Positions 1 through 38,427 of a stretch of DNA of 38,427 nt are shown piece after piece. How positions within the stretch are numbered: position 1 is the stretch's first letter; each line of letters starts with the position of its first letter. The DNA is from a virus: IMG/VR virus record IMGVR_UViG_3300037882_000760, positions 1-38,427 of that record. One strand, given 5' to 3'. Both the position numbers and the translations under genes were made by a program. A model generated the notes under the pieces. The model was not told the origin of the DNA. It made no database searches and worked only from the letters and a program-made list of their open reading frames with translations.

Positions 1-99
1 TTAAACATCGCTCCCCAGCTGCGTTTATTAATACAAATATACAAAAAGTATTTTAACTGTCAATATCATTTTGCTGATGTTAGCAAATAGATAAAAAAA
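1..99. repeat. Terminal direct repeat, copy 1 (identical to 38329-38427); assembly overlap or circular-genome signature
   Basis: Read directly: ttaaacatcgctccccagctgcg...gcaaatagataaaaaaa is present at both ends, 99/99 identical. Confidence 0.95.
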
Positions 100-122
100 A
101 CCTCCCCAACTCGTGAGGAGGC
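93..122 (-). terminator. Rho-independent terminator closing the late/lysis operon
   Basis: The minus-strand RNA CCUCCUCA-CGAGU-UGGGGAGG forms an 8-bp stem (one G-U pair) followed by U8. It lies 25 nt past the stop of the last late gene (147). Confidence 0.6.
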
Positions 123-146
123 CAAACTACCTATGAAAACAAACTA

Positions 147-536
147 CTATCTTTTGATAAAATAAAACAATCCGAAAACCAATATTATGAGAGCTATTAA
201 CCACGGCAATAAAGGGTTTTTACTCCAATGGGGTAAGGGTTCTTTAATCGCTGGGATCTCGATAATCTTTTCCGTGTAAACTGTGTCAGACTTGCACTCA
301 ATTAGTATGGTGTCACGTGTAAATATAGCCCGTACACGCTCTTTATTGATTATAAAGGTATCAACTAATTCTAATGTATCGATCAGAGTTTGAAAGCTAA
401 ATTTTACGGTTTCTTTAGGTATGTAAATGGTGTCCTTTACGGTTACCGTTATCGGTGCCCCGTACTTATCAAAGCACCGTTTTTGAGTAGCGCACCCCGT
501 ACACAATAAAAGTATAGCGATAACTAAACTTTTCAT
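147..536 (-). CDS. Unimolecular (u-)spanin-like lysis lipoprotein
   Basis: 129 aa. N-terminal signal peptide with a lipobox-like LLLCTG|C and a C-terminal TM helix LLPWLIALIILVFGLFYFIKR. Last gene of the lysis cassette, with an ATGA overlap to the upstream ORF. Confidence 0.6.
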   Translation of the reverse strand: MKSLVIAILLLCTGCATQKRCFDKYGAPITVTVKDTIYIPKETVKFSFQTLIDTLELVDTFIINKERVRAIFTRDTILIECKSDTVYTEKIIEIPAIKEPLPHWSKNPLLPWLIALIILVFGLFYFIKR

Positions 537-862
537 TTAGAGGTCATTTTAGTAAGCCCCCATTGAATTACCACCGAGAATAAAGCGGGTGCCAAATAGA
601 ACGCTTTGATAAATGGCATATCGGCATATCCTAACCACCCCAAAGAAGCGTGGAATAGCTCCTCTGATAGCTCAAAACCTACTATAACTAAGGTAATGGC
701 CAATGATATTAAAATTGATAGCCAGTTAACGGCAAAGTAACGGCCAACCTCACCAAGTTCTAGTATTCCATTCTTATTAAGGTCGAATACTTTAGCGTTT
801 TTCTGCAATAGAAATAGGTTATAAATAACCCAACCGCTTAAACCCATTAGCCATAATTCCAT
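533..862 (-). CDS. Lysis-cassette membrane protein (about 3 TM segments; holin/antiholin-like)
   Basis: 109 aa with hydrophobic stretches LMGLSGWVIYNLFLL, WLSILISLAITLVIVGF and YLAPALFSVVIQWGL. Sits between the endolysin and the spanin-like gene. Confidence 0.55.
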   Translation of the reverse strand: MELWLMGLSGWVIYNLFLLQKNAKVFDLNKNGILELGEVGRYFAVNWLSILISLAITLVIVGFELSEELFHASLGWLGYADMPFIKAFYLAPALFSVVIQWGLTKMTSK

Positions 863-863
863 A

Positions 864-1334
864 TTAGTATTTGATATAATTTGTCTTACCTCCCGATTTT
901 ACAACTCTTAAACATTGCATTCTATTGACCCCTTCACGCTTCAAACTAACATGAACCCAATCAGGGTTATTATCGTCACCGTACTCCCATAAAAGCTGGT
1001 CAAAAACGAAGTTCTCTTTAATGTACCTGAATAAAGAACCGTTAGAACCGTGCCCGAAAATATCGCAATCAATGTCAATGGCTTCACCTTGGCAATGTTG
1101 AGAGCTATTTGCACCGCCAATGGCCTTGTTAACTTCTGGACTTCTATAAAATGAGCTTATCGCTAAAGGCTTCCCGAGCCAATCCCTAACAGGGTCGAAT
1201 ATCTTTGTTGCAATATTGGCCATATTTTGCAGTTGCTCACTATTTGGGGTATTATTCAACCCTTTACGGATAGCATAATCAGATTTAGTAGCCTCAGCAT
1301 AGGTGCAATATTTACTAATGTTAGGTCTAGTCAT
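864..1334 (-). CDS. Endolysin, peptidase M15 (VanY / D-Ala-D-Ala carboxypeptidase-like zinc peptidase)
   Basis: 156 aa. Motif SSFYRSPEVNKAIGGANSSQHCQGEAIDID plus a distal WVHVS supplies the H-x6-D...H zinc ligands typical of Peptidase_M15 phage lysins. Overlaps the holin gene by 8 nt. Confidence 0.85.
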   Translation of the reverse strand: MTRPNISKYCTYAEATKSDYAIRKGLNNTPNSEQLQNMANIATKIFDPVRDWLGKPLAISSFYRSPEVNKAIGGANSSQHCQGEAIDIDCDIFGHGSNGSLFRYIKENFVFDQLLWEYGDDNNPDWVHVSLKREGVNRMQCLRVVKSGGKTNYIKY

Positions 1335-1512
1335 TTTTCTTATGTAAGTCTTTCCAAAGTTTAATTATTGTCATAATACCCACTACCAAACCCACTAAAA
1401 AAGTAAGCGTTTGTAGGTACTTATTTACATCGGTTAGCATCACCGAGCCCACCATGTTAAATGTGGCTACAATAGCCCCCTTGATTGTCATATCGAAATC
1501 GTGCATCTTCAT
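1327..1512 (-). CDS. Putative holin (class II-like)
   Basis: 61 aa with two hydrophobic segments (GAIVATFNMVGSVML, LTFLVGLVVGIMTII) and a charged C-terminus KLWKDLHKKND. Lies immediately upstream of the endolysin. Confidence 0.6.
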   Translation of the reverse strand: MKMHDFDMTIKGAIVATFNMVGSVMLTDVNKYLQTLTFLVGLVVGIMTIIKLWKDLHKKND

Positions 1513-1781
1513 TTTAGTTCGGGTACTAAGATAATAAGTTGTGCTAATATTTCAAGGTCTGAAAGCAATTCTATTCCCTCCCATGTGAATGTTCTGTTAT
1601 TCTCAGGATATTCGTTAAGCCTTTGTCCGTTCGATTTATTAAAGAAGTCAACGCTTACAAAAGGTTGAAACGTAATATTCAAATCACCCTCATTAGGTTT
1701 TATGATAGTAATCACATGGTCGAAATCGTCCGTTAATTCAACCCCTAAAGGGTCGTTCATGTATCCGCTTGTTAGTATCAT
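1509..1781 (-). CDS. Hypothetical protein
   Basis: 90-aa ORF with ATGA overlaps on both sides. No recognisable motif. Confidence 0.55.
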   Translation of the reverse strand: MILTSGYMNDPLGVELTDDFDHVITIIKPNEGDLNITFQPFVSVDFFNKSNGQRLNEYPENNRTFTWEGIELLSDLEILAQLIILVPELK

Positions 1782-2842
1782 GATAATTCCATTAATCCAG
1801 TGCCTGAATTATAAGTAAAGCATTTCCGTGAGTATAAAGATTGCGGTGTTGTTGAGCTTTTTACCGACTGACCTATTACATTCCTTGCAGCCGTTAAAAC
1901 ACCTTGTCTTAAAATGTAAAAGTTCGCATTAGTAGCAAGCGCACCATCTACAGAAGTAGAAGCCCATAAAAACCTATCGCTTGTATCGGTTGGTACCGTT
2001 AAAAATGTAATTGGTGGTAATCCTGATAAATAGTTTCCATTTTGCGCACGTTTAGTAAATAATACCCATTGATTGTAATTATTAATTCGCCAATCTGTCT
2101 TGGAATAAAACGTACTTGCAACACTTCCACTTATCGCACTTGTCCAATTAGCGGGCGTCTTAAAAGTAATATCTACCATAATGCCCAAATAATGGTCGAT
2201 TAATACACCCCTTGCATATAGTTGAGTACCTAAATCATCCGTAAACCTTTGAAGATTGCCAAATATATTATTTCCGCTTGCCGTTGCTCCACGTTTTAAT
2301 AGGTTGAAATTAGTAGGGTCTAATGATGCGAATACCCAAACTCTATCTGTTGGCCAACTATTTATTTCGGGAGTGTAAATATTATCCCATTGGTGCTTAT
2401 CGTCCCCCGTTTGGTAGCTTGTTACTTGACCAGTGTATAAGCTTGGATAAGGATAAGTATAAAAAACTAGCTGTTCTTTTTTGGCGTTTGATATGTAATT
2501 AAAAAGCTGCAATCTAACCGCATTACTTAAACCATCGTAAAGGTCGTTTTGGTCTTGCGTAGGTAATCCAACAAATAAAGATAGCCTTTGCGCATCGCTC
2601 AAACCTTGATACAAAGCCAATCTTTCGGCATCTGTTAACCCTAAATAAATATCTAGTTGGTCTTGTGCTGATAATGATTGAAATAGTGTTATCCTTTCCG
2701 CATCACTTGCAGCGGCATATTGAGCTGATAATGTAGGACAAGTGTAAACGATATCAATAGGTGAAGATGGATATGGATAGTTAACAGGTGTTTCATTGTT
2801 AATACTTATAGATACATCTGGAACGGTTATTATTAGGCTCAT
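1778..2842 (-). CDS. Tail-fibre-like protein with six to seven tandem 12-aa repeats
   Basis: 354 aa. Residues 47-118 are phased repeats (DAERITLFQSLS / AQDQLDIYLGLT / DAERLALYQGLS / DAQRLSLFVGLP / TQDQNDLYDGLS / NAVRLQLFNYIS). Located in the distal structural block next to the lysis genes. Confidence 0.6.
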   Translation of the reverse strand: MSLIITVPDVSISINNETPVNYPYPSSPIDIVYTCPTLSAQYAAASDAERITLFQSLSAQDQLDIYLGLTDAERLALYQGLSDAQRLSLFVGLPTQDQNDLYDGLSNAVRLQLFNYISNAKKEQLVFYTYPYPSLYTGQVTSYQTGDDKHQWDNIYTPEINSWPTDRVWVFASLDPTNFNLLKRGATASGNNIFGNLQRFTDDLGTQLYARGVLIDHYLGIMVDITFKTPANWTSAISGSVASTFYSKTDWRINNYNQWVLFTKRAQNGNYLSGLPPITFLTVPTDTSDRFLWASTSVDGALATNANFYILRQGVLTAARNVIGQSVKSSTTPQSLYSRKCFTYNSGTGLMELS

Positions 2843-4092
2843 TAGTCAATAATTACGTTTAATGAAATTACCACTACGTCCGTTGTGTTAGTGTCATTTT
2901 CTACAAACACCTCAATATAGTCATTTGTCGATAAACTAACATAGTCCTGAATCTTTACACCTTCAGCCCGCCCATTTCCATTAGTGGTGATATATATTTC
3001 AGAGGCTGGATTAATTACCCCATTCTTAGCTACATAAAAACCTATCTGGGCATTATTTGCCGAGGTACAACTAGCAACTACTGACACCTTAAAGGACTGA
3101 GTTAATGCCCCGATATAAGTTGCCCTGTTTTGTGTAACCGTAAACTTTTGAGTGATTTCGTTTGCCGTTGTGGTGCCTGCTATCTTAACCGCTACGCCTT
3201 GAGTGATTATATCCGTAGGTGTTGCATTGCCAATAATGGTGTAATATGCCACGCTACTAGAATTATCAATACCTCTATTCTCTAAGAATCTAGCCTTATT
3301 TGAAGTACTTTGTACACCTGCCAAATAAGTACCACCGCCCGAAAAATTACAGTTATCTAAAATAAACCCTTCTGCTAAAATGCTTGCAGAATCACTAACG
3401 TTCAAAGCCGTTTCACCTGATAAAGAAATAAAAGCCGAATAAATAAATCTTAACCTCCTTGATATTGTGGCCGTGGCTGGCACAATTACACTTGTCGCCC
3501 CCGTGGCATTATCAAAAATACATTGACTAAATCCAACGGTTCCAATACTTCCATCAAATGTTAAATTGCCCGAATTAATAAACCCACAATCACTTGCAAT
3601 AAAGTTGTTATAATTAGCAATCGTTCCAATAATGGGGCAATCTGAAAAGTTAACTCCAAACCAATCAAGTGCTTGGTCTGAATTACCATTGGCATCTAAG
3701 TCTAAAGCAATGGCCGCCTCTATTGTCACGCTTCTAATCGGTAAAGACCATTCACTAGTAATTAAAGCGGTCGCTAAGCCAGTGCTTTTGATTCTGCAAT
3801 TCTCGGAGCTGCCCCCTATAATAGTTGTATTCTGACCGCATACTAATCTATCGCCTAACAAGTCAATTTCAGCACAAATAAAATAGGTGATATTATCGGC
3901 CAAAGTAATTATACCTCCCGATGGGGTCGGTAGTTCGGCCTTTGTGTTTACGATTACTAGCTTGTTATCTACTAAATCATAAAGCGCATTTATTGAAGGT
4001 TCTAGCTGGTTTAATTCCGCACTAGTTAGCTTATATTGAGCCGCCAACGGGCTAACCCTCCAATCTTCTTTCGTTACCCAGTCTAATCTCAT
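2842..4092 (-). CDS. Putative tail fibre/spike protein (beta-helix-like repeats, C-terminal beta-sandwich-like part)
   Basis: 416 aa, rich in short N/G/S/T-x-I/V repeats (NTTIIGGSSENCRI, GFINSGNLTFDGSIG, NCNFSGGG) typical of right-handed beta-helix receptor-binding proteins. Position supports the call. Confidence 0.5.
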   Translation of the reverse strand: MRLDWVTKEDWRVSPLAAQYKLTSAELNQLEPSINALYDLVDNKLVIVNTKAELPTPSGGIITLADNITYFICAEIDLLGDRLVCGQNTTIIGGSSENCRIKSTGLATALITSEWSLPIRSVTIEAAIALDLDANGNSDQALDWFGVNFSDCPIIGTIANYNNFIASDCGFINSGNLTFDGSIGTVGFSQCIFDNATGATSVIVPATATISRRLRFIYSAFISLSGETALNVSDSASILAEGFILDNCNFSGGGTYLAGVQSTSNKARFLENRGIDNSSSVAYYTIIGNATPTDIITQGVAVKIAGTTTANEITQKFTVTQNRATYIGALTQSFKVSVVASCTSANNAQIGFYVAKNGVINPASEIYITTNGNGRAEGVKIQDYVSLSTNDYIEVFVENDTNTTDVVVISLNVIID

Positions 4093-4691
4093 CCTTGTAT
4101 AATTATTGATATTCCATCTTCCTGTCCTATCGGATGCCCTAAAGTATTTACTAAATAAACATCGTATGGGCTGGCCGTTGCCGTGTCTACGGGAGTGTCA
4201 TTAAAGTTTATTACTATGGTGCCTATACCTTGTTGTACTACTGTTGTTTCTGTTTGACCGCTCGGTACTGTTACCGTTTCAATTAAATCTCCGTTTTGGT
4301 CGTTGATAATTACTACCCCATCAGCACAACTATTGGAAGGTGTATAAACTTGCTCGCAATCTTCAACAGGTAAAACAATAGCTTCAATTTCAGTTAAATA
4401 TTCTGCATTGTATGGGTCTGTATTTAGTGCGCTTGCTTGCGTGTAAATTGTTAAAGTCCATCCACCTGTTGGGTTTAATTGTACTTCCCCATTTAACCAA
4501 TTTACAACCCCATCGGGGCCAACTTCATTAATGTTAACAGTAGTAAATGGAAGGGTAGGCGTTAGGTCTTGAAAAACCGCGTAAAACGATTGACAAGTGA
4601 TATTTGAATAAAATTGAATTAAAACGTATGAGTAAAGACCTTTACTATTAATAATTATCTTGTTCTCGATACCTTGTTGGATGCTTTGCAT
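4089..4691 (-). CDS. Hypothetical virion protein
   Basis: 200-aa ORF in the structural block with an ATGA overlap to the downstream fibre gene. Confidence 0.55.
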   Translation of the reverse strand: MQSIQQGIENKIIINSKGLYSYVLIQFYSNITCQSFYAVFQDLTPTLPFTTVNINEVGPDGVVNWLNGEVQLNPTGGWTLTIYTQASALNTDPYNAEYLTEIEAIVLPVEDCEQVYTPSNSCADGVVIINDQNGDLIETVTVPSGQTETTVVQQGIGTIVINFNDTPVDTATASPYDVYLVNTLGHPIGQEDGISIIIQG

Positions 4692-5211
4692 ATCTTACGC
4701 GTTTCTTACCTGCTCCCGTGATATTAAATTGACTGTTATTGTTACCTCTACATTCGTTGCAATCGCTGGCCCCCCATGTTGGGTAATCGGCTTTATTTTG
4801 CTCTAAGAAGAGCAATAAATCACCATCATAGTAATCTGCATCCCTTCTGGCTTGTTCGATTAAATCGGCTAATTGTGTACGTTCTGAGGCGTTGCTATTA
4901 TCTTCATTGTGAACTCTAAACCCTGATGCCGTGCTAAGGTTTCCACCCTTTTGTAAAATTCGAATAAATACGCGTTGTGCTAACGCTGGTTTTATCTTGT
5001 TAATTACTAGCTGATTGTTTGCCGATACCGTACCAGCTTCAACCTCAGCTGTTAACTCATCGTAATAATCAGGGCACAATACATTCTGTTTGTAAAACGT
5101 TTCTTGAGCTAACTGAATAATGCTATCCGTTATCCTTGGCAAAAGGTTCTGGCTAATATCAACGTATTGTTTTAACTCGCCTACTTCAATAAATAGATAT
5201 TTACAAGCCAT
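4648..5211 (-). CDS. Hypothetical protein next to portal (possible head-completion/adaptor protein)
   Basis: 187 aa. Begins 3 nt after the portal stop. The functional call rests on position only. Confidence 0.5.
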   Translation of the reverse strand: MACKYLFIEVGELKQYVDISQNLLPRITDSIIQLAQETFYKQNVLCPDYYDELTAEVEAGTVSANNQLVINKIKPALAQRVFIRILQKGGNLSTASGFRVHNEDNSNASERTQLADLIEQARRDADYYDGDLLLFLEQNKADYPTWGASDCNECRGNNNSQFNITGAGKKRVRYAKHPTRYREQDNY

Positions 5212-5213
5212 TT

Positions 5214-6902
5214 TTATTCTGGATTAAACGCCCAATTTTTTAATGATATAGTTCTTTTGCTTCCACAATTACGCCCGTTATTGTCTGTCATCGGGTCGCC
5301 TGCCTCCACTTCTTTCATTCGGTTAATAAAAGCTATTGTTTGCCCCGCCCAACGATAGTGTTTAGCTGTCCAATCTGGCTTATTTATTAAAAGCAATTCT
5401 AGGTTTCTAGTAATGGGCGCACGACTCAACCCTGCTAATCTGCTACACTCTGTCGATGCCCATTGTTCTAGTTTTGAATAGCTAATATTCACCGTATCGT
5501 GGTATTCTTTATAGCGTTCTGCTATTGCCTCAGATGTAACGTTTAAAAACTGCTTACTATCCAATCCATAGGCATACTGATTAGATACCTGTATAGGGTC
5601 TATTGGTTGAGCTTCTAAGGTTTTAATTATCGTTATTGGGTAATTGTCTTCAATATACTGTTCAATCGTTTCTTTATTAAGATTCTGAAAGACCCACTCA
5701 GGAACTTCCTTAAAATAATTAATATTAGCAATATCATAAGTATCAAACTGATACCCCATAAGTGGTATTATTTCCGCAAAGAAAGTAGATATAGCCCTTT
5801 GGTATGGGTTAACTCTCATCTGTAATTGAACTATACTATTTTCAAGTTCTTTAGTGTTACCTAGTTTACCGCTTACTTGAATATTAGCAAGTAATTGAGG
5901 TACTCCCGTTGCGGTACAAATATTCTCTTTTACTTGGTTCTCAATAGTTACAAATAAATCGTGATTTGCATTTGTTGGAAAGGCTTGAATCTCTGGGAAC
6001 TGCTCTTTTGTTTGTGCCCAAATAGTCATTGCCTTTGCCGAATCGCTTCCAGATAAGTCTTGCATATCTTCATCGAACGCCTCGCCAACAGTTAACTCAC
6101 TTTTGCCCGTGGTTATATTTACATGGTCAGGGTTCATCGATGGCGCGTTAGGGTCGCCAATCATTTTAAATAAAATCTGCTGCAAGAACCCATCTTGTAA
6201 ATTAGACTTATGGAAAGATGCAATGTCAGCATCAACCTTAAACCAATCTAAAGCACCATAATAATAAGGAAGCCCGTAGAATCTATCCCCTGGCCTTTCC
6301 TTATTCCAATAGAACACTTGGCCATTATACTCAGCACCGTATTCTAGCTGCTCACTTAAAACAACGTCTTTAGATGGGTTGTAAGTGGTGTAAGTTTCAT
6401 CGTACTTTCTTTCTTCTAATGAGGTGCCAAAGTAAGGATTGTAAACAATAGTTTTCACATATCCTCTTTCGTCAGGTATGCCCCATCTTACGCCCTCTGC
6501 AGGTAAATGATGTATAGCTATTGGGTTTTGTTGTTCATCGTATTTTACAACAATGGCAAACTTTTCAAGGTGCGAAACATCTTCTGAAATCTTCCCTAAT
6601 ATAGTATCTGCATTTTCTTGACGATTAACCATCAACTTAGCAAGGTCTTTATTTAAAAACCCATCACCATCGATAAACTTTGAAAGTGTATCAATACAAG
6701 CGGATGCCGTGGCACTTTCTTGAATGGCCTTAATGAACTGATTAGGTAAATCATTTTTAGCCCCATAAGGAATTATTTTTCTGGTGCTGTCGGTAATGCT
6801 AGTTGGCGCAGGGTCAAGCCTAACTAAATTCTTAGTTGGAAGCTTAAAAGAGCCTACTCTAGTTGAGAATTTCGGAGAGCTTGAAATGGTCTTGCGTTTC
6901 AT
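5214..6902 (-). CDS. Portal protein with a C-terminal DUF3140-like extension
   Basis: 562 aa. The N-terminal IIPYGAKNDLPNQFIKAIQES..ACIDTLSKFIDGDGF resembles the PBSX/phage_portal family start. It is the only portal-sized ORF without another assignment. The C-terminal ~110 aa form an extra domain. Confidence 0.6.
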   Translation of the reverse strand: MKRKTISSSPKFSTRVGSFKLPTKNLVRLDPAPTSITDSTRKIIPYGAKNDLPNQFIKAIQESATASACIDTLSKFIDGDGFLNKDLAKLMVNRQENADTILGKISEDVSHLEKFAIVVKYDEQQNPIAIHHLPAEGVRWGIPDERGYVKTIVYNPYFGTSLEERKYDETYTTYNPSKDVVLSEQLEYGAEYNGQVFYWNKERPGDRFYGLPYYYGALDWFKVDADIASFHKSNLQDGFLQQILFKMIGDPNAPSMNPDHVNITTGKSELTVGEAFDEDMQDLSGSDSAKAMTIWAQTKEQFPEIQAFPTNANHDLFVTIENQVKENICTATGVPQLLANIQVSGKLGNTKELENSIVQLQMRVNPYQRAISTFFAEIIPLMGYQFDTYDIANINYFKEVPEWVFQNLNKETIEQYIEDNYPITIIKTLEAQPIDPIQVSNQYAYGLDSKQFLNVTSEAIAERYKEYHDTVNISYSKLEQWASTECSRLAGLSRAPITRNLELLLINKPDWTAKHYRWAGQTIAFINRMKEVEAGDPMTDNNGRNCGSKRTISLKNWAFNPE

Positions 6903-7581
6903 AAATTGGCTTATTCCAATGTTTTATAATCGTGCCTACTTGGGCATTGTTGTAATCGTCTATCAAATCACTCTTTAAAATATTAGACCTTGCGGTGCTA
7001 TTGTTTACCTTTCGCATTATATCCTTACGAACATAAGAATAGTGGTGCATAGTAATATTGACCTCTATCGGTTTCTCTTTTGTGTGCCTTGTTGGGTCAA
7101 CAATAAAATTAAACCAATTTATCCCATATTGCAAGGACGATATTTTACAAATGAAAGGTACGAAATAATTATCAATACCGATAGTCCATTCAGGCCGTTT
7201 AAAATAGGTCTGCATTTTGCAAACTGTGGCCTTATACTTTAATGCTTCAATCTTTGCTTTGGCAAATTCATTTGAATCGTATAACTCATCGCAATCAATA
7301 AAAATAAAGTGAGTATAACCGAGTAGCCGAACAAACTCAACCATCTTAGCCCGTTTGTCTTTTTCTGGAAATTCACATTGAACATTACCATTGATAAGTT
7401 TTTTATCAAATAGTTTTTTTACTTTTTCTCTACCACCAAAGTAAAATTCACCTCCAAATCCTTTGATTTGGAAAAAGCAAAACACCCCATCAACGTGAGG
7501 GCGTATCTGATTTATCGAAGCTTGTAAAAACTCCTCCCCATCAAATACCGAGTAAAGAGCTGCTATTTTAATTCTTTCCAT
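6859..7581 (-). CDS. Putative GT-A fold glycosyltransferase (third GT of the cassette)
   Basis: The track ORF starts at TTG (7602); the first ATG is at 7581 (MERIKIAALYSVF). Contains a DxD motif FIFIDCDELYD and a C-terminal HHYSYVRKD pattern seen in GT2-like enzymes. Confidence 0.55.
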   Translation of the reverse strand: MERIKIAALYSVFDGEEFLQASINQIRPHVDGVFCFFQIKGFGGEFYFGGREKVKKLFDKKLINGNVQCEFPEKDKRAKMVEFVRLLGYTHFIFIDCDELYDSNEFAKAKIEALKYKATVCKMQTYFKRPEWTIGIDNYFVPFICKISSLQYGINWFNFIVDPTRHTKEKPIEVNITMHHYSYVRKDIMRKVNNSTARSNILKSDLIDDYNNAQVGTIIKHWNKPIYETQDHFKLSEILN

Positions 7582-7721
7582 GCAAGGTAAAAGAATATCC
7601 AAATAATAAATATATCCTCTGGCCTTGTTTGAGGTGTAACAAGCTTAACTATTGCGGTTACCACAACAAGAAAGGTGCAAAGGACAATCGATAAAATAAA
7701 TGCAAAGATAATTCGTTTCAT
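7563..7721 (-). CDS. Small membrane protein (52 aa, two hydrophobic segments) inside the glycan cassette
   Basis: Not in the >=60 aa track. MKRIIFAFILSIVLCTFLVVVTAIVKLVTPQTRPEDIFIIWIFFYLAWKELK. Its ATG overlaps the stop of the upstream GT (ATGA). Confidence 0.4.
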   Translation of the reverse strand: MKRIIFAFILSIVLCTFLVVVTAIVKLVTPQTRPEDIFIIWIFFYLAWKELK

Positions 7722-8362
7722 ATTCCTACGTTAAAAAGGTTCTTTTTATACAGTCGATTAAATACTTTAATTTGATTGTTTGTTAACTCCCGATACTTAA
7801 CCTTATCGACTTTATTAAGTGTCTGAGATTGCAAGTGTGCAACGTGGCTTTTAGTGATTAAAGCATGGCTTAAACCTTTAGCTTTTAATTGCTCTGAATA
7901 TGCATTATCGCAGCACCAAAACTCTAATCGTTCATCAAAGCCTCCTATACTTTCAATGGTCTTTCTATTGGCCGATATGCACCACCCTGCAATGTGTTTG
8001 CCTACTTGATAGCCTAATTGCACACCGCTTGGAATGTCTTTCCACCATTGCCAATGAGTTAATGGGCACCAAGGGCTGACAGAATCGAAGTTCTTTAGCC
8101 CGTTTTTCAATGGCTCAAACCATCCACTTTTAAATATCAAATCGTTATTGCAAAATACAACGATGTCGCAATTGGCCTTTTTAAACCCATTATTTAGACT
8201 TTTATTGTACCCTTCGAACGGTTCCACAATTACTTCGAATATACCCGTTTTATTAAGCGATTCTATGCACTCAATCGTTAATCGGTCTTGCGTGTTGCCT
8301 ACGATGATTACGCTGGCCTGTGCTTGTTTCTGCATTGTATTTATACCAATAAAGTATTTCAT
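7718..8362 (-). CDS. Glycosyltransferase family 2
   Basis: 214 aa. Motifs ASVIIVGNT..., VVFCNNDLIF (the DxD-equivalent NND), GGFDERLEFWCCD and VAHLQSQT. An alternative ATG lies at 8335. Confidence 0.75.
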   Translation of the reverse strand: MKYFIGINTMQKQAQASVIIVGNTQDRLTIECIESLNKTGIFEVIVEPFEGYNKSLNNGFKKANCDIVVFCNNDLIFKSGWFEPLKNGLKNFDSVSPWCPLTHWQWWKDIPSGVQLGYQVGKHIAGWCISANRKTIESIGGFDERLEFWCCDNAYSEQLKAKGLSHALITKSHVAHLQSQTLNKVDKVKYRELTNNQIKVFNRLYKKNLFNVGI

Positions 8363-8864
8363 TAATATTGTGTTCTGTCTTTAGGTAAGGAAGTAACCGT
8401 TTAGCATAGTCGGCATCTTCTCCCCAAATTAAATCCCTATACCCTGCATTAATAGCGTGCTTCTTTTTAACGGCCATCAAGTGATTAGGGATTCTTAAAA
8501 ACTCGGTTTCGGTATTTTGGTCACGCTTGTATTTTAGCGAATATTTAACAGGTCTTGTTATCGTGCCATCTGAATACTCAACCATGTAATTAACAACATC
8601 AACACCCGTTTTTGTGCCCTCGTAAATCTTCTTTACAAATTCTGGGTGTATTGGGTCGTCATCGTCAATAAAGCAAACGTAAAGACCATCTGCCGCGTTT
8701 ATCATTACATTGCGTTTCTTACCCACGCTCATTGACTGATTATCGCCTAAGTACATGATATCAACGGATAGCCCTTCAGCTTGTTTTTCGAGGTTCTTGA
8801 CTATATCATAAATAAGGTCAACGCGTTTTGTTACGTTGGTAACTAAGATACTAAGCTGTTTCAC
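8271..8864 (-). CDS. Glycosyltransferase family 2
   Basis: 197 aa with a GTG start. Motifs LSILVTNV..., GKKRN..., YVCFIDDDDPIHPEF and WGEDADYAKR. Overlaps the next GT by 65-92 nt. Confidence 0.75.
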   Translation of the reverse strand: MKQLSILVTNVTKRVDLIYDIVKNLEKQAEGLSVDIMYLGDNQSMSVGKKRNVMINAADGLYVCFIDDDDPIHPEFVKKIYEGTKTGVDVVNYMVEYSDGTITRPVKYSLKYKRDQNTETEFLRIPNHLMAVKKKHAINAGYRDLIWGEDADYAKRLLPYLKTEHNINEILYWYKYNAETSTGQRNHRRQHARPIND

Positions 8865-9459
8865 TTTTCGCCTTTCTGCCTCTTTTCTTAGGGGCTTCTT
8901 TTATTTCTAGTTTGGCTCTTTCAGGCAATACTAAGTTTGCAAAATTAACGGGCGCAAGCTTTGGCAAGTCTTCAAAATGTGGAATAGCTTGAAATGCTCT
9001 ATCCTCTGGTGCCCAAGGTAAAACAATACTTACTCCATGGTCGTCAATTACAGTAATCACATGATAAAAGTGCTTTAGCTCTAAAACCGTTTTAAAAACA
9101 TCACCACACCATATCGGCTTTGTATATTCTAAATTGTCAGGGTAGCTATCGTGAAACACAATAGCACCGCCTTCATTCAAACATTCAATAGCATTTTCAA
9201 AATCTTTCATCGATTGTGCCGCGGTATGAAGCCCATCAATAAAAATCAAATCAAAGGTATTTTTATTCTGCTTGAAAAACTCATCGCTTGTACCTTTAAA
9301 ATCGGGCTTTGCGTTATTGTCAGGGTCAACGCAAAATTTATTCTTTGCCTTGATTTTATTAAAGTTTTGATCCCTCGTTTGGGTTCCAATCTCCAAGTAA
9401 TCAACATACCCATAAGTATCGATTAACTTGTTTAAAACGTCCGTTCTAGTTGCGTTCAT
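8851..9459 (-). CDS. Class I SAM-dependent methyltransferase (Methyltransf_24 / TylF-like, sugar O-methyltransferase type)
   Basis: 202 aa. Motif I YLEIGTQTRDQ, then FDLIFIDGLHTAAQSMKDFENAIECLNEGGAIVFHD. Basic K-rich tail. Confidence 0.7.
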   Translation of the reverse strand: MNATRTDVLNKLIDTYGYVDYLEIGTQTRDQNFNKIKAKNKFCVDPDNNAKPDFKGTSDEFFKQNKNTFDLIFIDGLHTAAQSMKDFENAIECLNEGGAIVFHDSYPDNLEYTKPIWCGDVFKTVLELKHFYHVITVIDDHGVSIVLPWAPEDRAFQAIPHFEDLPKLAPVNFANLVLPERAKLEIKEAPKKRGRKAKSETA

Positions 9460-10117
9460 AATATTTAGCTTTTATTGTTTTACGATGCTTATAAATAAAG
9501 GCTGTCATTAGCCTTTCTAAAATAAATGGATGGTAAGTGTAATAAGGCCTATCAAATATCTCGATTAATCTTTCGCCTTTAATCGCGCCTTTATATCCGC
9601 TATTCAAATTAATAATAGGCTGTAAGTCTGGGTGCTCGTCAAGGCAATCAATAGCCAATTCTAAATAAGGTAAATAAGACTGCCAAACCTCTTTACTAGC
9701 GATAAAATGATTTTGAAGTACTTGTACTGTGTTCAATGGCTTATCGGTATAGTCTAGCCCGATTTCACCACAAAGTATCTTAAAGGCTTTTGAGAAGTTT
9801 TTGTGAAAGTTTTCGGCCTGTCTTATGGTGTTGTTATTCCTAAGATGTCCAAAGAAGCTGATAACATCGGCATCTGGATTTAATTTCTCAACAAAATCAA
9901 CCCTACCCTTATGATATATGTAAAGCTTATCGTAAAACTTCCAAGACCATACACCAAAGTGTGATTCTTTAAGGTGTTCACCATTTAGCCCTAAATCAAG
10001 TATTACTGAGTTTTCAAGGTACTTTGTTTCTTTGCCTGAGTTATTATATAGGTTAGCACCGTGGAAACACTTAGTCCATGATTTATCGTCAAAATATATC
10101 TGCCAGATATTAACCAT
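9446..10117 (-). CDS. Hypothetical protein, first large gene of the glycan cassette
   Basis: 223 aa (IWQIYFDD...YLENSVILDL...FGVWSWKFYDK...HPFILERL). I cannot name a family. Overlaps the methyltransferase gene by 14 nt. Confidence 0.55.
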   Translation of the reverse strand: MVNIWQIYFDDKSWTKCFHGANLYNNSGKETKYLENSVILDLGLNGEHLKESHFGVWSWKFYDKLYIYHKGRVDFVEKLNPDADVISFFGHLRNNNTIRQAENFHKNFSKAFKILCGEIGLDYTDKPLNTVQVLQNHFIASKEVWQSYLPYLELAIDCLDEHPDLQPIINLNSGYKGAIKGERLIEIFDRPYYTYHPFILERLMTAFIYKHRKTIKAKYYERN

Positions 10118-10295
10118 TGACTATCTTTTTTGCCGCATGAATGATTGCGTACTTATTGCATTTGCTGCATCCGATAGGTCGTTTTAAAACCTTGTTTACT
10201 TCTTTACAAAGGTCTAATATCTTTTGGACTTTCTGCTTATCTGTTAACTTGCAGCTTCCATCTATTCCTAAGACTTCATTAAGTAGTTGTTGCAT
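10110..10295 (-). CDS. Hypothetical small protein
   Basis: The track ORF starts at TTG (10301); the first ATG is at 10295 (MQQLLNEV...). Contains C-x28-CSKC. Overlaps the downstream ORF by 8 nt. Confidence 0.45.
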   Translation of the reverse strand: MQQLLNEVLGIDGSCKLTDKQKVQKILDLCKEVNKVLKRPIGCSKCNKYAIIHAAKKIVNG

Positions 10296-10321
10296 ATCCA
10301 AATGTATGCAAAAATTTATGC

Positions 10322-10346
10322 AAAAAAAAGAGGGGCGAACCCCTCC
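10322..10346 (-). terminator. Strong rho-independent terminator after the capsid/tube genes
   Basis: The minus-strand RNA GAGGGG-UUCG-CCCCUC has a 6 G/C-rich bp stem and a UUCG tetraloop, followed by U8. It lies 22 nt past the stop at 10368. Confidence 0.8.
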
Positions 10347-10367
10347 TTTATTTTAAGTGCCTAAAAA

Positions 10368-10919
10368 TCAAACCACATAGCTTTCAATCAATGCAAGCGT
10401 AGTGGCTGCATCGGTAATAAAGAAACGTTTCGGGATTGTTCTTTCTTCACCTACGAATGTTAAGACATCAGAGATATCAGCCGAACTATCAACGCCAGTA
10501 TTTCTAACGCCTGCAGTCATTTCCATACCGTTGCTACCTCCTAAAATATAGAAGTCTCCGTTGTTGTCCTGCGAAACGATAAAGATATCGTCAGCCACCG
10601 CAAGGTCTTGAATTACACCATCGTCTGTCGGAGTAGTACTAATCAGCTTGGCAATAAAGTCATGATTGTACGACTTCTGTCCGCCTGCTGCTGTTACCAT
10701 TGTATATCCGAATTGATGGCTTTTCTTCATTCCCTCAAACTCATAAAGACCTGCATAGGTATTGAAATCTAAAGAGGCAATATAAGTTGTGCTTTCGGTA
10801 TCAATGGGAGTGCCCAGATTAGAAATCTGACCTACCCAAAACCTTGTTTTAGCTCCGCCAACTCTTCTGCGGTCATCGCAGCTGACAGTTATTCCATTTT
10901 GAATTAAACAGTTACTCAT
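10368..10919 (-). CDS. Putative major tail (tube) protein
   Basis: 183 aa. GGAKTRFWVGQ resembles the gpV-type GAGTTLWV start. Directly follows the capsid gene. It is the only gene here with a clear AAGGAGG SD, 7 nt upstream of its ATG, and it is followed by a strong terminator, which suggests an abundant product. Confidence 0.5.
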   Translation of the reverse strand: MSNCLIQNGITVSCDDRRRVGGAKTRFWVGQISNLGTPIDTESTTYIASLDFNTYAGLYEFEGMKKSHQFGYTMVTAAGGQKSYNHDFIAKLISTTPTDDGVIQDLAVADDIFIVSQDNNGDFYILGGSNGMEMTAGVRNTGVDSSADISDVLTFVGEERTIPKRFFITDAATTLALIESYVV

Positions 10920-10933
10920 TGGCTACCTCCTTA

Positions 10934-11947
10934 TTAATAGATTAATACATCAAGGTCGCAGAATTTACGCTGATAACCCATTCTCCAATATCCCTCAAAA
11001 TAGAACTTGCGGTCTTTTCTTTCGTACCATCCTGCGATGTTTTCGATATCCTGAGGTCTGTCGGTTCCTAGGAAGTGGTTAGCCTTTGTAGTAAGGATTA
11101 CAAAGTTTTCCATTGTGTTATACAAAGGGTTATCGGGGTCAGCAAGTAAGGTATCTGCATATCTTACCGCGATTACTGGGATACCGTAGAATCTCATTGA
11201 TGGCACACCGTTTTGTAAGTATGTCATTTGGATTTCAGTGGTTCCAAGTTGAGTGTAAGAAGCTAACAAGTTATCGAAAACTTGACCAGTTACATAGAAT
11301 CTAAGGTCAGGCTGTGACTTCAAAATCTGTGTAGCTCTACCCCAAGCATTTCTCAAAGCATCTAAAGCCTCGTTATCTCCTAAAGCACCGCTGAATTGGC
11401 CGCTTTGACCTTGTACGCAATATGATTCGATTTCTCCACCTTCGGCCAAACCTGCAACAAGCGAAGGAATCATACCTGTAAAGGCATTCCAATCAGCGTT
11501 ACCATCATTAGCATCACCAAACAAGGCAAATCTGAACGCATCCAATCTTTGGGCATCAGTTAGTAAAGTGTTGATAATTCTTTGAAGTTGTGTTCCATCG
11601 ATATTGAATTCATCAATACCTTGTCTTAACCACTCTTCAGCTAAGATGTTTCCAGCGCCTTCGAAATCTGTTTTACAAAACTCCGCGTTGATTTCCAAAG
11701 GAACCAAGCTAAGGGTTGTATTTGTGATCTGCTTAACGCCACTAAAAGTACGCTCGCAACCTGTGGCCGCGGTGGTGATTTTATCAAGTGGAGTTAATAA
11801 TGGGATTTGAAATTTGTATTTCGCACCCGTTAAGATAGTGAATAAGTCACCAAGTGCAGGCGTGTTCTGCACGGGCTTATACATTACCTCGGTGATTAAC
11901 TTACCATCGTAAGTATAATCGAAATTGGTTGTTAAAATTGTTGCCAT
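10934..11947 (-). CDS. Major capsid protein (HK97-fold inferred)
   Basis: 337 aa. Begins 4 nt after the prohead protease gene. Size and position are canonical. No motif was verified. Confidence 0.7.
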   Translation of the reverse strand: MATILTTNFDYTYDGKLITEVMYKPVQNTPALGDLFTILTGAKYKFQIPLLTPLDKITTAATGCERTFSGVKQITNTTLSLVPLEINAEFCKTDFEGAGNILAEEWLRQGIDEFNIDGTQLQRIINTLLTDAQRLDAFRFALFGDANDGNADWNAFTGMIPSLVAGLAEGGEIESYCVQGQSGQFSGALGDNEALDALRNAWGRATQILKSQPDLRFYVTGQVFDNLLASYTQLGTTEIQMTYLQNGVPSMRFYGIPVIAVRYADTLLADPDNPLYNTMENFVILTTKANHFLGTDRPQDIENIAGWYERKDRKFYFEGYWRMGYQRKFCDLDVLIY

Positions 11948-11950
11948 ATC

Positions 11951-13003
11951 TTATCCGAAAAATTCTTTTGCTACTAAATCAAGTCCTTTCATTTGCTCAC
12001 TTTTTGCAGATGGAGCCGCTGCTGCTTTCGCTGGTGCTGATTGATTCCCTTTCAACTTTGCCTTAATAGTGTTAAACTCGCTCATAATGTTTTGAAGATT
12101 CTTAGTCATTTCAGCTTGTTCGGCTTCCATTTTCTCTTTGTCTTCTTTAAACTTAGCAAGCTCATTTTTCAAAGCTTCGTTTTCAGTTTTCAATGCCTCG
12201 GTATCGTCAGCCTCTTTGATTGATTCGATTACACCGCCATCACCAACTACAATTATTCTACCATCCGCAAGGGTATGGTCACCTGTTGGAAGTGGCTCAC
12301 CGCTTTCAGCGAACTTACCTACTTTACCAACCCACTCACCATCTTCCGTTTCAACAACGAAAGCGGTTCCATCAGCCAGTGTGTCCTCAACCATATTCTT
12401 AGCTTGCGCCTTAAATATGGATGTCAACATTTTGCCGAATCGGTCTAAGGCCGAAACTACATCCTGATTTTCTGTCATCCTTTTTTTATCATTTAATTTA
12501 GCTACTGCTTTTCGCTCTTCTCCTATTTGGGTTGCAAACCCTACGTTAACGGCCTTACTAGCATCGAAGTAAGTTTCTGACTTCATTAAGGAATCAATTT
12601 CATCTTCTTTTAAATCTGTGAAACGCTTGTAAAAAGAGATAATCTTTTTCTCTTCCATGTTAAGCATTTCAGCATAAGAGCCTATTTGGTCGGCATCACC
12701 CTCGATAGTTCCCCAAGGATTGTGAATCATCATTTTACTATCTGGCATCATTATTCTAGTATCACCTGCCAACGCTATAACCGTAGCTATTGAGTAACAA
12801 GTACCCTCAACAACGGTGGTAATCGGTTTATTAAGTGACCTTAAATAATTATAGATAGCAAAACCCTCATCAACATAGCCACCCCTTGAATGAATATGAA
12901 CCGTTACAGAATCATATTTCTGTCCGTTTAATTGGTCGGAAATCTTTTTTAAAGTTACCCCTGAGCCTCCGATATCATCATAAACAAAAACGTGTGCCTC
13001 CAT
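11951..13003 (-). CDS. Prohead protease, ClpP/S14 family, with a C-terminal coiled-coil scaffold-like region
   Basis: The track ORF starts at GTG (13030); the ATG is at 13003 (MEAHVFVYDDIGG). Motifs HIHSRGG, GTCYSIATVIALAG (catalytic Ser) and MMIHNPWG (His). The C-terminus is E/K/A-rich. Confidence 0.85.
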   Translation of the reverse strand: MEAHVFVYDDIGGSGVTLKKISDQLNGQKYDSVTVHIHSRGGYVDEGFAIYNYLRSLNKPITTVVEGTCYSIATVIALAGDTRIMMPDSKMMIHNPWGTIEGDADQIGSYAEMLNMEEKKIISFYKRFTDLKEDEIDSLMKSETYFDASKAVNVGFATQIGEERKAVAKLNDKKRMTENQDVVSALDRFGKMLTSIFKAQAKNMVEDTLADGTAFVVETEDGEWVGKVGKFAESGEPLPTGDHTLADGRIIVVGDGGVIESIKEADDTEALKTENEALKNELAKFKEDKEKMEAEQAEMTKNLQNIMSEFNTIKAKLKGNQSAPAKAAAAPSAKSEQMKGLDLVAKEFFG

Positions 13004-13055
13004 ATCCGTTAAAATTAGATAGAAGCACACGCTTAAAGTAAGTATAACTAATGTT

Positions 13056-13304
13056 TTAGTTGCAACTATTAGTGCAATCGTTCTGCAAAGCCTTATAAAC
13101 TTGCCTTTGAGATATTTTAAAACAGTTCATTGTGTGCATTACTGCAAGCTTCTTTTGTTCGTACATCGTCAAAACGGAATTATAGAAGCATTTGACCTCA
13201 CAAAGATTTTCATAAGTACTACTTAAAAGGCCATCTTTATAAAGGTGTTCGGCTTGTTCGGGAGTAATACCGTATTTAGTAGCTGTATGTTTAAAGTTGG
13301 GCAT
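13056..13304 (-). CDS. Small HTH-like protein inside the structural operon
   Basis: 82 aa. CFKISQRQVYKALQN resembles a recognition helix. Overlaps the tape-measure stop by 14 nt. Confidence 0.5.
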   Translation of the reverse strand: MPNFKHTATKYGITPEQAEHLYKDGLLSSTYENLCEVKCFYNSVLTMYEQKKLAVMHTMNCFKISQRQVYKALQNDCTNSCN

Positions 13305-15456
13305 ATCGTTGTTTTACTTGTACTGCTTTTTGGGTTCTATTGATTTGGGTAACATCCACCACGGGAGTAGGTAAGTTTCGCATGATGTCATTAAAGGCAT
13401 TCATTTGTTCGGCTTGATTAATTACAGGCTGACTAACATCACCAACTAATCCACCACTTGCAAAGCCTGGCACCCCTGCGCGCGCTAATCTATCTTTCCC
13501 GATTGCGTGCTGTTGAGAAGCGTTTAGTATTGCTTCGCCTCTTTTAGCTGTAATAACCACATCGTCACCGTTCGACCTTTGAGTAGATTTACCACCTTTA
13601 ATTACACCACCTTGGGCAAATCCTTGAGCATCTATTTGTTGAACTCTAGCAATACCAGAAGCAAAGGCCGCTGCCGCTGCTATTGGTGCCAACACGGGGC
13701 CAACAATAGGAATGCCAACGGTACTATTATAAGCTGCAACCGTACTTGCTAAGGTATCAACATAAGCTTGTAACCTTGCTACCCTCTTATAAGATTCCGC
13801 GTTTTCTTCGGCTATCTTTCTAAGCTCAACCGCGTTACCAGCTCCTCGCTCTTCGGCTTCCGTTGCCCTATCTGCGCTATCTTGCGCTTCCTTTTCAAGA
13901 CCAGAGGCAATACTTCCAAGTGTATCTGATATGATTTGAGCACTCGCAAAAAAGGCTTGTTCGATTGCTTGTTGTACTTCCTCACTTGATTTCTTTGCTT
14001 GCTCTACACTTTCTGCATTGGCTTTGTTCCTATCGGCTAATGCGTTTATTTCAAGCCCTACACGCTCTACAAACTTGTCACTTGCTTCTTTGTTGGCCGC
14101 TGTTTCAATGCCTTCCGTTTGCAAGGCTGCTAATTGAATACCCTTATAATATTCTTGGTATGCCTTTAATTGTTCGTTAAGGCTATTTTGAAGTATGGTC
14201 TTTTTCTTTAGTTCATTTTGTCCAGCGGCATCTAATTCAAGTTGTGAGGTTTCTTTAATTAATTTTAGTTTTAGGTCTAGCTCATCTTTTGAGCCTTTCA
14301 TTGTTAGCAAAAGTTCGCCTTCGATTTGTTCAGCTAATAGTGCAAGTTCTTGCTCACTTACTTCACGGGCTAAGGCTAGTTCGTTTGCCTTTTGTTCACT
14401 TTCAAATCCGCTAGTTTCTTCTTGAATGTCTGCGATTTCAAATTCAACTTGTCTTATTTGTTGCCTTAATTCTAAGTCTCCTTTATTAATACTTAATAGA
14501 GCAAGTAAAATGCCTTTCTTTTTTTCTAACTGTGCAACTACTTCCTGCTCCCGAATATCAACAATTTCGCCAAGTCTTATATTGGCCGCTTCCCTAACTT
14601 CAATCGCATTTCTATCGTCATCCCTAATCTGTCTTTGTTGTTCGGCTAGGTCAAGATTGATTTTTTTATTCCTTTCCGTTTCTAAATTGACAAGTTCCCA
14701 CTCCCTTAATTGAAGTTTTAAGTTGGCTACTATTTGCGCCTGTGCTGCTAATGTTGGGTCGATTAAATTTAATGCGCCTTGTGTTAATGTTTCGAATAAA
14801 CCATCACCCTCACCAAAAGCATCAGCAAGTGAATTACCTAATTTAGTAATGACAAAATCTACTTGGTCAACGGCTGCTTGCAAATCTTTTGCCCCTCTGG
14901 CACTCTTTAAGTAAGCCGCACCCAAAGCACCAATGGCCGCAATACCTGCGGTCACGGGATTAATCATTGACGATACTTGCGAAGTCAAACCGCCAACACT
15001 TACACCCATCACATTAGCATCTAAAGCGGCACCCTTTAAGGCATCACCATAATTACCAACGTTACGCCTAAAGTCTCCCCCTGTTTGTTCGGCTGATTTA
15101 ATCTCATCGTTTAATGACTTGATTTCTTTTTGTAGTTCATCAAAGCGCTTTGCGCCTTCCGCCGTGGTACGGTTTAAATTATTTCTTTCCTTCGTTAAGT
15201 CGGATAATACTTTCCTTTGGGCATTAAGTGAACCAACGACAATCTTGCTTTGGTCGGCTAGTTGTTTCTGGCTTCCTTTAACGTTATCTAATCCACGCTT
15301 TAAAACAATAGCCTCTTTGTTAAGGGTATCAAAAGCATCTGAGTTTATCTCAACGTCCTTTAATTCCTTATTAACCTTCTTTAGCTCGGTTTCAATTTTG
15401 CCAATGGTATCTAAACCTTTGGCTTGCAAGTTTAATATTACGTCTCTTTCTTCCAT
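13291..15456 (-). CDS. Tape measure protein (or tape-measure-like internal protein)
   Basis: 721 aa. Long coiled-coil sequence, a glycine/alanine hydrophobic block (VTAGIAAIGALGAAYL; PIVGPVLAPIAAAAAFASGIA) and a C-terminal GFAQGG/GFASGG. Confidence 0.75.
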   Translation of the reverse strand: MEERDVILNLQAKGLDTIGKIETELKKVNKELKDVEINSDAFDTLNKEAIVLKRGLDNVKGSQKQLADQSKIVVGSLNAQRKVLSDLTKERNNLNRTTAEGAKRFDELQKEIKSLNDEIKSAEQTGGDFRRNVGNYGDALKGAALDANVMGVSVGGLTSQVSSMINPVTAGIAAIGALGAAYLKSARGAKDLQAAVDQVDFVITKLGNSLADAFGEGDGLFETLTQGALNLIDPTLAAQAQIVANLKLQLREWELVNLETERNKKINLDLAEQQRQIRDDDRNAIEVREAANIRLGEIVDIREQEVVAQLEKKKGILLALLSINKGDLELRQQIRQVEFEIADIQEETSGFESEQKANELALAREVSEQELALLAEQIEGELLLTMKGSKDELDLKLKLIKETSQLELDAAGQNELKKKTILQNSLNEQLKAYQEYYKGIQLAALQTEGIETAANKEASDKFVERVGLEINALADRNKANAESVEQAKKSSEEVQQAIEQAFFASAQIISDTLGSIASGLEKEAQDSADRATEAEERGAGNAVELRKIAEENAESYKRVARLQAYVDTLASTVAAYNSTVGIPIVGPVLAPIAAAAAFASGIARVQQIDAQGFAQGGVIKGGKSTQRSNGDDVVITAKRGEAILNASQQHAIGKDRLARAGVPGFASGGLVGDVSQPVINQAEQMNAFNDIMRNLPTPVVDVTQINRTQKAVQVKQRYAQL

Positions 15457-17720
15457 CAGATTGCTATTAATTCAACCAAGGTGCTACTATCGTTCGGGTT
15501 GTACCCATCTATCTTATTGACATAAAAGTACGATTTAAAATAGTCAATGTAAACGGGTATTGTTTGGTCGAGTGTCTGAATATCCAAATCGTTTAGCCTT
15601 ATGTAGCACTTAATAAATTCTAGGTTATCGAGTACCTGTTTATAATCAAGTAAATAATCGTCAAATAAAGCGGTCAATAATGGGTTTCTTATGGTCGCAG
15701 GTGTTGAATAGGATAGTGATTTATCCAATGCCATTAACTCCTGATTGCTTTGGCTTTTATAGAAGTAGGCAAAAGGAATATTATTCGATCCTGTATTATC
15801 CCCATTGATACTCATAGCACTTGTAATACCTCCGTTACTGAATTGGTCTATTGAGTAAGTCCCATCTAAAATTAATATTCTAGGTTCTGACTTAATTTTA
15901 ACCCTACTTATTAAAGCAAGAAATCCCGTTTCATCTGCCACAAATGGAATATCAATAGTAAAACGTTTTTGGCCCCTTGTACTACCAGTTTTCAAGTATG
16001 AATAAATACCATCGTAATTACTAGTACCATAAATCAAAATATATTGCTTTATTGCTTCTGAATCTTGAAATGGAAATAATCCTGTATCTTGTGCGGCCTC
16101 GCTAGTTGTAAAAGTTGTGCCACTACTACCAGAGCTTGAAATCCCTGTAATTGATAACACTTGTAATTCATAACCCGGCAACTTAGCAAGCCTAACCGAG
16201 CCATCAAAACAATCCTTTTCAATAGTGGCCGCAAATGGTGCCTCAAATAAATCTACTATTGGCTCTAAAAATTCATTATCAATATCAAGCGAACCTTGGC
16301 CGTATGGCTCACGATTTAAGTCACTAAGTACTTCTAGCTCTTCATCGTTATTATCTTCTTTGTATGCGAAAATATTAGACTTCCCAAAGTTCGAAATCAG
16401 TTCCTCTTTTTCATAAGTTACTTCTTGACTAAGGTCTAACTTCTCACTCCAATCTTTAGCGTTTACCTTGTCATCCTTTATTTTACTAAATGGCTTTATG
16501 CTTATGGTCTTTGTGAAAATATTATAAGTAGCCACTAATCCAAATGAAACGATTAGCCACCTCAATAAATCCGCTACCGATAAATCGGGAAGGTTTACGG
16601 ATAAATCAACGGTAGAATTAAGGCCATACAATCCCTGTGGGTTAACGGTTAAAGCGCGAGGATTATCGAATAAACTTAAAATACTTACATTAGATACTCC
16701 TGCAGATGTATAAGCGTAAACCTCAACCGTATCACCTATTTGAAACTCACCTTGATAAACTAAAACCTGTGGCCCGATTTGGTCACCTGCAAATATTACC
16801 CCCGTTGGCGCGCCATTATAGTAAAACTCAAACCTTACGGTATTATCAATTGGATTAGCCAAAGAACCGCAAACAAATAAATAGGGGCCATCCTGCCCGA
16901 TTGTGTACGTTCCTGTTAATGGGTCGTAATATCCTAGGTCATCCGCTTCGATAGGTGTATCAAAGATTACCTTTTGTGGAGTTGTGGTTAAATTAAGAAC
17001 CGAACTAATCGCATAGCTAACACTTAAATCATTAGCTATATCTCCGAATGGGCCAAATATTGAATTTGTAAAAGGGATTACAGCCTTTTGATAAAGAATA
17101 TCATTCTCAATCTGATTGTCTAACTTAAACGGGCTATCACTAAAAGCCCTTTCGATAAGTGTTTTAAGAAATACAGCAGGAAGCCAATACCTAAATCCCA
17201 CATCCATTACCGTTTCATAGTCTGATACATCGCTTTGGTCAACCGATACGAAAGCCCCGTAATTAATCCACGGGTAAATGTACCCATCTGTATTACTAAA
17301 GCTTGCGATTATATCCGTTGAGTTGTATTGATGGGCATAGTCTGATAGGTCGATGGTATTTAACTTAACACCTTTAAAGTATTCAAACCAATCACTATTT
17401 GAGCCAAAGAACTCAATTTGAATTGTTCGGGATATTTTGTTAACTCTTAGAATACGGATAAATCCCTTATCGACTAATAAAGTCTTTAAGTAGATTTCAC
17501 AATCTAGCTTTGAATCTATCCCTATTCGGTCTTGTATGTTAAGGTTGTCAGGAAAGCCCAACAAAGCAAGGTTGTTGCTAGTTATTGGAATAGTAAAGTT
17601 ATTTGTATAGCTGCCCTGTCTAGTTCCTAAGTTGGCAAAGTCATTGATTTGAAACGTGAAATAAATATCCACGTTCGCGGTAAGGTCTAATGATTGATTG
17701 TTGATTCTGATTTCTACCAT
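15456..17720 (-). CDS. Large tail/baseplate structural protein
   Basis: 754 aa, immediately upstream of the tape measure gene (stop and start share one nt). No enzymatic motif seen. Confidence 0.6.
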   Translation of the reverse strand: MVEIRINNQSLDLTANVDIYFTFQINDFANLGTRQGSYTNNFTIPITSNNLALLGFPDNLNIQDRIGIDSKLDCEIYLKTLLVDKGFIRILRVNKISRTIQIEFFGSNSDWFEYFKGVKLNTIDLSDYAHQYNSTDIIASFSNTDGYIYPWINYGAFVSVDQSDVSDYETVMDVGFRYWLPAVFLKTLIERAFSDSPFKLDNQIENDILYQKAVIPFTNSIFGPFGDIANDLSVSYAISSVLNLTTTPQKVIFDTPIEADDLGYYDPLTGTYTIGQDGPYLFVCGSLANPIDNTVRFEFYYNGAPTGVIFAGDQIGPQVLVYQGEFQIGDTVEVYAYTSAGVSNVSILSLFDNPRALTVNPQGLYGLNSTVDLSVNLPDLSVADLLRWLIVSFGLVATYNIFTKTISIKPFSKIKDDKVNAKDWSEKLDLSQEVTYEKEELISNFGKSNIFAYKEDNNDEELEVLSDLNREPYGQGSLDIDNEFLEPIVDLFEAPFAATIEKDCFDGSVRLAKLPGYELQVLSITGISSSGSSGTTFTTSEAAQDTGLFPFQDSEAIKQYILIYGTSNYDGIYSYLKTGSTRGQKRFTIDIPFVADETGFLALISRVKIKSEPRILILDGTYSIDQFSNGGITSAMSINGDNTGSNNIPFAYFYKSQSNQELMALDKSLSYSTPATIRNPLLTALFDDYLLDYKQVLDNLEFIKCYIRLNDLDIQTLDQTIPVYIDYFKSYFYVNKIDGYNPNDSSTLVELIAI

Positions 17721-17959
17721 TTCTCATCTGGGCACTCCTCCCAATCTACTTTAATTTTTGCCTTGATAAAACAACCGCACTCTTTACAAAACCCTATCTT
17801 CTTTTTTGGGCATTCATTACAAGTTACAAGCCTATTATACTGTCTAGCTGTCAATGGTGTACTAACAAACCTCCACCAGCCCAATACAATACTATGCAGT
17901 TTGGACTGGTAATCTTTCAGTTGAGCGTATAATAAAAGTGACTTGAAATAATTTATCAT
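17714..17959 (-). CDS. Cys-rich zinc-ribbon-like small protein (DUF6171-like pattern)
   Basis: 81 aa with CNECPKKKIGFCKECGCFIKAKIKVDWEECP. Overlaps the upstream ORF by 68 nt, so the true start is uncertain. Confidence 0.45.
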   Translation of the reverse strand: MINYFKSLLLYAQLKDYQSKLHSIVLGWWRFVSTPLTARQYNRLVTCNECPKKKIGFCKECGCFIKAKIKVDWEECPDEKW

Positions 17960-18674
17960 TATCTTCTCTGATTAAAAAGCTATTTTTATCTACTAAAACT
18001 TTTTTCGGTTTGGCTCCATCAAGTCTATAAACATCTTTACATATCTTAATCCAGTTAATAGCTTGAGCTTGTTGAAGTGTTAAAAACTGACTAACCACGC
18101 TCAAAGTATCAAAGGCTTCAATACTTGTATAGTCATCTTCTGAATCCCCATCTACAAAGTTGTTAGGCCAATCGGCTGTAATATCTTTTCGGTATTGTTG
18201 CACTTGTCCAAACTCTATCCCGTAAGCCTTGCGCGCGGTGAAGTTCCACGTTTCAACCTCCCCATTATAGTTAATCCATGCAAGTAGTATTTCTTGATAA
18301 GTGCATGACTGATTAATGTCTATGGTCTTTAATTCGCTTAGGTTAATTATTGGGCCTTGTACATTAACGCTATCAATATTTAGCATTACCTCCATAGCTT
18401 CATCATCAGATTCTAAATAGACTCCTATTTGCTCGGTCATTGAATCCGCTGTGAATATTGTTTGTAAGTCTAACCATGTATCTGTGTCTGATGTTGAATC
18501 GATAAACTGAACACTATCTAAATCAGCAAACTCAAAGCCAACGGGCAATAAATACGCCTTATTAAAACCCGTTAAGTCTTGGCCACTATCAATTCTTATT
18601 TTAGCACTCAAAACATATTGAGAACCAACACTCACATTTATAGGAGTATCACCTGTAAATAAATACTTGCTCAT
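17892..18674 (-). CDS. Tail-associated protein with a carbohydrate-binding-module-like N-terminal half
   Basis: 260 aa with a beta-rich N-terminal region. ATGA overlap with the 830-aa gene. Confidence 0.55.
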   Translation of the reverse strand: MSKYLFTGDTPINVSVGSQYVLSAKIRIDSGQDLTGFNKAYLLPVGFEFADLDSVQFIDSTSDTDTWLDLQTIFTADSMTEQIGVYLESDDEAMEVMLNIDSVNVQGPIINLSELKTIDINQSCTYQEILLAWINYNGEVETWNFTARKAYGIEFGQVQQYRKDITADWPNNFVDGDSEDDYTSIEAFDTLSVVSQFLTLQQAQAINWIKICKDVYRLDGAKPKKVLVDKNSFLIREDNDKLFQVTFIIRSTERLPVQTA

Positions 18675-21163
18675 ATATCCGTATATCCAAGGCGTGAGAA
18701 ATAAGTTTTAATCGTATTTTCAAAAGCTATTATTTGAGTAGGGGTTAGATAGGCACCTGCATAAGCTGCGTATATTCTTCTCGGTGCTGTGCCTAAAGTA
18801 TATCGGCCTGCAACAAATTTACTATTAGTAATCGATACTGGGGCGGTGGTAAAAGGGCTTGGACTTCCTGCAAAGTTTGCCAACTCTGAACCATCGTAAA
18901 ATATTCTTTTACTACTTCCCGTTAAAGTGGTGCTAATATGGTCAATCTTACGGCCAACACTAGGAACTACATTTGCGCCCCTAGTTGCTGTGCCTCCGTT
19001 TATTTTACTATTACTTCCGCCTGCAACCTGCCTACCTACTAATTTATTATTGTCATCTAATGTACCTATTTGGCTAACCTCGTTATTAACTCCGTTACTA
19101 TTACACAAGAACCCTATCGATGCGCTGTTTAATTGAAAATTACCTCCACCGCCAAAGGGGTTGAATATTAGGTCTAAATTATCTCCTACTAAACTAAGCA
19201 AATAACAAGCATCGTACTTATCTAATGTTGCATCCTGTATAGTTGTGAAAGTTGGGCTACCATTAACCACTAAAGATGATGCAGGGTCAATCCAATTGAG
19301 CTTTGAATTAAATAATGAGTTGCTTCCCATTATATAAAGGAAGTCTAATTCATTATATATACCCTCTGCTTTTAAATCTTCAAATAGTTCATTTTGCCAG
19401 ATAGCCACTTGATTACTAGGCTTAACATCAAAAGCATTGTATAAGGCTATAAAGTCAGCATCAGAACAATTGAATAAATCAAATGTATTTACCCTTAAAG
19501 AACCTGTACCCTCATAAAATATTGAATTATCAAACGTTAATAAAACGCATTCACCTTGTGTAATATTCCAATCACTAGGAGGCTCCCCCGTGGGGTCGGC
19601 TGTTGTATCAAACGTACCACCATCACCATCCTGAAATAAATTAAGCGGCTCTATAATTAATTGAGCGGTGGCGTATTTGGTAGATGTTAAAAAAGTAATT
19701 GAATCCAACGTGAATCTATATACCCCATCACCTTCCTGTTCTACGCTTATACGGTCTGTTTGTAGTGCGTTGTTTTGGTTATCATATTGAATCACCCTTA
19801 AAGCTCCACCACCAACACCCGATAAAAGCGAAAGTGTTTCCTCAGGGATAATAGTTGAAAGATAAAAGGTCTTACCTAAGAAGTAAGTTGGCCTATCGAA
19901 TAGAGTTAAGAATTTATTTTCAAATACATTTTGGTTTGAGTTTTGAACAAACTGCCCAACGTTACCACCGTTAACATATTGAAAAGGCATTTTTGAGTAA
20001 AGTGAATAAATGTAAGCGGTGCAAACTCCTGATATTACATTGAAGTCATAAGCGTAAATATCTAATGTGCCCAAACCAAGAAACAAGGCACCCTTAAATC
20101 CGATATTTGAATAATTAGATGAAGGAGTAAAATATGTATTTACACTTACTGATCCATTAGATGTTAAAAACTCACGATAAATAAGCGTTTCAGTCGGTAA
20201 TCCTGCATCTAGGTACACATCGAAAATACCTGTATAGGTTTGAGTTACCTCTAAATTGAATATTAAGTTATACCGTAATCCTTGAATAAAATTAAAATCC
20301 TGTTTAAATATCTGTGAATAGTCATCCGTTACGCCAGCAGCTAATACCATTTCCATGTCGTTACCTGTCCAGCTCCATATTTCACCACCACTCTGAGAAT
20401 TACTTTCTACATTATCCCATGTTCCTGATGGGTCGCTTTCAAAATCATTGTATAAAAGCTCATCTGATTCTGTGCAATCTTCGTACACGTCTAAAGTGTA
20501 GGACGTTGTTTCGCTTGTTACTATCGTTCCGTTGCTTACATCGTAAGTTTCCGCAAACTCAATATAGAAGCTAGTCCATTGATTGATATGGTTTTGCGAT
20601 TCGTTAAAATCAACTGTACCATTAACCTTTGATTTCACTAAACCTGAAACATCAACGATAGCAATGTTATCCGATTGAGGCTCCACCAATATAGTAGATA
20701 TTAAACTCATTGGGTCTTCTAATGCTAATGGATGTTCGGGGGCTATACCTGCATAAAGCTTAACATTAACGTAGTAATTGCGGTATGTTCTTTGAAGTGT
20801 GCCCGTTGCCGTTGCACTAAAAGGTAAATCCAAAGTAATGTATTCTGCAAACACTCTTCTTATTTTCCATTTACCAATATAAGAAGCTACCGAGCTAGTG
20901 ATAATCTCTAAGTATTCAAGCTTTAGGTATGTTTCATAACTGCCAGTTAACTTAAATCTAGCATAGCCTCCATCGCTATCCACCACGCTAAAAGTATCAA
21001 CTGAATCGACTGTATTATTAGGGTAAAGGTCGCTTTCAATTTGGTATTGCATTGGAAGCTCTGAGGCATTCCAACGGGAAGTGTAATAACTCTCCTCGTA
21101 TGTTTCGGGAGGGTTGTTAACGGTTAATTCCTTTTGTGGTCTACTTAGTACTTGTAATGCCAT
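18671..21163 (-). CDS. Large receptor-binding/tail fibre protein with CBM-like and C-terminal LamG/concanavalin-like regions
   Basis: 830 aa, the largest virion ORF. Domain calls are by eye only. Confidence 0.6.
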   Translation of the reverse strand: MALQVLSRPQKELTVNNPPETYEESYYTSRWNASELPMQYQIESDLYPNNTVDSVDTFSVVDSDGGYARFKLTGSYETYLKLEYLEIITSSVASYIGKWKIRRVFAEYITLDLPFSATATGTLQRTYRNYYVNVKLYAGIAPEHPLALEDPMSLISTILVEPQSDNIAIVDVSGLVKSKVNGTVDFNESQNHINQWTSFYIEFAETYDVSNGTIVTSETTSYTLDVYEDCTESDELLYNDFESDPSGTWDNVESNSQSGGEIWSWTGNDMEMVLAAGVTDDYSQIFKQDFNFIQGLRYNLIFNLEVTQTYTGIFDVYLDAGLPTETLIYREFLTSNGSVSVNTYFTPSSNYSNIGFKGALFLGLGTLDIYAYDFNVISGVCTAYIYSLYSKMPFQYVNGGNVGQFVQNSNQNVFENKFLTLFDRPTYFLGKTFYLSTIIPEETLSLLSGVGGGALRVIQYDNQNNALQTDRISVEQEGDGVYRFTLDSITFLTSTKYATAQLIIEPLNLFQDGDGGTFDTTADPTGEPPSDWNITQGECVLLTFDNSIFYEGTGSLRVNTFDLFNCSDADFIALYNAFDVKPSNQVAIWQNELFEDLKAEGIYNELDFLYIMGSNSLFNSKLNWIDPASSLVVNGSPTFTTIQDATLDKYDACYLLSLVGDNLDLIFNPFGGGGNFQLNSASIGFLCNSNGVNNEVSQIGTLDDNNKLVGRQVAGGSNSKINGGTATRGANVVPSVGRKIDHISTTLTGSSKRIFYDGSELANFAGSPSPFTTAPVSITNSKFVAGRYTLGTAPRRIYAAYAGAYLTPTQIIAFENTIKTYFSRLGYTDI

Positions 21164-21632
21164 TGAGTAATACGCTATCGACTTTTTGTAAATATACTAA
21201 TTCTATTTGGTCTGCCATTTCTTTTTCGATTCTATCGATTAGGCTATCGTTAATAATTGAACTGAATACATTCTCGTAACGTCCTTGACCTCGGTATAAA
21301 GCGGTTCCACTATCCCCTATTTTACGGGCTATTAAGAACGCTAACGAATCTTTGCTTATTCCTTTAGGCACTATACCCTTATCATCTATCCATTGGCGTA
21401 TTGAATCAATCGGAGGTCTTCCCCCAGGGCGCCTACCTTTTTCAACAAAGTACCAATATCCAATGCCCGATATTGTTAGCTCCGCTGTTGTTGGTGTTTC
21501 TTTTACCGTTGATTCTAAAGACCTCGAAAGTTTGCCGCTTGCATTAACTCCTAACTTCGCAAGGTTAGCCTGCAAATCGATTACGATTTCATTACCTTGC
21601 TTAATCAGTATATCAGATAAGGTACTCAACAA
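21141..21632 (-). CDS. Virion morphogenesis/neck protein (HK97 gp10-like?)
   Basis: 163 aa with a TTG start and no in-frame ATG nearby. Motif FVEKGRRPGGRPPIDSIRQWIDDKGI. Confidence 0.5.
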   Translation of the reverse strand: MLSTLSDILIKQGNEIVIDLQANLAKLGVNASGKLSRSLESTVKETPTTAELTISGIGYWYFVEKGRRPGGRPPIDSIRQWIDDKGIVPKGISKDSLAFLIARKIGDSGTALYRGQGRYENVFSSIINDSLIDRIEKEMADQIELVYLQKVDSVLLNGITSTK

Positions 21633-22075
21633 GGGTCGGATTTAAGTATTTCTACTGTCATTGTGATTCGATGACCTGTAACTATTAACATCTGGTCACG
21701 ATAGAACGGAACCCATGAAGCGGCCAAAATACTTATTGTGTCAGAATCATTGAACGAGTAAACAAGCTGATTGCAAATCTCATCAGTTAGTTCTGTGATA
21801 GCTCGCATTTCATTGGGTAGGCTGTCGGCTTGGTCTTGTACCATTACATCAATATTGACCGAGTAAGTACGCGTACTTTTAATTGTGCCCGTTAATATTG
21901 TGCTTTGTGAGGTCGCTGGCTCCATCCATATAATAGGATTGTTAATACCTTGGTTCAATACCTTATCGGCTTCGATAGTAAAGAAATCTGAAAGCCTGCC
22001 ATGTCCAAACACAACATTGAACGGCAAATTATTGACCGCTGATTCTATTTCAGTATGTAGTGTTTTGTAGCTCAT
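21626..22075 (-). CDS. Hypothetical virion/neck protein
   Basis: 149 aa. ATGA overlap with the upstream ORF. Confidence 0.55.
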   Translation of the reverse strand: MSYKTLHTEIESAVNNLPFNVVFGHGRLSDFFTIEADKVLNQGINNPIIWMEPATSQSTILTGTIKSTRTYSVNIDVMVQDQADSLPNEMRAITELTDEICNQLVYSFNDSDTISILAASWVPFYRDQMLIVTGHRITMTVEILKSDPC

Positions 22076-22263
22076 CTCCTTATTCTTGCTTGCTCCATTT
22101 CTCTTTTCATTTGGTAAACATTCTTTAGTTCGTTTTGATACGCTGTCTTATGGCTCATGTACTGCAATTTAGTCAAAACATGGTAGGTTGACAAACTTAA
22201 AACTTCATCTTCTTTAGTAATGTCGCCACCTGTTAAAGCTTCGAGCGTAACCAATAAACCCAT
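22072..22263 (-). CDS. Small ORF that is probably the -1-frame extension of 22233-22832
   Basis: The first ATG is at 22263 (the track used GTG at 22272). This frame is open upstream exactly to the T9 run at 22366-22374 and is closed there by TGA at 22375-22377. Confidence 0.5.
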   Translation of the reverse strand: MGLLVTLEALTGGDITKEDEVLSLSTYHVLTKLQYMSHKTAYQNELKNVYQMKREMEQARIRR

Positions 22264-22832
22264 TTGCTCCACAAAGTCTTTAACGCCTGCTTGGATTTCT
22301 TCTTGTTCGTAATCGTTGTGAGCACATCTTGCTTCATGCCAAGCTCTAATCCTATCGATTTCAAGAAAAAAAAATCAACTATCGAATAAATATCCATCCA
22401 AGGTAATGATTCAATATCACTCACATACTTCTTTGCCTCGGTTGAATTGTATTGCCCCACCTTCATATATTGATAAGCGCACGCCACGATTAACGGATAA
22501 TTGGCGCGCATTACTTCTGTCTGATTAGAGGCTGACACCACTTGCATGGTCAGGGCTTTTATATCTTCAATCAAACCGAAAGGCCAATTGCCTATATCGT
22601 TAGGTAAATTGATTCCTAGAATAGATTCTACTTTGTGGGATTTCTTATCGGGTAGGTCAGAAATAAATCCTATCGATTTAATCAGGTCCATCACCTCTTT
22701 TACTGGCCTTTGCTTTAGCTCGGTCAATGGGATTGAATAAATAATCGATACATAGTCAAGGTTATCACCCCCATCATCCATATTAATGATTAGGTCGTGA
22801 TATTGTTTCCAGCTTAAATCTTTCCAGTTCAT
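22233..22832 (-). CDS. Hypothetical protein downstream of terL; zero-frame product of a candidate frameshift pair
   Basis: 199 aa with an ATGA overlap to terL. Contains GAU UUU UUU UUC (D153-F156). Confidence 0.6.
   Translation of the reverse strand: MNWKDLSWKQYHDLIINMDDGGDNLDYVSIIYSIPLTELKQRPVKEVMDLIKSIGFISDLPDKKSHKVESILGINLPNDIGNWPFGLIEDIKALTMQVVSASNQTEVMRANYPLIVACAYQYMKVGQYNSTEAKKYVSDIESLPWMDIYSIVDFFFLKSIGLELGMKQDVLTTITNKKKSKQALKTLWSKWVYWLRSKL
22366..22374 (-). other. T9 homopolymer; candidate -1 ribosomal frameshift or transcriptional slippage site
   Basis: A9 on the plus strand, giving U UUU UUU UU in the mRNA. The -1 frame opens precisely here and runs 100 codons to the ATGA junction at 22072-22075. 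Confidence 0.45.
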
Positions 22833-24262
22833 CGTCTTCGGTGTAGTTGTATTTGAGGTTGTAAAATCTTGTTTACTAATTTATCAATTGCCATTATCGC
22901 ACAATCCACCAAGTCGTCATGTTGCCCGTTAGGGAAGCTTGTAAGCTGATGAATAAATAAATCATTCCATAAAGCTTTTTTAATCTTAACCCTTTTCGTT
23001 TCAAATACCGAGCTTACCGCGTGTAACCTTGTAATCTTGTCGCTTTCTGGTGCCTTGTCTTCAATGATGTTTATTCCGCTAATCGCGCGCAACTGTTGAA
23101 CTATACTTTTACCGCTTGCTTTAGGTTCCACATAAAAGCGGCTCATTACGTTTGCCCCGTTTTCAGTCCAGACCTCTTTAATCTTATCGCACAACTGAGG
23201 GAACTCTAAGCGCAAGTTGTAAACGTTCAATATGTAAATGTCATTATTTATTATCTTAAATGCAATAATGCCCGTGGCATCGTTGGAGGTCTTAGCGGTA
23301 TATGCGGTATCGGCTACGAATAAAACGGGGCTATTGTTTGCGGGCTCAAAGTCAATCACTTCTAACCATTCGCTTTTAATAATGTTACCGCCTTCACTAA
23401 TCGGGCTTTGCTGATATAGGGAGCTAAAAGTCTTTTGGCTTAGTTCTTTGGCCTCGTATAACCTTTGCAAGCTGTGACGATTTGGCCATAAGGCTTCCCC
23501 TATTTGCCTAGGGTCTTCTTTGTTTAAATCGTCCACCTTTATAGCTGGCAACATTAAGACAGTCCAGTCATTTTCCAAAGCAAGTAAACGCCCTGCGAGG
23601 TCGTCTTCATGCCAACGGGTCATTGTTAGTAATTGTTGGCTATCGTTATGTAATCGGGTTTTTAAAACAGAAACGTACCACTCCCAAACGTTATCCCTTA
23701 CGCGTTGAGAATAGGCATCCATTGCATCTTTAACGGGGTCATCGATTATTGATATATCGGCAGGTGTTCCCGTTAATGAGCCACCAACACCAACGGACTT
23801 ATAGAAGCCTCTATGCTTTACGATTTCAAATATATCAGCGTTACGAAGATACGAACCTGCCGCAGCATTCTTAACGTTTGAACCGTTCAATAATGTATCT
23901 GGGAATAGTTCTCGGTACTCTTCGCTATCAATACCCCTTTGAACATCTCTATTAAATGCACTCGATAGGTCTGATGAATAAGAAGCCCCTACTATCTTCT
24001 TTGTTGGGTACTTCCCTAGTATGTAGGCTGGCAGCTTCCTTGATACTAATTCGCTTTTGCCATGTTGAGGAGGCATGAAGACCGCAAGCTTTTGAATATC
24101 GCCTTTGATGAACCTATCTAGGTACGAGCATAGCAGTAAATGGTGCCAGTTGAATTGATAGTCTGGCTTGGTATGCCTTACGAACTCGGACATTGACCGC
24201 CTTGCTTGCTCGTGCTTAATCTGCTGGAGAATGTTGTTTGGCAGGTTCATTGTGTTAACCAT
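22829..24262 (-). CDS. terL: Terminase large subunit
   Basis: The track ORF starts at TTG (24295); the first ATG is at 24262. Walker A-like FMPPQHGKSE, TMTRWHEDD, and a C-terminal nuclease part FVADTAYTAK...HDDLVDC. Confidence 0.9.
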   Translation of the reverse strand: MVNTMNLPNNILQQIKHEQARRSMSEFVRHTKPDYQFNWHHLLLCSYLDRFIKGDIQKLAVFMPPQHGKSELVSRKLPAYILGKYPTKKIVGASYSSDLSSAFNRDVQRGIDSEEYRELFPDTLLNGSNVKNAAAGSYLRNADIFEIVKHRGFYKSVGVGGSLTGTPADISIIDDPVKDAMDAYSQRVRDNVWEWYVSVLKTRLHNDSQQLLTMTRWHEDDLAGRLLALENDWTVLMLPAIKVDDLNKEDPRQIGEALWPNRHSLQRLYEAKELSQKTFSSLYQQSPISEGGNIIKSEWLEVIDFEPANNSPVLFVADTAYTAKTSNDATGIIAFKIINNDIYILNVYNLRLEFPQLCDKIKEVWTENGANVMSRFYVEPKASGKSIVQQLRAISGINIIEDKAPESDKITRLHAVSSVFETKRVKIKKALWNDLFIHQLTSFPNGQHDDLVDCAIMAIDKLVNKILQPQIQLHRRR

Positions 24263-24295
24263 TTTTTTTTGCGATAGGTAATCCAAATTTAACAA

Positions 24296-25065
24296 ATGTT
24301 TGATTTCATTAGCCTAAAACAATATCGCTTACTTTTTCGGGCTATCCTATTAACTTATATCGATTCTATTAAACCTACCGCGCTAACTCAAAGATTCTCA
24401 ATTTCTATTAACGGCCATTTATACAAATCGAAAAAAGTAACGATAACTTTTTTCTCGGCTCCTAATACAAATGTTGATTTTCTGATAAAGACTTTCGGTA
24501 ACTCAAAGATTCTAAAATTTGTATAATCTTGATTTATACAAACTGAAAAAATAATCAGTTGTTAACTTTTAAGATTTCTGTAAATGTATTAATATTTGTA
24601 TAGATTTCTGTAATTAACACGAACAAAAAAGGCCATTTAAACGCAATAAAGGCACTTTTTTAGGCTCCTTATTAATTCTATTAATTTCTATTAAAGAGTA
24701 CTGATTGTATTAACGTCATTTTGCTAACTCAAAGATTATTTTATACAAATTCATTTAAAGTATTTCTAATGAAATAATCTTATCGAAAGCTTATCAGCGA
24801 TTTCTATAAACTTCTATCAATTTCTGATAAACGGATTTGATAACCGAAGGATTATTTTAATAGAATCCGACAGGCTGATTTCTGTTAAAATAAAGTTGTC
24901 GTTACTTTTTGGCCAAATTCTATAAACTTATCAAAGTTTCATTAGCTTGGGCTCGCTAACTCGCGTTAAGTCCTGACATTTTCTTTATCGAGGGATTCTG
25001 TATAACCATAAGATTATTTAGCAATTTCGCTGAATCCTATTAATTCAATACGATTTCATTAACAA
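24296..25065. repeat. Gene-free 770-bp array of short degenerate repeats between terS and terL (candidate pac/recognition, origin or regulatory region)
   Basis: About 21 same-orientation copies of (G)ATT(T/C)C(T/A)NTWA(A), plus one inverted copy (24857-24866). CTAACTCAAAGATT occurs 3 times and TTATACAAA 3 times. Minus-strand frames are full of stop codons. Confidence 0.85.
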
Positions 25066-25500
25066 TCACGAATTACCGCTGGTTGAATCACTTATTGCCT
25101 TTGATAGGATACTTAGCTCCGAATCGCTCAATTTAGTCAGGTCAATGTTTTGTGTCTTGATTGCGCCTCCATCGGCTCCCGTGTGTTCTAAGCTTACCTT
25201 GTCACCGAACTTCTTAGGGGCATACTTTGAAGCCTTCCAACGGTAATGACTTGCCAACTCTCTGGCCCTTGTCATTTCGATAGGGTCTTTTTCCGCTTCT
25301 CTAATAACTTTTTCCGCTAAGTCTGAATAAGATTCGGCTGCATCCTGTTTAGCTTCGCGCACGCGCGCGGAATGGGCCTCATTATTAATAAAATTACGAA
25401 ATGTTGTGTATGGCTGTTGATAAAAGTTGGCTATATCGTGGTTTGACTTACCCGAAAGAATCAGCTCAATCACTTCTTCAATATCAAATGGCCGTTTCAT
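25066..25500 (-). CDS. terS: Terminase small subunit
   Basis: 144 aa. N-terminal HTH (SNHDIANFYQQPYTTFRNFI), then YSDLAEKVIREAE...RARELASHYRWKASKYAPKKFGDK, typical of small terminases. Confidence 0.75.
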   Translation of the reverse strand: MKRPFDIEEVIELILSGKSNHDIANFYQQPYTTFRNFINNEAHSARVREAKQDAAESYSDLAEKVIREAEKDPIEMTRARELASHYRWKASKYAPKKFGDKVSLEHTGADGGAIKTQNIDLTKLSDSELSILSKAISDSTSGNS

Positions 25501-25541
25501 AAGCTAGTTAGTTTCTCTGCCAATTTACGCAATTTCTCTGG

Positions 25542-25721
25542 TTATCCTGCTAGTTTATTGTCAGGAATATGAGTGAGTACTTCTTTCATTTCGGCTATTA
25601 GGTATTCTTTTTTACTTTCTTTAGTAAGGTGTTCAAACACTATACCCCTATCTTGCATAGCCGTTTTAATTGGATTACCAATGTAGGTTATTCTATCGCC
25701 TTCTTTGAATTGGTATTTCAT
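25542..25721 (-). CDS. Hypothetical small protein (59 aa)
   Basis: Translated by hand: MKYQFKEGDRITYIGNPIKTAMQDRGIVFEHLTKESKKEYLIAEMKEVLTHIPDNKLAG. Fills an otherwise empty gap. Confidence 0.4.
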   Translation of the reverse strand: MKYQFKEGDRITYIGNPIKTAMQDRGIVFEHLTKESKKEYLIAEMKEVLTHIPDNKLAG

Positions 25722-25847
25722 AACTTATCAATATTTTGAGTTAAAAACATGGCATATCTTACCCGAAATTCTCCATCGGGCAAAACCATTAAAGCCCAAT
25801 CAAGACACCAAGTGGCAATCAGTTTTTTGATTTCTATTTTAATTTGT

Positions 25848-26060
25848 CTAATGGTCTTCATCGAAGTATAGTTTAATTCCAAAATTACTATCGTGTTTTA
25901 ACCGTTCCTTAGCCTCGCAGTGCTCTTTAAATTCTTGTAAGGCTGCTCTATACCCTTCGGGGGTGTTCGTGTATTTAAAGGCTAATTTAGCCCATTGGAT
26001 AATTACCCAAATTAAAAGTAGGTAGCAATAGATTGAGGTAAGGTGTATTAGTGTTTCCAT
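25848..26060 (-). CDS. Small membrane protein
   Basis: 70 aa with one TM segment (LTSIYCYLLLIWVIIQWAKLAF). Confidence 0.55.
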   Translation of the reverse strand: METLIHLTSIYCYLLLIWVIIQWAKLAFKYTNTPEGYRAALQEFKEHCEAKERLKHDSNFGIKLYFDEDH

Positions 26061-26215
26061 GATTTTACTTTAAGTACTGCCAAAATATCATGATTTTCTT
26101 TATTGGTTTGCGAGTAAAATATTACTCTATCTTTTCGATAATGGTACACTGGCAAGTATTCAAACATAATAGCTACTGTATAAGGTTCTATATTTATTGG
26201 ATATACTACTTTCAT
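26048..26215 (-). CDS. Hypothetical small protein (55 aa)
   Basis: Translated by hand: MKVVYPINIEPYTVAIMFEYLPVYHYRKDRVIFYSQTNKENHDILAVLKVKSWKH. ATGA overlap with the upstream small ORF. Confidence 0.4.
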   Translation of the reverse strand: MKVVYPINIEPYTVAIMFEYLPVYHYRKDRVIFYSQTNKENHDILAVLKVKSWKH

Positions 26216-26370
26216 TTCATTAACTGTCTATGTCTTAAATTGATTCTCAGCTCGGTTTCATTCATTAGTCTGATTCCCGATTTAACTGGCTTTAGGAAGT
26301 CGAAATCTTCGGATGTCATTTTCATGTAAGGGTGCTTACGGTTGCGCCCGTTGTCTAGGTATCTTCCCAT
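26212..26370 (-). CDS. Hypothetical small protein (52 aa)
   Basis: Translated by hand: MGRYLDNGRNRKHPYMKMTSEDFDFLKPVKSGIRLMNETELRINLRHRQLMK. Starts 2 nt after the stop of the lipoprotein gene. Confidence 0.4.
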   Translation of the reverse strand: MGRYLDNGRNRKHPYMKMTSEDFDFLKPVKSGIRLMNETELRINLRHRQLMK

Positions 26371-26372
26371 TA

Positions 26373-26612
26373 TTATTGTTCGTTTGTGTAGACTTTAATT
26401 ATTTGCCCCATTAAATTTGATTTTTGGCCATCTACATAGAAAACTATGTGATGTTCATTGATAAATTGAAAGCTATCGGCCTCAACCCTTCCAGATGTTG
26501 TCCAATTATTATCATCTGACTTTGCTATCGTATAGGCTCTTTGTGATTTAATAGTGTCTACTTTTTCAGTACATGCAGAAAGTATTAGCAATAGAAATAA
26601 GTATTTTTTCAT
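26373..26612 (-). CDS. Small secreted lipoprotein (superinfection-exclusion candidate)
   Basis: 79 aa. MKKYLFLLLILSAC gives a signal peptide plus lipobox LSA|C. Confidence 0.65.
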   Translation of the reverse strand: MKKYLFLLLILSACTEKVDTIKSQRAYTIAKSDDNNWTTSGRVEADSFQFINEHHIVFYVDGQKSNLMGQIIKVYTNEQ

Positions 26613-26640
26613 TAGTTAGTTTGTTTAAGTTTAAAATGGT

Positions 26641-26659
26641 GGGAGGCAACACACCTCCC
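26641..26659 (-). terminator. GC hairpin (weak terminator/attenuator candidate)
   Basis: GGGAGG-N7-CCTCCC, followed on the minus strand by ACCAUUUU. Lies between ORF 26685-26945 and the lipoprotein gene. Confidence 0.3.
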
Positions 26660-26684
26660 TGTGCTAACCCCCGTTATTCACACT

Positions 26685-26945
26685 TTACCATTCTGTTTTA
26701 AATAATGTCATTAACTCTTCAAATGTGTAACTGGTTGAGGCAATGAAATACATGCCATTCATTTTTGTAATTCTGTTATTGATTACTGCATCGACTATCT
26801 CATGAATATACTCTTCATTAGTAGCGTTACCCGCCTTTTCACCTTCCAAATAAGAAAGTCTGGCAAGTTTTACAGCATCCTTAATATTAATCTCTTCAGG
26901 TAGTATTTTGCTGTCAATAAATGTTTTGATAATTAGGTCGTTCAT
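26685..26945 (-). CDS. Hypothetical acidic small protein
   Basis: The track ORF starts at TTG (26972), inside the conserved leader. The first ATG at 26945 gives MNDLIIKTF... (86 aa). Confidence 0.55.
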   Translation of the reverse strand: MNDLIIKTFIDSKILPEEINIKDAVKLARLSYLEGEKAGNATNEEYIHEIVDAVINNRITKMNGMYFIASTSYTFEELMTLFKTEW

Positions 26946-26953
26946 TTCATTGT

Positions 26954-26977
26954 CGTTTAAATTATGAATCAAAGATA
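26954..26977 (-). promoter_or_regulatory. Bacteroidota-type -7 box (TATCTTTG) plus conserved leader, copy A
   Basis: The minus strand reads TATCTTTGATTCATAATTTAAACG, nearly identical to 36100-36122. The ATG lies 9 nt downstream. Confidence 0.4.
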
Positions 26978-27029
26978 TTACTCATGCCTCGAATCCGAAA
27001 CGGCAAAGTATATGAACGGTAGTATTCTT

Positions 27030-27377
27030 TTATGAACGGTTGAAGTAGCTAGTAACGGCTAACTGAAAATCTTTCAGGCTCCGACAAGTGATAACACAAT
27101 TACCGTAATCCATAAGCCTCAATCCTATTTCTTTCTGCTTTGGTGATAATACACCCTTTGCGGTTTTTAGCTCAATGTATAAGCTATGATACCCTTTTGA
27201 ATCCATAGGTATGTGAAGGTCTGGCACTCCAGCCGTTACCCCCTCCGCTTTCATAATGCTTGCGGTAATCACTCCACGCTTACCACCGTTCGGGATAGCA
27301 TAGATAAGTTTCTTCGGGTGTGCTAATCGAAACCATTTAACACATTGAATCTGCAATTTACTTTCTTCGTGTTTCAT
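27030..27377 (-). CDS. VRR-NUC domain nuclease
   Basis: 115 aa. EESKLQIQCVKWF...IPNGG...GVTAGVPDLHI...LYIELKTAKGVLSPKQ matches the VRR-NUC pattern (E...PD...ExK). Confidence 0.85.
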   Translation of the reverse strand: MKHEESKLQIQCVKWFRLAHPKKLIYAIPNGGKRGVITASIMKAEGVTAGVPDLHIPMDSKGYHSLYIELKTAKGVLSPKQKEIGLRLMDYGNCVITCRSLKDFQLAVTSYFNRS

Positions 27378-27600
27378 AATTCAATTTAGTGAATTTCGTC
27401 AATGTTCGTACCTCACACAGCCGATAACTTACGCTAATCGCAAGGCTATCGCCCAGCGACTAGCTAACAGTTATAGGCAAGCCTTCCACGCTCAACCTCA
27501 CGCAAGGCCAGCCAATAACAATTAATATGAATAATGTGCTGTTCGGCTGTGCTTTCATGCTCTTGAGGTCAATAAAAAGAAAAACCCACCCGCCTTAAAA

Positions 27601-27996
27601 TCATAAAGTTTTCTTAATGCCTTCTAAAGTTTGCAATAGATTTATTACATCACTTACAAATTCTTTAAACTCAACCTCGCTACTAGATGAAATTTCTTTT
27701 TTTAACCACGAAGTGTAAATTTCTTGTAGGTTGTACTTACACTCATCACATACATTTTCTTTACGTATTGAAGTGATTTCAAATTCATTTATTACTATTG
27801 TTAATTGATAACAATCGCCATCAACTACTAAGCAATAAAATCTATTATATCCATCTTTTGTATTTTTAAAGAAATGCCTACCATCTTTAATATTGTGTAT
27901 TGTTTCTTTAGTTACGGTTATTTTTTCTATAAATGTTATCATAAAAACCTTATTAAATTCAAATACAATTTGGCAATTCATTAAGATGTATTCCAT
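27601..27996 (-). CDS. Hypothetical protein
   Basis: 131-aa ORF. An alternative ATG at 27942 would remove the 38-nt overlap with the upstream gene. Confidence 0.5.
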   Translation of the reverse strand: MEYILMNCQIVFEFNKVFMITFIEKITVTKETIHNIKDGRHFFKNTKDGYNRFYCLVVDGDCYQLTIVINEFEITSIRKENVCDECKYNLQEIYTSWLKKEISSSSEVEFKEFVSDVINLLQTLEGIKKTL

Positions 27997-28126
27997 CCTT
28001 ATAATATTCTCTCCGTGGAGATTTTTGTTCTCTTATTAATTTACACTTCGTACACTCGGCTCTTCCTTTTGATAGATTCATCCAAGAGTGGCCTTTGAAT
28101 ATTCTTTTACGTTTATTTTCAAGCAT
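27959..28126 (-). CDS. Hypothetical small basic protein
   Basis: The track ORF starts at TTG (28159). The first ATG at 28126 gives an 8-nt overlap with the upstream stop. Contains CTKC. Confidence 0.45.
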   Translation of the reverse strand: MLENKRKRIFKGHSWMNLSKGRAECTKCKLIREQKSPRREYYKDGIHLNELPNCI

Positions 28127-28331
28127 ATCTTTCTGGTAGTTTTGTTTCTTGCTCGGCAATTGCTTCTTTTAAAAACAATACAGAAGTTTGAAGTTCTGTG
28201 ATAGCAATAGATAACAGCCTTTTTGTGTCCATATGAGGCTGTTGAGTTATTCTATTTTGAATACCTTTTATTTGCAGAATTTTAAAGTTAAAATCCTTTA
28301 CAATTTCTTTCAAATCTTTTAATTCTTCCAT
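28119..28331 (-). CDS. Hypothetical small protein
   Basis: 70-aa helical-looking ORF with an ATG start. Confidence 0.5.
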   Translation of the reverse strand: MEELKDLKEIVKDFNFKILQIKGIQNRITQQPHMDTKRLLSIAITELQTSVLFLKEAIAEQETKLPERYA

Positions 28332-28442
28332 TTTAATAATGTTGGGAAAAGCCCTCCCTCTTTTTTCTTTTTATTGTTAGTTTCTTTCAATTCTCTGTGC
28401 TGAAAATGGCACACTATACATATTATGGCCGTTATATGGTAA

Positions 28443-30383
28443 TTACCAAGGTGCCTTAACATCTTCTTTCAGTATCTCCTCCATTGACTTGGGAGGGTTT
28501 AAAGGCTTATCGAAATTGTTAGGTACTATTGGGAGCTGGTAAGGCTTTTGTGCCGGCTCATCCGGGTAATCTGTGTATTTTTCTTGCTTAACCACTTCCT
28601 TAATATTTTTATACAGATTATCTACGTGCATATTTTGTGCAGAATATCCATGTTTATGGGCATGATAATATAGACTAAAATTGCCAATCTTACCAATACC
28701 CTTTGGCTTTGCTTTCTGAATAAAGATAACACTTTCATTTTCCTCATAGGGTAGGCCATGTTCATTTTTTAAAAAACTTGGTGGCCTCCACACGCTAATC
28801 ATAGCCATTCCTTTACGGCTCCATGATTGCCCACCGGCAACCTCACGATAAGAAGCCGGAGGGTAATATCTTTTAACTGCCCCGGATTCGGTCTTTTCGC
28901 TTTTAATTTCTTGGTCTTGTACGTGGGTAATTATGCAGTTGTGCCATTTCTTCTCTCTAGCTACTTCCCGGATAAAACCTAAAATGCGCTCTAAGTATAA
29001 ATCCTGTCGGCCATCTTCTTTAAAACTATGTGCCAATTCATTCCAAGGGTCAATCGTGGTAGTGTGTATCTTAACGTTGTAAACACGCTCTATTATTTCG
29101 CAATACTCATAAAACTCCTCAACATTAAGAACGTTCTTCTCCGGATCAATAACAATAAAATACTGGTCAACAAACTTTTCAGCGGCCTTCCTTTTTGCGT
29201 CTGTCATTTTATTGCCGTGTGTATTGTAGAAATCAGATTGAGCGTATATTTCTATCAACTCAATAAAAATCTCTTCAGCTCGGCCTGTTTCCGGGCTAAA
29301 TATAGCGTGTCTTATGCCATGCTTATGTGATAGGTTTACTAAAAATTGAAACCATACTTGAGATTTACCGGAATAAGGAGCGCCATAAATATAGGTTGTG
29401 CATCCGGTTTTAACGGTATAAAGTTCATCAGCTTCTGGGTATCCTACATCGTAACCCTTTTGTAATCCATTAACCCATAAATCGTCTATGCTTTCACGTT
29501 TATCAGCAAGGGTATAATAAATCTTACCATACTTTTCAGAAATCTCTATTTCCTTTTTAAGACCTTGAATATCTGATATAGGGCTTTGCATACCATTAGA
29601 AACACCATCCAAAATAGCTTTCTGATTTAATTTGAAATCTTGAGGGTCTAATATATAAGCATCTTGCTCAAGTAATCTTATTGCCTCCTCGTATGCTATT
29701 TTACCGGATGCAATATAACCACCCATCAACCTGGAAGCATTTAAAATTCTAGTATGCCTTTCACCGGGTACCGCTTTTCTTAAATAGTTCAGAACCTTGT
29801 TTGCCGCTCCGTAATCATTGGCAAAAAAGTTTTCAAGATTTAATTTCTTTGGCTCTGGGTCTTTGTGTGTTTCTTTCCATATTTGGCTTTTATCGTTAAT
29901 GTATAAATCCGGATCGTAGCAATAAAAACAAAGTCTTGATATATCTTTCCCGGAGGTGTCAAGCTCTTTGTATCTGGCCATAAAAGAGTAATAATACTTT
30001 TTGTATTCAGTATCAGATTTTACAATAGGTATTTTTACCAACATTTTAAGCCCGTGGCCGCTCGGACTTTCAAAAAAGGCATAAGTATATGGGTCTTGCT
30101 TAAATCGTTCTTTGTATGCGTTTAAATCGCTTAGTTTATCAAAGTCTAAAATCATTAACCCGGATGCCTCATTAAGATTACTATTTGAGCGTTCTGAAAA
30201 TGTACCTCCAAAGCAAACAGCCGGCAAAGACTTTTTAGCGGTAGCAAGTGATGCCGGGTCTAAGTTCTTAAAATTACCTATTCCGTAATCATCATTCGTT
30301 TTAAACTTCTTTAATACCGCTGATACTTGCACATCGTAAGGGGCTTTGGTATCTAGTATGTTTTTAAATATTGATACTTTCAT
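28443..30383 (-). CDS. Primase-helicase (VirE-N/BT4734-like N-terminal domain plus SF4/RecA-like helicase)
   Basis: 646 aa. PAVCFGGTFSERS...LMILDFDKL...FFESPSGHGLKMLVKI is the VirE_N pattern. Walker A is IYGAPYSGKSQ and Walker B is HTTTIDPWNE. Confidence 0.85.
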   Translation of the reverse strand: MKVSIFKNILDTKAPYDVQVSAVLKKFKTNDDYGIGNFKNLDPASLATAKKSLPAVCFGGTFSERSNSNLNEASGLMILDFDKLSDLNAYKERFKQDPYTYAFFESPSGHGLKMLVKIPIVKSDTEYKKYYYSFMARYKELDTSGKDISRLCFYCYDPDLYINDKSQIWKETHKDPEPKKLNLENFFANDYGAANKVLNYLRKAVPGERHTRILNASRLMGGYIASGKIAYEEAIRLLEQDAYILDPQDFKLNQKAILDGVSNGMQSPISDIQGLKKEIEISEKYGKIYYTLADKRESIDDLWVNGLQKGYDVGYPEADELYTVKTGCTTYIYGAPYSGKSQVWFQFLVNLSHKHGIRHAIFSPETGRAEEIFIELIEIYAQSDFYNTHGNKMTDAKRKAAEKFVDQYFIVIDPEKNVLNVEEFYEYCEIIERVYNVKIHTTTIDPWNELAHSFKEDGRQDLYLERILGFIREVAREKKWHNCIITHVQDQEIKSEKTESGAVKRYYPPASYREVAGGQSWSRKGMAMISVWRPPSFLKNEHGLPYEENESVIFIQKAKPKGIGKIGNFSLYYHAHKHGYSAQNMHVDNLYKNIKEVVKQEKYTDYPDEPAQKPYQLPIVPNNFDKPLNPPKSMEEILKEDVKAPW

Positions 30384-31024
30384 TATAGATAATCTTTAAC
30401 ATTGAATTGCTGAATACTTGCTGGCTCTGATAATTCATCTTCCCATGATTTATTAGTCAGATACCTAACCGGGTCTTTTCTGAACTGTTCCACCGGATGC
30501 GATAATACATAATTATCAACGGTTTCAATTATTTTTTCTATTTCAGAATCTTTTAGCTTTAACCATTTTTCTAAGGTTGCCTTCCTTCCTATTTTCTTTT
30601 TATACTTCTCCCAAAACAAATCGAACATCTCTGTCTTTATTTCTATTGTCTTATTTCTATTGTCTTTAAAGTGGGTTACGGTAGAGGTGTCTGTAGAGGT
30701 ACTACTAGAGGTGTCGGTAGGGGTTACGGTAGAGGTTTGAATTTGAACCTCTACTATTTTGAAAGTAGGTAGTTTAATTCTGTTATTTCCGGCTTGATAC
30801 TCTATTAAATTTTCCCCTTCTAACCATAACAAAGATTCATAATACATAGAGTTTGAGCAGCGTGTTTTCGCTGTCATTTGCTCTTTAGTTGCCGGGGTTA
30901 CTTTCCATCTATTCTTATTAACAAGGTCAACCAATGCCAAATAAACATATCCATAATGTAGCTTATACCCATCCCTGTGTATTATGTCATTCCAGAAGTT
31001 ATTTAATATATCAATGTACTGCAT
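30383..31024 (-). CDS. Replication initiator / replisome-organiser-like protein
   Basis: 213 aa. N-terminal winged-helix-like part, a T/S/D linker, and a C-terminal FDLFWEKYKKKIGRK...YLTNKSWEDE motif common in phage replication proteins. Shares one nt with the primase start. Confidence 0.55.
   Translation of the reverse strand: MQYIDILNNFWNDIIHRDGYKLHYGYVYLALVDLVNKNRWKVTPATKEQMTAKTRCSNSMYYESLLWLEGENLIEYQAGNNRIKLPTFKIVEVQIQTSTVTPTDTSSSTSTDTSTVTHFKDNRNKTIEIKTEMFDLFWEKYKKKIGRKATLEKWLKLKDSEIEKIIETVDNYVLSHPVEQFRKDPVRYLTNKSWEDELSEPASIQQFNVKDYL
30669..30754. repeat. Phased 12-bp tandem repeats (GTAGAGGT core x5) ending in a 9-bp perfect palindrome, inside the initiator gene
   Basis: Cores lie at 30681, 30693, 30705 (CTAGAGGT), 30717 (GTAGGGGT) and 30729. 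An inverted copy at 30746-54 gives GTAGAGGTT-N8-AACCTCTAC. Confidence 0.85.
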
Positions 31025-31075
31025 TAGATTTAATTTACAACTGTTAAAAACTCTTTAATTTTAGGAGCCAAAAAA

Positions 31076-31231
31076 TTACTCGGTGCTTATTAACTTACCA
31101 CCATTTATCTGAACCACTTTTAATTCTCCTGCTTTAGCCATCTGAGAAACACGGCCAACGGTTTTATTAATACGCTTTGCGTACTCGGTCAATGTGAATA
31201 GCTTTGTTCTGTCAACTTTTACTGATTCCAT
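31076..31231 (-). CDS. Small HTH DNA-binding protein (excisionase/AlpA-like HTH_17 pattern)
   Basis: Hand-translated, 51 aa: MESVKVDRTKLFTLTEYAKRINKTVGRVSQMAKAGELKVVQINGGKLISTE. Confidence 0.5.
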   Translation of the reverse strand: MESVKVDRTKLFTLTEYAKRINKTVGRVSQMAKAGELKVVQINGGKLISTE

Positions 31232-31290
31232 ACTGCAATATTAAAGATAGTTTAATTAATAACCTAAAAATTTAGCGGATATTTCACCGC

Positions 31291-31626
31291 TTATTCTACA
31301 TTTTCCACCTCAAAGCCCATCAATTTGTAAAGGCTTGAAATCTTATTGCCTAACTGTTCGGCTGCCTCCTCTTCACTTCCTTGGTTATCTACTAACCACT
31401 TAGCCATTAACTCCACTACATTTGCAGCGTTATTAAATTGGAGCTGGCTGTCTTCTTCTCTTAGTAGTTTATCAAAGTAAGGCTCAACCTCTTTAAGTAG
31501 GTTATTAGCTAGGTTCTTACGTTTCTGACTGAATAGCTCGGTTCCTTGGCAGTCATCGTAAACTCCCTGTAAAACGTGGAGGCTACAAATAGCTATCATT
31601 GCGGAGTGGATTTTCTTAGTTTTCAT
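31291..31626 (-). CDS. Hypothetical acidic protein
   Basis: 111-aa ORF with an E/D-rich C-terminal half. Confidence 0.55.
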   Translation of the reverse strand: MKTKKIHSAMIAICSLHVLQGVYDDCQGTELFSQKRKNLANNLLKEVEPYFDKLLREEDSQLQFNNAANVVELMAKWLVDNQGSEEEAAEQLGNKISSLYKLMGFEVENVE

Positions 31627-31789
31627 ATCTACGTTTAATTACTTTCTGAACCCGTTCATCTTCTTTAGTGGTCAATCGCTTATTACCGTTTAGATAATCG
31701 CTTACAGCCGTTGTTTTAAGCCCTAGCAGTTCGGCCACCAACGGGGCGCAATCGTGCTTATCGATTAGTTGTTTTGTTTCTGGTGTCAT
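31616..31789 (-). CDS. Small HTH protein (Cro/XRE-like)
   Basis: Hand-translated, 57 aa: MTPETKQLIDKHDCAPLVAELLGLKTTAVSDYLNGNKRLTTKEDERVQKVIKRRYEN. ATGA overlap upstream. Confidence 0.5.
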   Translation of the reverse strand: MTPETKQLIDKHDCAPLVAELLGLKTTAVSDYLNGNKRLTTKEDERVQKVIKRRYEN

Positions 31790-32007
31790 TCGGATTGTGT
31801 TTTTGGTGACTTGTAAGCTTCTATTTTTTTACAAAGCAAATGTAGTATTGCCTCAGTAATATCTTTTTGGCCGCTATTATCGTACTTTTCAGCATCCTTT
31901 AACAATTCAATCATTAACTTAAAATGCTTATTGGCTGGTGGTGGAGGTGCTATAAATACATGTCCTTTGGCCGTTCTATTTTCTATTCTATCTCTATGCC
32001 AAAACAT
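31786..32007 (-). CDS. Hypothetical small protein
   Basis: 73-aa ORF with an ATG start. Confidence 0.5.
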   Translation of the reverse strand: MFWHRDRIENRTAKGHVFIAPPPPANKHFKLMIELLKDAEKYDNSGQKDITEAILHLLCKKIEAYKSPKTQSE

Positions 32008-32018
32008 CTTTATAAATT

Positions 32019-32174
32019 TTAGTAGTAATAATTAACTGGAAACCATGACCATTCAGGATTTCTTCGGCACCAATCTTTGGCCTGTTCAATCCTATCGTAA
32101 CATCTGGGCGTTATGCTTTCGTCATCGCAAACGCACAAATAAACATCTCTGACACTCATTACATCATTTTCCAT
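32019..32174 (-). CDS. Hypothetical Cys-containing small protein (51 aa)
   Basis: Hand-translated: MENDVMSVRDVYLCVCDDESITPRCYDRIEQAKDWCRRNPEWSWFPVNYYY. Confidence 0.4.
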   Translation of the reverse strand: MENDVMSVRDVYLCVCDDESITPRCYDRIEQAKDWCRRNPEWSWFPVNYYY

Positions 32175-32292
32175 AGTAATCGTCTTTGTCTTTGTTAATT
32201 GATTTAATCCACTCGTTTATACCGAAAAATATTAAAATAAAAAATAGGCAATAAACGGCAAATTTTAAAAAGGTTAGTTCTACGTCTGTCAT
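32164..32292 (-). CDS. Small membrane protein (42 aa)
   Basis: Hand-translated: MTDVELTFLKFAVYCLFFILIFFGINEWIKSINKDKDDYYGK. ATGA overlap upstream. Confidence 0.4.
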   Translation of the reverse strand: MTDVELTFLKFAVYCLFFILIFFGINEWIKSINKDKDDYYGK

Positions 32293-32519
32293 CTTATTGG
32301 TTTTAAAAATTGATACTTTGGTTTACTTAACTTTCTAAACCTTACTAAATCGGTTACTAGCTCACTAACTCTATCATCGTGGTAGTACTTTGTTCCAGTC
32401 ATTACCGAGTGAATAAAGCCTTTGCTAAAATCGTGAGTAAGTAGAAATTCTTTTTTATGGACTATTGCCCAAAGGTCAGCGACTTTTTGGCTAGTGTGCC
32501 CGAGTAGTAATGGTTTCAT
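32289..32519 (-). CDS. Hypothetical protein
   Basis: 76-aa ORF with an ATGA overlap upstream. Confidence 0.5.
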   Translation of the reverse strand: MKPLLLGHTSQKVADLWAIVHKKEFLLTHDFSKGFIHSVMTGTKYYHDDRVSELVTDLVRFRKLSKPKYQFLKPIR

Positions 32520-32983
32520 TTTAAATCGAACATTGATAAATCAAGTGGTATTAATTTATCGCATAACTCTTTTATTTCATTATTTGATTTAACTCTCAAA
32601 TCTTCAATCTCTTTTACTATTTGATTAAGCCTTTCAAATAATTCATTATCTAGTTTCATAAACAATGCACTTTCTTTTTTTCCAGCGTATGACTTATAAG
32701 TACTTCCAACTTGTGAAATGACAAACTTACCATCGGTTCTGATAGCCGAACATTCGTATAAGCTAAAACTATTGCCACCGTACTGTGATTTCATTAAGAA
32801 CTTAAAAGGCTTAAATTCAATGTTTGCTTTAATAAATAAGTCAATTTCTTTTCTAAGGTCTTGTAAAGAGTCTCTCTTTGATGTTTTAACATTGTTATTA
32901 AGCTCTATTGAGCATTCAAACTTATCACTGTTATCATCGTAGTAAATCGTTTGTCCTTTATAATCTTCAATTTCTATTTTCAT
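32516..32983 (-). CDS. Hypothetical protein
   Basis: The track ORF starts at GTG (33025). The first ATG at 32983 gives MKIEIEDYKG... (155 aa). Confidence 0.5.
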   Translation of the reverse strand: MKIEIEDYKGQTIYYDDNSDKFECSIELNNNVKTSKRDSLQDLRKEIDLFIKANIEFKPFKFLMKSQYGGNSFSLYECSAIRTDGKFVISQVGSTYKSYAGKKESALFMKLDNELFERLNQIVKEIEDLRVKSNNEIKELCDKLIPLDLSMFDLK

Positions 32984-33057
32984 TTTTTTATTTTTTAGTT
33001 TATCAAACCTACTAAAACCGCCCACCGTAGTAAAGTGAACTTTGATGAGCGGTTGAG

Positions 33058-33237
33058 TTATTGTTTAAGTGGTTTTTGGCCTTTTACTACTATGTTAGTA
33101 TATTCTGGTTCACGACCATCACCAACATAATGACTTACTGAAATTGTGGTTCTATTAATATCAAGATTATACTTTTCAACAATAATAGATTTAATATCTT
33201 CTTGATTTAGCTCTATTGTTACATATTCTTTTGCCAT
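33058..33237 (-). CDS. Hypothetical small protein (59 aa)
   Basis: Hand-translated: MAKEYVTIELNQEDIKSIIVEKYNLDINRTTISVSHYVGDGREPEYTNIVVKGQKPLKQ. Confidence 0.45.
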   Translation of the reverse strand: MAKEYVTIELNQEDIKSIIVEKYNLDINRTTISVSHYVGDGREPEYTNIVVKGQKPLKQ

Positions 33238-33241
33238 CTCC

Positions 33242-33637
33242 TTAATATTTAATCCCTAAAATATAACAAACAGTCTTAACCCTATCCGACATCTTAACAA
33301 GCCTTTTATTAACAAGCCTGTCAAGGAATGACCGCTCAATATCATGAGTAAGGTAGAAGTTTTCAAAAGTGCCGTACTGTTTTATCACCTCGGATCTAAT
33401 CGTGTCACACAAAGCGAATGGTAGCGTTCTGGTAACACTTGTATGCTTTCCGTAGTGCTTTGCCATTTTACAAAGTTGCTCAAATAGGTGAACGGGTTGC
33501 CCTGTCTTTATGATGGCGTTTAGCTCGGTTCGTTTCGGCTTATTCAATACGTTATTATCTTTCAGAATCTTAGATTGAAAGTTATCAACCCCGTGAAATT
33601 TGAGGTCGATAAGTGCTTTTAGTTCGTTTGGTGTCAT
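33242..33637 (-). CDS. Hypothetical protein
   Basis: 131-aa ORF with an ATG start. Confidence 0.55.
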   Translation of the reverse strand: MTPNELKALIDLKFHGVDNFQSKILKDNNVLNKPKRTELNAIIKTGQPVHLFEQLCKMAKHYGKHTSVTRTLPFALCDTIRSEVIKQYGTFENFYLTHDIERSFLDRLVNKRLVKMSDRVKTVCYILGIKY

Positions 33638-33789
33638 GGCTTTAAAAGGTTTTTTCCTGTTTTATACATTAATTCGCCCAATAGCTTGGTTGAAATCATT
33701 CCACTAATTAGCCAAACAGGGAATACGGCTGTCATCATTATAGGCAAAATTAAAAGCCTAATCCATAAAGGGTATTTTTCTTTTTTCAT
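33634..33789 (-). CDS. Small membrane protein (51 aa)
   Basis: Hand-translated: MKKEKYPLWIRLLILPIMMTAVFPVWLISGMISTKLLGELMYKTGKNLLKP. ATGA overlaps at both ends. Confidence 0.45.
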   Translation of the reverse strand: MKKEKYPLWIRLLILPIMMTAVFPVWLISGMISTKLLGELMYKTGKNLLKP

Positions 33790-34247
33790 GGCAATTTTAC
33801 GGTAAGGCTATTTGAAACAAAGGATTTAACAGGCACAACGGGAATAACCTCGCCCGATTCATCCGTAATCAATCCCTGCACTTTCTGATTATGTTGGTAA
33901 GCTGCTTTTAGTAGCCCCTCCCTTTCTTTAAGTTTGGCCTTTAAATCGGCATAGGTTGAATCTTTTTCGTAATCCAATACTTCGTACCCATTACGATCTG
34001 AAAGTTCAATACCGTTTAAATTATCGGGCAATAGTGAAGTGTCAGTATCTTTAATTAAAGGTTTGGCTTGCTCCATTATTCCATCGGCTATATCCTTTAC
34101 TACTTTGGCCTGAATATATGCCGATTTAGGTTCAATGGTTCCGTTCAATAGCCCGATTTCAACGGCCTTAATTTTATCTTTTACAGTTTGTTTTGTTACT
34201 GGCATGGCCTCAAATTCTCTTTGCGCCATAAATAGCTCTTTGCTCAT
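33786..34247 (-). CDS. Hypothetical protein
   Basis: 153-aa ORF with an ATGA overlap upstream. Confidence 0.55.
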   Translation of the reverse strand: MSKELFMAQREFEAMPVTKQTVKDKIKAVEIGLLNGTIEPKSAYIQAKVVKDIADGIMEQAKPLIKDTDTSLLPDNLNGIELSDRNGYEVLDYEKDSTYADLKAKLKEREGLLKAAYQHNQKVQGLITDESGEVIPVVPVKSFVSNSLTVKLP

Positions 34248-34591
34248 TTGATATGTTTTTTAAGGTGTTCGATATAGGCCTCTGTTTTGGCCTTATAAAA
34301 TGAATCAAAATCATTATAGCCCCCTTTTTCTTGATTATACAGAACAGCTAAAGTGTTTCTAATCCGTTGGCTTTGGCTTTTGCCAGTTGCATCTAATGGG
34401 TCTATTTTGTCAACTAATGCGATTTCATTAGGCTGTATTTCACCCTCTTTTAGTAAACAGGTGATTAGCTTATTTTGATAACCAAATAGCTCACCTGCCC
34501 TTTCTTTGGTTAGCTCTTGCGTAGATAACACGATTTTAACCGTGTTATCCTTGCGAGTGCTGTAATTCTCTACGTATGCTGAAATAATCAT
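34244..34591 (-). CDS. Hypothetical protein
   Basis: 115-aa ORF. Its start shares one nt with the stop of the SSB-like gene. Confidence 0.55.
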   Translation of the reverse strand: MIISAYVENYSTRKDNTVKIVLSTQELTKERAGELFGYQNKLITCLLKEGEIQPNEIALVDKIDPLDATGKSQSQRIRNTLAVLYNQEKGGYNDFDSFYKAKTEAYIEHLKKHIK

Positions 34592-35214
34592 TAGAAAGGT
34601 AAATCATCGTTTGGGTCTGGCACTTGTAATGGTGCTGATTCTTCATGCCCTCTATTAGTCAACTTCCCGTATTCAGGTGTCTTTTTCATACGGTCACGTA
34701 GCCATTCTGGCAACTTTTCAAAGTCCGCTAAAGTGCTATCGGAATAGCTGAAAATTAAACTTGGATTTGTTTGTGGAGGCATGGCCATACCTTTAGGTAA
34801 GCTAGTAACATTCGATATGTTAGCGTATGTATTACCGTTCTTTTCCGTGTGGATAACGTTAAGCATACAAGGTTTTCCAATTAGCACGGTGATGTCAAAT
34901 GCTTTGGCTTCGTCCTCTGTAAAGGCTCTACCTCTCCAGCTTTCAAGGTCACCTCTTAGCGTGCTTTTTTCGTGCATTGATAAGGTGTAATCTCTTGAAA
35001 GTACAAATGGTTGCTCCCCGTTTTCAGGCTTGAATACTTTCTTTTCGTGGCATAGTTCCCAACTGATTCTTACTTTGTGGGCTTTCTTTTTTACCCCGAG
35101 ATATTCTACTTCCTCGGTTCCGATTTCAACCATTGAATAACAGATTGCAAGGTGGTTTCCTGCTGGTGCTGGGTCACTTGTAAACCCTTCTTTTTTGTTT
35201 GCGATAATAGGCAT
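34591..35214 (-). CDS. Putative ssDNA-binding protein (DUF669-like) with an SSB-type acidic tip
   Basis: 207 aa. PAPAGNHLAICYSMVEIGT is DUF669-like. The extreme C-terminus PDPNDDLPF mimics the bacterial SSB tip D-D-D-I-P-F. Confidence 0.6.
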   Translation of the reverse strand: MPIIANKKEGFTSDPAPAGNHLAICYSMVEIGTEEVEYLGVKKKAHKVRISWELCHEKKVFKPENGEQPFVLSRDYTLSMHEKSTLRGDLESWRGRAFTEDEAKAFDITVLIGKPCMLNVIHTEKNGNTYANISNVTSLPKGMAMPPQTNPSLIFSYSDSTLADFEKLPEWLRDRMKKTPEYGKLTNRGHEESAPLQVPDPNDDLPF

Positions 35215-35217
35215 AGT

Positions 35218-35469
35218 TTATAAATTTAAAAGGTAGATATTAGTTAAAACATAGAGTCTTGTTCTGATTCTCAAAGCTATTGCAGCGTACTTATCGGCCT
35301 TAGCTTCTAATTGGCTTTTAGTGGTAAACCAATACATATGTATTGCGTCTTTGGCATCTTCTTGCCTGATTCTTCTACGTGTGTTTAATTCGTGCTTTCG
35401 GGCATCCTTGCAAAGCGCATCGTAGAAATTAATCTTTTCGAGCGTTGACATTTTAGATAGTTCGTTCAT
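35218..35469 (-). CDS. Hypothetical protein
   Basis: 83-aa ORF preceded by an A9 leader and a TACTTTTG box. Confidence 0.5.
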   Translation of the reverse strand: MNELSKMSTLEKINFYDALCKDARKHELNTRRRIRQEDAKDAIHMYWFTTKSQLEAKADKYAAIALRIRTRLYVLTNIYLLNL

Positions 35470-35483
35470 AGTAGTTTTTTTTT

Positions 35484-35491
35484 CAAAAGTA
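35484..35491 (-). promoter_or_regulatory. Candidate Bacteroidota -7 box TACTTTTG
   Basis: Matches TAnnTTTG, 14 nt upstream of the ATG at 35469. Preceded by an imperfect long hairpin (ACCGCTT...AAGCGGT). Confidence 0.3.
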
Positions 35492-35544
35492 GTTTAAACC
35501 GCTTTCAGTAAATAGGTGATTTATTTAAGCGGTCTTTTGCGGTG

Positions 35545-35742
35545 TTAAGTGGTAGAGAATGATACACAATCATCTTTCCATGTTAAATTTCTACCTATTA
35601 TTTTTTTAATCGTGCCTTTAGGAAGCTCACAAACACCACTATGCCCACTCACACTTGCATACCAATATGAATCTGCTCTTAATGGTTTAAATCCATACAC
35701 AAACTCACTTCCATCCTTATCAACTGCCAGAAATGCTTTCAT
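35545..35742 (-). CDS. Hypothetical small protein
   Basis: 65-aa ORF. Its antisense partner ORF is rejected. Confidence 0.5.
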   Translation of the reverse strand: MKAFLAVDKDGSEFVYGFKPLRADSYWYASVSGHSGVCELPKGTIKKIIGRNLTWKDDCVSFSTT

Positions 35743-35903
35743 ATCGTTAGCTCTTTAACATTTAAGGTCTGAAATTGACTTGTATATTCTGGGTATAGGC
35801 CTTTAAAAATTACGATTGCCCTTATTGTGTTTAATGCTATTATTTGCCTTTGGTAAACTACCCTCCCATCGTGAAGGGTAGCTGTGATTTCGTAGGTTTT
35901 CAT
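35739..35903 (-). CDS. Hypothetical small protein (54 aa)
   Basis: Hand-translated: MKTYEITATLHDGRVVYQRQIIALNTIRAIVIFKGLYPEYTSQFQTLNVKELTI. ATGA overlaps at both ends. Confidence 0.45.
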   Translation of the reverse strand: MKTYEITATLHDGRVVYQRQIIALNTIRAIVIFKGLYPEYTSQFQTLNVKELTI

Positions 35904-36091
35904 AATTGGCTTTTGATTATTCTTTTAGTTTCTTCTTTGTTATCTTCTAAGATAGCCCATGTTTTCTGACAATCATTAATCCAAAGGTTAGCTAATTCAT
36001 CAATCCCTTTGTTCATATCGTAATTAATTCTTTTAGCAAATAATACAATTGATTCAATTTCGTTTGATAAGTTTTCTATTTGAGCCTTCAT
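35900..36091 (-). CDS. Hypothetical small protein
   Basis: 63-aa ORF, the first gene after promoter copy B. Confidence 0.5.
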   Translation of the reverse strand: MKAQIENLSNEIESIVLFAKRINYDMNKGIDELANLWINDCQKTWAILEDNKEETKRIIKSQL

Positions 36092-36099
36092 TTTCTTAG

Positions 36100-36122
36100 C
36101 GTTTAATTATGAATCAAATATA
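36100..36122 (-). promoter_or_regulatory. Bacteroidota-type -7 box (TATATTTG) plus conserved leader, copy B
   Basis: The minus strand reads TATATTTGATTCATAATTAAACG. It shares the 14-mer TTTGATTCATAATT with 26954-26977. The ATG lies 9 nt downstream. Confidence 0.4.
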
Positions 36123-36142
36123 CGCCCTCCACTCGGTTGCTG

Positions 36143-36183
36143 AAATACAACTTACACGAACGGTTGAATGATGTGATGGGTGG
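36143..36183. repeat. 41-bp intergenic repeat, copy 1
   Basis: aaatacaacttacacgaacggttGaatgatgtgatgggtgg, 40/41 identical to 37542-37582. Confidence 0.9.
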
Positions 36184-36293
36184 CGGTTATACAACCGTAA
36201 TAGAGGTATATCCGCAATTAGTGGCTGGTTATACGTTGTGAGTGCCGTATATCGGCAATAAAAATGGCGGTTAGCCGCTAGTTGGCAGTAATG

Positions 36294-36761
36294 CTAAAAA
36301 CCAACCGAACTAAACAAGTCGGGAAGACTTTCAACCTTGACTTTCTTTTTATTTGATGTATCAATTCCATTCAACATTTTTTTAAGTTCATTTATATACT
36401 CTTTTTTATCCCACTTCTCAATTTCGCAAACCATTAAATCAAACATTATTTCTTTTAATAGTTGTTCTTTGAATTTTAACCGAGCTAAATCATTTACAGT
36501 TTTAGCAGGGAAAATCGGTATTTCCGTTTTTTCTACCATTTCGTTGACTTCAACAATATGGTTAGGTTTTAATATCTCGTTTTTTTGTGTTTTTATATCT
36601 CGTTTTACTTCTACTTTTAACAAAGCCCTTTTTTGACCATTTAAAACACTTTTACCATTTGTAATAAAAACAGTATTTGGTGCAGGAGAACCAGCCGTTT
36701 TATCAATTGACCAACCTTTTGGCAATTCTTCCAAAATATCCCAATCTCTATATTTATCCAT
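36294..36761 (-). CDS. Hypothetical protein
   Basis: 155-aa ORF overlapping the upstream ORF by 8 nt. Confidence 0.55.
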   Translation of the reverse strand: MDKYRDWDILEELPKGWSIDKTAGSPAPNTVFITNGKSVLNGQKRALLKVEVKRDIKTQKNEILKPNHIVEVNEMVEKTEIPIFPAKTVNDLARLKFKEQLLKEIMFDLMVCEIEKWDKKEYINELKKMLNGIDTSNKKKVKVESLPDLFSSVGF

Positions 36762-37140
36762 TACTTAAAAACCGCTTGACAAAAAGCACTACTGCCAACA
36801 ATGCATATACAAAAGCAGGGCAGAAGTGCAAACTTTCAGCTTTTGTACGTTTATTGAACTTTCGGAAGTAAACGAGCTTTGGTATTTTAAAGCCCTGCCT
36901 TCGTATATGCTCAACGTTAGCGTCAAGGCACTTCGGTGGCATTATCACATCATTTGGCCCGATTGAAAAGCAGTGCTGGTCATCTAGCCTTATAATGTAA
37001 ACTCCCTGCCCATATTTAAATACACTTTCATCTATCAGTGTGATATGCCCAGCCCATCCTAAATATGTATCTACAACTTGCCCAGCCGCTAACAATATAT
37101 TATTGCCATTGCTCGGTTCGTTTTCCAATTGATTTTCCAT
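36754..37140 (-). CDS. Hypothetical protein with a C-terminal TM segment
   Basis: 128 aa. The C-terminus FCPAFVYALLAVVLFVKRF is hydrophobic. Confidence 0.55.
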   Translation of the reverse strand: MENQLENEPSNGNNILLAAGQVVDTYLGWAGHITLIDESVFKYGQGVYIIRLDDQHCFSIGPNDVIMPPKCLDANVEHIRRQGFKIPKLVYFRKFNKRTKAESLHFCPAFVYALLAVVLFVKRFLSNG

Positions 37141-37207
37141 AGTATTAAGTTTACTTGTTTAAAATTCTTTTCAGGCAACGGCAATAATAAAGACCGTTAG
37201 GCACAAT

Positions 37208-37405
37208 TTAAAACTTCCCATACCAAGGTTCAATTTCCTCACCATCTTCGACAATTTCTGCATAAGTCCAATGCTTACTATCAAGGTCATTCACACTCAC
37301 AATATACTTTTCAGCATCTTCCCGTGTGTCGAATAGTTTAGGTTTAATCCAATCTGCACCCTCACGACCTTTACCTCTTGCTACAATTACAATAATTTTT
37401 TCCAT
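37208..37405 (-). CDS. Hypothetical acidic small protein
   Basis: The track ORF starts at TTG (37453). The first ATG at 37405 gives MEKIIVIVARGKG... (65 aa). Confidence 0.5.
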   Translation of the reverse strand: MEKIIVIVARGKGREGADWIKPKLFDTREDAEKYIVSVNDLDSKHWTYAEIVEDGEEIEPWYGKF

Positions 37406-37541
37406 AATAAAATAAACTGTGCCTAACAAGCAATATAAAACAGTTGCTGTCAAGCTATTACTAATTTTGAAACGTCTTACAAGGCAACCGTTTCATATTG
37501 CCATCCGTTACCCCAAACCTACAAAATCAATATTTCACATT

Positions 37542-37582
37542 AAATACAACTTACACGAACGGTTCAATGATGTGATGGGTGG
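37542..37582. repeat. 41-bp intergenic repeat, copy 2
   Basis: aaatacaacttacacgaacggttCaatgatgtgatgggtgg. Contains the palindrome GAAC-G-GTTC. Confidence 0.9.
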
Positions 37583-37587
37583 TAAGA

Positions 37588-38073
37588 CTAAATAAACGGC
37601 CTATAATCAATCTCGTTTTTATTTGATTTATTGAGATTGCACTTCTTACAAAGCACTTGAAGATTGAATAGTGATAGCTCTAATTCGGGGTATTTAGACC
37701 GTGGCTTTATATGGTCAACGTGTACCTCTGTGTTTGTTGCTCCACACTTCATACACTTACAACCGTATTTTTTTAAGGTCAGCACTCTTAACGTTTGCCA
37801 TGCCTCTGAATCGTAAAAATGATTTGCACGCCTTTTTTTTATTGGTTCATACTTTTTACCAAAGTCAACTTTAAGCCCTCTAAATCCATGCTTTGTATAT
37901 TCATACAATACCCAATTATATAAGCTGCCAGATGTTTTTAATCCTAAAGCCTTTGCGACTGTTTGAATTGCCACTTTTTCAGATAGGCCGTTTTTACTTT
38001 TGCCTATATTGTTAATACAGAATAGTTTAAACTTTCTTATTAACTCAATGTATAATGTACTTTTATTAGCCAT
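37588..38073 (-). CDS. HNH endonuclease
   Basis: The track ORF starts at TTG (38154) and translates a polypurine tract. The ATG at 38073 gives MANKSTLY... (161 aa). CMKCG...HVDHIKPRSKYP...NLQVLCKKCNLNKSNK is the HNH motif. Confidence 0.85.
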   Translation of the reverse strand: MANKSTLYIELIRKFKLFCINNIGKSKNGLSEKVAIQTVAKALGLKTSGSLYNWVLYEYTKHGFRGLKVDFGKKYEPIKKRRANHFYDSEAWQTLRVLTLKKYGCKCMKCGATNTEVHVDHIKPRSKYPELELSLFNLQVLCKKCNLNKSNKNEIDYRPFI

Positions 38074-38252
38074 AGTTTTCAAAAGAAAAGAAAAGAAGAA
38101 AAACAAGTTTAAGAAATAGAAGAAAACAAAAGAAAAAGCCCCTAAGAAAATCAAAATTAACCGCTTATTCCGTTGTTACATAAGCAAGGCCACCTGACCC
38201 AATGACCGTATTAAGGGCAAAGTTTGGCAATTTCTTTAAAGGCTATAAATGC

Positions 38253-38286
38253 AAAAAGCCCAAACAAGGGGAGCTTTGTCGGGCTT
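38253..38286 (-). terminator. Hairpin plus U-run (second terminator between the late-operon end and the early genes)
   Basis: Minus-strand RNA AAGCCC(GACAAAG)...(CUUGUUU)GGGCUU followed by UUUGC. A 6-bp perfect stem extends with a bulge. Confidence 0.5.
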
Positions 38287-38328
38287 ATTTAAACCTTTCG
38301 GTTTATGGGAGGCTAATCCCAATATCTT

Positions 38329-38427
38329 TTAAACATCGCTCCCCAGCTGCGTTTATTAATACAAATATACAAAAAGTATTTTAACTGTCAATATCATTTT
38401 GCTGATGTTAGCAAATAGATAAAAAAA
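38329..38427. repeat. Terminal direct repeat, copy 2 (identical to 1-99)
   Basis: 99/99 identity with the start of the window. Confidence 0.95.

What the first reader, a model, noticed from the sequence alone, without database searches (positions are those of the whole stretch)
22072..22832. T9 slippery run where the -1 frame opens exactly: candidate programmed frameshift or transcriptional slippage giving a fusion of about 250 aa
Seen: the ORF 22233-22832 (199 aa) contains GAU UUU UUU UUC, which is A9 on the plus strand at 22366-22374. The frame of the next small ORF (22072-22263/72) is the -1 frame relative to it. That -1 frame is closed by TGA at 22375-22377, immediately 5' of the run, and is then open for 100 codons. 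It ends in the ATGA junction with the following gene (22072-22075). The -1 continuation looks like normal protein (FFFLEIDRIRAWHEARCAHNDYEQEEIQAGVKDFVEQMGLLVTLEAL...). The zero-frame tail is short, K-rich and ends in mid-gene. Established: U UUU UUU is a classical -1 slippery heptamer. T9/A9 runs also cause RNA-polymerase slippage (for example Shigella mxiE and Thermus dnaX). Two products from a conserved -1 frameshift are the hallmark of tail-assembly chaperones (lambda G/GT). Inference: this is either a genuine two-product recoding site, possibly a relocated G/GT-type chaperone pair since no such pair sits upstream of the tape measure gene, or a homopolymer length error in the assembly that splits one gene.
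Basis: partly seen in the sequence, partly recalled or inferred. Interest (0 to 1): 0.65.

Follow-up and report, generated by a model that had tools for sequence, protein, structure and literature searches.

The report
Conserved T9 frameshift site in phage gene
A phage gene just after the terminase gene is split by a run of nine T's that is kept in many unrelated relatives, so the full protein can be made only if the RNA polymerase or the ribosome slips by one base there; this is a real recoding site in an uncharacterised gene family, not an assembly error and not a lambda-type tail chaperone pair.

Summary
The minus-strand gene 22832..22233, directly after the large terminase gene (TerL), carries T9 at 22374..22366. 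The -1 frame is closed by TGA just 5' of the run, then open for 100 codons to an ATGA overlap with the next gene.

It is not an assembly error. Fifteen contigs from different samples and pipelines, in at least 7 lineages down to about 22% identity, carry exactly T9 at the homologous spot. The same kinds of source (Logan, ENA) yield T10 and T11 in relatives.

In the window's clade only the -1 frame is under protein selection after the run (dN/dS 0.18, against 0.68 for the 0 frame). The fused 253-aa product aligns end to end with single-ORF homologues. It folds confidently (pLDDT 91) with one helix spanning the junction.

In-frame relatives still keep T9-T11. One subgroup appears to code in both frames after the run.

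Best reading: programmed recoding, most likely mxiE-like RNA-polymerase slippage adding one U. A -1 ribosomal shift on U UUU UUU cannot be excluded.

The lambda G/GT chaperone idea fails on position, sequence, fold and family-wide conservation. The protein's function is unknown. It is a new member of a known kind.

The parts
22233..22832 (-). 0-frame ORF of gene X (199 aa). Codons 1-153 are the conserved N part. Codons 157-199 are an unconserved K-rich tail read from unslipped mRNA.
   Evidence: dN/dS is 0.095 for the N part and 0.68 for the 0-frame tail.
22366..22374 (-). T9 slip site (GA[T TTT TTT TT]C). It contains the in-phase heptamer U UUU UUU. Adding one U, or a -1 ribosomal shift, joins the two frames.
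   Evidence: Exactly T9 occurs at the homologous position in 15 contigs.
22360..22379 (-). 20-nt block GTTGATTTTTTTTTCTTGAA, invariant in all five clade-1 genomes. It spans seven consecutive degenerate codons (VDFFFLE) with no synonymous change.
   Evidence: Elsewhere only 34% of amino-acid-invariant degenerate codons have an invariant codon.
22375..22377 (-). TGA that closes the -1 frame immediately 5' of the run. It is a by-product of GTT GAT, but it rules out entry into the -1 frame upstream of the run.
22072..22374 (-). -1-frame continuation: 100 codons plus stop, forming the conserved C part of the 253-aa product. It holds the family-invariant A182, G183 and G192. The first possible start codon (GTG, codon 188) lies downstream of A182/G183.
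22072..22075 (-). ATGA overlap: the stop of the -1-frame product overlaps the start of the next gene. It is conserved in all five clade-1 genomes and suggests translational coupling to ribosomes arriving in the -1 frame.
22829..22832 (-). ATGA overlap between the TerL stop and the start of gene X.
22829..24295 (-). Large terminase subunit, the conserved upstream neighbour of gene X. The true start is probably the ATG at 24262.
   Evidence: The same synteny is seen.
21626..22075 (-). Downstream 149-aa gene, probably a lambda gpU-type tail terminator.
   Evidence: The model has low confidence (pLDDT 52), but the top Foldseek hits are consistently tail terminators.

Best explanation
Gene X is one gene whose conserved 253-aa product needs a one-base change of frame at the T9 run.

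Most likely mechanism (inferred): the host RNA polymerase slips on the nine-base tract (U in the RNA, A in the template) and adds one U to a fraction of transcripts. Ordinary translation of that U10 mRNA reads ...SIVDFFFLEIDRIR... through to the stop that overlaps the start of the next gene. A -1 ribosomal slip on the in-phase U UUU UUU would give the same protein and may contribute.

Unslipped mRNA gives a 199-aa product: residues 1-156 plus a 43-residue tail that is not conserved as protein.

The site therefore sets how much full-length protein is made. It probably also affects how many ribosomes are delivered to the coupled downstream gene, which looks like a tail terminator.

Shown:
- the run and the frame layout are conserved;
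- selection switches frame at the run;
- the fused product is collinear with single-ORF homologues and folds as one unit.

Inferred: which molecular step slips, the efficiency, and the role of the short product. The protein's function is unknown; its position suggests a virion-assembly accessory protein.

The confidence of 0.8 is for 'genuine recoding site'. Within that, about 0.55-0.6 goes to the polymerase being the main slipping step.
For: 1. Exactly T9 at the homologous position in the window and in L001-L004 (62-74% identical N parts by BLASTP), L010, L011, L012, L013, L021/L025 and L005-L008. These come from Logan, JGI, ENA and IMG/VR samples.

2. In clade 1 the gene is 761 nt with no indels. 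Variable sites fall at codon position 3 of the 0 frame before the run (120 of 152) and at position 3 of the -1 frame after it. dN/dS is 0.095 for the N part, 0.18 for the C part in the -1 frame and 0.68 for the 0-frame tail.

3. A search of 1.84 billion representative proteins with the fusion found three classes:
- single ORFs of 245-286 aa that span the junction;
- N-only proteins whose similarity ends at about residue 157-159;
- C-only ORFs that begin at 'xFFF'.

4. AlphaFold2 of the fusion gives pLDDT 90.9 and pTM 0.82, with helix 145-169 running across the junction. Full-length structural matches (TM up to 0.70) are to uncharacterised phage proteins of 220-270 aa.

5. The family-invariant A182/G183 lie between the run and the first possible internal start codon. 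The -1 frame is closed just before the run, so independent initiation cannot make them.

6. There is nucleotide-level conservation. A 20-nt block around the run is invariant, including 7 synonymous sites. In-frame relatives still encode FFF as T9, T10, T10 and T11, never with TTC, although TTT usage is only 0.51-0.83. The naive product over 8 lineages is about 3.5e-5.

7. Points favouring polymerase slippage:
- nine is the run length at which selection against slippage appears in bacterial genes, and mxiE uses a U run with one added U (PMC1088944; PMC5009743);
- no conserved downstream structure or terminator-like element was found;
- T9 out-of-frame and T10/T11 in-frame members are interleaved in the family tree.
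Against: - No RNA or protein data exist, so slippage itself is not observed.
- The heptamer U UUU UUU is in the correct phase in every out-of-frame member. A purely ribosomal -1 shift therefore explains the sequences equally well.
- The FFF motif is a conserved protein feature in AT-rich genomes, so part of the T-run conservation may come from protein sequence plus codon bias.
- The lineages are not fully independent.
- The NJ tree at 20-25% identity is rough.
- The efficiency needed to supply a well-conserved protein is unknown.
Confidence: 0.8

Rival explanations
1. Purely translational -1 programmed ribosomal frameshifting. Two tRNA-Phe slip back on GA-U UUU UUU-UUC. The mRNA stays U9 and RNA-polymerase slippage is negligible.
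For: A perfect X XXY YYZ heptamer is in phase in all out-of-frame members. This includes the FFY group, where the run starts at a different codon position. The product and the frame logic are identical to the slippage model.
Against: - No conserved stimulatory hairpin or pseudoknot lies 5-9 nt downstream, and there is no conserved upstream SD-like element. The only consensus hairpin uses the run itself as one arm and has no compensatory changes.
- A T9 tract is itself expected to make the polymerase slip (PMC1088944).
- UUUUUUU is avoided in E. coli genes in all frames, which the authors attribute to slippage or mutation (PMC4066793).
- The shifted product is the one under selection. That fits poorly with the low efficiency I would expect, from general knowledge, for an unstimulated heptamer.
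Confidence: 0.3
2. Assembly or sequencing error: the true genome has T10 and one plain 253-aa ORF.
For: Homopolymers are a classic error site. One extra T restores a single ORF. Some relatives do have T10 in frame.
Against: - Fifteen contigs from at least 11 different samples and four repositories all show T9. One of them was seen in two samples.
- The same kinds of source (Logan, ENA) report T10 and T11 where the ORF is in frame.
- In the FFY group the 0 frame after T9 is itself conserved coding sequence, so T9 is the functional genomic state there.
Confidence: 0.03
3. Split gene or pseudogene. Either the 199-aa protein and a separately initiated 63-66-aa protein (GTG 22272 or ATG 22263) are the real products, or the C part is a decaying remnant.
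For: Gene callers annotate a 63-aa ORF in L002 and C-only ORFs in other lineages.
Against: - The 34 codons between the run and the first start codon are under purifying selection in the -1 frame. They contain the family-invariant A182/G183 and the WHE.RC motif.
- TGA closes the -1 frame just before the run in clade 1 and L012. L011 has no start codon either.
- A 100-codon ORF intact in five genomes, with dS about 0.8 between them, is not decay.
- A predicted helix runs through the junction.
Confidence: 0.03
4. DNA-level phase variation. The tract toggles between T9 and T10 by replication slippage, and only the T10 sub-population makes functional protein.
For: T9, T10 and T11 states are interleaved in the family tree, so the tract does change length over evolutionary time. 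Long runs are hypermutable (PMC1088944).
Against: If T9 genomes were non-functional they would not be the consensus in 15 assemblies. Nor would they keep the -1 ORF under purifying selection over deep divergence. A lytic-cycle structural-module gene offers no obvious benefit from ON/OFF switching.
Confidence: 0.05

Closest known systems
Shigella flexneri mxiE (and spa13): programmed transcriptional slippage
   Same: Two overlapping ORFs are joined at a run of U's by insertion of one non-templated nucleotide. The longer, functional product needs the slip. The slip also affects the adjacent downstream gene (PMC1088944; PMC5009743). Here T9 needs +1 U, and the stop of the shifted frame overlaps the next gene's start.
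   Different: The gene family and biological context differ: a phage morphogenesis module rather than a type III secretion regulator. Slippage here is inferred, not measured. Relatives toggle between in-frame and out-of-frame run lengths.
Lambda G/GT tail assembly chaperone -1 frameshift
   Same: A phage late gene has a -1 continuation that gives a longer fusion with the same N terminus. A slippery heptamer is present. The arrangement is conserved in relatives.
   Different: - It is not located between the major tail gene and the tape measure gene.
- There is no sequence or fold similarity to chaperones.
- The junction is inside a helix of one fold.
- The 0-frame product runs on for 43-55 codons instead of stopping promptly.
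- Many family members are single ORFs without any slip site.
dnaX: Thermus thermophilus A9 transcriptional slippage and E. coli A AAA AAG -1 frameshift
   Same: A 9-nt homopolymer inside a coding region gives two products with a common N part. It is a precedent for homologous genes reaching the same end by slippage at either level (PMC1088944; PMC5009743).
   Different: In dnaX the long product is the unshifted one and the shifted frames stop at once. In the window's clade the long, conserved product is the shifted one.
Frameshift rescue at homopolymer tracts (Citrobacter rodentium tssM; 9A/9T IS-element genes; endosymbiont poly(A) tracts)
   Same: An interrupted ORF is restored at the RNA level at an A/T run, giving two length variants (PMC4256274 abstract; PMC1088944). 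The endosymbiont cases are cited from my own knowledge.
   Different: Those cases are mostly recent, lineage-specific lesions. Here the out-of-frame T9 state persists in at least 7 lineages down to about 22% identity, and in one subgroup both frames are conserved.

Membership tests
Lambda G/GT-type tail assembly chaperone pair | The two overlapping ORFs lie between the major tail (tube) gene and the tape measure gene. | tested here: not met
   Gene X directly follows TerL. Five genes (149, 163, 830, 260 and 754 aa) separate it from the only tape-measure-like gene, a 721-aa protein with a weak phrog_2854 hit. In Elizabethkingia phage TCUEAP1 the homologue is gp3, right after TerL, with five genes before the annotated tape measure.
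Lambda G/GT-type tail assembly chaperone pair | Sequence or structural similarity to known chaperone families. | tested here: not met
   There is no Pfam, PHROG or NCBIfam hit for the pieces, the fusion or 10 full-length relatives. Neither the PDB sequence search nor the PDB fold search gives a significant match. The only BFVD 'tail assembly chaperone' row has E 0.23 and TM 0.26.
Lambda G/GT-type tail assembly chaperone pair | The shift lies near the 3' end of a complete G domain, and the 0 frame stops soon after the slip site. | tested here: not met
   The junction lies inside predicted helix 145-169 of a single compact fold. The 0 frame continues for 43-55 codons after the FFF motif.
Lambda G/GT-type tail assembly chaperone pair | The frameshift is conserved across the family, so both products are needed. 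| tested here: not met
   About 20 of 50 representative homologues are single ORFs. Thirteen of those have no FFF or T run at all.
Programmed transcriptional slippage sites (mxiE, spa13, Thermus dnaX, 9A/9T IS genes) | A homopolymeric A or T run of about 9 or more on the sense strand, exactly at the frame junction. | tested here: met
   T9 at 22374..22366. The -1 frame opens at the first base of the run.
Programmed transcriptional slippage sites (mxiE, spa13, Thermus dnaX, 9A/9T IS genes) | The run and the two-frame arrangement are conserved among homologues, including at synonymous sites. | tested here: met
   Fifteen contigs have T9 out of frame and four in-frame relatives have T9-T11. A 20-nt block is invariant in clade 1.
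Programmed transcriptional slippage sites (mxiE, spa13, Thermus dnaX, 9A/9T IS genes) | The mRNA population is heterogeneous in run length (U10 species present). | not testable with these tools
   No reads or transcriptomes are available.
-1 programmed ribosomal frameshift cassette | An X XXY YYZ heptamer in phase with the 0 frame. | tested here: met
   GA-U UUU UUU-UUC in the window. The heptamer is in phase in all out-of-frame relatives, including GU-U UUU UUU-UAU in the FFY group.
-1 programmed ribosomal frameshift cassette | A conserved stimulator: a downstream hairpin or pseudoknot at 5-9 nt, or an upstream SD-like element. | tested here: inconclusive
   No common structure is seen across lineages. 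The clade-1 consensus fold has a positive covariation term (+0.84), and its only local hairpin uses the run itself as one arm. With five closely related sequences, absence cannot be proven.

The most novel reading that the evidence does not exclude
The T tract is a family-wide, selected polymerase-slippage device that makes two proteins with one N part and alternative C termini. The genomic run length (T9 out of frame; T9, T10 or T11 in frame) sets which isoform is the major one.

In the FFY subgroup (L005-L008, P0041, L021/L025) the second frame has been overprinted into a real second C-terminal domain. The evidence is:
- the 0 frame is under selection (dN/dS 0.17);
- the -1 frame is open in only 1 of 20,000 synonymous simulations;
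- the -1 peptide scores above all 2,000 null sequences against the canonical C-domain profile.

This would be a conserved transcriptional-recoding family in tailed phages outside the tail-chaperone paradigm. It would include dual coding that evolved around a slip site.
Probability: 0.35. Interest if true: 0.75.

Novelty: new member of a known kind. Interest (0 to 1): 0.6.

Why it matters
Conserved recoding in tailed phages is known mainly from the tail-chaperone G/GT pair and a few capsid genes. This adds a different gene family, uncharacterised and always next to the terminase gene in a group of probably Bacteroidota-infecting siphophages. In it a homopolymer slip site has persisted through deep divergence.

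Practical consequences:
- Gene callers split or truncate this gene. Databases now hold many N-only proteins with junk tails and C-only fragments.
- A T9 in a phage ORF should not be 'corrected' automatically.

Biological consequences:
- The mix of in-frame and out-of-frame tract lengths, and the apparent dual coding in one subgroup, make this a useful natural series. It could show how slippage efficiency, isoform ratio and overprinting co-evolve.
- It is directly testable with amplicon cDNA sequencing and a junction peptide.

Tried and rejected
Searches that gave nothing useful:
- Pfam, PHROGs and NCBIfam scans of the pieces, the fusion and ten full-length relatives. The only result was two weak hits to phrog_28240, of unknown function.
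- The PDB sequence profile search and Foldseek against the PDB for the fusion.
- blastn and tblastn against 50,697 phage records. No close relative was found, only the hypothetical gp3 of Elizabethkingia phage TCUEAP1.
- The search for related loci in metagenome contigs and genome contigs.
- An exact degenerate DNA pattern for the clade-1 slip region in metagenome and viral collections.
- Single-protein scans with the L011 fusion, P0010 and P0031.
- A word-indexed profile search with A2, which returned only 6 proteins.
- Searches for RNA signals. There is no conserved hairpin up- or downstream, no terminator-like site at the run, no Rfam family and no tRNA.
- Literature searches, which found no description of this family or site.

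Caveats and corrections:
- AlphaFold2 of the 149-aa neighbour had only three close sequences and gave pLDDT 52, so its gpU-like assignment is only a hint.
- My first reading, that L005-L008 simply repeat the window's arrangement, was wrong. There the 0 frame after the run is the frame with the clear selection signal.

Readings rejected: assembly error, independent initiation of the C part, pseudogene, and G/GT membership. The reasons are under the rival explanations and the membership tests.
Full report
**1. The observation**

All long ORFs in the window are on the minus strand. The order reads: small terminase (25500..25066), a 770-nt ORF-free gap, large terminase TerL (24295/24262..22829), and then the ORF in question, 22832..22233 (199 aa).

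Reading the minus strand gives ...ATA GTT GAT TTT TTT TTC TTG AAA..., with T9 at 22374..22366. The -1 frame shows TGA at 22377-22375. It then has 100 sense codons and a stop at 22074-22072, which overlaps the ATG of the next gene as ATGA.

Adding one U to the run, or slipping back one base on it, joins 153 + 100 codons into a 253-aa protein.

Runs of T8 or longer are under-represented in the window (9 matches against 20.7 in shuffles). This is the only run of nine or more T's on the coding strand.

**2. It is not an assembly error**

A word-indexed search with the fusion found four relatives whose called proteins all stop in the 0 frame after ...SIVDFFFLKS. Their N parts are 62-74% identical by BLASTP.

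Their contigs are L001 and L002 from two Logan runs, and L003 and L004 as two different contigs of one JGI metagenome. All carry exactly T9 at nucleotide 458 of a 761-nt gene with no indels. All have the same GTTGA-T9-CTTGAA context, the -1 frame open for 100 codons, and the ATGA overlap with the next gene.

Further lineages also carry exactly T9 at the homologous place, with the conserved C part in the -1 frame:
- L010, L011, L012 and L013 (Logan and ENA);
- L021 and L025 (IMG/VR);
- L005-L008 (four IMG/VR metagenomes, 23-24% identity).

Contigs from the same kinds of source report T10 (L009, L014), T11 (L015) and an in-frame T9 (L016) where the gene is one ORF. Longer tracts are therefore assembled when they exist.

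**3. Which frame is translated after the run**

In the five clade-1 genes, variable columns before the run fall mostly at codon position 3 of the 0 frame (59/45/120 of 152 each). After the run they fall at position 3 of the -1 frame (17/9/25, then 13/6/31).

| Region | Frame | dN/dS (Nei-Gojobori) |
|---|---|---|
| N part | 0 | 0.095 |
| C part, whole | -1 | 0.18 |
| C part, distal | -1 | 0.13 |
| C part, stretch overlapping the 0-frame tail | -1 | 0.22 |
| 0-frame tail | 0 | 0.68 |

The -1 peptide is almost invariant in places (LTGGDITKED.VLSLSTYHVLTKLQY). The 0-frame tails differ in length (199 or 211 aa) and in sequence.

The first start codon in the -1 frame is GTG at codon 188. The family-invariant A182/G183 and the conserved WHE.RC lie upstream of it, and TGA closes the frame just before the run. 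The C part therefore cannot be made by separate initiation.

**4. The fusion is the native protein**

A full HMMER scan of 1.84 billion representative proteins with the fusion returned 50 hits in three classes:
- Single ORFs of 245-286 aa that align from residue 2 to about 250.
- N-only proteins of about 190-240 aa. For most, similarity ends at residue 157-163 and is followed by K/S/R-rich junk.
- C-only ORFs of about 90-107 aa that begin at 'xFFF'.

The multiple alignment is collinear through the junction.

AlphaFold2 on that alignment gives pLDDT 90.9 and pTM 0.82. The fold is all-alpha, and helix 145-169 runs straight through the junction.

Foldseek finds nothing in the PDB. In BFVD it finds 16 matches at E below 1e-3. 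The best are to uncharacterised phage proteins of about 220-270 aa and cover almost the whole model, with TM up to 0.70. One match is a Nonlabens phage protein.

No Pfam, PHROG or NCBIfam family names the protein.

**5. The tract itself is conserved**

In clade 1 the longest invariant nucleotide stretches are two 20-mers. One is GTTGATTTTTTTTTCTTGAA, which covers seven consecutive degenerate codons without a synonymous change. Elsewhere only 34% of amino-acid-invariant degenerate codons have an invariant codon.

The four in-frame relatives with the FFF motif whose DNA I could read encode it as TTT TTT TTT in every case (T9, T10, T10, T11). Phe TTT usage in these loci is 0.51-0.83. The naive product of p^3 over eight lineages is about 3.5e-5, but the lineages are not fully independent.

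A rough NJ tree of the N parts places T9 out-of-frame and T10/T11 in-frame members side by side within the FFF-bearing subfamily. The tract has therefore changed state repeatedly. A second subfamily has no FFF and no run.

Every out-of-frame case is 'in-frame T10 minus one', which needs +1 nucleotide or a -1 shift.

**6. A correction and an extension: the FFY group**

In L005-L008 the 0 frame after T9 stays open to the next gene and carries the selection signal. Between L005 and L007 the differences by codon position are 1/5/11, with dN/dS 0.17 in the 0 frame and 0.90 in the -1 frame. Its tail is homologous to that of P0041 and, weakly, to that of L025.

The -1 frame is nevertheless open across all 88 overlapping codons. 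That happened in 1 of 20,000 simulations that kept the 0-frame protein and the codon usage (median open length 8 codons). The -1 peptide scores 13.1 bits against a profile of the family C domain, above all 2,000 null sequences (maximum 9.9).

In L021/L025 the -1 frame is a clear canonical C domain (31 bits, E 1e-8). The 0 frame is open for 55 codons (P = 0.0017 given the -1 protein).

This group therefore seems to code in both frames after the slip site.

In the window's clade the 0 frame also stays open longer than expected (P 0.001-0.006). The values for other lineages are L012 0.048, L011 0.13 and L010 0.19. This is suggestive only, and there the tail shows no protein-level constraint.

**7. 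Mechanism**

The sequences fit two mechanisms that give the same protein.

Transcriptional slippage is the more likely. A T9 sense-strand tract is the length at which bacterial coding regions show selection against slippage. Shigella mxiE joins two ORFs by adding one nucleotide at a run of U's, and Thermus dnaX uses A9 (PMC1088944; PMC5009743).

No conserved stimulatory RNA structure, SD-like element or terminator-like hairpin accompanies the run. Relatives tolerate tract-length changes.

A -1 ribosomal shift on U UUU UUU cannot be excluded. The heptamer is in phase in every out-of-frame member, even where the run starts at a different codon position (GA[T TTT TTT TT]C against G[TT TTT TTT T]AT).

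I put about 0.8 on 'genuine recoding site'. Within that, roughly 0.55-0.6 goes to slippage by the polymerase being the main contributor.

The stop of the shifted frame overlaps the start of the next gene in all clade-1 genomes. The amount of shifting therefore probably also tunes the downstream gene by translational coupling (inference).

**8. Context and the chaperone idea**

Gene X follows TerL in the window and in L001-L005, L009, L012, L015, L016 and Elizabethkingia phage TCUEAP1. In L011 two small ORFs intervene.

The next gene (149 aa) gave a poor model (pLDDT 52). Its top Foldseek hits are nevertheless uniformly tail terminators: lambda gpU at E 7e-5 and TM 0.54, plus T5 p142 and the R4C and A-1(L) terminators. 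Gene X therefore opens a neck/tail block.

The only tape-measure-like gene is five genes further on.

The G/GT reading fails on all four defining features I could test: position, similarity, domain logic and family-wide conservation of the shift. The resemblance is limited to 'phage late gene with a -1 extension'.

The hosts are probably Bacteroidota. The cultured phages among the detectable relatives infect Elizabethkingia and Nonlabens. This is an inference.

**9. Verdict**

This is a real, evolutionarily conserved recoding site in an uncharacterised phage protein family. It works like mxiE: a T9 tract that needs +1 U. It is a new member of a known kind of mechanism.

The library searches found no prior description. 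The apparent dual coding in the FFY subgroup and the in-frame/out-of-frame toggling are the most novel aspects and deserve experimental follow-up.

Noticed in passing
window 24296-25065: A gap of about 770 nt with no ORF on the coding strand lies between the small and large terminase genes. It holds five copies of a roughly 17-nt motif (TAACTCAAAGATT... on the + strand) and a 56-nt imperfect repeat pair at 24381-24436 and 24496-24551. It could be a packaging site, a promoter array or an origin.
   Followed up: partly
window 24260-24295: A sense-strand A9 (24270-24262) abuts an ATG at 24262-24260. The mechanically listed TTG start of TerL at 24295 is probably wrong. The A-rich leader fits Bacteroidota-style initiation, and this is not a second recoding site.
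   Followed up: partly
window 22829-24295 compared with L001, L003, L004: Close relatives of gene X sit next to two different large-terminase types: Terminase_6N/6C in the window and L002, and Terminase_3 in L001, L003 and L004. The mosaic breakpoint lies at or near the TerL/X ATGA overlap.
   Followed up: no
window 22175-22194: A second 20-nt block invariant in all five clade-1 genomes (TTGTCAACCTACCATGTTTT) lies inside the -1-frame C part. It coincides with a sigma-70-like TTGTCA-17-TAAATT match on the coding strand. It may be an internal promoter or another nucleotide-level signal.
   Followed up: no
window 21626-22075: The 149-aa gene coupled to the shifted frame looks like a lambda gpU-type tail terminator. 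Foldseek gives E 7e-5 with consistent top hits, but the model has pLDDT of only 52.
   Followed up: partly
L005-L008 (run at gene nt 472) and L021/L025: In the FFY subgroup both frames after the T9 are maintained. The 0 frame is under purifying selection. The -1 frame is open in only 1 of 20,000 synonymous simulations and is homologous to the canonical C domain. This is apparent dual coding around the slip site.
   Followed up: partly
protein P0032 (no DNA seen): This single-ORF relative reads GGFF, then LKRNNRETLTKK... in place of the usual helix, and rejoins the family at LQAGF. It looks like a genomic frameshift at the tract compensated a few codons downstream.
   Followed up: no
window 7718-9459: A DNA methyltransferase-like gene and two glycosyltransferase-like genes sit between the capsid-protease block and the portal gene.
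   Followed up: no
clade-1 gene X, N part against C part: Synonymous divergence drops from about 2.0 in the N part to about 0.7-0.9 in the whole C part. The downstream 149-aa protein is 88% identical between genomes. This suggests a recombination boundary near the slip site, or extra constraint on the C-part nucleotides.
   Followed up: no

What the first reader, a model, noticed from the sequence alone, without database searches (positions are those of the whole stretch)
24296..25065. 770-bp gene-free array of about 20 short degenerate repeats splitting terS from terL
Seen: in a genome where most genes overlap by 1-4 nt, the small and large terminase genes are separated by 770 bp. This gap has no minus-strand ORF, and the repeats themselves create TAA/TAG stops. 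It holds about 21 same-orientation copies of (G)ATT(T/C)C(T/A)NTWA(A). Examples are gatttctgtaaa at 24573 and 24603, aattctattaatttctattaa at 24674-24694, and gatttctataaa-cttctatcaa-tttctgataaa at 24799-24831. There is one inverted copy at 24857-24866. CTAACTCAAAGATT occurs 3 times (24383, 24498, 24724) and TTATACAAA 3 times (24418, 24533, 24741). Units 1 and 2 of this composite are about 115 bp apart. Weaker TTTCTCTG copies also lie just upstream of terS (25512, 25533). Established: small terminases recognise arrays of short repeats at pac/cos sites (SPP1 pacL/pacR, lambda cosB R-sites), while iteron arrays also define replication origins and plasmid-like partition sites. Inference: this is a multi-site landing pad for an oligomeric DNA-binding protein. 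The most likely candidate is the terS ring, giving a pac site placed between terS and terL. Alternatives are an origin, a late-promoter control region, or a source of non-coding RNA.
Basis: partly seen in the sequence, partly recalled or inferred. Interest (0 to 1): 0.65.

Follow-up and report, generated by a model that had tools for sequence, protein, structure and literature searches.

The report
Phased repeat array splitting phage terminase genes
An uncultured phage carries an 803-bp gene-free insert between its two DNA-packaging genes, built from seven decayed ~115-bp repeats holding 18 same-direction copies of a short motif; its closest relatives lack it, so it looks like an add-on protein-binding platform, most likely a control region for the late genes rather than an essential packaging site.

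Summary
With terL starting at ATG 24262, the gap between terS (25066-25500) and terL is 803 bp (24263-25065), 28% GC, with no ORF on the gene strand. It consists of about seven very degenerate tandem units of ~115-116 bp. These carry 18 same-strand copies of nnAWTTCTRTWAAn; a simpler consensus count gives 12 copies against 1.5 expected in shuffles. The sites lie on a ~9.75-bp lattice.

Four related contigs (L052, L055, L377, L376) have terS overlapping terL, as do about three quarters of 91 loci with this terS family. The array is therefore a lineage-specific insertion, not a conserved packaging element.

A better origin candidate lies inside the replication-initiator gene (30632-30737). No tRNA, Rfam family or conserved RNA fold was found.

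The array ends in a Bacteroidota-type -7 box (TAAATTTG, 24291-24284), 21 nt before terL. Three upstream units keep a near-copy of that box in register, and a terminator-like hairpin sits mid-array. Similar TAGGAT motifs flank promoters in relatives.

Best reading (about 0.35): an amplified promoter/operator module that recruits a cooperative DNA-binding protein to control the late operon. A terS/pac platform (about 0.22) is not excluded. Function is untested.

The parts
24263..25065 (.). Whole gene-free array (803 bp, GC 0.28) between the terS stop and the terL ATG
24268..24382 (+). Unit U1 of the ~115-bp higher-order repeat, proximal to terL
   Evidence: Autocorrelation lags at 115/116, 226, 341/342, 573 and 690; 7-unit alignment with 49% mean column identity
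24383..24497 (+). Unit U2
24498..24612 (+). Unit U3
24613..24723 (+). Unit U4. It lacks the P element and carries the strongest hairpin.
24724..24839 (+). Unit U5
24840..24954 (+). Unit U6
24955..25065 (+). Unit U7, proximal to terS and the most decayed
24341..24373 (+). Two M sites (GCTATCCTATTAAC, TCGATTCTATTAAA). M is nnAWTTCTRTWAAn on the + strand and TTWAYAGAAWT on the gene strand.
   Evidence: PWM scan
24399..24412 (+). M site CAATTTCTATTAAC
24456..24489 (+). Two M sites (CGGCTCCTAATACA, GATTTTCTGATAAA)
24572..24615 (+). Two M sites 30 bp apart (AGATTTCTGTAA, two copies)
24672..24714 (+). Three M sites at 10- and 19-bp spacing
24760..24773 (+). M site GTATTTCTAATGAA
24798..24831 (+). Three M sites at exact 10-bp spacing
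24876..24889 (+). M site TGATTTCTGTTAAA
24914..24927 (+). M site CAAATTCTATAAAC
24992..25005 (+). M site GGGATTCTGTATAA
25031..25044 (+). M site TGAATCCTATTAAT
24857..24867 (-). The single inverted M copy (GATTCTATTAA on the minus strand)
   Evidence: (I15)
24383..24396 (-). P element: AATCTTTGAGTTAG on the gene strand, a one-mismatch copy of a TAnnTTTG -7 box
24498..24511 (-). P element, second copy
24724..24737 (-). P element, third copy
24284..24291 (-). Consensus Bacteroidota-type -7 box TAAATTTG. It lies 21 nt upstream of the terL ATG and is in register with the P elements.
24620..24665 (-). Strongest hairpin of the array (-14 kcal/mol, z = -2.2). It is flanked by an A-run and a U-run, so it looks like a bidirectional terminator.
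   Evidence: (I17)
24518..24542 (.). Palindrome TTTGTATAA-N7-TTATACAAA. The same K element also occurs at 24419 and 24741.
25066..25500 (-). terS, Sf6 gp1-like
22829..24262 (-). terL, Terminase_6N/6C. The database gene call starts at ATG 24250.

Best explanation
The 803-bp gap is a lineage-specific insertion into an ancestrally overlapping terS/terL junction. It is a tandemly amplified and then diverged ~115-bp module, present in seven units.

What has been kept is not the bulk sequence. It is (i) 18 head-to-tail copies of an 8-9-bp core, TTCTRTWA(A) on the + strand, often 10, 19-20 or 38-39 bp apart, and (ii) a promoter-like -7 element.

Proposed mechanism (inferred):
- A sequence-specific DNA-binding protein, from the phage or the host, binds these sites cooperatively and forms an extended nucleoprotein complex.
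- That complex governs the promoter at the terL-proximal end, TAAATTTG at 24291-24284. That promoter lacks a -33 TTG and has an M-like site in its place.
- The mid-array hairpin ends transcription coming from the terS operon.
- The net effect is to uncouple terL and about 24 kb of structural genes from the upstream operon and put them under separate, factor-dependent control.

Shown: the anatomy, the statistics, the insertion status and the promoter-like elements. Inferred: protein binding, promoter and terminator activity, and the regulatory role.
For: Insertion status. L052 is homologous on both sides (74% nt in terS, 80% nt in terL), yet its terS stop overlaps the terL start by 17 nt. L055, L377 and L376 also have overlapping terS/terL. 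Among 91 terS-family loci, about three quarters have 10 nt or less between terS and terL, and none has a non-coding repeat array there.

Motif reality.

Phasing. Rayleigh R = 0.85 at 9.75 bp for the 18 sites, against a null 99th percentile of 0.66. R = 0.86 for an independent 12-site definition. This favours a DNA-level function over an RNA-level one.

Promoter evidence.
- TAnnTTTG boxes are twice as frequent on the gene strand. About 9 of 28 gene-strand boxes sit in the few intergenic spacers, mostly 14-24 nt (range 3-116 nt) before start codons. One of them is 24291-24284, 21 nt before the terL ATG.
- In the unit alignment this box is in register with AATCTTTG in U2, U3 and U5.
- The strongest hairpin, with flanking A- and U-runs, lies mid-array.

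Relatives use similar motifs at promoters.
- L376 has TAGGATAAAG about 2.5 times at 10-bp spacing, abutting a -7 box.
- L376 also has TTAATAGGAT-ATTATCCTATA abutting another -7 box.
- L055 has TTAGGAATAT at the orthologous promoter.
- The 10-mer TTAATAGGAT occurs in the window only in the array, twice.

Other promoter classes in this genome have their own upstream elements, which is consistent with a temporal cascade.
Against: - No transcription data exist. The -33 element is absent, and the three upstream P elements deviate from TAnnTTTG at position 1.
- Eighteen sites over 700 bp is far more than known phage promoters need.
- No binding protein is identified. The only candidates are terS itself, a 51-aa Xis/Cox-like wHTH ORF (31076-31231, Pfam E = 4e-4, below the gathering threshold) and a 57-aa HTH ORF.
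- L376's candidate regulator, whose sequence looks like a ribbon-helix-helix protein by eye only, has no detectable homologue in the window.
- The TAGGAT motif of relatives matches only 2 of the 18 sites exactly.
- The Bacteroidota host is inferred from promoter and RBS features only.
- Sub-threshold sites are not phased, and the base-composition spectrum has no 9.75-bp peak. Part of the phasing may be inherited from the duplications.
Confidence: 0.35

Rival explanations
1. Packaging-initiation platform (pac). The Sf6-type terS ring binds the head-to-tail M sites while DNA wraps around it, roughly one ~116-bp unit per ring. This positions terL for the first cut next to its own gene.
For: - The array lies directly between terS and terL.
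- terS is homologous to Sf6 gp1, which I recall as an octameric ring.
- A ring of identical HTH domains predicts direct repeats about one helical turn apart, and about 100 bp of DNA per wrap. The model is in PMC4737164.
- Observed: a ~9.75-bp lattice, 10-bp triplets and 115-116-bp units.
- The DNA is AT-rich with A/T runs.
Against: - The array is absent from L052, L055, L377 and L376, even though L055's terS DNA-binding N-terminus is about 60% identical to the window's (by eye). It is also absent from the terS-terL junction of every one of 91 terS-family loci.
- As far as I recall, known pac sites of P22- and SPP1-type phages lie in or at the start of terS and are 20-300 bp long, not 800 bp.
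- No M-site clustering is seen in the relatives.
Confidence: 0.22
2. Functionless, satellite-like tandem repeat. It was created by slippage or unequal recombination at a recombination-prone module junction and is tolerated because headful packaging has slack.
For: - So far it is a singleton. No similar array turned up in IMG/VR pattern scans or in the loci fetched from IMG/VR, JGI, ENA and Logan.
- The junction is a module-swap point, with Terminase_3 versus Terminase_6 terL behind similar terS genes.
- The units are about 49% identical, which is near saturation.
Against: - Conservation is strongly non-uniform. The M core is about 90% conserved while the flanks are random, and its two halves are coupled (p = 9e-10).
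- Strand orientation is strict, 18 to 1.
- Phase is kept over 690 bp despite heavy substitution.
- Three P elements are 13-14 of 14 identical.
Confidence: 0.13
3. Replication origin, or auxiliary cis-replication region, made of iterons plus AT-rich DNA.
For: Direct repeats in AT-rich, gene-free DNA. From memory, phage P4 has a distant cis-replication region made of ~120-bp direct repeats that carry short iterons.
Against: - A textbook origin arrangement exists elsewhere: about five 12-nt repeats followed by an AT-rich 14-nt repeat, inside the replication-initiator gene (30632-30737 within 30383-31024, phrog_270).
- The array is 5.3 kb from that gene and absent in relatives.
- Cumulative GC skew shows no inflection at the array.
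Confidence: 0.05
4. RNA-level element: an array of small RNAs, or a long leader whose repeated UUAAUAGAAAU motifs sequester an RNA-binding protein.
For: - All motifs are on one strand.
- P elements followed about 60-70 nt later by A-run/hairpin/U-run elements could define short transcripts.
- The plus-strand fold has z = -4.2, though with only 20 shuffles.
Against: - No tRNA and no Rfam family, even at E = 1 or less.
- RNAalifold finds no consensus pairs among the seven units on either strand.
- Six of the seven unit hairpins are no better than shuffles.
- Helical phasing of the sites points to DNA.
- There is no TAnnTTTG box on the plus strand of the gap.
Confidence: 0.06
5. Plasmid-type partition site (parC/tubC-like centromere) for an extrachromosomal prophage.
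For: From memory, arrays of ~10-bp head-to-tail repeats with a superhelical period near 120 bp resemble ParR- and TubR-type centromeres.
Against: No ParA, ParM, TubZ, integrase or repressor-type gene was found among 51 ORFs scanned with Pfam and/or PHROGs. The array is not next to any candidate adaptor gene.
Confidence: 0.02

Closest known systems
SPP1/SF6 pac region (boxA/boxB/boxC direct repeats bound by a terS ring)
   Same: Short direct repeats in bendable AT-rich DNA next to the terminase genes. In that system the region overlaps promoters, and terS binding is proposed to switch between transcription and packaging (PMC4737164).
   Different: SPP1 pac spans the promoters and the start of terS and holds only three sets of direct repeats. 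Here the array is downstream of terS, 803 bp long, has 18 sites in seven higher-order units, and is missing from close relatives.
Binding arrays of P2 Cox / lambda Xis-type winged-helix proteins (head-to-tail boxes about one helical turn apart, protein filament on DNA)
   Same: Same-orientation 9-10-bp boxes at about 10-bp spacing, small phage regulators, and control of promoters. The window encodes a 51-aa ORF with a weak Phage_Cox/wHTH match.
   Different: Those arrays have 3-6 boxes beside attP or an early promoter (from memory). The Cox-like match here is below threshold, and no integrase is present.
ParR/parC and TubR/tubC centromeres
   Same: Tandem ~10-11-bp head-to-tail iterons that are bound cooperatively. 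From memory, the protein-DNA superhelix has a period of about 120 bp, similar to the 116-bp unit (12 x 9.7 bp) seen here.
   Different: No partition NTPase or adaptor gene was found. Centromeres sit at the promoter of their own par operon, not inside a packaging module.
Lambda-type ori (iterons inside the initiator gene plus an AT-rich stretch)
   Same: Direct repeats plus AT-rich DNA.
   Different: That architecture is present elsewhere in this genome (30632-30737). Here the repeats are 9-11 bp rather than about 18-20 bp, and they are far from the initiator gene.
Tandem strong promoters ahead of a long operon (for example T7 A1-A3)
   Same: Several promoter-like elements in one orientation upstream of a long operon, generated by duplication.
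   Different: Only the terL-proximal unit has a consensus -7 box. The array also carries many extra binding sites and an internal terminator-like hairpin.

Membership tests
Phage pac site recognised by terS | Located in or next to the terS gene | tested here: met
   The array starts 1 nt after the terS stop codon.
Phage pac site recognised by terS | Kept, in position if not in sequence, in relatives with a homologous terS | tested here: not met
   L052, L055, L377 and L376 have terS overlapping terL. None of 91 terS-family loci has such an array at the junction.
Phage pac site recognised by terS | Specific terS binding, and a first terminase cut at or near the site | not testable with these tools
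   No reads or proteins are available. The 99-bp terminal overlap of the contig only shows that the assembly closes on itself.
Iteron-type replication origin | Iterons inside or adjacent to the initiator gene, with an AT-rich unwinding element | tested here: not met
   The array is 5.3 kb from the initiator gene (30383-31024). That gene itself contains 12-nt x5 and 14-nt x2.5 repeats plus AT-rich DNA.
Iteron-type replication origin | Origin activity | not testable with these tools
   Cumulative GC skew is monotonic because all genes lie on one strand, so it is uninformative.
Bacteroidota sigma-A promoter (-33 TTG / -7 TAnnTTTG) | TAnnTTTG box at the distance from the start codon usual for this genome | tested here: met
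   TAAATTTG at 24291-24284 lies 21 nt before ATG 24262. Most other intergenic boxes lie 14-24 nt before their starts (range 3-116 nt).
Bacteroidota sigma-A promoter (-33 TTG / -7 TAnnTTTG) | -33 TTG about 19-21 nt upstream of the -7 box | tested here: not met
   No TTG at that spacing. An M-like site, TAATGAAATC, occupies that region instead.
Bacteroidota sigma-A promoter (-33 TTG / -7 TAnnTTTG) | Mapped transcription start | not testable with these tools
   No RNA data are available.
ParR/TubR-type centromere | Array of head-to-tail ~10-bp repeats | tested here: met
ParR/TubR-type centromere | Adjacent partition NTPase and adaptor genes | tested here: not met
   No such family was found among 51 ORFs scanned. 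A few structural-region ORFs were not scanned.
Known structured RNA (Rfam family, tRNA or tmRNA) | Match to a covariance model, or a structure conserved among the units | tested here: not met
   No hit at E = 1 or less, no tRNA, and zero consensus pairs on either strand.
Decayed protein-coding gene or homing-endonuclease remnant | Residual similarity to a protein family, or a gene at this position in relatives | tested here: not met
   Relatives have no DNA at all at this position. The sequence is internally repetitive with a 115-bp period. The only ORF (24296-24526, + strand) has no family match.

The most novel reading that the evidence does not exclude
The array is a sequence-defined, multi-ring packaging 'super-site'. 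Each of the seven ~116-bp units (12 steps of ~9.7 bp, equal to 11 helical turns) wraps one Sf6-type terS ring, like a short chain of nucleosomes. The cassette was acquired as an accessory that changes where and how efficiently headful packaging starts, and at the same time gates the terL promoter. That would make it the first case in which ring geometry can be read directly from a pac sequence.
Probability: 0.15. Interest if true: 0.7.

Novelty: new variant of a known kind. Interest (0 to 1): 0.45.

Why it matters
Phage genomes are compact, and terS/terL are almost always contiguous and translationally coupled. An 803-bp non-coding insert at that point, which keeps only a phased short motif and a promoter-like box, is therefore unusual.

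If the regulatory reading is right, it is a natural example of an operon being split and rewired by a portable promoter/operator cassette in a Bacteroidota-type phage. Late-gene control in that group is essentially unstudied.

If the pac reading is right, it gives a directly testable sequence model for how terS rings read DNA, which is still an open question.

Either way, the fragment is a ready-made probe for fishing out its binding protein.

Tried and rejected
1. DNA similarity searches. The gap and its flanks against 50,697 phage records gave only chance matches of 45 nt or less.
2. Exact-pattern scans of IMG/VR.
   - TAACTCAAAGATTMT gave only single, chance-level matches.
   - The double-motif pattern TTCTATWAA-N1-3-TTCTATWAA gave simple AT-rich repeats in unrelated contigs.
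   - A PWM cluster scan of all 375 fetched loci found at most 6 sites per 800 bp, against 18 here.
3. Searches for relatives.
   - A genome-contig scan with terL gave only two distant or fragmentary hits and no host clue.
   - The 830-aa structural protein has no relative in IMG/VR.
   - The metagenome scan with a terS profile found no relative above about 58% identity.
4. My first 'gap' survey of relatives was an artefact of ORF filtering. It was redone properly, and most apparent gaps turned out to be small ORFs.
5. The L015 motif pair (TTTCTATTAACTTAT) looked like the window's. It is in the opposite orientation relative to the genes and is isolated, so it is probably coincidence.
6. Sigma-70-type promoter and terminator scans were at or below shuffle expectation, and are not appropriate for this host type.
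7. The base-composition Fourier spectrum showed no significant periodicity.
8. I rejected tRNA, Rfam, consensus-structure, CRISPR-like, MITE (no terminal inverted repeats or target duplication seen by eye at the borders) and DGR or type III antitoxin readings (no near-identical 34-36-nt repeats, no RT or toxin gene).
9. No part of the array resembles any other part of the genome.
10. Literature searches found no description of a repeat array between terS and terL.
Full report
**Context**

The window is a complete, circularly closed phage contig: bases 1-99 equal bases 38329-38427. Essentially all genes are on the minus strand and overlap by 1-14 nt.

- ORF 25066-25500(-) is an Sf6 gp1-type small terminase: Pfam PF20901 at 7e-10, PHROG 1482 at 1e-16, PDB 3HEF/4DYC at 8e-8.
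- ORF 22829-24295(-) is a Terminase_6-type large terminase.
- Its likely start is ATG 24262 or 24250, not TTG 24295. The closest relative's terL begins ATGAACCT, which aligns with 24250.
- The gene-free interval is therefore 24263-25065 (803 bp), with GC 0.28 against about 0.37 for the genome. It has no minus-strand ORF of 30 aa or more.

- ATTTCTATTAA (2 mismatches or fewer) occurs 12 times on the + strand of the gap. Dinucleotide shuffles of the gap itself give 1.5 +/- 1.2, with a maximum of 7.
- TTTCT[AG]T[AT]A occurs 7 times in the window, 6 of them in the gap.
- Half of the TTCT tetramers in the gap are followed by RTWA, against 1.8% elsewhere (p = 9e-10).
- An iteratively refined PWM (nnAWTTCTRTWAAn) gives 18 plus-strand sites at 8 bits or more. 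The consensus search finds only one true inverted M copy on the other strand.
- The 'weak copies' upstream of terS are not part of the array. They are codons (EKLRKLAEKL) of gene 25542-25721, which carries an in-frame TAA where L055 has TAT.

**Anatomy**

- *Higher-order repeat.* The short repeats sit inside a higher-order structure. 6-mer autocorrelation peaks at 115/116, 226, 341/342, 573 and 690 bp. Seven units of about 115 bp can be aligned at 49% mean column identity.
- *Unit layout.* Read on the gene strand, a typical unit contains:
  - two or three M sites (TTWAYAGAAWT);
  - an A-run/weak hairpin/T-run element;
  - a K element (TTTGTATAA), once as the palindrome at 24518-24542;
  - a P element (AATCTTTGAGTTAGC, nearly identical in U2, U3 and U5).
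- *Spacing.* Adjacent M sites are 10, 19-20, 30, 38-39, 57-59, 70, 78 and 96 bp apart, all within about 2 bp of a multiple of ~9.7 bp.
- *Phase coherence.* The 18 sites are phase-coherent at 9.75 bp over 690 bp. Rayleigh R is 0.85, against a null 99th percentile of 0.66 and a maximum of 0.84 in 1000 trials. A 12-site definition gives R = 0.86. One unit is 12 lattice steps, or about 11 helical turns.
- *Caveats.* Duplication history inflates this statistic. Sub-threshold sites are not phased, and the raw base-composition spectrum has no 9.75-bp peak.

**Comparative evidence (the most informative result)**

- L052 (Logan contig, terL 90% aa) is homologous on both sides of the junction: 74% nt in terS and 80% nt across terL and downstream. 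Yet its terS stop overlaps the terL ATG by 17 nt.
- L055 and L377 (terS 66%) and the genome-wide relative L376 also have overlapping terS/terL, with a Terminase_3-type terL. L376 is a 38,172-bp contig, about 81% nt identical across roughly 10 kb of structural genes, with the same protein lengths.
- Among 91 loci with this terS family where the next large ORF could be placed, about three quarters have 10 nt or less between the two genes. The longer spacers hold small ORFs or unrelated sequence, never a repeat array.
- The array is thus an insertion of about 0.8 kb in the window's lineage, at a junction that is also a module-swap point. It replaces the last ~7 codons of terS.
- No similar array was found anywhere else.

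**What it is not**

- *Not a tRNA or known RNA family*. No structure is shared by the units on either strand. Six of seven unit hairpins are no better than shuffles. The plus-strand whole-region fold has z = -4.2 with 20 shuffles. This remains unexplained but has no promoter support.
- *Probably not the origin.* The replication-initiator gene (30383-31024, phrog_270), next to a primase/helicase, contains five 12-nt repeats followed by an AT-rich 14-nt repeat. This is the lambda-O arrangement.
- *Not a centromere.* No partition, integrase or repressor genes were detected.
- *Not a decayed gene.* Relatives have nothing there, and the DNA is internally periodic.

**Evidence for a regulatory role**

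The genome shows Bacteroidota-type expression signals. Shine-Dalgarno sequences are rare, leaders are A-rich, and TAnnTTTG boxes are enriched on the gene strand and in intergenic spacers, mostly 14-24 nt before start codons.

- One such box, TAAATTTG (24291-24284), lies 21 nt before the terL ATG, at the last unit of the array. In the unit alignment it is in register with the P elements, whose core AATCTTTG differs from the consensus only at position 1. The amplified module therefore appears to have included a promoter.
- The terL box has no -33 TTG. An M-like site (TAATGAAATC) sits 10 nt upstream instead.
- The only solid hairpin (-14 kcal/mol, z = -2.2), flanked by A- and U-runs, is mid-array.
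- Four other promoters of the genome share a different 41-45-nt upstream element. This implies distinct promoter classes.
- Similar motifs sit at promoters in relatives. L376 has TAGGATAAAG about 2.5 times at 10-bp spacing abutting one -7 box. It also has the palindrome TTAATAGGAT-ATTATCCTATA abutting another, upstream of an 88-aa ORF whose sequence looks like a ribbon-helix-helix protein by eye (not tested against any family). L055 has TTAGGAATAT at the orthologous promoter.
- TTAATAGGAT occurs in the window only in the array, twice.
- This is suggestive, not conclusive. Most window sites read ATAGAAAT or ACAGAAAT, and no orthologous regulator was found.

**Most likely mechanism and rivals**

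- *Preferred model, confidence about 0.35.* The array is an accessory, tandemly amplified promoter/operator cassette.
  - A cooperative DNA-binding protein occupies the head-to-tail, helically phased M sites.
  - It controls the terL promoter.
  - The internal terminator insulates the late operon from the terS operon.
- *pac/terS-ring model, about 0.22.* It fits the location, the direct-repeat geometry and the ~100-bp wrap proposed for terS rings (PMC4737164). It is weakened by the absence of the array from every relative. The two models are not mutually exclusive, since SPP1 pac overlaps promoters.
- *Other readings.* Neutral satellite-like DNA (about 0.13) is disfavoured by the position-specific conservation, strict orientation and preserved phase. 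Origin, RNA and centromere readings are minor.
- *Candidate binders.* These are terS, a 51-aa Xis/Cox-like wHTH ORF (31076-31231; Pfam Phage_Cox E = 4e-4, below threshold; best PDB hit P2 Cox at E = 0.9) and a 57-aa HTH ORF.

**Verdict**

- This is a real and unusual feature, but so far a singleton.
- It is a new variant of the known kind 'phased direct-repeat protein-binding array', in an unusual place and with an unusual higher-order structure.
- Its function is untested.
- Interest is moderate (0.45).

Noticed in passing
window 27417-27612 (minus strand); L376 2845-3043: A ~200-nt GC-richer non-coding stretch is 91% identical between the window and L376, while neighbouring coding DNA is about 81% identical. 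It is a candidate conserved ncRNA or regulatory element, with no Rfam match.
   Followed up: partly
window 37542-37582, 36143-36183, 33032-33072, 26999-27039 (+ coordinates): A 41-45-nt element (gene strand CCACCCATCACATCATTCAACCGTTCGTGTAAGTTG) sits 20-30 nt upstream of four TAnnTTTG boxes. It is also present upstream of an L376 promoter. It looks like a co-regulated promoter class.
   Followed up: partly
window 30632-30737, inside gene 30383-31024: Five 12-nt repeats (ACCTCTACCGTAACCC-like) are followed by an AT-rich 14-nt x2.5 repeat, all inside the replication-initiator gene. This is a lambda-O-like origin candidate. The AT-rich repeat contains AATAGAAAT twice, which resembles the M core and is probably coincidence.
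   Followed up: partly
window 25498-25721: Gene 25542-25721 ends at an in-frame TAA where L055 has TAT. Without that stop it would run on to overlap the terS ATG (ATGA). This could be a nonsense mutation, a sequencing error or read-through.
   Followed up: partly
L015 5170-5690 (also L007, L008); L053 5078-5492: More distant phages of the terL family have a 400-520-bp non-coding region upstream of their unrelated terS genes (P27-like as read by eye in L015; Pfam Terminase_2 in L053). It is packed with phage-specific hexamers: about 13 GTTAC/GTAAC in L015, and GTGAAC/GTTCAC in L053. Repeat-rich non-coding DNA next to the packaging genes recurs with different motifs.
   Followed up: partly
L376 3894-4500; L027 1650-1850: These are GC-rich non-coding stretches that look structured. 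L376 has a tRNA T-arm-like GGGGATTCGAATTCCCCC. L027's stretch lies between terS and terL. Neither has a tRNA, tmRNA or Rfam hit.
   Followed up: partly
window 31076-31231 (minus strand): A 51-aa ORF with a weak excisionase/Cox-like winged-helix signature lies just upstream of the replication-initiator gene. It is a candidate binder of direct repeats.
   Followed up: partly
window 37588-38073 (minus strand): An HNH endonuclease gene lies about 12 kb from the terminase genes, next to the ~350-bp intergenic region that spans the contig ends (roughly 38074-38427 and 1-146). That region holds the genome's only TAnnTTTG box in a non-coding spacer with a properly spaced -33 TTG (38369 = 41).
   Followed up: no
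window 24432-24453 and 24889-24910: A 22-nt, 91% complementary inverted repeat links units U2 and U6. The central part of the A-run/T-run element appears inverted between the two units. Its significance is unknown.
   Followed up: no
P0005, P0054 (terL homologues found): Some homologous large terminases are 736-814 aa long and carry LAGLIDADG/intein domains. This shows that the terL family is a frequent target of mobile elements.
   Followed up: no
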